Source of the DNA: a virus
Taxonomy: Duplodnaviria > Caudoviricetes
Virus record (IMG/VR): IMGVR_UViG_3300046488_000087
Location: 1-31,017 of that record
DNA length: 31,017 nt
Direction: 5' to 3' (one strand)
Below, in pieces: positions 1 through 31,017 of this stretch. Position numbers and translations under genes: made by a program. Below the pieces are notes generated by a model. That model had not been told where the DNA came from and ran no database searches. It saw nothing but the letters and a program-made list of their open reading frames with translations. Numbering within the stretch: position 1 is the stretch's first letter; every line of letters starts with the position of its first letter.

Positions 1-748
1 CCGTTGCAGCCGCCATACTGATTGCAGGAGCAGCACCACCGGAAGATGCAACGGGGGCCGTACCGGTGACGCCCGTTACCGTACCAACATTTGCAGTAGC
101 TCCCGCAGCAATCCCGTCTAACTTAGTAACCTGTTCTTTTGTCTCGTATCCATCTACTGACGCAGTTGCTGCTGGCAATGCTATGACGGGAGCCGCGCCA
201 CCACTTGAAGTAACGGGAGCAGTCGCCGTAACTCCTGTAACTGTTCCGACGTTTGCGGTAGCACCAGCCGCTATGCCATCCAGTTTTGTGATCTGTGCGG
301 CAGTTGCGGCCCCTGGAACCGAAGCAGTAGCGGCGGCGAGTGAAATAGCCTGTCCAGCAATAGATAACCCGTTGCCCGTGCCTATCGTGGCTGCAGCGTG
401 TTGTGCCGCAGTAGCCGCTTCAAGGGCGGTGATTTGCGCAGCCGTAGCATATCCAGGCGCCGCATTGGTGGCGGCAGGAATGGAGATGGCGGGAGTAGCC
501 CCCTCGCTCGATACCACGGGGGACGTGCCAGTAACGGCAGTAACCGTACCAGAACCGAGGGTAGGAAAGTCGGTAATGTCGGCCTTGACGTGGACATGAA
601 CGGTCGGAGCCTTGCCAGCAAGGTCGGTAACTAATGCAGTAACCTGGCTTTCTGCCAGGACTAACGGGTCTGTTCCCGCCGCCTCGTGGGTATCGGCATG
701 AATCTTGGACACATGTAAATCTGTTCCAACAAGGTCTTTATGCAGCAT
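1..748 (-). CDS. Tail fibre / fibre-like virion protein, truncated at the left window edge
   Basis: Not in the ORF track because it runs off the window. ATG at 748 follows TAGGAG. Reads MLHKDLVGTDLHVSKIHADTHEAAGTDPL..., Ala/Thr/Gly-rich, with a repeated TKLDGIAAGATANVGTVTGVT unit typical of phage fibre repeats. Lies downstream of the head genes. Confidence 0.75.
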   Translation of the reverse strand, partial: MLHKDLVGTDLHVSKIHADTHEAAGTDPLVLAESQVTALVTDLAGKAPTVHVHVKADITDFPTLGSGTVTAVTGTSPVVSSEGATPAISIPAATNAAPGYATAAQITALEAATAAQHAAATIGTGNGLSIAGQAISLAAATASVPGAATAAQITKLDGIAAGATANVGTVTGVTATAPVTSSGGAAPVIALPAATASVDGYETKEQVTKLDGIAAGATANVGTVTGVTGTAPVASSGGAAPAISMAAAT

Positions 749-757
749 CGTCTTCTC

Positions 758-937
758 CTATACCCACCCTTCGATTTCCGCTACTTGGCTTATCCACAAG
801 AGAAACCACCTTAAAACGGGGGAACCGTCAAGGGCAAAAATCAGTTCTCCACTATTGGAATAGATCCGAGCATCCAACGTGAGCCTTTCGTTTTTGACAT
901 AAGACTCGTTTTCAGAACCTTGGGCCGTCCACGGCAT
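758..937 (-). CDS. Small hypothetical late protein (59 aa)
   Basis: ATG at 937 follows GGAGGG; its stop overlaps the RBS of the next gene. Confidence 0.6.
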   Translation of the reverse strand: MPWTAQGSENESYVKNERLTLDARIYSNSGELIFALDGSPVLRWFLLWISQVAEIEGWV

Positions 938-947
938 AAAACCCTCC

Positions 948-979
948 AAGAAGAGGGGCGGAGTTATTGGCCCCGCCCC
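948..979 (-). terminator. Intrinsic terminator after the capsid/head gene block
   Basis: Minus strand GGGGCGGGG-ccaataa-CTCCGCCCC followed by TCTTCTT, just after the stop at 989. Confidence 0.6.
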
Positions 980-988
980 ATTGAATTG

Positions 989-1390
989 CTAGGCAGCGGC
1001 GCGGAAAACGACGTAATCAATCTGCGCCTGATTTCCAGTATTTGCCGCCGTCAACGTGATGACGAGATGGCCTGCCGATGGAATTGCACTCGCAATGTAG
1101 GCAGCCTGTGTGGGGGCTACGCGGAACGTGCAAGTAACTTTGTCTGTGGCGGCAACGCCCGCGATGGCGGTGTCCAGTGTGGCACCAGAACCAGACCATG
1201 TGATTGTTCCGGCATACTTAGCCACATGAGACGGCACAATGCCCGCTGCAAGTTTCGCAAGGGTTACGTTTGCATCGGCAATCTTTACGGTTGTAACTGC
1301 TGCAGTATTGAGTTCGGTGGCGGTTATGCCCCCAACCAAAGCAGCCACAATATCAGAAACGTTGAAATAGGGAAATTGTTTTCTAGCCAT
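989..1390 (-). CDS. Putative head fibre / decoration protein
   Basis: 133 aa, Ala/Thr-rich, with an AVTTVKIADANVTLAKLA fibre-type repeat; lies downstream of the major capsid gene. Confidence 0.55.
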   Translation of the reverse strand: MARKQFPYFNVSDIVAALVGGITATELNTAAVTTVKIADANVTLAKLAAGIVPSHVAKYAGTITWSGSGATLDTAIAGVAATDKVTCTFRVAPTQAAYIASAIPSAGHLVITLTAANTGNQAQIDYVVFRAAA

Positions 1391-1401
1391 ACATCACCGC
1401 C

Positions 1402-1833
1402 CTAGGCGATGTCGGTTACGAAATAGATGAAGGTTGCGACCAATCTCCCCGCTGTGATGGCGCCCGTGCAGGTAAGATAAATGCTAGTATCGGCAGCAAG
1501 GGCAATCCTTGACTGCGTATCTGCCTTCGCTACGCCCTGAATCAGCGTGTCTGCGGTCTGCCCCGTTGTAACCATGTCCGCCATGAACTGCGCCCCTGCG
1601 GAGGCAGAACCAAGCGTGACGGCTGTTCCACCAGCCAAGGCGGTCGTCCAATAACCGGCAATGTCAAGAAGAACCGCATTGATGGGCAGCTTTCCGAGAA
1701 TGTAGTCCCCGATAGCCCCACCCATCTTGGTGAAGTCATAAACGAACGTCTTTGCCTTTACCGTCTTGAGTTCTCCGTTTCCAAAAACGGGTTCCCCCTG
1801 AACGGGCAATCCAGCATCGTATACAGTTGCCAT
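1402..1833 (-). CDS. Putative capsid decoration/cement protein
   Basis: 143 aa, beta-rich small-residue composition, AAGGAGG RBS, position after the capsid gene. Confidence 0.55.
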   Translation of the reverse strand: MATVYDAGLPVQGEPVFGNGELKTVKAKTFVYDFTKMGGAIGDYILGKLPINAVLLDIAGYWTTALAGGTAVTLGSASAGAQFMADMVTTGQTADTLIQGVAKADTQSRIALAADTSIYLTCTGAITAGRLVATFIYFVTDIA

Positions 1834-2064
1834 TTAAAGTACCTCCTTGGATACTCTCCCGCGTTGCGGGATTAATCTGGGGAGGCAGTCAGGAAACTGC
1901 CCCTCCCAGTAAGTTCTTGCCTGCGTCTTCTCTGGGCCGGTAGAACCCATAATCAGGTTCCACTCGCCCTCGGAAAGTTCGATGGACTTACCCATTTTCC
2001 AGTCTTCGGTTCTGCCCGAGATGGAAAGGGTTATGTCCTGTTCGCTTGCATTTCGGACTAGCAC
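1834..2064 (-). CDS. Hypothetical protein (76 aa)
   Basis: Tightly packed between the capsid gene and the next gene. Confidence 0.6.
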   Translation of the reverse strand: MLVRNASEQDITLSISGRTEDWKMGKSIELSEGEWNLIMGSTGPEKTQARTYWEGQFPDCLPRLIPQRGRVSKEVL

Positions 2065-2065
2065 G

Positions 2066-2998
2066 TTAGGCTACTGTCACTCCCTGAAGCAAGCCACAGC
2101 TCATGGGGAAGTCGCAAACGAGCTGAAGGGTGATGCCAACTGAACCCTCGATGACCTTGGTGCGCTTGATAGGCTCCATGTCTACCCAGCCGCTCCATGA
2201 GAGGTTGTCCTTGGGGTGAACGATGAGGAACATGTGGTCGGTGTTGATGAAGTAAATCTCGCCGGTCGGAACCTTGTCGCTCCACATAATATCGGTGCCC
2301 CAGAACTTGGGGCCGTTTTCGCTGACGGCTTGCTGCGTGTTCTGGAAGCCGACCTTGGCGAAGTTCATGCTCCAAAGCTTTTCCCAGATGGCCTGTGTGG
2401 TGACGATAAGGTCGGGGAACTTCTTGCCGAGCTTCTTGCACTCGTTCATCTTGGTTGCAAGCATCTCGTACGTGAGTGCGCCAGCGGAGGCCGTGAGGTT
2501 GGACTTGTAGAAGTAGCCAGACGGAACGCTGCGGTCGATGTCGCCGACGGTGGCGTAGTTGGTGTAATCAAGGAATTCGTGGACAGAGGTGATGGCACCT
2601 GTTGCACCAGCAACCATGAGGTCGCTTGCGAGGGTGCTCTGGAGGTTGTCCTTGATACTCTGCATGGTGACGGTCAGAAGGTTGACAATCTGCGCCTTGT
2701 CGGAGTTTTCCATAATGTCGATCTTGTTCAGCGCATTTCCGCTGAAGTAGTGCGACCAGTGGAAGTGGTTTTCGGTCAGAACATCACTCTGAACGATGGT
2801 CAGGGTGTCGGTCTTGACGTACGGGCCACCGGAACATGCCTGCGAGTTGATAAGCGGAACCTTGATGATGGAGCCACCGCTGACCTTGCGCGTCTTAGCC
2901 ATGAACCGCTTGATGAGCGGGTCATCCTGATAAATGTTGTTGACGAGAGGAAGGTAATATGCCGTAGTTGCGGCATCGAGTTGACTGATAATGGACAT
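2066..2998 (-). CDS. Major capsid protein (HK97 fold)
   Basis: 310 aa with strong AGGAGG RBS. Motifs GGSIIKVPL, PDLIVTT, GPKFWGTDIMWS, IYFINTD resemble phage capsid proteins. Follows the scaffold gene. Confidence 0.85.
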   Translation of the reverse strand: MSIISQLDAATTAYYLPLVNNIYQDDPLIKRFMAKTRKVSGGSIIKVPLINSQACSGGPYVKTDTLTIVQSDVLTENHFHWSHYFSGNALNKIDIMENSDKAQIVNLLTVTMQSIKDNLQSTLASDLMVAGATGAITSVHEFLDYTNYATVGDIDRSVPSGYFYKSNLTASAGALTYEMLATKMNECKKLGKKFPDLIVTTQAIWEKLWSMNFAKVGFQNTQQAVSENGPKFWGTDIMWSDKVPTGEIYFINTDHMFLIVHPKDNLSWSGWVDMEPIKRTKVIEGSVGITLQLVCDFPMSCGLLQGVTVA

Positions 2999-3016
2999 TT
3001 GAGTCCTCCTGTTAGT

Positions 3017-3874
3017 TTATGCGAGCGAGTCCCAGGCCCCCTCAAGCTGGTCTCCGGCTTCCCGGAAGTCCTTGGGATGGATGGTTCCCTTTGCTGCACC
3101 CTTGGAGCCGCCCTCTACGACGGTCTTTCCACTGATGCCTTTTTTAAGTTCGTCTAGACGGGTGTTAGCCCGCTTCTCCACAATGGAATCAAGTGCTTCG
3201 GGGTGGAGGTCGTAATATGTTGCTTTCACAAGACGTACGATTTTTTCAGGTGAGTCCACCGCCTTGTCGGACAGTGCATCGACCCTCTCCTGTAGTTCGA
3301 GGAACAGCTCATCACGATCTGGGCCGGATAACTCAACACCCTCTTTTGTAAGGGCCGTAAGGCCACTTTCGAGTGCGGTATCCGTTTCACCGAGCTGTTG
3401 CTTCTCTGCGTACGAGAGAGAAGATTTCACGCCCTCTTCCAACTCCGCGAGTCTGGTTTTCAATGCAACCACTTCGGGGTCGGGTTGAGCAGCAAATGGG
3501 TCAAACGTGGGAGCTTCCTCTTTTACGGGGGGCGCCGGTGTTTCCAGTTGCTTCTTGAGTGCGTAAAATTCTGCCTTCTGACGGTTTAGGGCTTGCGCCT
3601 TCGTGTCATAGTTGACGCCGTACGAAGCCCACTTTAGAAGTTCGGCCTGGTCTTTAGGTGTCCACTCCTTCCCCGCTGCCTTGAACTTGAACTTGGAACC
3701 ATCCCACTGCGCCACTTGTGAAGGGGCGTTCTCAGTTGATGATGGCTGCTCCGTTCCTGCGTCGTCGGGGGTTACAGGCTGTTGGGCCGCGAGGGCCTGA
3801 GTTTCGTCCGTATCGGTGAAGAACGATTCAGGACTTCCCGACGTTACAACGTTGCCTTTGTCTTCCAATGGCAT
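3017..3874 (-). CDS. Capsid scaffolding protein
   Basis: 285 aa, acidic disordered N-terminus, coiled-coil, GVNYDTKAQAL motif typical of scaffolds; directly upstream of the capsid gene. Confidence 0.75.
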   Translation of the reverse strand: MPLEDKGNVVTSGSPESFFTDTDETQALAAQQPVTPDDAGTEQPSSTENAPSQVAQWDGSKFKFKAAGKEWTPKDQAELLKWASYGVNYDTKAQALNRQKAEFYALKKQLETPAPPVKEEAPTFDPFAAQPDPEVVALKTRLAELEEGVKSSLSYAEKQQLGETDTALESGLTALTKEGVELSGPDRDELFLELQERVDALSDKAVDSPEKIVRLVKATYYDLHPEALDSIVEKRANTRLDELKKGISGKTVVEGGSKGAAKGTIHPKDFREAGDQLEGAWDSLA

Positions 3875-3893
3875 AAATCCTCCTTAGGGATTT

Positions 3894-4460
3894 TTATGTC
3901 CAATCTTCGGTCAGGTATTGCCCTGCCAGTGCGTTAATCTTGTCCATGTTCTTGCCTGTCCAGACGTTGTGTTTAACGCTGTCATGCAGGGTTGAGGGAA
4001 TATAAATTACGTCCTCCTTGTTAATGTGATGCCCGTCGCTGTTGGGAAACCATGAGTTCAGGAGGTTCCAACCAAGAAGGCGGCGTTTGGCGCGAGACTT
4101 TCTCCAAGACACTCCCTGACCGCCCCTCCAATTTCCAATAGATATCTTGGCGCGGGTTTCGGGAGACATAATGCGCCCCATCAGCGTGGCAGACGTTTTT
4201 GCGCGAGTTTCAGGGGATGGATTCGCGTGCGCAACGCACAACCTTGCACATGTTTCCGGCGATGCTTTATGGCCGGTAAGTGTGGCAGATATCTTTGCCC
4301 GTGTCTCGGGACTCGTAATATGTCCCTTCTGTGCCGCAGATACCTTCGCCCGAGCGACATCAGATTGCGGAACCCCCACGTGCGGATTAGAGCGTCCGGT
4401 GAGAGATGCTGATATTTTCGCCCGCATTTCGGGAGTGCGAACGAATGCGCCCTTGGGCAT
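3894..4460 (-). CDS. NUMOD3-repeat HNH-like homing endonuclease
   Basis: Repeated SPETRAKISA (NUMOD3) motifs plus C-terminal DGHH...LH...HN. Paralog of 17054-17629. Confidence 0.75.
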   Translation of the reverse strand: MPKGAFVRTPEMRAKISASLTGRSNPHVGVPQSDVARAKVSAAQKGHITSPETRAKISATLTGHKASPETCARLCVAHANPSPETRAKTSATLMGRIMSPETRAKISIGNWRGGQGVSWRKSRAKRRLLGWNLLNSWFPNSDGHHINKEDVIYIPSTLHDSVKHNVWTGKNMDKINALAGQYLTEDWT

Positions 4461-4469
4461 TAAGTCCTC

Positions 4470-4754
4470 CTATTGAATGGGTGGGGCTGTTGGTTCTGTT
4501 ACCGGTGCTGCCGGTTCTTTAGTCAACGTCACCTTATCGCCCACGACAGCAGTCACCGTAAGAACGTCACCTTCGACGACGCCCTGTAGCGCTTCTACTG
4601 GAACGTCAAAGGTAGATGTCGGTTCAACGGGGGGCATGTCGGGGGTGTTGTTAATTGGCATATTGCCAGGGTTGATTTGTTTTGAAGCGTCGCTTGAAAG
4701 GCCGCGTGACCTGTTGGCAAGGGCGTTTCCGAGCATTTTTGCATTTAGGGCCAT
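4470..4754 (-). CDS. Hypothetical late protein (94 aa)
   Basis: AGGAGG RBS; in the operon between portal and scaffold. Confidence 0.65.
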   Translation of the reverse strand: MALNAKMLGNALANRSRGLSSDASKQINPGNMPINNTPDMPPVEPTSTFDVPVEALQGVVEGDVLTVTAVVGDKVTLTKEPAAPVTEPTAPPIQ

Positions 4755-4762
4755 TTTACCTC

Positions 4763-4972
4763 CTAGGTAATTCCGAGCGTAGTTCTGAGTCCGGCTATCC
4801 GACGAAGTGTCTCTTGCATTGTGCTGTCCGCATTAGGGAATACTCCTTGCATGGCGGGCGGAGTCACGGGAGCGGTTGGTGCAGTCGGTACGATAGGAGA
4901 GTTTCCTAATCGCCGTTTAGCAATCTGTTGCACCAACGCACTTTTCGGGGTTGTCACGTTATTGGGTAACAC
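4763..4972 (-). CDS. Hypothetical late protein (69 aa, Pro-rich)
   Basis: GTG at 4972 follows AAGGAGGT and overlaps the portal stop. The 5116 start in the ORF track lies deep inside the portal gene. Confidence 0.55.
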   Translation of the reverse strand: MLPNNVTTPKSALVQQIAKRRLGNSPIVPTAPTAPVTPPAMQGVFPNADSTMQETLRRIAGLRTTLGIT

Positions 4973-6449
4973 CGAGACCTCCTTGTGGCGGGTTCTGTGG
5001 CGGGGTTGCCGCCTGAATCTGTGCCAGAGCCGCCGCCTTGATGCGCTCCTGTGCACGACCAATGATTCCAATGAGAACGGGGTCGCCCGTAAGTTCACCC
5101 AGTCCTTCGGGGTCAATGATTTTCAGATTGACAAACTGGTTGCCAAGGTTCATCCTCATTTCCTTGTCGGCAGGAAGGGCCTCGGAGTAACAGATAGAAA
5201 CATCGAATACACTGTCCATCTGTGTAGGGTCGGGCTGCGTTCCCGCAATGTCCACCCACTGGTCGGATGTGTACCACCGCATGAGTTCTACTGCCATGAG
5301 GCCCCACAATCCAACGGCCCGCTGTATACCATCTGCCTTGAGTTCCTTGATGGTCTTGCCCGCCTCTTGCAGGGCAACGATGGCACTAGCCGCCGTCACA
5401 CCACCAGAGGTCGCGCCGTAGTTGACTTGCCGTACGCCGCTGATGTCGGGCATGATGCCCTGAAGCATCCCCACGGTGTTTTGCCAAGCGGGGGAAAGGG
5501 GGATGGTTTGCAATGCCGCAAGGTCATAGTCACTCTTGTGGACAAGGCCAGGTTCGTTGGAGAGGTGGTCGGGCATGCCCTGGTCTTTAGTAATCCACTG
5601 GCTGTTCTGCGTCAGCATCAGATTGTCCAGAAGATAACCCAGCGTCTTCATAAACGACTTCTGGCTGCCCCACAGATCGCCAACCATCGACTTGCGCTCT
5701 CCAGTAGATGTATCATCGACCACGTAGTCCACAATGGGAATACGCCGGAAGGGATAGGTCAGTTCTTCATCGACAAATGGCTTCTTTGGAGAAGATGCTG
5801 CCCAGATGATGTGTCTCCCATTGGGAAGTGTCGCATCGGGGTTGTACCACGACTCGATGACCTCAACGCCCTCGGCATTGGTGAACTCGTCCTTGGCGTC
5901 GGTCTGTGTTTCTACTCCATACTTGGTTAAAACGTAGAAAGGAGAACGCAGGTGACGCACATGACAGTATTCAGCGTCATCAATGGTGTGGGCGAGGGGG
6001 TCGATAAATATGTTGAAGGGGGAAACGGTATAAGAGCCGATATTCCCGTCCCCGCCATCATCCTGTGCGTCCCAGAAGATGCCCTGATAGCCCCTGCCAT
6101 AAATAAGCATATCCAGCGTGGCCCGCTTTACGTCCTCTGCCACGTCCTTGTTCTCATAAACCGCCTTGAGCGCGGTTGAGAGTAGTTCCGCCGCTGGCAT
6201 ATTCACAGACTTTGCGGGGTTGACAAGGATGGAAGGGTGTTTCAACTGCAACATGGCGAGGAGTTGTAAGACGTTGGGCTTGATATAGTTTATTTCTGGC
6301 TTGGACGCACCCTCATCAACGCCACCAACGTGACTCCAGTGGTCGCCGAGGTAAAAGTCGCGCCAGTCGCGGCAGTCTGATAAGTAGGAACTGGCGAATG
6401 ACTTTGCGGTTTCATAATCGTCAGCGAACAGGTGCTCTAATTTAGCCAT
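4959..6449 (-). CDS. Portal protein (P22-like)
   Basis: 496 aa from ATG 6449 (AAGGAG RBS). Motifs PEINYIKPNV, VSPFNIFIDP, DISGV...GATSGGVTAASAI are typical of P22-like portals. Follows the terminase. Confidence 0.88.
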   Translation of the reverse strand: MAKLEHLFADDYETAKSFASSYLSDCRDWRDFYLGDHWSHVGGVDEGASKPEINYIKPNVLQLLAMLQLKHPSILVNPAKSVNMPAAELLSTALKAVYENKDVAEDVKRATLDMLIYGRGYQGIFWDAQDDGGDGNIGSYTVSPFNIFIDPLAHTIDDAEYCHVRHLRSPFYVLTKYGVETQTDAKDEFTNAEGVEVIESWYNPDATLPNGRHIIWAASSPKKPFVDEELTYPFRRIPIVDYVVDDTSTGERKSMVGDLWGSQKSFMKTLGYLLDNLMLTQNSQWITKDQGMPDHLSNEPGLVHKSDYDLAALQTIPLSPAWQNTVGMLQGIMPDISGVRQVNYGATSGGVTAASAIVALQEAGKTIKELKADGIQRAVGLWGLMAVELMRWYTSDQWVDIAGTQPDPTQMDSVFDVSICYSEALPADKEMRMNLGNQFVNLKIIDPEGLGELTGDPVLIGIIGRAQERIKAAALAQIQAATPPQNPPQGGLGVTQ

Positions 6450-6621
6450 GTAACTCCTTCTTCGAAGCGGTAAAGACAACTCTGTCGGCCCATTCCGCTT
6501 TCTTCCCTTTGTTCCACTGGGCGACGGGACGGAGATAACCAACAACGCGGCTGTAGACCTCGCAGGGCTGACGCTTCACAGCGGGAATGGTGATGTTGCC
6601 TACAATCAAGTCATCGGTCAC
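6442..6621 (-). CDS. nrdD: Free-standing class III RNR (NrdD) C-terminal glycyl-radical domain protein (59 aa)
   Basis: CEVYSRVVGYLRPVAQWNKGKKAEWADR matches the NrdD C-terminal RVxGY glycyl-radical loop. GTG at 6621 follows GAGGAGG. Overlaps both the terL stop and the portal start. Domain only, not a full NrdD. Confidence 0.8.
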   Translation of the reverse strand: MTDDLIVGNITIPAVKRQPCEVYSRVVGYLRPVAQWNKGKKAEWADRVVFTASKKELHG

Positions 6622-7955
6622 TAGAGCCTCCTCATCCAAATGTTTTCTTCCTTGTTGGCGGCAAATATCCCCGCGATTCTTTTAGCTGCAGCAGACATCA
6701 TGGGAACTGGACTTACTCGCGCCCGCTCCATTTGTGCTTTGTACTGCTTCCTCCCCATGAGTCCGTACCTTATGGCGTCCATGAGGTCATCGGCTTCCTT
6801 GAGGGGCTTCCCGTTACGCCAGACATAGTTCCGTGCCTCATCTTTCGTCTGGAGGCAGGTGTCCATGAGGCAGAACTCCCCCGCGTTTATCATTCTGGAG
6901 ACCTCTGAGATACCCTTGTCCACATCGTTGATGGCGGCAAGAAAGGCGATTTCAAGGCCGTTCTTCTTGAGCCACTTCTTCATCTCTGCGGCTCCCTGTG
7001 GGTTGGAGGGGTCGTAGTACACCCTGCGGACACGGTACTTCATCAGGGGTTCAAGGTTGTTCTCTACGTGCGTCTCGTAGTCGATGGCGGACGCCTCGTA
7101 TTCCCTGAACTGGTACACGACCCCGTTTTCCTCAAAGAAGTAAGCGAGGGCCGTAGGGTGCCCAAACCCAAAGTCCATGCCGCACCAGACTTCGGCGTTC
7201 TCTGGAGGTTCGCGGTAGGGGATAATGGAGCCTTTTTTCAGGTCGTAGACCAGCCCAATTGCTGCCGTGAACTCTCCGAGATACCGCATCGCAAATTCTG
7301 CGGGGGCCATCTCTTTCCGCAGCCGCTCGAACTCTTCTTTTGGAAAGGCGGGATTGGCGGTAGAGGGACACTGGATAAACTTGTAGGCGGGGTTTCCGCT
7401 CTTCCATTCCTCATACGGTTCGTCTGCAAGCCATGCCTGCGTCTTCCCTGGATAGGGGGTACTTAGTCCGCAGAGCTGTCCGTCCCTCATTAGAATTCGA
7501 GACTGCAAGGCAATCCACACCTGCCTGCGGCACTGTGCTATCTCGTCGATGATAATGCCATCATACTGGCCGCCCTCAAGAAGGTCGGGTTTGTCGGCAG
7601 AACCGAAGAAGATTTCGTAGTTCGTTCCAGCGTAGCAACGCCTCTTCTCCGACCATGCACCCTTGAGCGGGGTGTGGTCAAAGTAATCTCTGACATACGG
7701 CTTGGCAATCTGTTCGACAAACTGGAAAGAAGGCTCTGTTACGAGATACCTTCCGCCGTGCTTTTTCCGCATCAGACGCATAAGCTTGATGGGGATTGAT
7801 GAAGACTTTCCAGCGCCCGAACCGGCAATGAACATCAGGTAGGTCGTCAGGCAATCGTCGAGGTATTCCCTCTGAAACGGGTTGGGGTCTTCCTCAATAC
7901 CACCAGTGGGAGATATTCTCCATAGTACCGGTTTGCCCTTGGCGTCAGTCAGCAA
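6621..7955 (-). CDS. terL: Terminase large subunit
   Basis: Walker A GSGAGKS, Walker B IIIDE, nuclease motifs GMDFGFGHP, YYDPS and DDLMDAIRY. Confidence 0.93.
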   Translation of the reverse strand: MLTDAKGKPVLWRISPTGGIEEDPNPFQREYLDDCLTTYLMFIAGSGAGKSSSIPIKLMRLMRKKHGGRYLVTEPSFQFVEQIAKPYVRDYFDHTPLKGAWSEKRRCYAGTNYEIFFGSADKPDLLEGGQYDGIIIDEIAQCRRQVWIALQSRILMRDGQLCGLSTPYPGKTQAWLADEPYEEWKSGNPAYKFIQCPSTANPAFPKEEFERLRKEMAPAEFAMRYLGEFTAAIGLVYDLKKGSIIPYREPPENAEVWCGMDFGFGHPTALAYFFEENGVVYQFREYEASAIDYETHVENNLEPLMKYRVRRVYYDPSNPQGAAEMKKWLKKNGLEIAFLAAINDVDKGISEVSRMINAGEFCLMDTCLQTKDEARNYVWRNGKPLKEADDLMDAIRYGLMGRKQYKAQMERARVSPVPMMSAAAKRIAGIFAANKEENIWMRRL

Positions 7956-8463
7956 GGTGCTTTTCGCTTTCTACTTCCGTAGGCCAGTCAGGGACGGCCA
8001 GCTTCTCGTCATGCGTGGTTTCGTCTTGCAAGTCCAAAAGCAGCTTCGCAGCGGTTGTGATGTCTGCCGCCCGAAGCATGATCTTCTTCTCTTCCAGTAG
8101 TTCACTACCCCGCCTGATGATCTGAATGAGCGTGGCCTTCGCCTCTTCGCACTTATTGGCAACACCGGCGTCATACAGGCCCTTGAGGGCGAGGTCGTTT
8201 AAAACCCCTTCCATGACGTTGACCCACTCGTCCCAGTGTTCAGAGGTAGACCAACCCTTCAGGGTGGAGAGTTTGACCCCAGCATAGAAGCCCACCTTCA
8301 GAAGGGAACGGTCTCGGCCAAGCATGAGATAGCTCTCTCTACAAGCCTCGTGCTGTGCGTAGGTATACTCCTGCCGATTGAACGTCTTTCTGACGGGTTT
8401 CTCTGACAAAACGATGGGTTCCTGCGGCAAGGCAGGGATGATTTCTGGGCGGAGCTTAGACAT
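7945..8463 (-). CDS. terS: Terminase small subunit
   Basis: ATG at 8463 follows AGGAGG. HTH-like RSLLKVG...STLKGWS...W followed by a helical region. Overlaps the terL start. Confidence 0.65.
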   Translation of the reverse strand: MSKLRPEIIPALPQEPIVLSEKPVRKTFNRQEYTYAQHEACRESYLMLGRDRSLLKVGFYAGVKLSTLKGWSTSEHWDEWVNVMEGVLNDLALKGLYDAGVANKCEEAKATLIQIIRRGSELLEEKKIMLRAADITTAAKLLLDLQDETTHDEKLAVPDWPTEVESEKHLAD

Positions 8464-8923
8464 ATGGGCAGTCCTCCTATACATATATACGCAAGGTCGG
8501 GCGCCCTTTTTCCCTCTTTTACCCCTTATTGTGAATACCCTCTTCACTATCCATTCTATCGTCAGTCTGGGGGCGGGCTGCCCTGCCAGTTACTATGCCG
8601 CCTTCTTCACACAAACCTTCCGGCCTTCTTTTTTTTCCTCCGAAATCGGTGTCTCCAGACCCCCCTAAAACCTGCCTTCCGTTAGTTCCCAAGCGGATTC
8701 TTTTTTCCCCGAAACGGGCCTTCTTTAGAAAAAGGGGGCCGTTCCTCTTTCCTCTGGGGTCAGTAGGGAGGTTTCTAAAAGAACCATAAGTCCAGTCGGA
8801 GAGTGATATATCTACACCCCCCCACCCCGAAACCCTTGTAGGGGGCTGCATGGCCGAAGAGGGAAAGGAGTCCCCGACCCCAACCCAAAGCCCCACCAGA
8901 GAGAAGGAACAAAGACACCACCT

Positions 8924-8959
8924 ACGCGCACGTGAGGTAAAGATAAGACACGTGCGCGT
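8924..8959. repeat. Perfect 11-bp inverted repeat in the strand-switch region
   Basis: ACGCGCACGTG (8924-8934), 14-nt spacer, CACGTGCGCGT (8949-8959). Confidence 0.7.
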
Positions 8960-9111
8960 GTAGAAGCCATCCCTTGATGTATTGGCAAGTAGTCAGAGGG
9001 TATAGGTGATTGGAGATGCCTGCACTGCACACTACCCGCGCCTGGCATGATGTGAACACCGCCCGAACCCTTGCCCTATCACCCGAAGAGCCTTGACTTA
9101 GGAAACCCCTA

Positions 9112-9139
9112 TTGACAGGTTAACGGATACCCGTATGAT
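9112..9139 (+). promoter_or_regulatory. Sigma70-type early promoter
   Basis: TTGACA, 16-nt spacer, TATGAT, upstream of the plus-strand block. Confidence 0.65.
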
Positions 9140-9267
9140 ATGGACAGGCGAGCAGAACACACAGCCCGCGCCTAGAAGAGCAAGCGCCTTGACAACCAAC
9201 CACAGCGAAGCCACCGAGAAGCCCGCAGCAATCGCGGACTTAGGTTAAGCCGACCCCGCACCACTAA

Positions 9268-9311
9268 GTGATACACTGACGGCAGCCTACGGGTTGCCGT
9301 GAACGTATCGC
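9268..9311 (+). promoter_or_regulatory. Long hairpin with internal loop (RNase III-like processing site), copy 1
   Basis: GTGATAC-ACTG-ACGGCAGCC-TACG-GGTTGCCGT-GAAC-GTATCGC; the flanks are shared with 9669-9711. Confidence 0.55.
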
Positions 9312-9342
9312 AGAGAGACCCGACAGGGAAAGGAGAAACAAC

Positions 9343-9669
9343 ATGAGCCGACCCGTTGACCTCAACATGGGAACCACCGAAGGGCTAAACGCCGAATGGG
9401 AAGCAATCCAACAGAAATGCGAATACACCATGAAAATGGCAGAGAACCAACAGAATGGACAAACAAAGGTACAACACCTCCACGTATGCTACGACACACG
9501 GCGCGGCTGGTTTGGCTACGTCTGGAACCTCTGGTTTGAGAACGGAAACATCGTAGCAGACGAGACCGCCGACCTGTCATTTGCAAACTGGGATGGTGAT
9601 AAAGACCCCCGCAACTACCTGAGACGTTTTCAGCCTCGTCTATCTCGTTGGACGTTAACCTCCTGCTAG
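9343..9669 (+). CDS. Early hypothetical protein (108 aa)
   Basis: AAGGAG RBS; first gene after the early promoter. Confidence 0.75.
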   Translation: MSRPVDLNMGTTEGLNAEWEAIQQKCEYTMKMAENQQNGQTKVQHLHVCYDTRRGWFGYVWNLWFENGNIVADETADLSFANWDGDKDPRNYLRRFQPRLSRWTLTSC

Positions 9670-9711
9670 ATATGCTGAAGGGAGCTGGCACACGGCTCCC
9701 TTGAACGTATC
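9669..9711 (+). promoter_or_regulatory. Long hairpin with internal loop (RNase III-like processing site), copy 2
   Basis: GATATG-CTG-AAGGGAGCTG-GCACA-CGGCTCCCTT-GAA-CGTATC. Confidence 0.55.
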
Positions 9712-9746
9712 ACGTAGAACGAGCGCAGACGCGCAAAGGAGTTGAC

Positions 9747-10013
9747 ATGACTACACTAGCCGCAACCCACCACATGACACCCAAAGGAGCCACCGCCGTT
9801 TTACTCGCATTCAATAAGCACGTTGGAGAGGCTGGCGGCATCATCATCATTGACCGACCCGAAGGACTCCAAGGACACTACACCACCAACCCCGGGAACA
9901 TGGCGGGCCGGATGGTTATGATTGACACCTTGACGCCTCTTGACCCGCCCGAACTCAACGACCCCGCCACCCTTGCTGATGCAGTTAATACCGCACTAGA
10001 CAACGCTGACTGA
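9747..10013 (+). CDS. Early hypothetical protein (88 aa)
   Basis: AAGGAG RBS. Confidence 0.7.
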   Translation: MTTLAATHHMTPKGATAVLLAFNKHVGEAGGIIIIDRPEGLQGHYTTNPGNMAGRMVMIDTLTPLDPPELNDPATLADAVNTALDNAD

Positions 10014-10076
10014 CTGCCCGACGAGCCGGAAACGGCGAAACACGGCCAACGAGACACTCCCGCGCCGTGTCGCAGT
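10013..10076 (+). ncRNA. Hammerhead ribozyme, type I topology, U4C core variant
   Basis: Stem I ACTGC/GCAGT; core CCGACGA; stem II GCCG-GAAA-CGGC; GAAA; stem III CACGGC/GCCGTG; GUC triplet with predicted cleavage after C10071. Confidence 0.85.
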
Positions 10077-10139
10077 AGGTCTCGAAACGAGACCGTCTAC
10101 CCCAGAGAGCCGAGAGGCTAGGGGTTAAAGGAGCAAGCA

Positions 10140-10577
10140 ATGAATACACTGGCCAGCGTTTGCGCACGAGACATCCAGACCGACGACCTTATGAGAGAAG
10201 GGGTATTTGCAATCCTCGGCGGAGATCATGTAGTAATGTTCAAGGACGGTTCAATGCTTCTGGACGCACACAAGGACGAAATCACCGTTACCGAAGTAAT
10301 GGCGCGTCACGGCTACACTCGCTACGCGCTTATAAATGCGGGAGCCGAAATGACCTTTTGGAATCTCCGGCACGGCCTCCCTTCCGAGTTGTTCGTTCGT
10401 GAGAACGGCAAGAGCTACCACGTTGTGATGTTCACTGGATGGGAAAGCGAGAACGGGAACCAGATGAGACAACACCCCCGCTTTCTTGAAGTCGAAGACG
10501 TTACAAAGGTAGTGCAAGCCTGCAACGAGGCGGAAGAAATCAGCGACGAAGATTTAGAGGCAGTCGAAGGCTTCTAA
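10140..10577 (+). CDS. Early hypothetical protein (145 aa)
   Basis: AAGGAG RBS; acidic C-terminus. Confidence 0.75.
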   Translation: MNTLASVCARDIQTDDLMREGVFAILGGDHVVMFKDGSMLLDAHKDEITVTEVMARHGYTRYALINAGAEMTFWNLRHGLPSELFVRENGKSYHVVMFTGWESENGNQMRQHPRFLEVEDVTKVVQACNEAEEISDEDLEAVEGF

Positions 10578-10689
10578 CCGTCTGACCTCTTCACGGCAGC
10601 CAGCCCCCAGGACTGGCCACCGCGAGCAGGCCAACAGCCTACCCTACAGACGGCAGCCGGAGCCGAGAGCCGGACAAGGAGAACAAGAC

Positions 10690-10878
10690 ATGAACAGCAC
10701 ATTGAGGGTATTCGCGCGGGATCGGTTTACCTCTGAGGTTGCGAAAGCTTGGAAGGCCGACGGCGAAGGAAACACGGTAGAAAAGCGGAGACACCTAAAA
10801 GAGGCCGACGCTATCGCCTGTTACGTTTTAGGCGCTTACTCGCTCGCTGACTTTGCCTTTGTCACTGGGGCGGCATGA
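10690..10878 (+). CDS. Early hypothetical protein (62 aa)
   Basis: AAGGAG RBS; ATGA overlap with the next ORF. Confidence 0.7.
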   Translation: MNSTLRVFARDRFTSEVAKAWKADGEGNTVEKRRHLKEADAIACYVLGAYSLADFAFVTGAA

Positions 10879-10994
10879 ACGGCGCAACACTTGAAATCTT
10901 GCAGATTGAATGGGAGAGGGCATGGATGGGTGGAGACTTTGCCACGGTGACGCGCATTGACAACGCCCGCGCGATTATAGAAGGACTGCGCTAG
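10875..10994 (+). CDS. Small hypothetical protein (39 aa)
   Basis: MNGATLEILQIEWERAW...; ATGA coupling to the previous ORF; not in the ORF track. Confidence 0.5.
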   Translation: MNGATLEILQIEWERAWMGGDFATVTRIDNARAIIEGLR

Positions 10995-11030
10995 AGGGCC
11001 GCACGGCGGCTAGGCGCATGGGAGGTTATC

Positions 11031-11204
11031 ATGTCAGACAACAACATAAGGGAAATCATTGACGCACTGAACGACGGGCTTGACCTCTGCATCGCTCTTG
11101 AAAAGGCCAACACAGAACATGTAGGAAGAATCAACGTAATCGAGGTAGAGGACGGCCTGCTGAACTCCAAGAACCTGCTGTACGACTTGCTGAATGAGAT
11201 ATAG
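11031..11204 (+). CDS. Small acidic hypothetical protein (57 aa)
   Basis: GGAGGT RBS; MSDNNIREIIDALNDG... Confidence 0.65.
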   Translation: MSDNNIREIIDALNDGLDLCIALEKANTEHVGRINVIEVEDGLLNSKNLLYDLLNEI

Positions 11205-11287
11205 GAAGCCGAAGATGAGACTATGGAGCGCACTACCCGCCCGAAGGCGGCGGGAGATCATCAACAAAATCCTTAAGGAGGTATGCG

Positions 11288-11416
11288 ATGAGTAAATCAC
11301 GGAACCGCTGGACATTCTACGACAAAATCGAAAAGGCTCCACGCTTTGGACGTAGAGCCTTTCTTAGAACCGACCGCAAGCAGTATAACCTTGAGAGGTA
11401 CGTATGGCAAGTATGA
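11288..11416 (+). CDS. Small basic hypothetical protein (42 aa)
   Basis: AAGGAGGT RBS; MSKSRNRWTFYDK... Confidence 0.55.
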   Translation: MSKSRNRWTFYDKIEKAPRFGRRAFLRTDRKQYNLERYVWQV

Positions 11417-11514
11417 CACTCCCGCCGGTTGTGTGCCCGTGGCAGGGGTACGAGGAATGCAAAAACTGCGGACTGTACGGAGCTTGTTTCCCCTTAGAGG
11501 TGAAGCATGACTGA
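11404..11514 (+). CDS. Small Cys-rich protein (36 aa)
   Basis: GAGGT RBS; C-x7-C-x2-C-x5-C pattern. Confidence 0.45.
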   Translation: MASMTLPPVVCPWQGYEECKNCGLYGACFPLEVKHD

Positions 11515-11638
11515 CCGAGAGAACATTGAGTGGATTATCGACCGCATAGCCACAATGGTCAAACAGATGGAGGCGATGCAGGAAGTACTCTCAGCTATGA
11601 CTAGCTGGATGGCCGCACAGCGTGAGGCGAAGCCATGA
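11507..11638 (+). CDS. Small hypothetical protein (43 aa)
   Basis: GAGGTG RBS; ATGA overlap with the next ORF. Confidence 0.55.
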   Translation: MTDRENIEWIIDRIATMVKQMEAMQEVLSAMTSWMAAQREAKP

Positions 11639-11820
11639 GCGAACGCCTTGAGCAGGTAATGGGCGTCGTCGCGCAATACGCCCCGCCCGAAGTCGTCCAC
11701 GACCTTGAAAAGAGAATCAGAGACATCATGCAGACAGAAAAAGACGAAGCAACGCACTCTTTCCGTGAGGGCCTGTACGAATACCTCTATAGCAACGGCT
11801 CACTGGCGAGGCCTTACTAA
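11635..11820 (+). CDS. Hypothetical protein (61 aa)
   Basis: Translationally coupled at both ends. Confidence 0.65.
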   Translation: MSERLEQVMGVVAQYAPPEVVHDLEKRIRDIMQTEKDEATHSFREGLYEYLYSNGSLARPY

Positions 11821-12137
11821 TGCAGGCGCGTAGTATCTGCGAGTTTGCTTGTGCAGTGCAAGCCAGTGACCAGTGCACACCCGACTGGGTAGGGGAACAC
11901 TGCAAGGACGCTGACCTCTACAACCGTGCAAGGACACGTGCAGGAGAGTTGCCCTTGCACGTTGGATGGGACAGGCTGTGTGTCGAGATTGAACACAGTA
12001 GGCACTTCCTCTTTGACGAGCTGCCTGATATTTGTAAAATGGGAATATGGAATGACAACGCCGCCGCTCTCGCGGATTACGCCAAGCGGATAAATGAGCC
12101 GGAACTGCCCGCGCAAGTGGCGCGGCTCTGGAACTAG
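11820..12137 (+). CDS. Hypothetical protein (105 aa, Cys-rich N-terminus)
   Basis: TAATG overlap with the previous ORF. Confidence 0.65.
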   Translation: MQARSICEFACAVQASDQCTPDWVGEHCKDADLYNRARTRAGELPLHVGWDRLCVEIEHSRHFLFDELPDICKMGIWNDNAAALADYAKRINEPELPAQVARLWN

Positions 12138-12148
12138 GGAGGCATGAG

Positions 12149-12253
12149 ATGGGGTGGATATGGAATGCCGCTATTTGGTTTGTGATTGGTGCTGCTGCTT
12201 ATTTTGTGTTTGCCATTATTCGTGAGCTTTTCCGACGGGCAAAGGAAAACTAG
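12149..12253 (+). CDS. Small single-pass membrane protein (34 aa)
   Basis: GGAGG RBS; MGWIWNAAIWFVIGAAAYFVFAIIRELFRRAKEN, a hydrophobic helix plus basic tail. Confidence 0.55.
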   Translation: MGWIWNAAIWFVIGAAAYFVFAIIRELFRRAKEN

Positions 12254-12262
12254 TGGGCAAAG

Positions 12263-12451
12263 ATGGAACAAGCCCCAGGTATTGATCTATTTTCAGTTTG
12301 CCTCGTTCTCTTCCTTCTCGTCATGGCTTTCTTGAACGGAGCCATCCTTATCCTGACCCTCGCCGAAAAGTGGAGGGCACGCCGCTGGAGGATTAAAAAG
12401 GCCAAAGAAGACGCGAAGCTCTTTCTACTAGCGGGCCACAGGGTAAAATAA
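12263..12451 (+). CDS. Small membrane protein (62 aa)
   Basis: Long hydrophobic segment followed by a very basic tail. Confidence 0.55.
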   Translation: MEQAPGIDLFSVCLVLFLLVMAFLNGAILILTLAEKWRARRWRIKKAKEDAKLFLLAGHRVK

Positions 12452-12962
12452 AGCAGCAGGAAGGGAAAAAGGAAAGCACTCCCTTTCCCCCCCTTGACAA
12501 TCCCCTCTATACCTACGAAAGGAAAAAGGGAAGAAAAGACCCTCTCTAAGAGAGAAGCTAAGAGAGAAGTTTTTTCTGTTGTCCTTTCTTTGTTCCCATT
12601 TTTGTAGACAGGGTATGAAAATGTCTTTACCTTGAAAACGCTCGGAAGAGCGAAACCCCTGATGGTTAGTAACTAAGAAACCTTTCCACTGGAATGTAGC
12701 ACCGAAAAGACAAAGCCTTCTGTGGGCATATCAATCTACGTTGATATGTCATTTTAGGCACATCCTATGCCCGCCACTGATATTTCGGAAAATTTGGTAC
12801 GTTTCTATATCTTTGCCCATTTACCCCTCAAAATTAGCCCGCCCGACGGTCAGACGGGCATACCTTTGGCTCGGTTCACTTCCACCGTCAAAATAGGACA
12901 AGGTAGTATAGGGTTTCCTCAGACCCTTCACTAAGGGTTCACGATTTCCTTACTATATGGGC

Positions 12963-12990
12963 TTGCGGAAAACACGGAAGTACGCATACT
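12963..12990 (+). promoter_or_regulatory. Sigma70-type promoter for the replication block
   Basis: TTGCGG, 16-nt spacer, CATACT, ahead of AAGGAGG and ATG 13033. Confidence 0.45.
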
Positions 12991-13032
12991 TGTATCATAG
13001 GGTTGTAGGTTTATTTGTTAAAGGAGGCAATT

Positions 13033-13203
13033 ATGCAGACAGTGCAGCAATATGCAGTCCTCGTCAAAGACGAAACGCTTCCAGACTACTGCAAGATTTC
13101 CCGCGAAGGCGAGCGCACGTTCCTTGTCAGCGGCATGGCGTCAGATATGGCGAGTCTTGAAAAGATGTTTGACGAAGCCGCGAGGTCGATGAAGCATGAG
13201 TGA
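13033..13203 (+). CDS. Hypothetical protein (56 aa)
   Basis: AAGGAGG RBS before ATG 13033. Confidence 0.65.
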   Translation: MQTVQQYAVLVKDETLPDYCKISREGERTFLVSGMASDMASLEKMFDEAARSMKHE

Positions 13204-13459
13204 GGAACCCATCCGCACCATTACCATCAAGGCGATGGGTGAGCTTAACCTCACCCCCGATGTCGTCGGACTCTTTCAATCCTGCGTGAAGATGAATAGC
13301 GAACACGGAAAGGAAACGGGCGACTTCTATTTTGAGAACCTGCACGTCCAATATTCTTACGCCGAGCATAAAGTAACCCACGTAAAACATGGGGGACGCA
13401 AGAAGAAGTCTGCGCGGGAATTGGAAATTGAAGATTTCAATCACTCATACCCAAATTAA
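13196..13459 (+). CDS. Hypothetical protein (87 aa)
   Basis: Overlapping operon packing. Confidence 0.65.
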   Translation: MSEEPIRTITIKAMGELNLTPDVVGLFQSCVKMNSEHGKETGDFYFENLHVQYSYAEHKVTHVKHGGRKKKSARELEIEDFNHSYPN

Positions 13460-13479
13460 GAAATTACAAAGGAGGAACC

Positions 13480-13677
13480 ATGGCGACAGTGCTGGAAACA
13501 AAGGTTGAAACAAATCAGGGAGTGCACGACCCCGCGTTTTTGAGAATCAACGCACTGATGGTGATGGGAGATCTGAAGGCCGCCCTTGCCCTCTGGAACG
13601 AAACACTCAATGAACAGTTTGAGAGCGGAATTGCCTATATGAAAGAGAACATCGGCGAAGGGCATGTGGAGAACTAA
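13480..13677 (+). CDS. Hypothetical protein (65 aa)
   Basis: AAGGAGG RBS. Confidence 0.7.
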   Translation: MATVLETKVETNQGVHDPAFLRINALMVMGDLKAALALWNETLNEQFESGIAYMKENIGEGHVEN

Positions 13678-13678
13678 A

Positions 13679-13894
13679 ATGGCCGCGATAATTAAGAAGG
13701 CACCCCTGCAGGTAATACAAACGAAGGTTGGGTACACCCCGATCTTGCGTGGAGACGATTTTGGCTCGCGCACTTTTGACGAGGACAATTCTCCTTACCT
13801 GTTCGAGACAAAAGAGGCGTGCGAGGCCGCGTATAGGGTCGGCGAAGATGCCTGTATCGCCATTGCCACCGTCACATGGGAGGAACCGGCATGA
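13679..13894 (+). CDS. Hypothetical protein (71 aa)
   Basis: GGAG RBS; ends VTWEEPA, like the related ORFs at 13891 and 17629. Confidence 0.6.
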   Translation: MAAIIKKAPLQVIQTKVGYTPILRGDDFGSRTFDEDNSPYLFETKEACEAAYRVGEDACIAIATVTWEEPA

Positions 13895-14244
13895 TAGAAA
13901 TCAATAAAACGTACACAACCCGCGCCGGTGATGTAGTCAGAAACTTGACAAGGTTAAATAACCCGACTTGGCCCATTGCCGGTATCATCGTTCATGAGAA
14001 CGGATTTGAGAGTGCCGAGACTTGGACGGAGGACGGGGCGTTTATGTACGGTTCAAAAACGGGAAGAACTGACCTCGTTCCCGTTTCCACGAAGCATGAG
14101 GGTTTTGTTTGTGTCCAAGCGGACACTGGCGAGATGCGCGGGCCTGTTTTTGCGACAGGGAAAGAGGCTGCCGATTACAATGACAAGTTCGCAGCCTATA
14201 GGCCGTTTGGCATGGTTGTTGCCCACGTCACCTGGGAGGACTAA
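13891..14244 (+). CDS. Hypothetical phage protein, YxTRxG family, paralog of 17629-17976
   Basis: KTYTTRAGDVVR...WPIAGII...TWTEDG...DLVP aligns by eye with KYQTRDGTPVR...RPVVGIV...TWNLEG...DLVP. Confidence 0.7.
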   Translation: MIEINKTYTTRAGDVVRNLTRLNNPTWPIAGIIVHENGFESAETWTEDGAFMYGSKTGRTDLVPVSTKHEGFVCVQADTGEMRGPVFATGKEAADYNDKFAAYRPFGMVVAHVTWED

Positions 14245-14384
14245 TGATCCGAGTTAAAGTCATCGACGGTAGCGGAAACGAGATAAGTTTTAACATTGAA
14301 GACGGAGCCATTGGAACTATCTGGCCGCGCATGTTCAGCAACGATGTCATTTTTGAAATCGACTATATTGGGAAGAAGGGCTGA
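14244..14384 (+). CDS. Small hypothetical protein (46 aa)
   Basis: MIRVKVIDGSGNEISF...; TAATG and TGATG overlaps at its two ends. Confidence 0.55.
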   Translation: MIRVKVIDGSGNEISFNIEDGAIGTIWPRMFSNDVIFEIDYIGKKG

Positions 14385-15433
14385 TGTTCGATAAGAAAAG
14401 ATTAGGGGGCCCACAATTCCGCGCCGTGGAAGCGTTAGAAAAACTTGGCTCCAGCCTTGAACACGCACAACAGGGCGACGGCTACGTACTTTTGAGTAAG
14501 CCCTTTCATTCCGACAGAACACCTTCCGTTGAGGTTTTCAGAGATGGGGGATATCGGGACTGGGCCGAGGACACGACGGGCTGGGAAGCGCTTGGGCTAA
14601 AATCCATTGGAACTTATCTGGACTTGGAAGAGGCCGCCGAGGGGAGGTTTCAGAAAGTCTGGAATGAACTCTCCCCGCTTTCGGAAGAAGGGAGAGCATA
14701 CCTGGAGGGCCGCAAGATTTCAACCGAGGGGTTGAAGTCGGACGGCCCCGCTGTGTGTTTTCCGTTGTGGCACGGTGACAAGATGGTGGGGATACAGCGC
14801 CGCTTCATTGATGGCAGGGTGCCAAAGAACCGGTGCTTCGCGGGGAGTGATGCAAGCGGGTTGTTCTACCCGCTACAGCGGGATGAGGGAATAGTGAACA
14901 AAAACATTATGGCTATTTGCGAGGGTGCGACCGATTCGTATACGATGGCAAGGTACAGTTTAGTCACCGGTGTGTTGTCGGCCTCCACGTTGGTGGGATT
15001 GCAGGAGGTTATCCCCTCCTCGTCCTACGAGTTTGTTCTTTGCTTTGATGCAGACAGTGCGGGGAGAGAAGCCGAACGCAAGGTCTTGGCGATGTTCCCC
15101 AACCAAAGTTTCAGTCGGTTGGTACTCGGCAAATATAAAGATGTGAACGAAATGGTGTGCCAGCGCGGGATTGAGGGAGTGTTGGCGGAAAAGATAACCC
15201 GCGACGCTACCCCCGACCTTGAGTTTATTTCGGGAAGCTTGGCACACGCCCCCGTCAATTCTGCTCTTTGGCTGGGGTTCTGGCCGCCAGACGTTCCGAA
15301 GGGAGCGCCGACCAGTTTTTCCCCGCGAGATGGGTATAGTTGGTACGTCTTTCCTCCCGATATTGACCCGCTGAAAGCGCGGGAGTGGTGCTGGACGAGG
15401 CATGTGTCCGGCTATGTGTGCAAGGAGGCATAG
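14384..15433 (+). CDS. DNA primase (TOPRIM domain)
   Basis: PFHSDRTPS (Zn-finger-like remnant), YLEGRKI, ICEGATDS, LCFDADSAG and KDVNE primase motifs. Confidence 0.85.
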   Translation: MFDKKRLGGPQFRAVEALEKLGSSLEHAQQGDGYVLLSKPFHSDRTPSVEVFRDGGYRDWAEDTTGWEALGLKSIGTYLDLEEAAEGRFQKVWNELSPLSEEGRAYLEGRKISTEGLKSDGPAVCFPLWHGDKMVGIQRRFIDGRVPKNRCFAGSDASGLFYPLQRDEGIVNKNIMAICEGATDSYTMARYSLVTGVLSASTLVGLQEVIPSSSYEFVLCFDADSAGREAERKVLAMFPNQSFSRLVLGKYKDVNEMVCQRGIEGVLAEKITRDATPDLEFISGSLAHAPVNSALWLGFWPPDVPKGAPTSFSPRDGYSWYVFPPDIDPLKAREWCWTRHVSGYVCKEA

Positions 15434-15637
15434 GTGCTCGTAGCAATCGTAGTTTTCAAGACAGAAAGCGGCGTGATTGGCGGGGACTTTGCCTATGAGG
15501 GTATTCGTTCGTGGAAAACGCAGGGAGGGTTCTTGGTTCTCACTCGCAGTCGCCATGAGCACATCATCGTACCGTGTGACGCGTTCACGTCTGCCGAGAT
15601 AAGGGTTGATAAGGATTTTGAGGAGGTGTCGCCATAA
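15434..15637 (+). CDS. Hypothetical protein (67 aa)
   Basis: AAGGAGG RBS before a GTG start. Confidence 0.6.
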   Translation: MLVAIVVFKTESGVIGGDFAYEGIRSWKTQGGFLVLTRSRHEHIIVPCDAFTSAEIRVDKDFEEVSP

Positions 15638-15764
15638 CCTACGACCAGTATAGGCAAGCAAGGGCTGAGTTTGATGCCCTTTTTGAAGTGATAGCCGAAA
15701 AGACCGATAAGGGAGTGGTTGCGAGGCTTCTTGCCCTGCATGATTTTCTAAAAGAGGCGATTTC

Positions 15765-16055
15765 GTGACCCGCGACCAGATTATCTCCGACTATCAGCTT
15801 GGCGACTTTGAGGCCGCCCGCCTTCGCCTGAATGAACTGCGGGAGACGGGGGTTTTAGAAAGTGACATGGGCTATGAAAAATTGGAGATGTTTCAGGCGC
15901 ATACGGACTTTCTGGAGACGGTTCTTCAGGAAGCAAAGATTAAGCGTTCAGAGTTAAATGGCCTCATTGAAGTCTTGGATAGCATGAGCAAACAAGCCCA
16001 TGCGCAGATTAAATACTGCTCAATCACGCTCTCACAATTACAAAAACGTCAGTAA
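15765..16055 (+). CDS. Hypothetical coiled-coil protein (96 aa)
   Basis: GAGG RBS; helical composition. Confidence 0.6.
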   Translation: MTRDQIISDYQLGDFEAARLRLNELRETGVLESDMGYEKLEMFQAHTDFLETVLQEAKIKRSELNGLIEVLDSMSKQAHAQIKYCSITLSQLQKRQ

Positions 16056-16078
16056 AAATCTGTCAATCAGGAGGCACT

Positions 16079-17050
16079 ATGCCACAAACGGAAAGCCACG
16101 TATACACGGAGGAAGATCGCGATGTTACCGCTATGATGATAGCCGACGCCATCGCCACAGGAAAGACGAGCGGAGTTTGGGAAGAAATTGCCGCCGAAAT
16201 CGGGGTCAGTAATCCCGACGCGGTAAGAAAGTATGCTCGTTCCCTTGGCCTTCCCCCCATCAGGTTGAACAAGCAGGCGCTCGAAGCCCTATGGCAACGC
16301 CCGCCTGTTCCTGACCTCGCAAGTCAGGTTCTCCACATTGAAGCGGAGAGGGTGGGCGTCAGTGGTGACAAGCACGAACCCTTTATGAACCGTGATTTAT
16401 TTTACCGCTTTCTCGACACTTGTCAAGGGTGTGACACAATTATCGACCTTGGCGACGACGGGCAGTACGACGCCTTTTCCAAGTTCGCATCCCGTTCTTC
16501 CGGCTCGGACGATCTCGCGCAGACGGTCGAGTGGATTGAGCAGGATATTGACCTTGAACTCCAGGTAGCAGAACGGGTCGTGAAAATCCCTGGCAACCAC
16601 GACTTCTTTCTCTCGCGCATTACCAACGGGGCACTCAGCCCGTGGGCCTTAATCAACACATGGGCTAAAGCCAAATACGGCGACAGGGTAGTATTCAGCC
16701 AGTTCCCCATCGCCTATCTCGCGCTCGGCAAGCAGAAGTGGGTTCTTCACCATCCCGACAGTTACCGTGTCGTTCCTGGAAGCGTAGCGCGGGAGTTTGC
16801 TGACGAGTACAGTTCTAACACGATTTGCGGGCATAGCCACGTCACCAATGAAAGCAACAGCAAGGGCGGGTATTGTGCCATTGACGTGGGCGGGCTGGTG
16901 GACGAAAGGAAGATGCCCTACAGGTACTACACCGACAAGCCCTACTGCAAGTGGGTTCCTGGGTGGGTTGTCCTCACTCCCACTAATCACAGTTTGACCA
17001 AGATTGACCCGTTGGACGGCACATACGGCACGTCGTCCATGCTGAACTAA
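16079..17050 (+). CDS. Calcineurin-like metallophosphoesterase with N-terminal HTH-like region
   Basis: Motifs GDKH, DLGD, GNHD, HH and GHSH; N-terminal WEEIAAEIGVSNPDAVRKYAR. Confidence 0.85.
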   Translation: MPQTESHVYTEEDRDVTAMMIADAIATGKTSGVWEEIAAEIGVSNPDAVRKYARSLGLPPIRLNKQALEALWQRPPVPDLASQVLHIEAERVGVSGDKHEPFMNRDLFYRFLDTCQGCDTIIDLGDDGQYDAFSKFASRSSGSDDLAQTVEWIEQDIDLELQVAERVVKIPGNHDFFLSRITNGALSPWALINTWAKAKYGDRVVFSQFPIAYLALGKQKWVLHHPDSYRVVPGSVAREFADEYSSNTICGHSHVTNESNSKGGYCAIDVGGLVDERKMPYRYYTDKPYCKWVPGWVVLTPTNHSLTKIDPLDGTYGTSSMLN

Positions 17051-17053
17051 ACG

Positions 17054-17629
17054 ATGACAGACGAACAGAAAGCAAGGTTGTCTGTGGCACTAATGGGGCA
17101 CACGGTATCGCCTGAAACCCGTAAGAAGATTTCTCTTATAAATACCGGTCGTGCCCAGTCTCCCGAACTGCGGGGGAGAAAATCCGCCACGTTGATGGGG
17201 CATACGGTGTCCACGGAGACTCGCGCAAAGATTTCTTTGGGGAATATGGGAAATACAAAATGGTTAGGTTCTCACCATTCGGCAGAAACTATTGCCAAAA
17301 TCACCGCGTGGAATCGAGGCAAAATTGTTTCTCCCGAAACGCGGGCAAGAATATCTGCTGGTCTGTGGAAGGGTGGCCAGATGATTGCCAACGGGCGACG
17401 TCGTGCCAAACGTCGCTCAATGGGGTATGTCTTTCTAAACAAATGGTTTTCCGGCTGCGACGGCCACCATGTGGACAATGAACAAATTATCAATATGCCA
17501 AGGAAATTGCACCGAGGCAAAGGAAACGGCCACAATCATTATACCGGAAGGGGTATGGCTCGAATGAATGCCATTGCATACAACTTTCTTTTCAAACAAG
17601 AGGTCGAAGCGGCCTTAGGGGTGAACTGA
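17054..17629 (+). CDS. NUMOD3-repeat HNH-like homing endonuclease
   Basis: SPETRKKIS / ETRAKIS repeats plus DGHH...LH...HN. Paralog of 3894-4460. Confidence 0.75.
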   Translation: MTDEQKARLSVALMGHTVSPETRKKISLINTGRAQSPELRGRKSATLMGHTVSTETRAKISLGNMGNTKWLGSHHSAETIAKITAWNRGKIVSPETRARISAGLWKGGQMIANGRRRAKRRSMGYVFLNKWFSGCDGHHVDNEQIINMPRKLHRGKGNGHNHYTGRGMARMNAIAYNFLFKQEVEAALGVN

Positions 17630-17976
17630 TGAAGATAACCATGGAAGGAAAGTACCAGACAAGAGACGGTACTCCAGTAAGGTTGCTGGCAACAGACCTC
17701 AAGACCACTCCGCGCCCCGTTGTTGGAATTGTAACCGACGCTCAAAACTATGATTCGGTTCTTACGTGGAATCTAGAGGGTTTTTTAGATGAGGACGGCA
17801 GACACCGCCCCCTTGACCTCGTTCCGGCACTCACAAAATATGGGGGTTGGGGCGTGGTAAACAAACAAGGGGAACTGATTGCGGCCTTTTCCGACAAGGA
17901 CGCATGGTACCGTGCTAGCATCCGGCGGGACTTGTTTGGCGGCGACAGTGTTGTCCGCCTTAGTTGGGAGAACTGA
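17629..17976 (+). CDS. Hypothetical phage protein, YxTRxG family
   Basis: Paralog of 13891-14244; TGATG overlap with the previous ORF. Confidence 0.7.
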   Translation: MKITMEGKYQTRDGTPVRLLATDLKTTPRPVVGIVTDAQNYDSVLTWNLEGFLDEDGRHRPLDLVPALTKYGGWGVVNKQGELIAAFSDKDAWYRASIRRDLFGGDSVVRLSWEN

Positions 17977-17977
17977 C

Positions 17978-18205
17978 GTGGCCGCACTCAATCCTATCGA
18001 GGATTTCACCGAGAAGATGTCCGAAGAAGTCGCGGAGGGAAGAATCAATTCCTCTGCCGAGGGCATGGTTTCCCTGCTTTCCCAAGTTCTGAATGGTGCA
18101 CCGAACGCCACAGAGAAGCTTGCGGGGGCGTGTTATATCCGCTCTTTGCAACGCCGCGACGTTATCTATGGTACGTGGCCGAAGCTCGACCGCACGAACA
18201 ACTAG
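17978..18205 (+). CDS. Hypothetical protein (75 aa)
   Basis: GTG at 17978 follows GGGAG. Confidence 0.55.
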   Translation: MAALNPIEDFTEKMSEEVAEGRINSSAEGMVSLLSQVLNGAPNATEKLAGACYIRSLQRRDVIYGTWPKLDRTNN

Positions 18206-18214
18206 GGGGACACA

Positions 18215-18433
18215 ATGAGTGAAGAGCGGCTTGATTTTATTCTGGACGGTATTTGGGACGAACTTATGACTATGAACGCTCTCACCGCATTGAAGTTTCA
18301 GCACGACCCGTGTCTCTCTTCGGAAGAGAGGGGGTTCGTGGCGGGGGTTGCCAGTTCGGTCATTGAAGCCGAAGCTGATGCCCCCTTTCCCCATGGAGGG
18401 GAGGACGAGGAAGGGGAAGTCGGTGGCTGCTAA
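18215..18433 (+). CDS. Acidic hypothetical protein (72 aa)
   Basis: GGGGG RBS-like run; operon packing. Confidence 0.6.
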   Translation: MSEERLDFILDGIWDELMTMNALTALKFQHDPCLSSEERGFVAGVASSVIEAEADAPFPHGGEDEEGEVGGC

Positions 18434-18713
18434 GTTTGACCAGTTTGCAAATAGGGCCGCCCAATTTACCAGCAACGTCACCAAGTTGATTCGACAGGGA
18501 GCGCACGGCTGGATTCAATGGAAAGGAACGGACGTGTGCATGGACTTCAACTGCGGCAAGTGTGGCTACCGAGGGCATATTGATGACGAGTTTGTTTACT
18601 ACATTGAGTGCCCTGAGTGCCACGCCCTCTACGAAGTCAGCGGCTTCGTTGAAATGATTGAGGCGGACGAGAGCAATAGAAGCAGTGCCAAACATTGCAG
18701 GGAGGACGATTGA
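18423..18713 (+). CDS. Zn-ribbon protein
   Basis: CGKC...CPEC; GTG start at 18423 inferred. Confidence 0.65.
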   Translation: MAAKFDQFANRAAQFTSNVTKLIRQGAHGWIQWKGTDVCMDFNCGKCGYRGHIDDEFVYYIECPECHALYEVSGFVEMIEADESNRSSAKHCREDD

Positions 18714-19066
18714 AAGCGTGGGTTCATAGCGAGCACAAGTTCGCCGACGCCCTTGGCCTCACCCGCCTTGAGCACTCGAAAACAAACTGGGGGGCAGTGT
18801 GCCCTGACGCACTTGGGGGCGGGGAGTATGGAGGCCCCCCGCTCCTGCTGGAATCCAAGTCGCGCAAGAGTGGCTTTCCCAAGCTGATTCAGGACGCGAT
18901 GGCGCAGGCCCTCTCGTATAAAGAGTGCAAGGGGAGGGTGCCGGTGGTGGGGCTGCATAGAAATGGTGGACGTAAAAACGAGGACTGGCTTTGTGTCCTG
19001 CAACTCAAAGATTTTGTGGAGATAGTTAGTGCATGGGATGGGAGGTTCTATGAGAAAACTGGGTAA
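18710..19066 (+). CDS. PD-(D/E)XK nuclease, Holliday junction resolvase-like
   Basis: E...CPD...LLESK...PVVGLHRN...WLCVL pattern; TTG at 18710 follows GGAGG. Confidence 0.7.
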   Translation: MKAWVHSEHKFADALGLTRLEHSKTNWGAVCPDALGGGEYGGPPLLLESKSRKSGFPKLIQDAMAQALSYKECKGRVPVVGLHRNGGRKNEDWLCVLQLKDFVEIVSAWDGRFYEKTG

Positions 19067-19283
19067 GGTAGTTTTTATGGGCGAGGCGGAGTACTGGACA
19101 ACACTTCGCCGGACGAGTGATGACGACGATAAAATGTTTACCGCTGGAAACAATGCGGGGAAGTTTCACAGTGCTGGCGGGTATAGTCATACCTTGCCAA
19201 AACTCAAAGAAGAACTGCGCCAACTGCGGGAGCAGGTTGCCCGCTACCAGACAATCGCCGAGATATTCGAGGTGAACGCGTGA
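19050..19283 (+). CDS. Hypothetical protein (77 aa)
   Basis: GGAGGT RBS; C-terminal coiled-coil. Confidence 0.6.
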   Translation: MRKLGKVVFMGEAEYWTTLRRTSDDDDKMFTAGNNAGKFHSAGGYSHTLPKLKEELRQLREQVARYQTIAEIFEVNA

Positions 19284-19432
19284 GTACAAGAAAATCCCTG
19301 AATCCCGCGTGCTGGGATTGTAAGTTCTACCTCGCCTTGAATGGCGTTCCCATGTGCTGCGTCACGGCGAAGAACGTAAAGATTGCCATGATGCCGATGC
19401 GGTGCGAGATGCGGGAAAAGGTGAAGAAATGA
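19280..19432 (+). CDS. Small Cys-rich protein (50 aa)
   Basis: GTGA and ATGA overlaps; CWDC...CC...C. Confidence 0.5.
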   Translation: MSTRKSLNPACWDCKFYLALNGVPMCCVTAKNVKIAMMPMRCEMREKVKK

Positions 19433-19794
19433 GCGAGTTTACGAGCTTGGAGGCCAGCAAGCGGCTGGCTGTGGCGGGGTTTGAGGCGCCGGAAGGATTT
19501 GACACCGTTGGCTATCCGTTCAAATGGCTGGAGCGCGCCCCTGGCGATGTTGACCTTGTAGAAGGTTGGCATGGGGCGGAAAGCGGAGACGGCCCGATTG
19601 CTTACCGTGCCGACACCCTTCTTGCGTGGCTGCTGAACAAAGAATGGGATATTGACATCGGTCAACTCCATAAGTTGAATGATAAGATAGTCATTGACGC
19701 GGTGCTATCTGGAACGAATCAGAATATAGCGACTGAGGGGCCTACCCTCTGTGACGCCCTGGCGGAATTGGTATTGAAGGTGATAAATGCCTGA
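19429..19794 (+). CDS. Hypothetical phage protein, SLExxKxLxxAGF family
   Basis: N-terminus FTSLEASKRLAVAGF resembles VPSLEVCQQLKVAGF of 24198-24653. Confidence 0.65.
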   Translation: MSEFTSLEASKRLAVAGFEAPEGFDTVGYPFKWLERAPGDVDLVEGWHGAESGDGPIAYRADTLLAWLLNKEWDIDIGQLHKLNDKIVIDAVLSGTNQNIATEGPTLCDALAELVLKVINA

Positions 19795-20965
19795 GCGCGT
19801 CAGTAAGAACGAGGAGCTGGCCGTTTTAACGTGGGCCGTTACCCACCCCAAAGACGACATTCCCCTTGTCCCTTCCGACTTCTTTTTTCCCGACCATCAG
19901 CTCATGTGGAAGCTCATTAAGGCTGGTTTTAATGACAAGGTACGATTAGAGATTGAGCTGGGCAAGGTCAACAAGGCCCGCCTCGTGGACGAGTTGTGCG
20001 TGGAAGTCGTTGACATAGAACCTCTCTGGCAGGACTTGGCGCAGAAGGCGCAGGGGCGTGAACTCATACGCATGCTTGAAAGCCAGCAGGAGAACCCCGA
20101 CCCGTTAGCCATCGAAGCCTTTATCCAAAGCATGAGGACGGTCGGGCAGGCGAAACCCATCAGCCAGCTCTTCAACATGGACGAGATCGAGGGGCTGTCG
20201 AAGATGAGGATTTTTAAGACCGGCTTCACTACCCTTGACAAGTTTACCAAGCTGATGAAGGGAGAGTATTGGGTGCTGGCGGGGGAGACCTCTCACGGCA
20301 AGACCCAGATGGCCCTCAATATGGCGGTGAACCTTTGCCGCAACCAAGGCGCGAAGGTGTTGTTTGTCTCGCTGGAAATGACCTACTACCAAATCTTTAT
20401 ACGGCTGGTCAACATGCTCTACGACTTTCCGCTGGAACAGTGCGACTATGGCAACCCGCAGTTCTTGTCTTTCTTCTACAAAATGTTTATCGAGAACGAG
20501 TGGTTGAACAACCTGTGGGTGCAGGAAAGCTGCTCCAACGAACTCTCCGCCGTCCTCGGCTATATTCGTCAGGTCAAGCCAGACGTGGCAATCATTGATT
20601 ATCTGCAACTGATACAGATCGGTGGAAACTCGGGGGAAGAGAAGGTAGTTAATCAGGTAACGACCACACTCCGCGCCCGCGCCCAGCACCAGCCCATTAT
20701 TATGCTGTCACAATTCAGCAGAGGGCAGCCAGGAGACGAGAAAGCCAGTTTGCGGCGGCTCAAGGGCAGCTCCGCCGTCGAGCAGTCCGCCTCCGTCGTG
20801 GTCTTTGTAGAAGCAGAGACAAAGGGCCTCGACCCCGAAACGCAAAGGGAAAAAAGGGCGTGGACATATCGCCTCGTGAAAAATAGAAACTGGGGTACGA
20901 CTGCCGATTATCCAATAAATATGAACGCGCATTACGGAAAGATGTCAGAAGAGGTGATTCAATGA
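19787..20965 (+). CDS. dnaB: DnaB-like replicative helicase
   Basis: SF4 motifs LAGETSHGKT, FVSLEM, IIDYLQL, LSQFSR, LKGSSAVEQ and KNRNWG. Confidence 0.9.
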   Translation: MPERVSKNEELAVLTWAVTHPKDDIPLVPSDFFFPDHQLMWKLIKAGFNDKVRLEIELGKVNKARLVDELCVEVVDIEPLWQDLAQKAQGRELIRMLESQQENPDPLAIEAFIQSMRTVGQAKPISQLFNMDEIEGLSKMRIFKTGFTTLDKFTKLMKGEYWVLAGETSHGKTQMALNMAVNLCRNQGAKVLFVSLEMTYYQIFIRLVNMLYDFPLEQCDYGNPQFLSFFYKMFIENEWLNNLWVQESCSNELSAVLGYIRQVKPDVAIIDYLQLIQIGGNSGEEKVVNQVTTTLRARAQHQPIIMLSQFSRGQPGDEKASLRRLKGSSAVEQSASVVVFVEAETKGLDPETQREKRAWTYRLVKNRNWGTTADYPINMNAHYGKMSEEVIQ

Positions 20966-21321
20966 CAAAGGTAGAAGAACTACGAGAACCCGCCTACAAC
21001 GATGTAGCACACTATCTGTTCGACTGTGGGCATGGTGACAATGCGGAGAAAGAGGCAACTGCCGAGATTGACCTCCTCATCGCCGCCGCCCGCGCAGAAG
21101 GGTTTGCCGAGGGGGTAGAATGGACAACGAGCGAACTGGCCGTTGAGTCCCCCGCCATGGTAGAATTGCCAAAATCCTATGGTGATTCCCTGCCCATAAA
21201 GGAGAAACCCGCCTACTACGCCGTTGGTGACAATGGCCAATCTGGACAAGCCGCAACATCGTCGGGTGCATATTGGAAGTCGATCTATGTGTCGCCACCT
21301 GAAATAAATGGAGGTGAGTAA
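20962..21321 (+). CDS. Hypothetical protein, paralog of 23639-23962
   Basis: MTKVEELR...IDLLIAAARAEG is shared with the ORF at 23639. Confidence 0.65.
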   Translation: MTKVEELREPAYNDVAHYLFDCGHGDNAEKEATAEIDLLIAAARAEGFAEGVEWTTSELAVESPAMVELPKSYGDSLPIKEKPAYYAVGDNGQSGQAATSSGAYWKSIYVSPPEINGGE

Positions 21322-21590
21322 TGCAGCGGCTAGGCTTTGTCTTTCATGAAGACCTTGAACTTAAGGACGAGTTCGGCCCCATGGTGGAGGCATGGATGAA
21401 CAACACGGGGCACACTGACCGCCGCATCCTATCTCAGGATTGCCTTCACGACCTCTTAGTCAACTGCGCGTGGTGGAAGGGGAAAATGGAAGCCGATTAT
21501 AACCGCTATCGCGGGTCGTATCTGCCCACCGTTGCCTTGCACGGCGACCTCATGGAGACCGACAATGGGTTTCGTGCTGTGGGCAATTGA
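21321..21590 (+). CDS. Hypothetical protein (89 aa)
   Basis: GGAGGTG RBS; TAATG overlap. Confidence 0.65.
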   Translation: MQRLGFVFHEDLELKDEFGPMVEAWMNNTGHTDRRILSQDCLHDLLVNCAWWKGKMEADYNRYRGSYLPTVALHGDLMETDNGFRAVGN

Positions 21591-21614
21591 CGCTTTTCTT
21601 CTGGGGGTGGCGAC

Positions 21615-22298
21615 ATGGATAGTCGTGAAGCAACCATTACTGTAAGCCCAACAAGTATCAGCTTTTACCTAGATTGTCCTCTCGCGTGGCGGCACCGCTA
21701 CCTCGATAGTTGGGATGTTCCTGACGCGGCCCCCGCTCTGGCGGGCAGTTTCCTCCACAAGACCGTCGCCGACTTCTTAACGGGCGGGCCGCTTCCATTG
21801 TGGGGCGACCTCATGGACGAGATTTCAGAGAAAACGGACTCCGACCCCTTCGCCGCCAAGGAACAGGCAGAGAAGCAGTGGGGCGTCTGGTCGGCAAACA
21901 CTCTCTTCCGCGCCCCCGATGGGGTAGAGATTGAGATACGGACGGACGACCCGACCCTGGGGCACGTTCACTGTTTCCTCGACTACGTTCAAGTTCCCGT
22001 CCTCGTTGACCACAAGTTTGTCGGGAAGCTGGGGCGCAAGAAAGAGGCGTTGCAGTTGGCCTTCTACCGCCGCTTTGCCCCCTGCACGACGAGGTGGGCG
22101 TATGAGCTGATCAGCCCCGAAGAGTACAAAGTTCAGTGGGTGAGTGTGCTTGAAATGGACAAGGCCGATGCCCTGATTGACGCGACCCTTGACTGCATCA
22201 AGGAAGGGGATTTTACAGCTGCGCCGAAAAGGTACGGGCGCGACCCCTACTGCGTCTATTGTCCATTTTGTGAGAATTGTGAGGAGGCGAGAAGATGA
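21615..22298 (+). CDS. Cas4/RecB-like PD-(D/E)XK exonuclease
   Basis: SPTSISFYLDCP...GSFLH...LD...VDHK...QLAFY...CVYCPFCENC, i.e. one N-terminal plus clustered C-terminal Cys consistent with an Fe-S site. Confidence 0.8.
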   Translation: MDSREATITVSPTSISFYLDCPLAWRHRYLDSWDVPDAAPALAGSFLHKTVADFLTGGPLPLWGDLMDEISEKTDSDPFAAKEQAEKQWGVWSANTLFRAPDGVEIEIRTDDPTLGHVHCFLDYVQVPVLVDHKFVGKLGRKKEALQLAFYRRFAPCTTRWAYELISPEEYKVQWVSVLEMDKADALIDATLDCIKEGDFTAAPKRYGRDPYCVYCPFCENCEEARR

Positions 22299-22492
22299 AA
22301 GAGATACCAAGCGGATTTTCTTGCAATGGTTGTGTCTTTCTGGGGGCAGATGATGACGGGTGGATAGACCTGTACCAGTGTACCCTGTTAATTGGTGCCT
22401 GGGGAGAGAGCGGGGAGCGGATTAGTGAATGTCTTGCCACCTATCCCAACGGAGCAACGGTGACGATTGTACCAAAGGAGAGGGCGGGCTAG
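22295..22492 (+). CDS. Small Cys-rich protein (65 aa)
   Basis: CNGC...C...C; ATGA overlap. Confidence 0.6.
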   Translation: MKEIPSGFSCNGCVFLGADDDGWIDLYQCTLLIGAWGESGERISECLATYPNGATVTIVPKERAG

Positions 22493-22505
22493 TGTAATTT
22501 ACCCC

Positions 22506-22533
22506 TTGCAGGAATTACGAAACTCCGTATAAT
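22506..22533 (+). promoter_or_regulatory. Sigma70-type promoter
   Basis: TTGCAG, 16-nt spacer, TATAAT; a near-identical copy lies on the minus strand at 27343-27370. Confidence 0.75.
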
Positions 22534-22589
22534 AGTAATATAGGAAATACGGGCAAGTCGCTATCGGCGCACCGTAATAGGAGGTTCAA

Positions 22590-23156
22590 ATGGGTGAAAA
22601 CTACAGCAGCAGGAAGTGGACGGTTTCTGACATTATCGACACCTACGGCCCGTCTAAGATGGGGTCGTTCAAGCTGACCTTCAAGGCGACGGACGGGAAT
22701 ATCTCCACTACCGTCAAAAAGTGGTTCAATAAGGGCGAGGCATTGTGGGAGAACGGCAAGGAGTTCACCGCTGCGCTTGAGGAAGTCACCAATACCTACG
22801 GCACCGATCTCATGGTGAAAGAGGACAAGCCCGCTTTCGGGGGTGGTTTCAAGAAGGATGACCCTCAAAAGGAAGCCCGCATCATGCGGGGCAACGCCCT
22901 GAACGCGGCGAGTTATCTGTTCGCGGGGAAGGGAAAGGACTGCCAGGGCGCAATGTGGGCCACCTTCCGTGCGATGGATGAGTTCCTGAAAACAGAGAAG
23001 CGGGTTAGAATGTCCACCACCGAGCAGCACGCGGCCATCGTCAAGATGTTCAAGGACGATATTCCAAACGCCCGCGCCGCAGTGTGGAGCAAGTTCGGGC
23101 GGGAGTATATTGAGGAACTTTCGTTCGAGGAGGCGGCTTCTTTTCGTGGGGAATGA
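22590..23156 (+). CDS. Putative ssDNA-binding/annealing protein
   Basis: 188 aa with its own promoter and AGGAGG RBS. Beta-rich N-terminus, GGGFKK linker, then IMRGNALNAA helix. Next to the exonuclease. Function is inference. Confidence 0.5.
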   Translation: MGENYSSRKWTVSDIIDTYGPSKMGSFKLTFKATDGNISTTVKKWFNKGEALWENGKEFTAALEEVTNTYGTDLMVKEDKPAFGGGFKKDDPQKEARIMRGNALNAASYLFAGKGKDCQGAMWATFRAMDEFLKTEKRVRMSTTEQHAAIVKMFKDDIPNARAAVWSKFGREYIEELSFEEAASFRGE

Positions 23157-23282
23157 AGACCCCCGCCTAGCCCTTCTTCTTTGGACGTTCGATGCACACG
23201 AGGTAGACCAATGAAGGCAAAGGAGGCCGGCAATGACAAGTAAGGTAGAGGAACTGAACAAGAAGGCTGAGGGGGTGAAGAT

Positions 23283-23468
23283 ATGACCTATATCATCAGC
23301 AAGGAAGTTGATAGTGCTTGTCTGAACTGTACCCGATTGGGTAATGGCTGCGCGGGCGGTGTGCCGCGAACGAACGTGTCAATGTCTTGCCGGCGGACGC
23401 CCGACGCCACATGGAACGGCGATCATGGCGGGTTCACAGTGAAGGAGGCGGCTAGTGAAGTGCATTGA
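23283..23468 (+). CDS. Small Cys-rich protein (61 aa)
   Basis: CLNC...C...C. Confidence 0.55.
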   Translation: MTYIISKEVDSACLNCTRLGNGCAGGVPRTNVSMSCRRTPDATWNGDHGGFTVKEAASEVH

Positions 23469-23655
23469 TTGCGGCAAGCACGGCATGGTTTTTTGCGCTA
23501 TGGGTGAGACGATTTTGAAGTCTGAACTGTGTTGCCAAGCGAGCAACGAAAAAGTGGTCGTGGCGGGCGCAACCAAAGCGGTCATGACGGCAACGGAAGC
23601 GCCCACATGGTGTCCGCTGAAGCATGAGGAGGCCGACAATGGCAACAAGGGTTGA
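23455..23655 (+). CDS. Small Cys-rich protein (66 aa)
   Basis: CIDC...CC...PTWCPL; AAGGAGG RBS. Confidence 0.6.
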   Translation: MKCIDCGKHGMVFCAMGETILKSELCCQASNEKVVVAGATKAVMTATEAPTWCPLKHEEADNGNKG

Positions 23656-23962
23656 GGAACTGCGAAAAGTGATTGTCAGTGATTGGTGGTTTGAGCAAAA
23701 AGTTATGGATGAGGTTGATGCCCTTATTTCTGCCGCCCGCGCAGAGGGGGCGGAGCAGGAGAGGGAGAGGATAAGAAAAGTCTCTCGCTTCCTTCTGGCA
23801 AACGAGAACGTGGAAGAAGGTTTTGAGTTGTGTACTGGCGACGAGGAGTATGGCAGTTATATTATTGTGCCAACAGACAATTACCGACTGGTGCGAGAAA
23901 CGGATATGTTCCCTGAAGTTCCCGCTTCCGTCCTCGCCCCTGATACAAAGGAGGGGAAGTGA
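23639..23962 (+). CDS. Hypothetical protein, paralog of 20962-21321
   Basis: MATRVEELR...VDALISAARAEG; GAGGAGG RBS. Confidence 0.65.
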   Translation: MATRVEELRKVIVSDWWFEQKVMDEVDALISAARAEGAEQERERIRKVSRFLLANENVEEGFELCTGDEEYGSYIIVPTDNYRLVRETDMFPEVPASVLAPDTKEGK

Positions 23963-24201
23963 GCGACAAGGCGAAGAAACTCCAAACCATGCTGGAGGGG
24001 CTAGGGCACAAGAATGTGAGGGTGTGGTGGGAGCCGATTAATAACGTGGTCAGTGCCCCAAAAGGCTGGATGTACTACAGCGACAACGAGAGGCTTGCCG
24101 AAGGAGAGGGGCTTGGCATCGGCTACAACTTCGCGGAGGCAACAGAATACATCCGCCTGTACATGAAAGCGGCGACCCCTGCCCCAAAGGAGAAGCCATG
24201 A
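23959..24201 (+). CDS. Hypothetical protein (80 aa)
   Basis: GTGA overlap; AAGGAGG RBS. Confidence 0.65.
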   Translation: MSDKAKKLQTMLEGLGHKNVRVWWEPINNVVSAPKGWMYYSDNERLAEGEGLGIGYNFAEATEYIRLYMKAATPAPKEKP

Positions 24202-24653
24202 CTCTCACTGACCTTGTTCCTTCTCTTGAAGTCTGCCAGCAGTTGAAGGTGGCTGGATTCCCGCAGGATACGGCGATGGTGTGGGCGAATAAACATGATT
24301 TTGACGACGACACCGACCCCTTCACGTTTAATGTTGCAGATTGGATTGTTGTAGAAAGAATCGGAATGCTTGACGATGATGGAGACCCGATGAACGAGTT
24401 TGTTGCCGCCCCTACCGCCGAGGGGATCCTGAGGGAGTTGCCGCCCTATTTACGGGGAAGTTGCGTTCAACTTGATTTGAACGTATCGCATGTGGTAGGC
24501 TGCAATTTTGACGGCGTACAACAAGAACCGTTGTGGATAGTCCAATGGTGTTGCCCAGAAATAGATGAGGTTGTGGGGAGACAAGAGTCGCGGTCTTTTC
24601 TTGTCCTTGCCGCTTCTGCCGCCTATTTCTGGTGGAAAGGGGAGAAGCCATGA
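24198..24653 (+). CDS. Hypothetical phage protein, SLExxxxLxxAGF family
   Basis: Related to 19429-19794; APTAEGILRELP motif. Confidence 0.65.
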   Translation: MTLTDLVPSLEVCQQLKVAGFPQDTAMVWANKHDFDDDTDPFTFNVADWIVVERIGMLDDDGDPMNEFVAAPTAEGILRELPPYLRGSCVQLDLNVSHVVGCNFDGVQQEPLWIVQWCCPEIDEVVGRQESRSFLVLAASAAYFWWKGEKP

Positions 24654-24961
24654 ACTACGACACGATGAGTGTGCAAGGTTTACTTGACCGGTATGTCAGA
24701 GTCACAAATACCGATGTCACGAGTTCCCACTATGAGGGACAAAAGCCCGCAGAATTGGAGCGAACCGTCTCCGCCCTCCGCAAGGCCGTCATCCGAGAGG
24801 CAAGCGTGGGGGAAGTGACCGTGAAGGTTACAGAGAGCGAAGATGAACTCACTGCTCCTGTCGGCTCTCCCGATAGAATCGTTACGTGTTCTGAGCAGAT
24901 TGTTTCTCAGGCTTGGGTTCCAGAAGGGAAGTATAACCTTGTACCAAAGGAGACCCCATGA
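24650..24961 (+). CDS. Hypothetical protein (103 aa)
   Basis: ATGA overlap; GGAG RBS. Confidence 0.65.
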   Translation: MNYDTMSVQGLLDRYVRVTNTDVTSSHYEGQKPAELERTVSALRKAVIREASVGEVTVKVTESEDELTAPVGSPDRIVTCSEQIVSQAWVPEGKYNLVPKETP

Positions 24962-25110
24962 AGGGCGACCAGTTCGCGCCAATTGAGGCACCTTATCTGA
25001 AATTATGGAGGGAGAGACTGGCAGATAAAGACACTCCCCGCCCGACGAAGGAATTAGACAAGGTGGTGGCGCAGATTAAGAAAGGAAAACTTCCCAAAAG
25101 GAGAAAATGA
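24958..25110 (+). CDS. Small basic protein (50 aa)
   Basis: MKGDQFAPIEAPYLKLW...; ATGA overlaps at both ends. Confidence 0.55.
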   Translation: MKGDQFAPIEAPYLKLWRERLADKDTPRPTKELDKVVAQIKKGKLPKRRK

Positions 25111-25508
25111 TGTCCGTATTCAGCGGAAACCCGCCACCGCCTTCGGGCAATGACGGCGCGTACGACCTCCTTTTCCAATTAGACGCGTTCAGGGCGCAGA
25201 CAAAATTTGCCTTGAACTGCCTCCCCTACAAGATTCGCATGGCCGCTCCGTCAATAAAAGAGTTAGCGGACGAGTTCTGCTCTAGTTCTATTGGGCAAGG
25301 AACGGCGGCGGATAGTCTAATGGGGATTCGCGTTGTGGAGTGTTCCCTTGTTCCCGACCATGAGGCGTGGGTTTTCTACCGCGACTTAGCCGCCGAGTTG
25401 GGGTTCAGCGTAAAGAAAATCAAGTGGGGCAAACCCAAAAGCCCCCTTTCGGGGGCTGAGTTTAGGGCAACCGAGCATCCTGTTTTACGGGTTCGCGCCC
25501 CTGCATGA
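25107..25508 (+). CDS. Hypothetical protein (133 aa)
   Basis: AAGGAG RBS. Confidence 0.6.
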   Translation: MMSVFSGNPPPPSGNDGAYDLLFQLDAFRAQTKFALNCLPYKIRMAAPSIKELADEFCSSSIGQGTAADSLMGIRVVECSLVPDHEAWVFYRDLAAELGFSVKKIKWGKPKSPLSGAEFRATEHPVLRVRAPA

Positions 25509-25573
25509 GATACATCTTCAATCCCGTGAGGAGCATTTCCCCGTACGTCACCCCGTCCTCGATGGCGCGGTAC

Positions 25574-25601
25574 TTGACAATGTAATTGTTCCAAATATAA
25601 T
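25574..25601 (+). promoter_or_regulatory. Consensus sigma70-type promoter
   Basis: TTGACA, 16-nt spacer, TATAAT. Confidence 0.75.
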
Positions 25602-25633
25602 AAAACCCCCGTGGAGTGGGGTAAGGAGGCAAC

Positions 25634-25969
25634 TTGGGTATCTATGCCAAAGATATCTTAGATTTCCAGCACCACATGCGGCGACTGGTCAAAGACGAGT
25701 TTCCATCGGCATTTGGCGGCAAAGCCGAGGTTGGGCACCACTTGCTGCGGCGGCTGAACCACCCCAGCCAAGTGAACGATCCCCGCGTCATCGTTCCCGT
25801 CACGGCGAAGCAACACGACCAATTTCATGCCAACCCGCCGACCATTGTGTTTTTAGGGTTTTCCCTAGACAGGAACAACGAGATTGTCGGAGTCCTGTTT
25901 GATTACCACGGCAAGGAGTATGGGTGGTTAAATAGAAAGTGGCTTGAGGCATGGAAGGCGATAGATTAA
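25634..25969 (+). CDS. Small HNH-like protein
   Basis: VGHHLLRR...VNDPRVIVPVTAKQHDQFH resembles an HNH motif; AAGGAGG RBS before a TTG start. Confidence 0.55.
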   Translation: MGIYAKDILDFQHHMRRLVKDEFPSAFGGKAEVGHHLLRRLNHPSQVNDPRVIVPVTAKQHDQFHANPPTIVFLGFSLDRNNEIVGVLFDYHGKEYGWLNRKWLEAWKAID

Positions 25970-25974
25970 ACACT

Positions 25975-25996
25975 AAGGCCCCGCAAGGGGCCTTTT
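25975..25996 (+). terminator. Intrinsic terminator ending plus-strand transcription
   Basis: AAGGCCCC-GCAA-GGGGCCTT-TT. Confidence 0.8.
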
Positions 25997-25999
25997 CCA

Positions 26000-26880
26000 T
26001 TTCTACTGTGACAACTTTTGGCGGGTTACTGTGACATCCAACTCAGAAAGTTAACAGAAACCGCAACAATTTGACATGGAGGTATCCGGCCTTTCCCGAG
26101 GTGTCCAGAAACCATTTATATATAGAAATGGGGAACGGAATGACCCGCTCACACTTTAACGGTGCATAATCTGACCCCGACCTACACTTTCACGGTGCTA
26201 ACGTTTTGCTGGGGTCAGCAAGGCGTGACGAGTTGTCATAACCCTTAAGATTTTCTGAAGTATTCGGTATTTCCTAAGAGATCGAACCGGCTACAATCCG
26301 TAGCCATTTTGCCGACGTGGACAAAATGGTGGACACCGCCCTGCAACTTGTAAGGATTACTTGTGAGTTCAAACCAAATGACACTATGATGTGCTGGTTT
26401 GATTGCCGAGGACGCACATCATAGTGTCATTTGGAGTGCAAGAAAGTCAGCAACTCACTTGCTAAAAAGTTGCGAGAACGTAGGGATTGTGTACATAAGC
26501 GAGGAAAAGTTGCCAGTATGTGCATTATTTGCACATCTGATCTGCATACGGTTGAGCGTATCTAATGCAAATCATAATAAGAATTCCACTATTATCGGAA
26601 AGTGGCAATTTGCAATAATAAGGACACGCACCCTTAACTCAATTCACGTTTGGTGTAACACGGTTCGTGTTATTCCGATAGAATAATTCCAAATGGATAA
26701 TTCCGCACTATGCCAAATGATTGTGCCAAACCCTTAAATAGGAAAACCGCATCATTGTTAACGATGCAGCAATATTTGCTTCAGTTTTAGGCAAGAACTT
26801 TAATAAAGATGGATTAAATCTCACTCCACCTGAGAGCCAACTGGAGTAGTATTGATGCAGCAGCTTGATACTCATGTTTG
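26000..26880. repeat. Non-coding array of many distinct palindromes (putative protein-binding-site array)
   Basis: About 15 different dyad-symmetric elements, e.g. 26112-26131, 26289-26305, 26304-26329, 26374-26434, 26518-26536, 26656-26672; no credible ORF. Confidence 0.75.
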
Positions 26881-26941
26881 GTGCTGGTATAAAATATCCG
26901 CTCTGCCTACGCTTTCGTCAACTAGCCGCCAAGGGGGATAT

Positions 26942-26975
26942 GAAAAGACCCCCAGTCACGGAACGGGCTGGGGGT
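26942..26975 (-). terminator. Intrinsic terminator ending minus-strand transcription
   Basis: Minus strand ACCCCCAG-cccgttccgtga-CTGGGGGT-CTTTTC. Confidence 0.7.
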
Positions 26976-27336
26976 ACGAGAGGCTACCGTATTCTAGCCT
27001 TATGGTCCTGGCTCCTTAGCCTGCCCCCGTAGAACTAATCTTGCGGGGTACGATTGTGCGGAACGGCCCTATTGAAAGCCGCTAAAGCCCCGAGACTGAC
27101 ATCTCGGTGTTGCCTCTCTGGGCAACGTGGTCACCGTGTTCTGACCCTATGGACCACACGTACGGAACTGGCTGGATTTGCCCCCCATTCTAACCCTCGG
27201 TAGGGAATACGGGTGCCAGGGTACTATTAGTGCTGGCTCGCTGGCCTGCCCCCGTAGGTCGAACCTTGCGGGGTACACATTTCAGAACCTGGCGCGTGCC
27301 CTTTGGCACGGCTTTAATCGCGAAGGCTAACCCTTC
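26942..27336 (-). ncRNA. Putative ~395 nt structured non-coding RNA of unknown class
   Basis: Bounded by a promoter (27343-27370) and a terminator; no ORF with an RBS; many hairpins; duplicated 44-nt domain with a compensatory base pair. Confidence 0.65.
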
Positions 27337-27342
27337 TATACT

Positions 27343-27370
27343 ATTATACGGGTTTTAGTGTTTCCTGCAA
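27343..27370 (-). promoter_or_regulatory. Sigma70-type promoter for the putative ncRNA
   Basis: Minus strand ACCCCTTGCAGGAA...CCGTATAATAGTA, matching 22501-22537. Confidence 0.75.
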
Positions 27371-27711
27371 GGGGTACACTGGCCCTTTTTCTTCTTTTTC
27401 TTCCGCTCCACCAATGCTTTGACCATTTGCTTGGATACCTGATAGTTGTTGTCCTCATCAAGCCCGCATCCCGTCAAGTATTGGAGACAGTGGAATAATT
27501 CATGGGCTATCGCCAGGCGAGTTCGGTACTGTGACATTTTCTCCATGATAAGAACCTCAACCGTTTGATAGCCCTTTGTTCCAGGGGGAACGTTGGTCAC
27601 TCCCTCTGGTGCTTTCCCGTCTGGTTCCTCCCCGACAGAACGGGGAACGTCCTTGTAAGCCTCTAAAAGCTTTGCGGGTACTTTCTCAACGGTTATCACC
27701 GTGTATTTCAT
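27355..27711 (-). CDS. Small HExxH zincin-like metallopeptidase domain protein
   Basis: RLAIAHELFHCLQ...DE motif (ImmA/IrrE-like pattern); poly-Lys tail; ATGA overlap with the upstream gene. Confidence 0.6.
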   Translation of the reverse strand: MKYTVITVEKVPAKLLEAYKDVPRSVGEEPDGKAPEGVTNVPPGTKGYQTVEVLIMEKMSQYRTRLAIAHELFHCLQYLTGCGLDEDNNYQVSKQMVKALVERKKKKKKGQCTPCRKH

Positions 27712-30700
27712 GGGGCCAGTTCCTCATAATTGCCCTTGGGCCGCCAACTGAAAGGCCCGAACTTCTTGATGCCGTAAGTCTCGGGGTTCTCCGCGATGGT
27801 CGCAAAGGTCATAATGATGTTGTCTGTCGCGGTAGTCATGTAGACCTTTGCGTCAGCAGGGTATGTCTTGGCGTTGTGAATGAGTTGTCCAATCGCACTA
27901 GCCCGCCCGTTGACAAAGTGCTTGAGCGCGGCGTTGCTCGACCTGCTGGTGGCATCTACGAGAGCGTAGAAGTCATCGACAGCGGCGTTGCTGCTTGTTG
28001 TGGGGTCTTTGACAATGAACCGCTTGGTGAGAGGGGAGGCTTGTGTAGACGTTCCCTGCCCCACCATGTCGAAGACGTACTGTACCTGCGAGGGAATGTC
28101 CGCTAAGAATGACCGCACCAGAAAGGCCGCTTGCCCCTCGTCCATTCCCGTCTTCATAAGGGCGGCTTCCAGTGGATTTGCGGGGGGTGTACCGACGGCT
28201 GCCGTTACTGCTGCCCCAGTAAAGAAGTTCAGGTTGTACCTATATTGCAGGAAGATATTGAGGGCGGGGGGAAGGAAGAAGTTTTCCGGCCCAGGAAGAA
28301 CCGAGACCGCCTGCCTCGCAATGTCCAGTGGGTCACCCTTGTAGCCGAGTACGTAGTCTGTTGCGGCCTTGATGGGCTGGAACCCAATGGGAACGGGGAG
28401 TTTCACCCACCCGCCCGAAGGGGTCGGAAAGTAGAAGTACGAAGCGCGGTCGCGCAGGAGCTTGTACTCTTTCTCTTTCCCAGCCTCTTTGATGGCGAGG
28501 GCACTGACAAGGGCAAAGATAATCGTGGCAAGATTACGCCCCGCCAGTTTCTCGGCTCCCTGTTTTCTAGAGAAGGTTCCGCCCTTGTCCCCGATGGGAA
28601 GTCCGAAGAAGGTGTTACGATAGGCCACCCTCATAACGGCGATTGTTGCTCGCGTAAAAGGAATACAACTGGGGATGAAGTCATTGAAGAACGTGCCGTG
28701 CAGAGCAAAGAAACCAGTGGAGGCAAAGTAGCCGTGGAGCTGGTCTAAATATGTTCCGCCTCGGTCAAGGATGCTCTCCGCAATGACGGAGCGGGTAAGT
28801 GATTCCCCGATTTCGTTGGGGTAGGTTATGATAGATGTAATGGTCTTCAGCGCCTCGATTGCCCTTGTTCCTTTCGACATCATCGGGTCGCGGTAGGAGT
28901 CAAACCACTGGGACAATCCTGGACTCTTGAACGCCCGAATCGTGCCCTTGACTAAGCCCTTTGGAGTAAAGGGAACCGTCCCCACCCCCTGTATGCTATC
29001 TCGCATAATATTATAGAGACCGAATGCGGGGTTGAGACCTGTAGCAAAAAGACGAAGTGCGGTTGTCGGAGATTTGACTAGCCACTTTTCCCATGTTGGA
29101 ACTTCTGGCTTGGCAAGGGTCAGGTTGTGAACCGACTTGGTGACGTTCGTGTCGTGGACGTCGTAAGCCCTGTCTACCCCGTTTTCTTTCAGGTGGACGA
29201 CGCTGTCGGAAAGGACGGTCGTTGCCACCTCGGAGTTCTTGTTTGACCTTACTGCCTCCCGCTTGGCATTGTTGATACCCTGCGCTCTGATGGCGTCACG
29301 ATAGACCGCCAATAATCCAGGAAGCGGTTCAACAACCTTATCAAGTTCGGTCAGGCCGTGGGTACGTTCCAGCGGGGCAACGCCACCACGGTCAAAGATG
29401 TCCGTTCTTCCTGCCGAAAGGGAGACATAATAGTTAGGATGCGCCTTTTCATTGGCATAGGTTTCAGGTGAGAGGAATTGCCTGTAGAACTCTGGGAGGA
29501 GTGCGTTAGCTTTTCCAAGCTCTTGCGCTGCGGCCATGTAATCCACGAACAACTGCGGCTCGTTCTTCTGAAAGTTGACCAAGCTCATTCTCGCGTCGTC
29601 GATGTGCTGTTGCGCGAGCTTCATCTTGTCGGGGTCGAGTCCTGCGGTTGCCTCAATGGGAATACCCGCCCGCTGCAAGTGCTGGAGAAACTTGCCGTAG
29701 TTGGGGCCGTACTGTTTAAGCTGGCGGTTCAAGATGGCGGGGGCAAACTCTCCCTCAACGGGAACCTTGTTGCCGGTCTCGTCAATGTAGAAGGGGTGAG
29801 CGTATTCCTCTCGCAACACCTCGTCGGCCTCAATCGCCATTGTCATCCATTCCGCTCCGGCGGGAGTTTTCATCAACCCGTCGAACTGGTTTTCATACCG
29901 GCGGACTTGAAGGTCTCTCCCCTCCTTGAACTTAGCCATGCCGGAAAGGCTAGTGTCCTTCGTTCCGGCGGTATTCTGAATGTAGTTGTCAAACCCCTTG
30001 CCTGTATTGCTAACACTTTTTAACACGGCGGGGCTAGTAACGCTAGTAGTACCGTTTAGTTCTATCGTAGAATAGTCAATGAGGCCGTGCGCGGGAGAGG
30101 CGTTTCCGAGTGAGGGGGCCGCCGCTGGCGCAGAGGTCGAAGTCAAGAATGAAGCAGGGACACTGGCGGGGTTTGCAATCTCGCCATGTGCCACCACCTG
30201 TTCTTCCACCTTGCCGTCATATACCGCCTTATTGTTGTTGATGGTCTCCTGCGCCCGACCGATGGCGTCCTTGACCGTGGCACCCTGACCGATAAGATTG
30301 CCAGAGCGTGCTTCGATGACAGAGAAAGGACGAGATGTAGCAAGACTTGCCGAGTGATTTGCAAGGCCCTCTGCTTTTGCTTCCTCTTCCGTCAACCGTG
30401 TCAGATAATAGGTATGGGAATCTCCCTTGAGTTCCAGTCGCTTTCCTGTCTCTGGAATAAATGGGCCAGCAATTCCTTTCTCTGCTGCCGTCGTCGGAGA
30501 ATAAGCACGGACACTTTCGGTTCCAGAGGCAAGCCGATAAGTCATAGGGGTTTTAATTGTTGCTACATCCCCTCCGCCTACCCCGTCTGTCCTGCGAGAA
30601 CCTACCGCGTCTATCCACTTGCCCCATTTTGCCACACTAGCCCCTGTTTTGGCTTCCCCTTGAGGGGAAACGGGGGGAGACGTACTAATACTGGTCTTTT

Positions 30701-31017
30701 GATTTAAGATTGTCGTGGCGGTGCCAATTTGAGGGGTAGTTGATAAGGGGGGGGAAACGGAGGGCGGAATCGGGGCAATTTGGACGGCAGGTGTTTCCAT
30801 TTTGGAAATAGTTGGGGCGGGTTGTGTTACCTCCCCCAGCAGTTTATTCCCCTCAATACCATACCACTCTTTCAGCTGGGGTTTGTCTACCCCCATCGCT
30901 TCAAGCGGGGTAGTGCCATTCGTAAACATCACTACCCGCCGTTTGGTGTCCAAGACAACATTCGTGGCGGTGGGGTGCTGAACCTGAACGGATTTCAGAT
31001 CCACCTTCGCCGTGACA
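27708..31017 (-). CDS. Large internal virion / DNA-ejection-type protein with LPD38-like C-terminal region, 5'-truncated
   Basis: Over 1098 aa; the frame stays open to the window end. C-terminal motifs ATGLNPAFGLYNIMRD, IPFTRATI and YFPTPSGGWVKLPVPIG resemble those of large podovirus core/polyvalent proteins (from recall). Confidence 0.65.
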   Translation of the reverse strand, partial: VTAKVDLKSVQVQHPTATNVVLDTKRRVVMFTNGTTPLEAMGVDKPQLKEWYGIEGNKLLGEVTQPAPTISKMETPAVQIAPIPPSVSPPLSTTPQIGTATTILNQKTSISTSPPVSPQGEAKTGASVAKWGKWIDAVGSRRTDGVGGGDVATIKTPMTYRLASGTESVRAYSPTTAAEKGIAGPFIPETGKRLELKGDSHTYYLTRLTEEEAKAEGLANHSASLATSRPFSVIEARSGNLIGQGATVKDAIGRAQETINNNKAVYDGKVEEQVVAHGEIANPASVPASFLTSTSAPAAAPSLGNASPAHGLIDYSTIELNGTTSVTSPAVLKSVSNTGKGFDNYIQNTAGTKDTSLSGMAKFKEGRDLQVRRYENQFDGLMKTPAGAEWMTMAIEADEVLREEYAHPFYIDETGNKVPVEGEFAPAILNRQLKQYGPNYGKFLQHLQRAGIPIEATAGLDPDKMKLAQQHIDDARMSLVNFQKNEPQLFVDYMAAAQELGKANALLPEFYRQFLSPETYANEKAHPNYYVSLSAGRTDIFDRGGVAPLERTHGLTELDKVVEPLPGLLAVYRDAIRAQGINNAKREAVRSNKNSEVATTVLSDSVVHLKENGVDRAYDVHDTNVTKSVHNLTLAKPEVPTWEKWLVKSPTTALRLFATGLNPAFGLYNIMRDSIQGVGTVPFTPKGLVKGTIRAFKSPGLSQWFDSYRDPMMSKGTRAIEALKTITSIITYPNEIGESLTRSVIAESILDRGGTYLDQLHGYFASTGFFALHGTFFNDFIPSCIPFTRATIAVMRVAYRNTFFGLPIGDKGGTFSRKQGAEKLAGRNLATIIFALVSALAIKEAGKEKEYKLLRDRASYFYFPTPSGGWVKLPVPIGFQPIKAATDYVLGYKGDPLDIARQAVSVLPGPENFFLPPALNIFLQYRYNLNFFTGAAVTAAVGTPPANPLEAALMKTGMDEGQAAFLVRSFLADIPSQVQYVFDMVGQGTSTQASPLTKRFIVKDPTTSSNAAVDDFYALVDATSRSSNAALKHFVNGRASAIGQLIHNAKTYPADAKVYMTTATDNIIMTFATIAENPETYGIKKFGPFSWRPKGNYEELAP

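Follow-up and report, generated by a model that had tools for sequence, protein, structure and literature searches.

The intergenic region behind the open reading frame (ORF) at positions 9747–10013 raises the question of whether it encodes a self-cutting RNA and, if so, how fast that RNA would cut and whether its cutting is controlled. We use the term window for the whole stretch of DNA analysed, which is 31,017 nucleotides long. The 31-kb virus record is that of a tailed phage. A PHROG/Pfam search of the window placed capsid, portal and large terminase genes on the minus strand, up to position 7955, and primase, helicase and nuclease genes on the plus strand from 14384. Short ORFs without known function run on the plus strand after a sigma70-like promoter match, and the element lies between the second and the third of them. 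The candidate promoter (TTGACA-16-TATGAT, 9112–9139, +), a consensus match only at 11 of 12 positions, would stand at the head of this early operon. The upstream ORF (9747–10013, +) encodes 88 aa and the downstream ORF (10140–10577, +) 145 aa; neither has a family match in PHROG or Pfam. A blastn search of 9260–10150 against GenBank phages gave no matches. All 20 sequencing runs listed with the stretch are labelled peat metagenome. Eleven runs, drawn from 10 studies, lack the mark of a possible source, and no RNA run is among the runs listed as carrying it. Two homing-endonuclease-like genes (PHROG 314) are found at 3894–4460 (−) and 17054–17629 (+), one of them inside the head-gene cluster. 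Related capsid, portal and terminase fragments, with 70–79% DNA identity, occur in a MAG labelled Candidatus Cryosericum (L318/G006; contigs C1, C61 and C74), which could be a weak hint to the host or a product of mis-binning.

Judged from its sequence, the segment 10013–10076 (+) is a type I hammerhead motif with predicted cleavage, an ordinary kind of known self-cutting RNA, and its core change (U4C) is itself not new in print. All hammerhead parts follow directly on the upstream ORF, each at the position assigned to it by an earlier sequence-only reading, and the TGA stop (10011–10013) overlaps the 5′ strand of stem I at the first base of P1. That strand (ACTGC, 10013–10017, +), defined by sequence, fold and descriptor scan, is followed on the plus strand by the core C3–A9 (CCGACGA, 10018–10024), with C for U at position 4 (10019) and C at the free position N7. 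Stem II (P2; GCCG-GAAA-CGGC, 10025–10036, +), identified by fold and descriptor scan, has 4 bp and a GAAA loop; the GAAA that follows (10037–10040, +) was assigned by the descriptor scan to G12-A13-A14-A15.1. Stem III (P3; 10041–10070, +) joins CACGGC (10041–10046) to GCCGTG (10064–10069) through 6 bp plus A15.1-U16.1 and holds a 17-nt insert, consisting of an internal loop (CAAC/CCGC) and, at the apex, a small variable stem to which part of CGAGAC belongs. The GUC triplet (10069–10071, +) is the predicted cleavage site and, by the hammerhead consensus, the predicted scissile bond follows its C17 (10071–10072, +). The 3′ strand of stem I (GCAGT, 10072–10076, +) gives a helix of 5 bp, as against 6 bp in close relatives. 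Next come a lineage-specific 20-nt insertion (10077–10096, +), which is bounded by a GT repeat, holds a hairpin (10078–10094) and displaces nt 1.6 and 1.7; a hairpin with a GNRA loop (10100–10124, +) that is conserved in the hammerhead family; and the Shine-Dalgarno-like AAAGGAG (10127–10133, +), recognized from sequence and family comparison. The start of the downstream ORF is 68 nt past the predicted cut.

The three stems surround the core and stem I is open, as in type I, and C3-G8, G5, A6, A9, G12, A13, A14, A15.1-U16.1 and H17 are all present. The internal loop above stem III (C[CAA]Y / G[C]G; 10047–10063 in the window) is present in five of six close members and resembles a C-loop. Reading the GAAAC and GTC of the insertion as part of another hammerhead register was rejected, as stem II would then have 1 bp. 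The one core base missing is U at position 4 (C10019), which we do not take as excluding type I membership because a passage of PMC3088659 reports it as a natural variant of the class. With respect to the tertiary contact of stem I with stem II, U1.7 is absent and no pseudoknot with the GAAA loop is apparent; a contact of another kind may exist.

A descriptor scan that allowed any base at position 4 gave a single match in the whole window; in 200 dinucleotide shuffles, the descriptor was matched by 2 at the loosest setting and by none at three stricter ones. Folding predicts the hammerhead with the hairpin behind it (z −3.66 for 10008–10100), and a hammerhead-compatible fold lay 0.1–2.5 kcal/mol from the ensemble in 15 of 15 flank lengths. 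A model (R2) built from 11 unrelated type I phage hammerheads, and independent of the window's family, scored the window at 41.9 bits (E 2e-10, a rough value) and canonical relatives at 44–57 bits. Rfam returned no hammerhead match in a gathering scan of the window or in E-value scans of 9500–10600 and 9000–11100, which gave only chance miRNA/lncRNA rows. We attribute the position of the window below the Rfam gathering cut-offs (clan CL00010) to limited Rfam coverage, since canonical relatives (five loci) are missed too, with a best score of 22.1 bits against a cut-off of 48.5. The element is identical in all three viral contigs (L001–L003) and in L113, and four sequencing runs showed no differences, contigs of three spanning it and the fourth covering it in two pieces; these data rule out an assembly error.

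The family of the element was assembled through terminase relatives and a pattern scan, and 22 of 28 metagenome pattern matches were dropped for want of a core. Seven further distinct members were obtained (L096, L100, L103, L109 [= L090/L091], L121, L223 and L095), all in the early operon and all with the canonical U4 core except L095, which has C4. Wherever the terminase region is visible, the predicted ribozyme is on the other strand and upstream of that region. The three related genomes that are at least 90% complete have one hammerhead each, and G003 among them has the window's own version. In L090/L091 the motif is an island 91% identical to that of the window, set between flanks that cannot be aligned. 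Compensatory stem changes are seen in L223 and L095; a pair count is omitted for this family as the MAFFT alignment put L095 in the wrong place. The family pattern had no matches in prokaryote genomes. The independent model, the syntenic relatives and the compensatory stem changes together support the hammerhead, its core CCGACGA and its GUC site as originally proposed.

The same layout recurs despite differing flanking genes: an upstream stop, the predicted ribozyme, a hairpin, a Shine-Dalgarno sequence, and a start 38–68 nt past the cut. The upstream stop falls at −8 to +4 nt of C3 in seven of the eight family members, though the upstream genes differ. Stops are similarly close in some unrelated type I hammerheads too, and may reflect merely compact genomes. 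Stop codons placed in stem I, or using the core's own UGA (L223, L175), are frequent in the family and in L146, L175, L140 and L166. L095 has two hammerhead copies flanking one gene, the additional copy lying one gene upstream. The gene encodes 95 aa, the copies are of type I and lie at 3068–3120 and 2675–2735 (−), and a strong sigma70-like promoter immediately precedes them. At the former site the core is canonical and an A-C mismatch opens stem II; at the latter, U4C is joined by an AA bulge in stem I. A homolog of the downstream 145-aa gene, 69% identical, is found on the L007 contig (38% complete) with no hammerhead in front of it or elsewhere on that contig, indicating that the gene does not depend on the ribozyme. 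Carriers of the window's version are near-identical over 9733–11500, with three differences from L087, L092 and L113, none of them in the element. The terminase proteins of phages sharing this block differ by up to 11%, pointing to a recent spread of the early block by recombination.

Compared with five close relatives, the window alone has U4C and the 20-nt insertion. The insertion lies between nt 1.5 and 1.6 of stem I (compare L103), and as a consequence position 1.7 is G and U1.7 is lost. In our view the insertion would act more probably through this change at 1.7 and the shortening of stem I to 5 bp, an effect that the sequence-only reading missed. Among family members the hairpin-bearing insertion is confined to the window's lineage, and no copy of its hairpin with up to three mismatches was found elsewhere in the window or in fetched loci outside that lineage. 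An 8-nt direct repeat is shared by the insertion (10086–10093) and loop III (10048–10055), with no other plus-strand copy in the window and a chance of approximately 3.5%. This repeat suggests that the insertion arose by local duplication or template switching, an event that would create both the hairpin and the complement to loop III without selection.

A survey of viral contigs with fixed geometry, a 4-bp stem II and a GAAA loop (100 matches in 99 loci) served to place both departures. Of 48 distinct canonical hammerheads in this survey, all with GAAA as loop II, 46 had U1.7. Full folds were obtained for 71 of 78 matches with U at position 4 (48 distinct) and for 5 of 9 with C (3 distinct, one being the window's), compared with none of 8 with G and none of 5 with A. 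As a control, transitions at G5, A6 and A9 (95 matches, 94/95 loci) gave one full fold among 18 non-canonical matches, the G5A copy L304. Three distinct C4 folds against one over three control positions is a borderline excess (approximately 0.05, binomial); when the window's copy is left out the comparison becomes two against one and is not significant. Of the 74 loci from a looser scan, three were the window's own lineage and four were unrelated type III hammerheads with C4 (L016, L055, L074 and L078) whose stems and U1.7 are intact; the remaining 67 pattern matches were set aside, 55 having no fold and 12 weak or long-range pairings only. C4 has likely arisen twice, in the window's lineage and in L095, since the stems of L095 differ and it is distant on the terminase tree. 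The L304 copy (176–231, −), of type I, has U1.7 and faultless stems; with G5A, the classic inactivating change, it is likely a dead natural hammerhead.

A viroid variant with U4C is described in PMC3088659 as considerably less active in vitro and still infectious, and none of the 50 MS2 escape mutants in the pertinent part of PMC4075628 was changed at position 4. From these two reports and from the intact stems and U1.7 of the four type III C4 copies, U4C appears tolerated. The deep mutational scan of one hammerhead summarized in PMC9901934 found all single changes in the CUGA turn to be low in activity, so U4C combined with loss of U1.7 could leave the ribozyme effectively dead. In solved structures U1.7 and the tetraloop of loop II are joined by a Hoogsteen pair, a contact that a section of PMC11875169 describes as rate-enhancing; a heading of the same paper calls U1.7 not essential in the trans enzyme used there. 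U1.7 is present in just four of the eight family members (it is missing also in L100, L121 and L095), and on the strength of this count and that heading its loss may matter little. Our limited search of the literature yielded nothing on phage U4C variants beyond the papers cited.

We hold, with somewhat more confidence than doubt, that the element is a slowed copy from a processing cassette conserved among related phages, and that the early messenger would be cut after C10071 slowly or partially. U4C and the loss of U1.7 each predict slow cutting, and with both present, the second through the hairpin insertion, slow or partial cutting is likely. Attenuation is expected in particular because U1.7 is so regular in the canonical hammerheads surveyed, because it makes the rate-enhancing contact according to the section of PMC11875169 cited above, and because the window has G in its place. 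The inserted hairpin would fold independently and would weaken the docking of stem I with loop II rather than pair with loop III. The intergenic type I hammerhead would cut the early polycistronic message. The upstream message would then terminate with stems II and III and a 2′,3′-cyclic phosphate; the downstream message would open with a 5′-OH and six free bases, and two hairpins would precede its ribosome-binding site. Once cut, the downstream genes would no longer be tied to the upstream ones in stability and translation, and the downstream message would gain a fixed, probably more stable 5′ end. 5′-OH ends resist 5′-monophosphate-dependent nucleases. The ends named are those given for hammerhead cleavage in PMC6765202, and the processing of long phage transcripts is presented as a proposed, unproven role in the relevant parts of PMC3088659 and PMC6765202. 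A ribosome terminating at the TGA (10011–10013) would hold the ribozyme open until release; cleavage may wait for that release because such a ribosome would cover stem I and the core. Counting against the reading as a slowed cassette are the near-identity of its carriers over 9733–11500, the G5A copy in L304, and the L007 gene that does without a ribozyme.

The same observations bear on the alternative that the ribozyme has decayed, with U4C and the insertion as recent inactivating or neutral changes in one lineage, useful cutting lost, and importance left to the hairpins and the ribosome-binding site alone. We regard such decay as possible and on balance unlikely. It would explain why two departures meet in one copy, neither being found in the five close relatives, why the window has the lowest R2 score of the close family, and why the insertion has the look of a local duplication or template switch, with an 8-nt loop III repeat unique to these two plus-strand sites. 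It also draws on the low activity of CUGA-turn mutants in the scan cited from PMC9901934 and on L304, which shows that a G5A copy with perfect stems can sit in the same collection. Against decay, the three stems and all the remaining core positions of the window are intact, and C4 recurs with intact peripheries, in three distinct folds against one for the controls, although this argument loses significance when the window's copy is removed. Furthermore, the cassette is carried by phages whose terminases differ by 11%, indicating that it spreads.

A quite improbable alternative is that the element cuts about as well as its relatives, either because the inserted hairpin or its flank offers the GAAA loop II a new partner or because no such contact is needed. 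L095 combines C4 with a different periphery (a bulged stem I and a long stem II), and the absence of U1.7 in L095, L100 and L121 fits a dispensable contact. A distal GAC/GUC pairing can moreover lengthen stem I around the hairpin, at −36.3 kcal/mol compared with −35.7 kcal/mol for the hammerhead plus hairpin. However, the register that restores G2.6-C and a U at position 1.7 costs approximately 4 kcal/mol, and, since relatives that lack the insertion have the 5′ GAC copy too, the two did not co-evolve. The considerable reduction of in vitro activity reported for U4C in the passage of PMC3088659 also argues against near-normal cutting.

The sequence-only reading had further proposed that a pairing between loop III and the tail competes with the hammerhead as a pseudoknot or folding switch. 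Its two premises hold: CGAGAC in loop III (10050–10055) can form six Watson-Crick pairs with GTCTCG (10079–10084), a helix that can be continued into the 3′ strand of stem I, and GGTCTCG-AAA-CGAGACC (10078–10094) forms a hairpin by sequence and predicted fold. The complementarity is only weakly above chance, since at least six pairs with loop III are expected for 4% of random 20-nt and 9% of random 40-nt stretches of the genome. As a switch, loop III would capture the emerging GUCUCG as a pseudoknot and block docking, the second hairpin arm would displace it, and pausing or a ribosome would set the fraction cut. In its favor, loop III departs from the relatives in exactly the CGAGAC stretch, and before the second arm is made the pairing is favored by approximately 4.6 kcal/mol, a rough figure with the duplex-initiation penalty only; brief co-transcriptional pairing is therefore possible. 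The kinetic window for it is merely about 10 nt. No complement to loop III of at least 5 nt is found in the 40 nt after stem I in any of the seven relatives, the longest loop III/tail complements being 4, 2, 3, 3, 3, 2 and 1 nt, and in two of the seven loop III is only GAAA. Among these relatives the alternative pairing is neither conserved nor covarying. Nor are the two folds similar in energy: at 37 °C the pseudoknot lies approximately 6 kcal/mol above the hammerhead plus hairpin as a bare 6-bp duplex and approximately 4 kcal/mol with terminal stacking, and at 15 and 4 °C it lies 9–11 kcal/mol above, rough values that exclude the pseudoknot loop terms, which would cost extra. Loop III is itself structured, with bases of CGAGAC needed in the local apical stem under the internal loop that relatives keep (CAAC/CCGC), and local duplication explains both the hairpin and the complementarity. 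The switch is thus not supported, and we consider it very doubtful. A limited search of the literature for natural hammerheads under the control of an upstream stop codon or of a loop III pseudoknot gave nothing beyond the papers cited. We give least credence to a version in which the recent 20-nt duplication turned a constitutive hammerhead into a co-transcriptional timer, with loop III holding the first arm until the second strips it away and a ribosome at the stem I stop gating folding; if this were true, transcription speed and upstream translation would set the share of early messenger cut, and a natural regulated hammerhead would have been caught at its origin.

Two further structured motifs were observed in the operon of the hammerhead. 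Motif A is found on the plus strand of the window at 9265–9314 and 9664–9716, and also in L004, L100 (two copies), L109 (two aligned copies and a third, partial one) and L121. Its long hairpin has an outer stem that is conserved, an inner stem that covaries freely and is capped by UNCG/GNRA-type loops, and between the two a 5x5 internal loop (RYUGA / YGAAC), likewise conserved; the motif always stands directly before a small hairpin, a Shine-Dalgarno sequence and the start codon of an early gene. In eight copies, both sides change in 8 of 12 pairs and 95.8% of cells pair; the fold z values are −6.2 and −4.0. Scans of the window and of 9000–11100 assigned it to no Rfam family, and it is absent from two more distant relatives searched and from the L007 contig. 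A kink-turn was considered and did not fit the consensus by eye. Motif A is a candidate for an RNase III-type processing site, a protein-binding site or a ribozyme of unknown kind. The stem of one motif A copy in L109 (2773–2839, −) carries CACTCCCGCGCC, as does the 3′ side of stem III in the window, which suggests that the intergenic modules may exchange pieces. Motif B (about 10577–10680 in the window, +) is intergenic, follows the 145-aa gene, and occurs also in L100, L109 and L121, with 97% identity over 75 nt to L090. It consists of a conserved UGACC..UUCA, a variable stem and CGCGAGCAGGCCAACAGCC; covariation is seen in 1 of 23 pairs, with four sequences only, and there is no Rfam match. 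Conserved as they are in this operon and lacking Rfam matches, motifs A and B may deserve attention.

The closest known systems are the type I hammerheads in intergenic regions of phages and prophages, which, as described in parts of Perreault et al. 2011 (PMC3088659), have the same open stem I, closed stems II and III, core bases and GUC. Those of haloviruses HF1/HF2 in that account occupy the same place: in an early operon, where short genes lie on either side and a start codon follows. The window differs from the phage hammerheads presented there in its C4, in having no pseudoknot between stems I and II, in its 5-bp stem I followed by an inserted hairpin, and in the lack of an Rfam match. 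The U4C viroid hammerhead (Ambros and Flores 1998, as referred to in PMC3088659 and PMC4075628) has the same core change. It is a replication ribozyme, whereas that of the window belongs to the messenger of a DNA phage and also lacks U1.7. With the hammerheads that use the Hoogsteen contact of loop II and U1.7 (O'Rourke et al., as cited in a section of PMC11875169), the window shares a GNRA loop II on a 4-bp stem II. The close relatives L096, L103, L109 and L223 also keep U1.7, next to a stem I of 6 bp, whereas the insertion gives the window a G at 1.7. RiboJ-type synthetic insulators have the layout ribozyme, hairpin, ribosome-binding site. Self-cutting RNA, hairpin and ribosome-binding site would likewise fix the downstream 5′ end in the window. 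RiboJ is named as an insulating ribozyme in PMC5737548. Compared with those insulators, the predicted ribozyme of the window is natural, type I and intergenic.

The role of self-cleaving ribozymes in phages is called an open question in the relevant part of PMC6765202. The family offers a matched natural series, made up of canonical members (L096, L103 and L109), one with U4C plus a stem I insertion (the window) and a separately built U4C member (L095), in which phages that tune cutting rates may be distinguished from phages that let their ribozymes decay. The stop codon inside stem I, in addition, makes translation-coupled cleavage testable.

Follow-up and report, generated by a model that had tools for sequence, protein, structure and literature searches.

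What is the non-coding tract of about 395 nt that lies on the minus strand of a tailed-phage genome at positions 26942 to 27336, and is it one RNA or several? An earlier note, made from the sequence alone, had proposed a single novel structured RNA with its own promoter and terminator. The window, that is, the whole 31,017-nt stretch of DNA that was analyzed, belongs to a tailed phage from peat, with a completeness of about 72% and relatives of 43 kb. Its genes include a large terminase, a P22-like portal, a major head protein, a primase, a DnaB helicase and nucleases; the terminase stands below 30% to cultured phages, and a GTDB search for the phage host returned a single weak 28-residue match. 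On the minus strand the late gene block ends with a short open reading frame, followed by the cassette (as we call the tract) and then by AT-rich non-coding DNA.

27355-27711, minus strand: 118-aa HExxH ORF, last of the late gene block (from context)
26000-26930, no strand: non-coding block rich in AT and in palindromes, immediately downstream of the cassette (GC 0.42-0.46)

Look-alikes of the HExxH ORF in the atlas fall into viral SprT/IrrE-like clusters, which we treat as a lead only. Straight after its HExxH gene, L009 carries another hairpin-rich non-coding stretch (3330-3560) that is unlike the window RNA and is followed by an HNH-like gene; a global alignment of the window with L009 from the end of the HExxH gene onward gave no homology. 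Elsewhere in the window we noted an ORF of at least 1098 aa (27708-31016, minus strand) with no Pfam or PHROG match, and two NUMOD3 homing-endonuclease-like genes (3894-4460, minus strand, and 17054-17629, plus strand). The AT-rich block lies between converging gene blocks, holds a perfect 21-nt inverted repeat (26374-26434) and contains words conserved in six relatives, with ParA-like genes nearby in G008 and G001; it is a candidate origin, partition or packaging site. Close to it, 25501-25895 on the minus strand has a folding z of about -3.9 (8 shuffles), and spans both a 12/12 plus-strand promoter at 25574 and an apparent remnant of the gene found behind ParA in L032.

The promoter that had been proposed, TTGCAG-16-TATAAT, is present, with TTGCAG at 27370, TATAAT at 27348 and a spacer of 16 nt. 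Read as CTTGCA-N17-TATAAT, the motif matches the window exactly in two places, where 0.05 would be expected, and L032 and L044 have it at the corresponding position.

27343-27371, minus strand: phage promoter of the sigma70 type, CTTGCA-N17-TATAAT, which overlaps the upstream ORF at its end (motif count and relatives)
22505-22533, plus strand: second copy of the cassette promoter, ahead of an early gene (from context)
26940-26977, minus strand: terminator-like hairpin with a 7-bp stem, a 12-nt loop and a U-rich tail (relative L049)

The intrinsic terminator held up in part: the terminator-like hairpin is there and is identical over 40 of 40 nt in L049, but a consensus promoter and terminator scan of the window listed neither it nor the cassette promoter. 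When the window and eleven distinct relatives are compared, this promoter stands directly ahead of the cassette in the window and L044 only. Most other cassettes sit behind a phosphoesterase-like gene, with which they would be co-transcribed. Just downstream of that gene lie one to three copies of TGACGCAGTA, which open the promoter-less cassettes of L045, L048, L049, L050, L072, L082 and L087.

Folding of the locus yields a z of -3.1, with none of 100 shuffles equally stable, and among 24 control windows from this phage one fell below -3 (8 shuffles each). Every helix arm named in the earlier note lies where it had been placed, including TAAAGCC at 27316 and GGCTTTA at 27089, and so do the three copies of GTTCCG (27168, 27064 and 26964), a count seen in 0 of 2000 shuffles. 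Two repeats had been overlooked: a 47-nt internal duplication with copies 225 nt apart, whose 14-nt exact core none of 1000 shuffles contained, and another copy of the element named module C below, 147 nt from the first. The ATG frame of 17 codons, the only ORF noticed earlier, exists, but longer GTG frames (21-43 aa) run on the same strand. A Shine-Dalgarno-like word stands upstream of only two starts inside the RNA, which yield 13 and 6 aa, and no coding role for the cassette is evident.

Membership of an Rfam family is defined by a covariance-model score at or above gathering. With the Rfam 15 models, the scan that had been suggested as a novelty check, the window gave no family match (best score at the locus 16.5 bits, E 0.66), and no match above gathering was found in 16 relative loci. 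ARAGORN detected no tRNA or tmRNA in the window or in 17 loci, and both searches agree with the view that RNase P, tmRNA, SRP, 6S and tRNA are not represented. Suspected likenesses to cobalamin, FMN, fluoride, twister-sister, pistol and tRNA-arm structures gained no support from Rfam. Furthermore, neither 50,697 cultured phages nor 72,556 plasmids gave a blastn match, and the L049 cassette, searched against cultured phages and plasmids, gave only six short chance-level matches. No account of this RNA stood among the literature matches listed, although motif tables in supplements might hold it.

Searches with the duplication and the module C motif recovered three near-identical phages and eleven distinct relatives (L044, L045, L046, L048, L049, L050, L072, L079, L082, L084 and L087); in one metagenome search, all seven matches fell within the family. 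Chance rows were dropped from the pattern scans (11 of 14, 5 of 11, 11 of 15 and 8 of 23). The 11 of 15 were imperfect palindromes without the flanking motif, and among the 8 of 23, seven scored 13-22 bits against 36-52 for the rows kept and one was unscored. Set beside these relatives, the window cassette resolves into the following elements.

27289-27332, minus strand: module A, diverged copy, a three-way junction with unpaired UUAAA (by-eye alignment to L049a and L079b)
27295-27310, minus strand: P3 hairpin of module A, CGTGCC/GGCACG (compensatory changes against L049a)
27246-27276, minus strand: module B copy 1, a hairpin with an asymmetric internal loop and a 5-nt apical loop (29 of 31 nt as in L049)
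27235-27246, minus strand: GGC/GCC hexaloop hairpin following B copy 1 (repeated after B copy 2)
27168-27219, minus strand: segment X, closed by CTGG/CCAG (sequence only)
27128-27156, minus strand: module C copy 1, putative compact three-helix junction with an 8-nt conserved loop (nine copies)
27109-27126, minus strand: hairpin H2 with a conserved hexaloop (2 of 8 rows show double-sided changes at two pairs)
27090-27107, minus strand: hairpin H3, CCGAGA/TCTCGG (no homolog found)
27069-27081, minus strand: element Y, 13 nt, also in L044 at another cassette position (E 0.29)
27021-27051, minus strand: module B copy 2, apical G-C replaced by A-U (duplication)
27010-27021, minus strand: second GGC/GCC hexaloop hairpin (from the sequence)
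26981-27009, minus strand: module C copy 2, compensatory changes in two helices (member of the training set)

In the relatives, each non-coding cassette closes a gene block, and both content and order differ from one to the next.

Window: A'-B-X-C-H2-H3-Y-B-C-T
L049: A-B-C-H2-D/E-A-T
L044: A-C-H2-D/E-Y
L045: C-H2-D/E
L072: A-D/E
L079: A-A-H, then A-D/E-A-A
L082: A
L087: A-C-H2-G

The notion of one fold of about 395 nt does not survive this comparison, since the homologs form a mosaic of independent modules, none of which occurs in all relatives. The modules are dispensable: module C is found in 5 of 12 records and is missing from the complete relative G002, and A is missing from G011. The record of L002/L027 is 99.9% identical to the window except that it lacks exactly 225 nt between the B copies. 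The longest exact word shared by the two repeats is 14 nt, and usual assembler word sizes exceed this, so a real deletion appears more likely than an assembly collapse.

In module A three helices meet at a junction that contains an unpaired UUAAA, and 16 invariant positions are crowded round this junction. Over 18 copies, 95.6% of its cells are paired, the search pattern having fixed some pairs in 11 rows and the other seven having been found without it. None of 500 shuffles paired as highly, a control inflated, as for the other alignments, by the kinship of the sequences, and slid partners reached 11-51%. For one pair that lies outside the search pattern, 17 of the 18 rows keep the pairing, by five types of pair. 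The module occurs in 11 of 12 records in one to five copies (it is missing from G011), most of these records having been chosen by the A pattern. It stands alone among early genes in G008 and G009. An unrelated phage of about 30% GC also carries it, the outer helix there being 10 bp long (L075 289-350 and L080 1494-1553), together with another conserved hairpin element between genes (L075 about 660-715, L080 about 2105-2165). In the window copy the outer helix is down to two pairs and one invariant C has become A, and the family model R1 did not find it at E<=5. This copy is thus a variant or a decaying one, and its failure against the model suggests that parts of the cassette may be decaying. 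Segment X, which matched neither R1 nor R2, is possibly a far-diverged A- or C-like module.

For module C, a compact three-helix junction appears to fit best. Its helices 1-3 are paired in 72 of 72 cells (nine copies), and together with H2 the figure is 99.1%, as high as in none of 500 shuffles; the folds were chosen after the alignment had been viewed and the rows are related, so these controls overstate the support. An alternative with a simple inner hairpin pairs in 45 of 45 cells, and the 6-bp helix listed in the earlier note pairs in 85%, a value equalled in 59 of 500 shuffles. Among the three known copies of module B, a single G-C pair is replaced by A-U. Domain D/E measures about 140 nt (L044 2172-2310); it is absent from the window and occurs also in L045, L046, L048, L049, L050, L072 and L079. 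It comprises several helices, a kissing loop and a T-loop-like hairpin, has no Rfam match, and is 97.6% paired with 13 pairs changing on both sides (six rows); both partners of the kissing loop change together in L079, L072 and L050. Taken by itself, D/E is a strong new RNA motif. Other modules were seen only in relatives: module F is common to L046 and L048 (minus strand, after D/E), where an H-type pseudoknot is possible by eye, module G to L084 and L087, and module H to L079 (720-815) and L084.

These comparisons also decide between the helices first suggested. Homologs support CGTGCC/GGCACG and GTTGCC/GGCAAC, support AGGCTA/TAGCCT partly, and hold three of the six pairs of GTGGTC/GACCAC. 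They do not support GAAGG/CCTTC, nor the long-range TAAAGCC/GGCTTTA: in module A, TTAAA forms the unpaired junction and does not vary, and the partner strand is absent from L002. For CCGAGA/TCTCGG we found no homolog for comparison. Covariation among homologs, named beforehand as a check, is seen in the helices of modules A, C and D/E. In the three module alignments G-U cells outnumber A-C cells by 8:0, 7:1 and 29:1 (44:2 in total), an excess that points to RNA made from the promoter's strand. Covariation, strand-biased G-U pairs, promoter conservation and the lack of an Rfam match together support the central proposal, namely that the locus has its own promoter and encodes a novel structured non-coding RNA. 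With the single fold set aside, the locus is very probably a modular structured RNA cassette.

How might such a cassette work? The promoter would likely drive transcription of the string of modules into a non-coding RNA, whose modules may fold independently in the cell and may be shuffled by recombination at short shared words. Three metatranscriptome contig sets of the same study gave no record on 25500-28500, an outcome that is silent on expression. The module RNAs would then act in trans and titrate host RNA-binding proteins, most plausibly defence proteins. The early timing of expression and the sponge or anti-defence role suggested in the earlier note are likewise inferred. Small folds that are dispensable, vary in copy number, are tightly conserved and have no gene under their control are best accommodated by such trans-acting decoys. 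The reading draws partly on analogy with pseudo-ToxI (discussed below), an accessory, copy-variable and recombining phage RNA that serves as a tested precedent. We propose it tentatively, at somewhat less than an even chance, because no mimicked host RNA has been found and module A also occupies cis-type sites. No host RNA resembling a module came to light, module C having no exact-pattern match in GTDB, whereas known mimics are similar to an RNA of the host. Also against decoys, the window's own A copy escapes the family model and may be decaying, the AT-rich block follows the cassette in at least 7 of 11 relatives, which a decoy does not need, and module A alone between early genes fits a cis role as well.

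Several other explanations deserve consideration. One or more modules, A above all, could be undescribed self-cleaving ribozymes that free the other modules. The 16 invariant positions round the junction of A, its occurrence in up to five copies per genome and its placement on both sides of D/E in L049 and L079 would suit such a role, as would the processing of neighbouring RNAs reported for phage theta ribozymes (PMC10879173). However, no Rfam ribozyme family matched, loose hammerhead and HDV-like descriptors gave no match on the window sense strand (scattered matches occurred elsewhere), and C and D/E exist without A in L045, L046 and L048, leaving self-cleavage an unlikely account. The modules could instead work in cis, on the transcript during or after its synthesis, through antitermination or by blocking nucleases. 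In L044 and L086 module A follows closely on a promoter, in L067, L028 and L075 it stands ahead of genes, and in L049 and L079 it is preceded by a hairpin whose 3' arm may resemble boxA. Yet the window cassette closes with a terminator-like hairpin, beyond which about 900 nt pass without a clear gene, and a series of several unlike modules is hard to account for in this way; we consider cis action rather unlikely.

Control or priming of the adjacent AT-rich block, as an origin or partition site of a plasmid-like prophage, would explain why the cassette faces this block both where late genes precede it and where early ones do, and would agree with the ParA-like genes near the block. That no module is common to all relatives, that the terminator-like hairpin closes the cassette, that the phage has its own primase and DnaB helicase and that the block is only a candidate origin make this distinctly unlikely. 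The hairpins might also be DNA-level features or non-functional remnants, given that transcription of the cassette is deduced and the window's A copy is degenerate, but the covariation, the G-U bias to one strand, the kissing loop, the conserved promoter and the presence of A in the 30%-GC phage as well render this improbable. Least probable is a single large ornate RNA of the GOLLD/ROOL kind with variable insertions: size, own promoter and folding z speak for it, whereas the variable order and content, the lack of a common core, the 225-nt deletion variant and the absence of an Rfam match largely refute it.

Returning to decoys, a broader version, which we regard as possible but doubtful, is that the cassette might be an RNA-only accessory locus that recombines and holds at least six undescribed folds, each a decoy or catalyst for a different host protein, with module A spread to unrelated phages. 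If true, this would be an RNA counterpart of phage anti-defence gene islands, and unlike folded RNAs swapped like genes would widen the accessory content of phages. Even without a function, several new covarying RNA motifs absent from Rfam would be gained, and each module is small enough for direct synthesis and assay (cleavage, ligand or protein binding).

GOLLD and ROOL have one conserved architecture and Rfam models. They are reported to be large phage-associated RNAs (PMC5737381; bioRxiv 10.1101/2024.12.08.627333) and, like the cassette, structured non-coding RNAs of open function; the whole-length conserved architecture is not found here, where module content and order vary and a 225-nt deletion variant exists. 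With theta (HDV-like) ribozymes (PMC10879173) the modules share being small conserved phage RNA folds beside other RNAs, although no tRNA is adjacent in the window or in 17 loci, and a loose descriptor of the HDV-like nested double pseudoknot with catalytic C gave no match on the window sense strand. Racr (PMC10651486) and viral sgRNAs (bioRxiv 10.64898/2026.06.01.729453) are reported to be small phage RNAs that act in trans on host defence proteins, as the putative decoys would, but they mimic CRISPR repeats or guides, whereas the cassette matches no CRISPR-repeat or tracr family. A solitary CRISPR repeat copy was looked for, and no CRISPR repeat family appeared at E<=10, in a search from which the host's own repeats may be missing. 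The closest parallel to the decoy reading is pseudo-ToxI of phage PhiTE, an RNA antitoxin mimic that titrates ToxN (PMC3475682). Both are intergenic phage non-coding RNAs made of short folded units whose number varies by expansion and recombination; pseudo-ToxI is one 36-nt unit, repeated head to tail and matching a host antitoxin, whereas here unlike modules are mixed and no host counterpart came to light. The cassette repeats are dispersed, 147 and 225 nt apart, and likeness to a host antitoxin was scanned for with module C alone, whose exact pattern is absent from all 185,579 GTDB species genomes. To our knowledge, the phage counter-defence RNAs known so far are single mimics of one host RNA. 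Phage clusters of orphan RNA motifs are known in kind; the modules described here would add new folds in an unusual, swappable arrangement.

Follow-up and report, generated by a model that had tools for sequence, protein, structure and literature searches.

The 44-nt repeat studied here is best explained as a pair of paralogous, portable hairpin modules within an accessory cassette of putative RNAs that is probably a tRNA-less remnant of the tRNA island of its phage family, with the leading hairpin, B1, likely serving as a protein-binding handle or decoy and with the interior of the cassette lost in natural variants. This explanation as a whole is held with moderate confidence; its structural and genomic part is regarded as very probable, and the role of B1 as a handle or decoy is put forward tentatively.

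The window, that is, the whole stretch of 31,017 nt that was analysed, is part of a tailed phage genome, in which genes for terminase, portal, major head protein, primase, DnaB helicase, exonuclease and two NUMOD3 homing endonucleases were recognised. The repeat sits in a non-coding gap, where the minus-strand late genes end at 27355 and the plus-strand early genes end at 25969, and searches of the window with ARAGORN and Rfam gave no tRNA, tmRNA or Rfam match. The last late gene (27355..27711, minus strand) encodes a 118-aa HEXXH protein whose homologue marks the locus family-wide; a homologue also adjoins the cassette in L012/L071 and in L017, loci that were found by DNA motif, and the 105-aa gene of L017 is a distant homologue of the gene in the window. 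All of the 20 listed sequencing runs in which the region is present, wholly or partly, derive from peat metagenomes, with no RNA run among them. Scans of GTDB genomes pointed to no host, with no match to the B1 pattern and no relative of the 118-aa protein among 49 candidates; the 15 capsid homologues were unnamed or hypothetical, and GenBank phages gave no match. An AT-rich non-coding stretch of ~900 nt (26000-26930) adjoins the cassette and is possibly an origin or regulatory region; it contains an inverted repeat of 21 bp without mismatch (26374-26434), and some short blocks of it are conserved in L012, L103 and L258.

Hairpins of the repeat and layout of the cassette

The two copies that had been predicted on the minus strand, at 27233-27276 (copy 1) and 27008-27051 (copy 2), were confirmed in both coordinates and strand. 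Their identity at 37 of 44 positions also held, against a best 44-mer of 30 (mean 25.3) in 200 dinucleotide shuffles of 26000-27400. The copies lie 225 nt apart and differ at repeat positions 13, 16, 18, 19, 34, 36 and 37. Each is composed of two hairpins, B1 and B2, three bases apart: in the predicted B1, a CA/A internal loop separates a 5-bp stem from a 3-bp stem that is capped by five loop bases, and in the predicted B2, six loop bases are closed by a 3-bp stem. In copy 1, B1 (27250-27273) has a G-C closing pair and a UUCGA loop, and B2 (27235-27246) has a CAGCGA loop, with pair probabilities of 0.87-0.96 in the full-length fold; in copy 2, B1 (27025-27048) has an A-U closing pair and a UUAGU loop, and B2 occupies 27010-27021. 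The reported switch of the closing pair from G-C to A-U was thus found as described, at repeat positions 13 and 19. None of the 11 predicted pairs in the repeat is broken and one is changed on both sides, an outcome reached in 1.0% of trials with seven randomly placed substitutions, which is an optimistic figure in that the structure was derived from the same sequences. Position 34 can be read in the fold model as breaking a pair, as it forms a fourth U-A pair in B2 of copy 2 (probability 0.85) that is impossible in copy 1 (0.0). The plus strand folds 44-61 nt of the repeat slightly better than the minus strand, and neither hairpin is followed by a U-tract on either strand or appears in the terminator prediction list, which does not fit intrinsic terminators.

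The repeat proved to be longer than originally described, as a third homologous hairpin, H3, lies behind each copy. H3 of copy 1 (27129..27152, minus strand) has a 5-bp stem and a conserved 8-nt loop, GAAYACGG, and is also present in L012, L103 and L258; H3 of copy 2 (26982..27005, minus strand) has two stem pairs changed on both sides relative to copy 1. The hairpin stands directly behind copy 2, and an insert of ~80 nt intervenes behind copy 1. The two H3 copies are identical at 18 of 24 positions with two compensatory pairs, and over the 68 nt that include H3 there are 13 differences and 16 pairs, of which three are compensatory and none broken (P about 1.4e-4, again optimistic, with the structure taken from the same sequences). 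All six helices reach a pair probability of at least 0.87 in the full-length fold. The middle pair of H3 on the minus strand is U-A, C-G or U-G, and these variants favour the minus strand, since U-G would be a C-A mismatch on the other strand. A scan for H3 returned seven loci, five of them already known and two not related by eye, and of the 81 loci from a further scan only L103 was new. A kissing interaction between the H3 loop and the terminal hairpin D (see below) was considered and dropped, given that the two do not co-occur (L258 and L103 are without D, and L268 is without H3).

A promoter-like site on the minus strand (27343..27370; TTGCAG, 16 nt, TATAAT), with a predicted start near 27336, precedes the cassette. 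It is kept in L258, L268 and L272, matches the −35 element at 3 of 6 positions and is absent from the promoter prediction list. The promoter-like 38-mer at 27339-27376 recurs at 22500-22537 on the opposite strand, and it was also seen with different flanks in other contigs of runs X12, X15, X17 and X19. Module A follows as a degenerate copy (27289..27335, minus strand) predicted to form a three-way junction with a GAUUAAA linker. The minus-strand insert at 27168..27219, closed by a 5-bp stem like the outer stem of module A, occupies the site of the full module A of L268, which faintly suggests homology between the two. Three further hairpins are predicted on the minus strand within 27063..27125 (27110-27125, 27090-27107 and 27063-27082); the stem of the one at 27110-27125 is changed in L012, L103 and L258, and its loop resembles that of B2. 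Hairpin D (26943..26977, minus strand), followed by four U and absent from the terminator prediction list, probably forms the 3' boundary of the cassette, but in L268 a D-like hairpin comes first. The minus-strand cassette of ~390 nt folds better than shuffles (z −2.81), and folding energy does not choose between the strands (z −2.58 for the minus strand and −2.19 for the plus strand). No gene lies downstream of the cassette on its strand for >900 nt in the window.

Relatives of the modules in other phages

An exact B1 scan of viral contigs, using a pattern that fixed the stem letters, yielded 41 loci. Two of them (L008 and L025) are near-identical to the window with both copies, L022 has a single hybrid copy, and L012 and L017 are diverged members of the family; the remaining 36 of the 41 were rejected as unrelated hairpins, with no convincing blastn match (≤23.8 bits) and no tRNA in the eight that were checked. 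L267 was added by a protein-based metagenome scan rather than by the B1 motif. Its stem and internal-loop letters are identical to those of B1 in the window, and B1 of copy 2 is identical over 30 nt to L267:722-751, in a phage with a different gene order. Run X15 contains a further phage contig with 40 nt of copy 1, at one difference and with other flanks, and the same flank occurs in X17.

B1 is closed by G-C in copy 1 as in L012, by A-U in copy 2 as in L267, and by C-G in L017, and this closing pair is never broken in the five aligned B1 sequences. The loop is UUCGA in copy 1 and L017, and UUAGU in copy 2, L012 and L267. With a more permissive pattern, the bases at the closing position formed a pair in 7 of 7 matches from the family, as against 3 of 18 matches that were unrelated. 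Selection on RNA structure, which the original prediction had drawn from the two copies, is supported by these three unbroken types of closing pair and by the three compensatory changes, with 0 of 16 pairs broken, when H3 is included. Stem-breaking changes were less common than loop changes in the four distinct B1 sequences, two of which (L012 and L017) were picked by the stem-fixing pattern, so that stem invariance is built in there; the shuffle controls of the covariation tool on these few sequences were not significant (43/500 and 99/500). Across distant phages, the stem and internal-loop letters of B1 are kept, and only the closing pair and two loop bases vary. Such a pattern would be expected of a surface that a protein or a partner RNA domain recognises.

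In L267, B1 lies between tRNA-Arg and tRNA-Asn, on the tRNA strand, in an array of 16 tRNAs (ARAGORN). In L017, it lies 198 nt before tRNA-Asn, among six tRNAs, and again on the tRNA strand. The minus strand of the window is therefore the likely RNA strand, and it is better fixed by this siting than by folding energy. The gap between tRNA-Arg and tRNA-Asn in L267 is filled by a non-tRNA element of 148 nt (L267:711-858) that starts with B1. The element holds words that resemble conserved regions of RNase P, and RNase P RNA was rejected as its identity after no Rfam match was obtained at E up to 5. Taken as a whole, neither this element nor that of L017 is more stable than its shuffles (z −0.06 and −0.28). 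More gene-poor sequence, without an Rfam match, precedes the module A-B1 unit of L017 (L017:1180-1430). A conserved hairpin leader that ends in a ribosome-binding site was seen before free-standing HNH or endonuclease VII-like genes in four relatives (L272:4630-4685, L273:5205-5258, L267:2140-2187 and L017:1799-1850).

The modules do not keep company with each other throughout the family. B1 occurs without B2 in L012, L017 and L267, B2 of copy 1 occurs without B1 behind a D-like hairpin in L268, and H3 occurs without B1 in L103 and L258; B1 is absent from both complete diverged relatives, G001 (terminase 91% identical) and G010. tRNA-less relatives carry other module combinations at the same place, where modules have been swapped, gained and lost. 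The idea of a 44-nt domain duplicated within one RNA accordingly stands in part: the two copies are real, but B1 and B2 travel separately (L012, L017, L267 and L268). The copies look like old paralogues or subtypes that were brought together, as B1 of copy 2 equals that of L267 over 30 nt, and the loop of copy 1 is found again in L017 and that of copy 2 in L012 and L267.

Module A was found in 10 instances at 8 family loci and at 5 apparently unrelated phage loci, among the matches listed, with its outer stem being part of the search pattern. Its linker precedes B1 by 44-46 nt in three lineages, those of the window, L012 and L017. A loose scan for module A gave mostly chance matches, with both inner stems present in 12 of 123 among the matches listed. 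The family loci, besides 27289-27335 of the window, are L012, L126, L258, L268, L272, L273, L274 and L277, and the apparently unrelated phages are those of L154, L160, L163, L176 and L189. In both sets the GAUUAAA linker is conserved, the arms vary and there is no Rfam match; in L154, module A lies near a tRNA and before terminase genes. A cloverleaf-like module of ~140 nt, absent from the window, was observed in six relatives (L258:719-852, L103:2541-2682, L012:1283-1419, L268, L272 and L273), across which 24 of 36 pairs are changed on both sides, with a T-arm-like hairpin in some.

Natural loss of the segment between the copies

The 225-nt segment at 27019..27243 is deleted in natural variants, with the junction inside a 14-nt block common to both copies. 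Over the compared stretch, the variant L022/L124 matches the window at 99.9% identity but has lost exactly 225 nt, and it keeps a hybrid in which B1 of copy 1 is joined to B2 of copy 2, which shortens the cassette from ~390 to 171 nt. The deletion joint was present in three of the eight runs examined (of the 20 listed), namely X17, X15 and X19, with 14 letters that fit both sides; the depth of the joint contig was 2807, 891 and 2.6, respectively, and X17 had no cover over 27041-27102. Both copies were found in one contig in X5, which may be the source of the window, and in X12, and runs X13, X14 and X16 cover part of the interior. A slip of the assembly at the 14-nt block appears unlikely because the shorter side of the joint is spanned by 75-139 letters. 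The middle segment is thus removed as DNA, and recombination in the shared block would be the simplest route. The phage persists without the 225-nt segment.

Because the modules are swapped among relatives, some relatives are without B1 and the 225-nt unit can be deleted, the locus is probably better described as an accessory cassette with two paralogous heads than as one RNA that needs two domains.

Possible roles and comparison with known RNAs

In the proposed mechanism, the promoter-like site (27343-27370) would drive a late minus-strand transcript of ~390 nt, which host nucleases would trim into stable pieces. Through its invariant stem, its CAA/UA internal loop and its UUnGn loop, B1 would then bind a host RNA-binding or tRNA-targeting protein. 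The module would be useful on some hosts only, and such a host-dependent benefit would explain a copy number of 0, 1 or 2. The two equivalent binding modules suggested originally are possible, and two copies are not needed. A broader proposal, which we consider rather unlikely, is that interchangeable RNA modules are swapped like genes and tuned in number by recombination, acting as decoys against tRNA-targeting or RNA-sensing defence, so that the locus would be an RNA-only counter-defence hotspot that has outlived its tRNAs; its toolkit would include the three-way junction (also found in unrelated phages), B1, B2, H3 and the cloverleaf-like module.

Among the competing explanations, it is unlikely that the copies are processing signals at which a nuclease, or a self-cleaving RNA that they help to form, cuts the transcript into units and frees the 181-nt middle piece or the neighbouring tRNA. 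In L267, B1 does begin ~15 nt past the CCA of a tRNA, the far end of the element coincides exactly with the 5' end of tRNA-Asn, and the 9-mer of the H3 loop runs into the first two bases of that tRNA. This 9-mer also follows B1 by 29-107 nt in five of six instances versus 2 of 746 in the background, for a motif chosen post hoc and with three of the six instances from one phage. However, L017 is without the 9-mer, L103 and L258 have H3 without B1, most of the L267 tRNAs have no such element alongside, and no ribozyme match was found in Rfam. A single large RNA with a fold of the GOLLD/ROOL type, in which the copies would be equivalent domains or an oligomer interface, is quite unlikely, too. 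A single promoter-like site and a single hairpin-plus-U end bracketing ~390 nt, the better folding of the whole cassette than of shuffles, and the fixed spacing of 44-46 nt between module A and B1 in three lineages, which suggests a joint domain, would all suit such an RNA; the variation of module order, number and partners among relatives and the loss of 225 of ~390 nt do not. There is likewise no GOLLD or ROOL match, and the examples of those RNAs given in one account are longer, at 659 and >800 nt (PMC12286853).

That the hairpins act in DNA or in the plus strand, as recombination- or origin-associated sites or as stops for early-gene transcription, is improbable. The better folding of the repeat on the plus strand, the occurrence of recombination between the copies, the adjoining 900-nt AT-rich stretch with its perfect 21-bp inverted repeat and two weak plus-strand promoter matches pointing towards the cassette are in its favour, but such promoters are near chance (6 found, 2.6 expected), B1 has no U-tract behind it on either strand, and a two-way terminator at 25975-25994 meets early transcription first. 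Instead, the place of B1 within the tRNA arrays of L267 and L017 argues for an RNA read from the minus strand, as do G-U pairs, which occur both in H3 and in neighbouring modules. Antiterminators of the HK022 put type consist of two adjacent hairpins, and B1-B2 could be imagined as a nascent-RNA element of this kind that helps polymerase through tRNA arrays, given the 3-nt spacing of its two hairpins, the promoter-like site shortly before them and a position upstream of or inside the arrays in L017 and L267; the absence of B2 from L012, L017 and L267, the lack of any gene after the cassette on that strand for >900 nt in the window and the absence of an Rfam match make this very improbable. Least probable of all is that the copies are decaying leftovers without current function. 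The high depth of the deletion form in X17 and X15, the degenerate module A of the window and the complete relatives without B1 would be compatible with decay, but 0 of 16 pairs are broken across 13 differences, and 30 nt are identical to a phage of different gene order, that of L267.

No Rfam match was found over 26974-27375 even at E up to 10, and Rfam searches of the relatives returned only tRNAs or sub-threshold matches, with no GOLLD, ROOL, ribozyme, RNase P or T-box. Apparent likenesses to words of 5S rRNA, 16S rRNA, RNase P and the C-loop have lengths within chance. No described match was found in the literature, and the viral candidates of PMC10690425 gave no motif or contig-number match in four of its supplement files; a prior listing is possible in its alignment archives, which lay outside the search. 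The modules appear to be uncatalogued, and small RNAs of phage tRNA regions are already known as a kind.

The closest of these are RNAC and RNAD of phage T4, small non-coding RNAs of the phage tRNA region that are described in the cited accounts as expressed, with a role not known (PMC3014915, PMC9697503). The modules resemble them as small predicted non-coding RNAs of a phage, and late expression would fit the site behind the late genes. Siting in a tRNA region applies to L267 and L017 but not to the window or to L012 and its near-identical relatives. Unlike the T4 RNAs as they are described there, the modules are predicted from DNA, reassort among relatives and persist in tRNA-less genomes. 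GOLLD and ROOL are, according to the same source as above, phage RNAs often found near tRNA islands (PMC12286853); the cassette is also phage-encoded, with B1 in the tRNA arrays of L267 and L017, though the window is without tRNAs. It differs from the examples given there in length (~390 nt versus about 600-800 or more), in being a mosaic of small modules in variable order and in that over half of it can be deleted. The tRNA-rich region of phage T5, as presented in PMC11555353, can be deleted and matters against particular defences, with a true tRNA and a protein as the named active parts. The cassette is a deletable RNA island of similar kind, but it is without tRNA, and its anti-defence effect is only proposed.

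An apical T-loop has U and A at loop positions 1 and 5 around a UNR turn. The UUCGA loop of copy 1 and L017 has the letters of the T-loop pentamer in the Rfam tRNA consensus, and copy 2, L012 and L267 have U for the final A. Interdigitated T-loops that bind tRNA have been described (PMC4919913), and in the account consulted the closing pair of apical T-loops is typically preceded by one to three bulged bases (PMC2615604). In B1, unlike in such apical T-loops, the covarying pair closes the five bases directly with no bulged bases, which weakens the case for mimicry of the tRNA elbow.

Near-isogenic forms with either both copies or a single hybrid occur in nature, alongside relatives that have none, and they make the question of function open to experiment. 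Modules that work as decoys would extend phage counter-defence by a layer made of RNA only, and modules that are no more than structural parts of dispensable RNAs would be a modest addition to the catalogue.

The 118-aa HEXXH protein encoded beside the cassette was considered as an RNA partner and set aside, as it has no solved relative (best E 0.064) and its structural model is of low confidence (pLDDT 50). Similarity to IrrE/Peptidase_M78 is a lead only (28% of one cluster). The protein has a lysine-rich tail, and its gene stays beside an RNA or tRNA island throughout the family.
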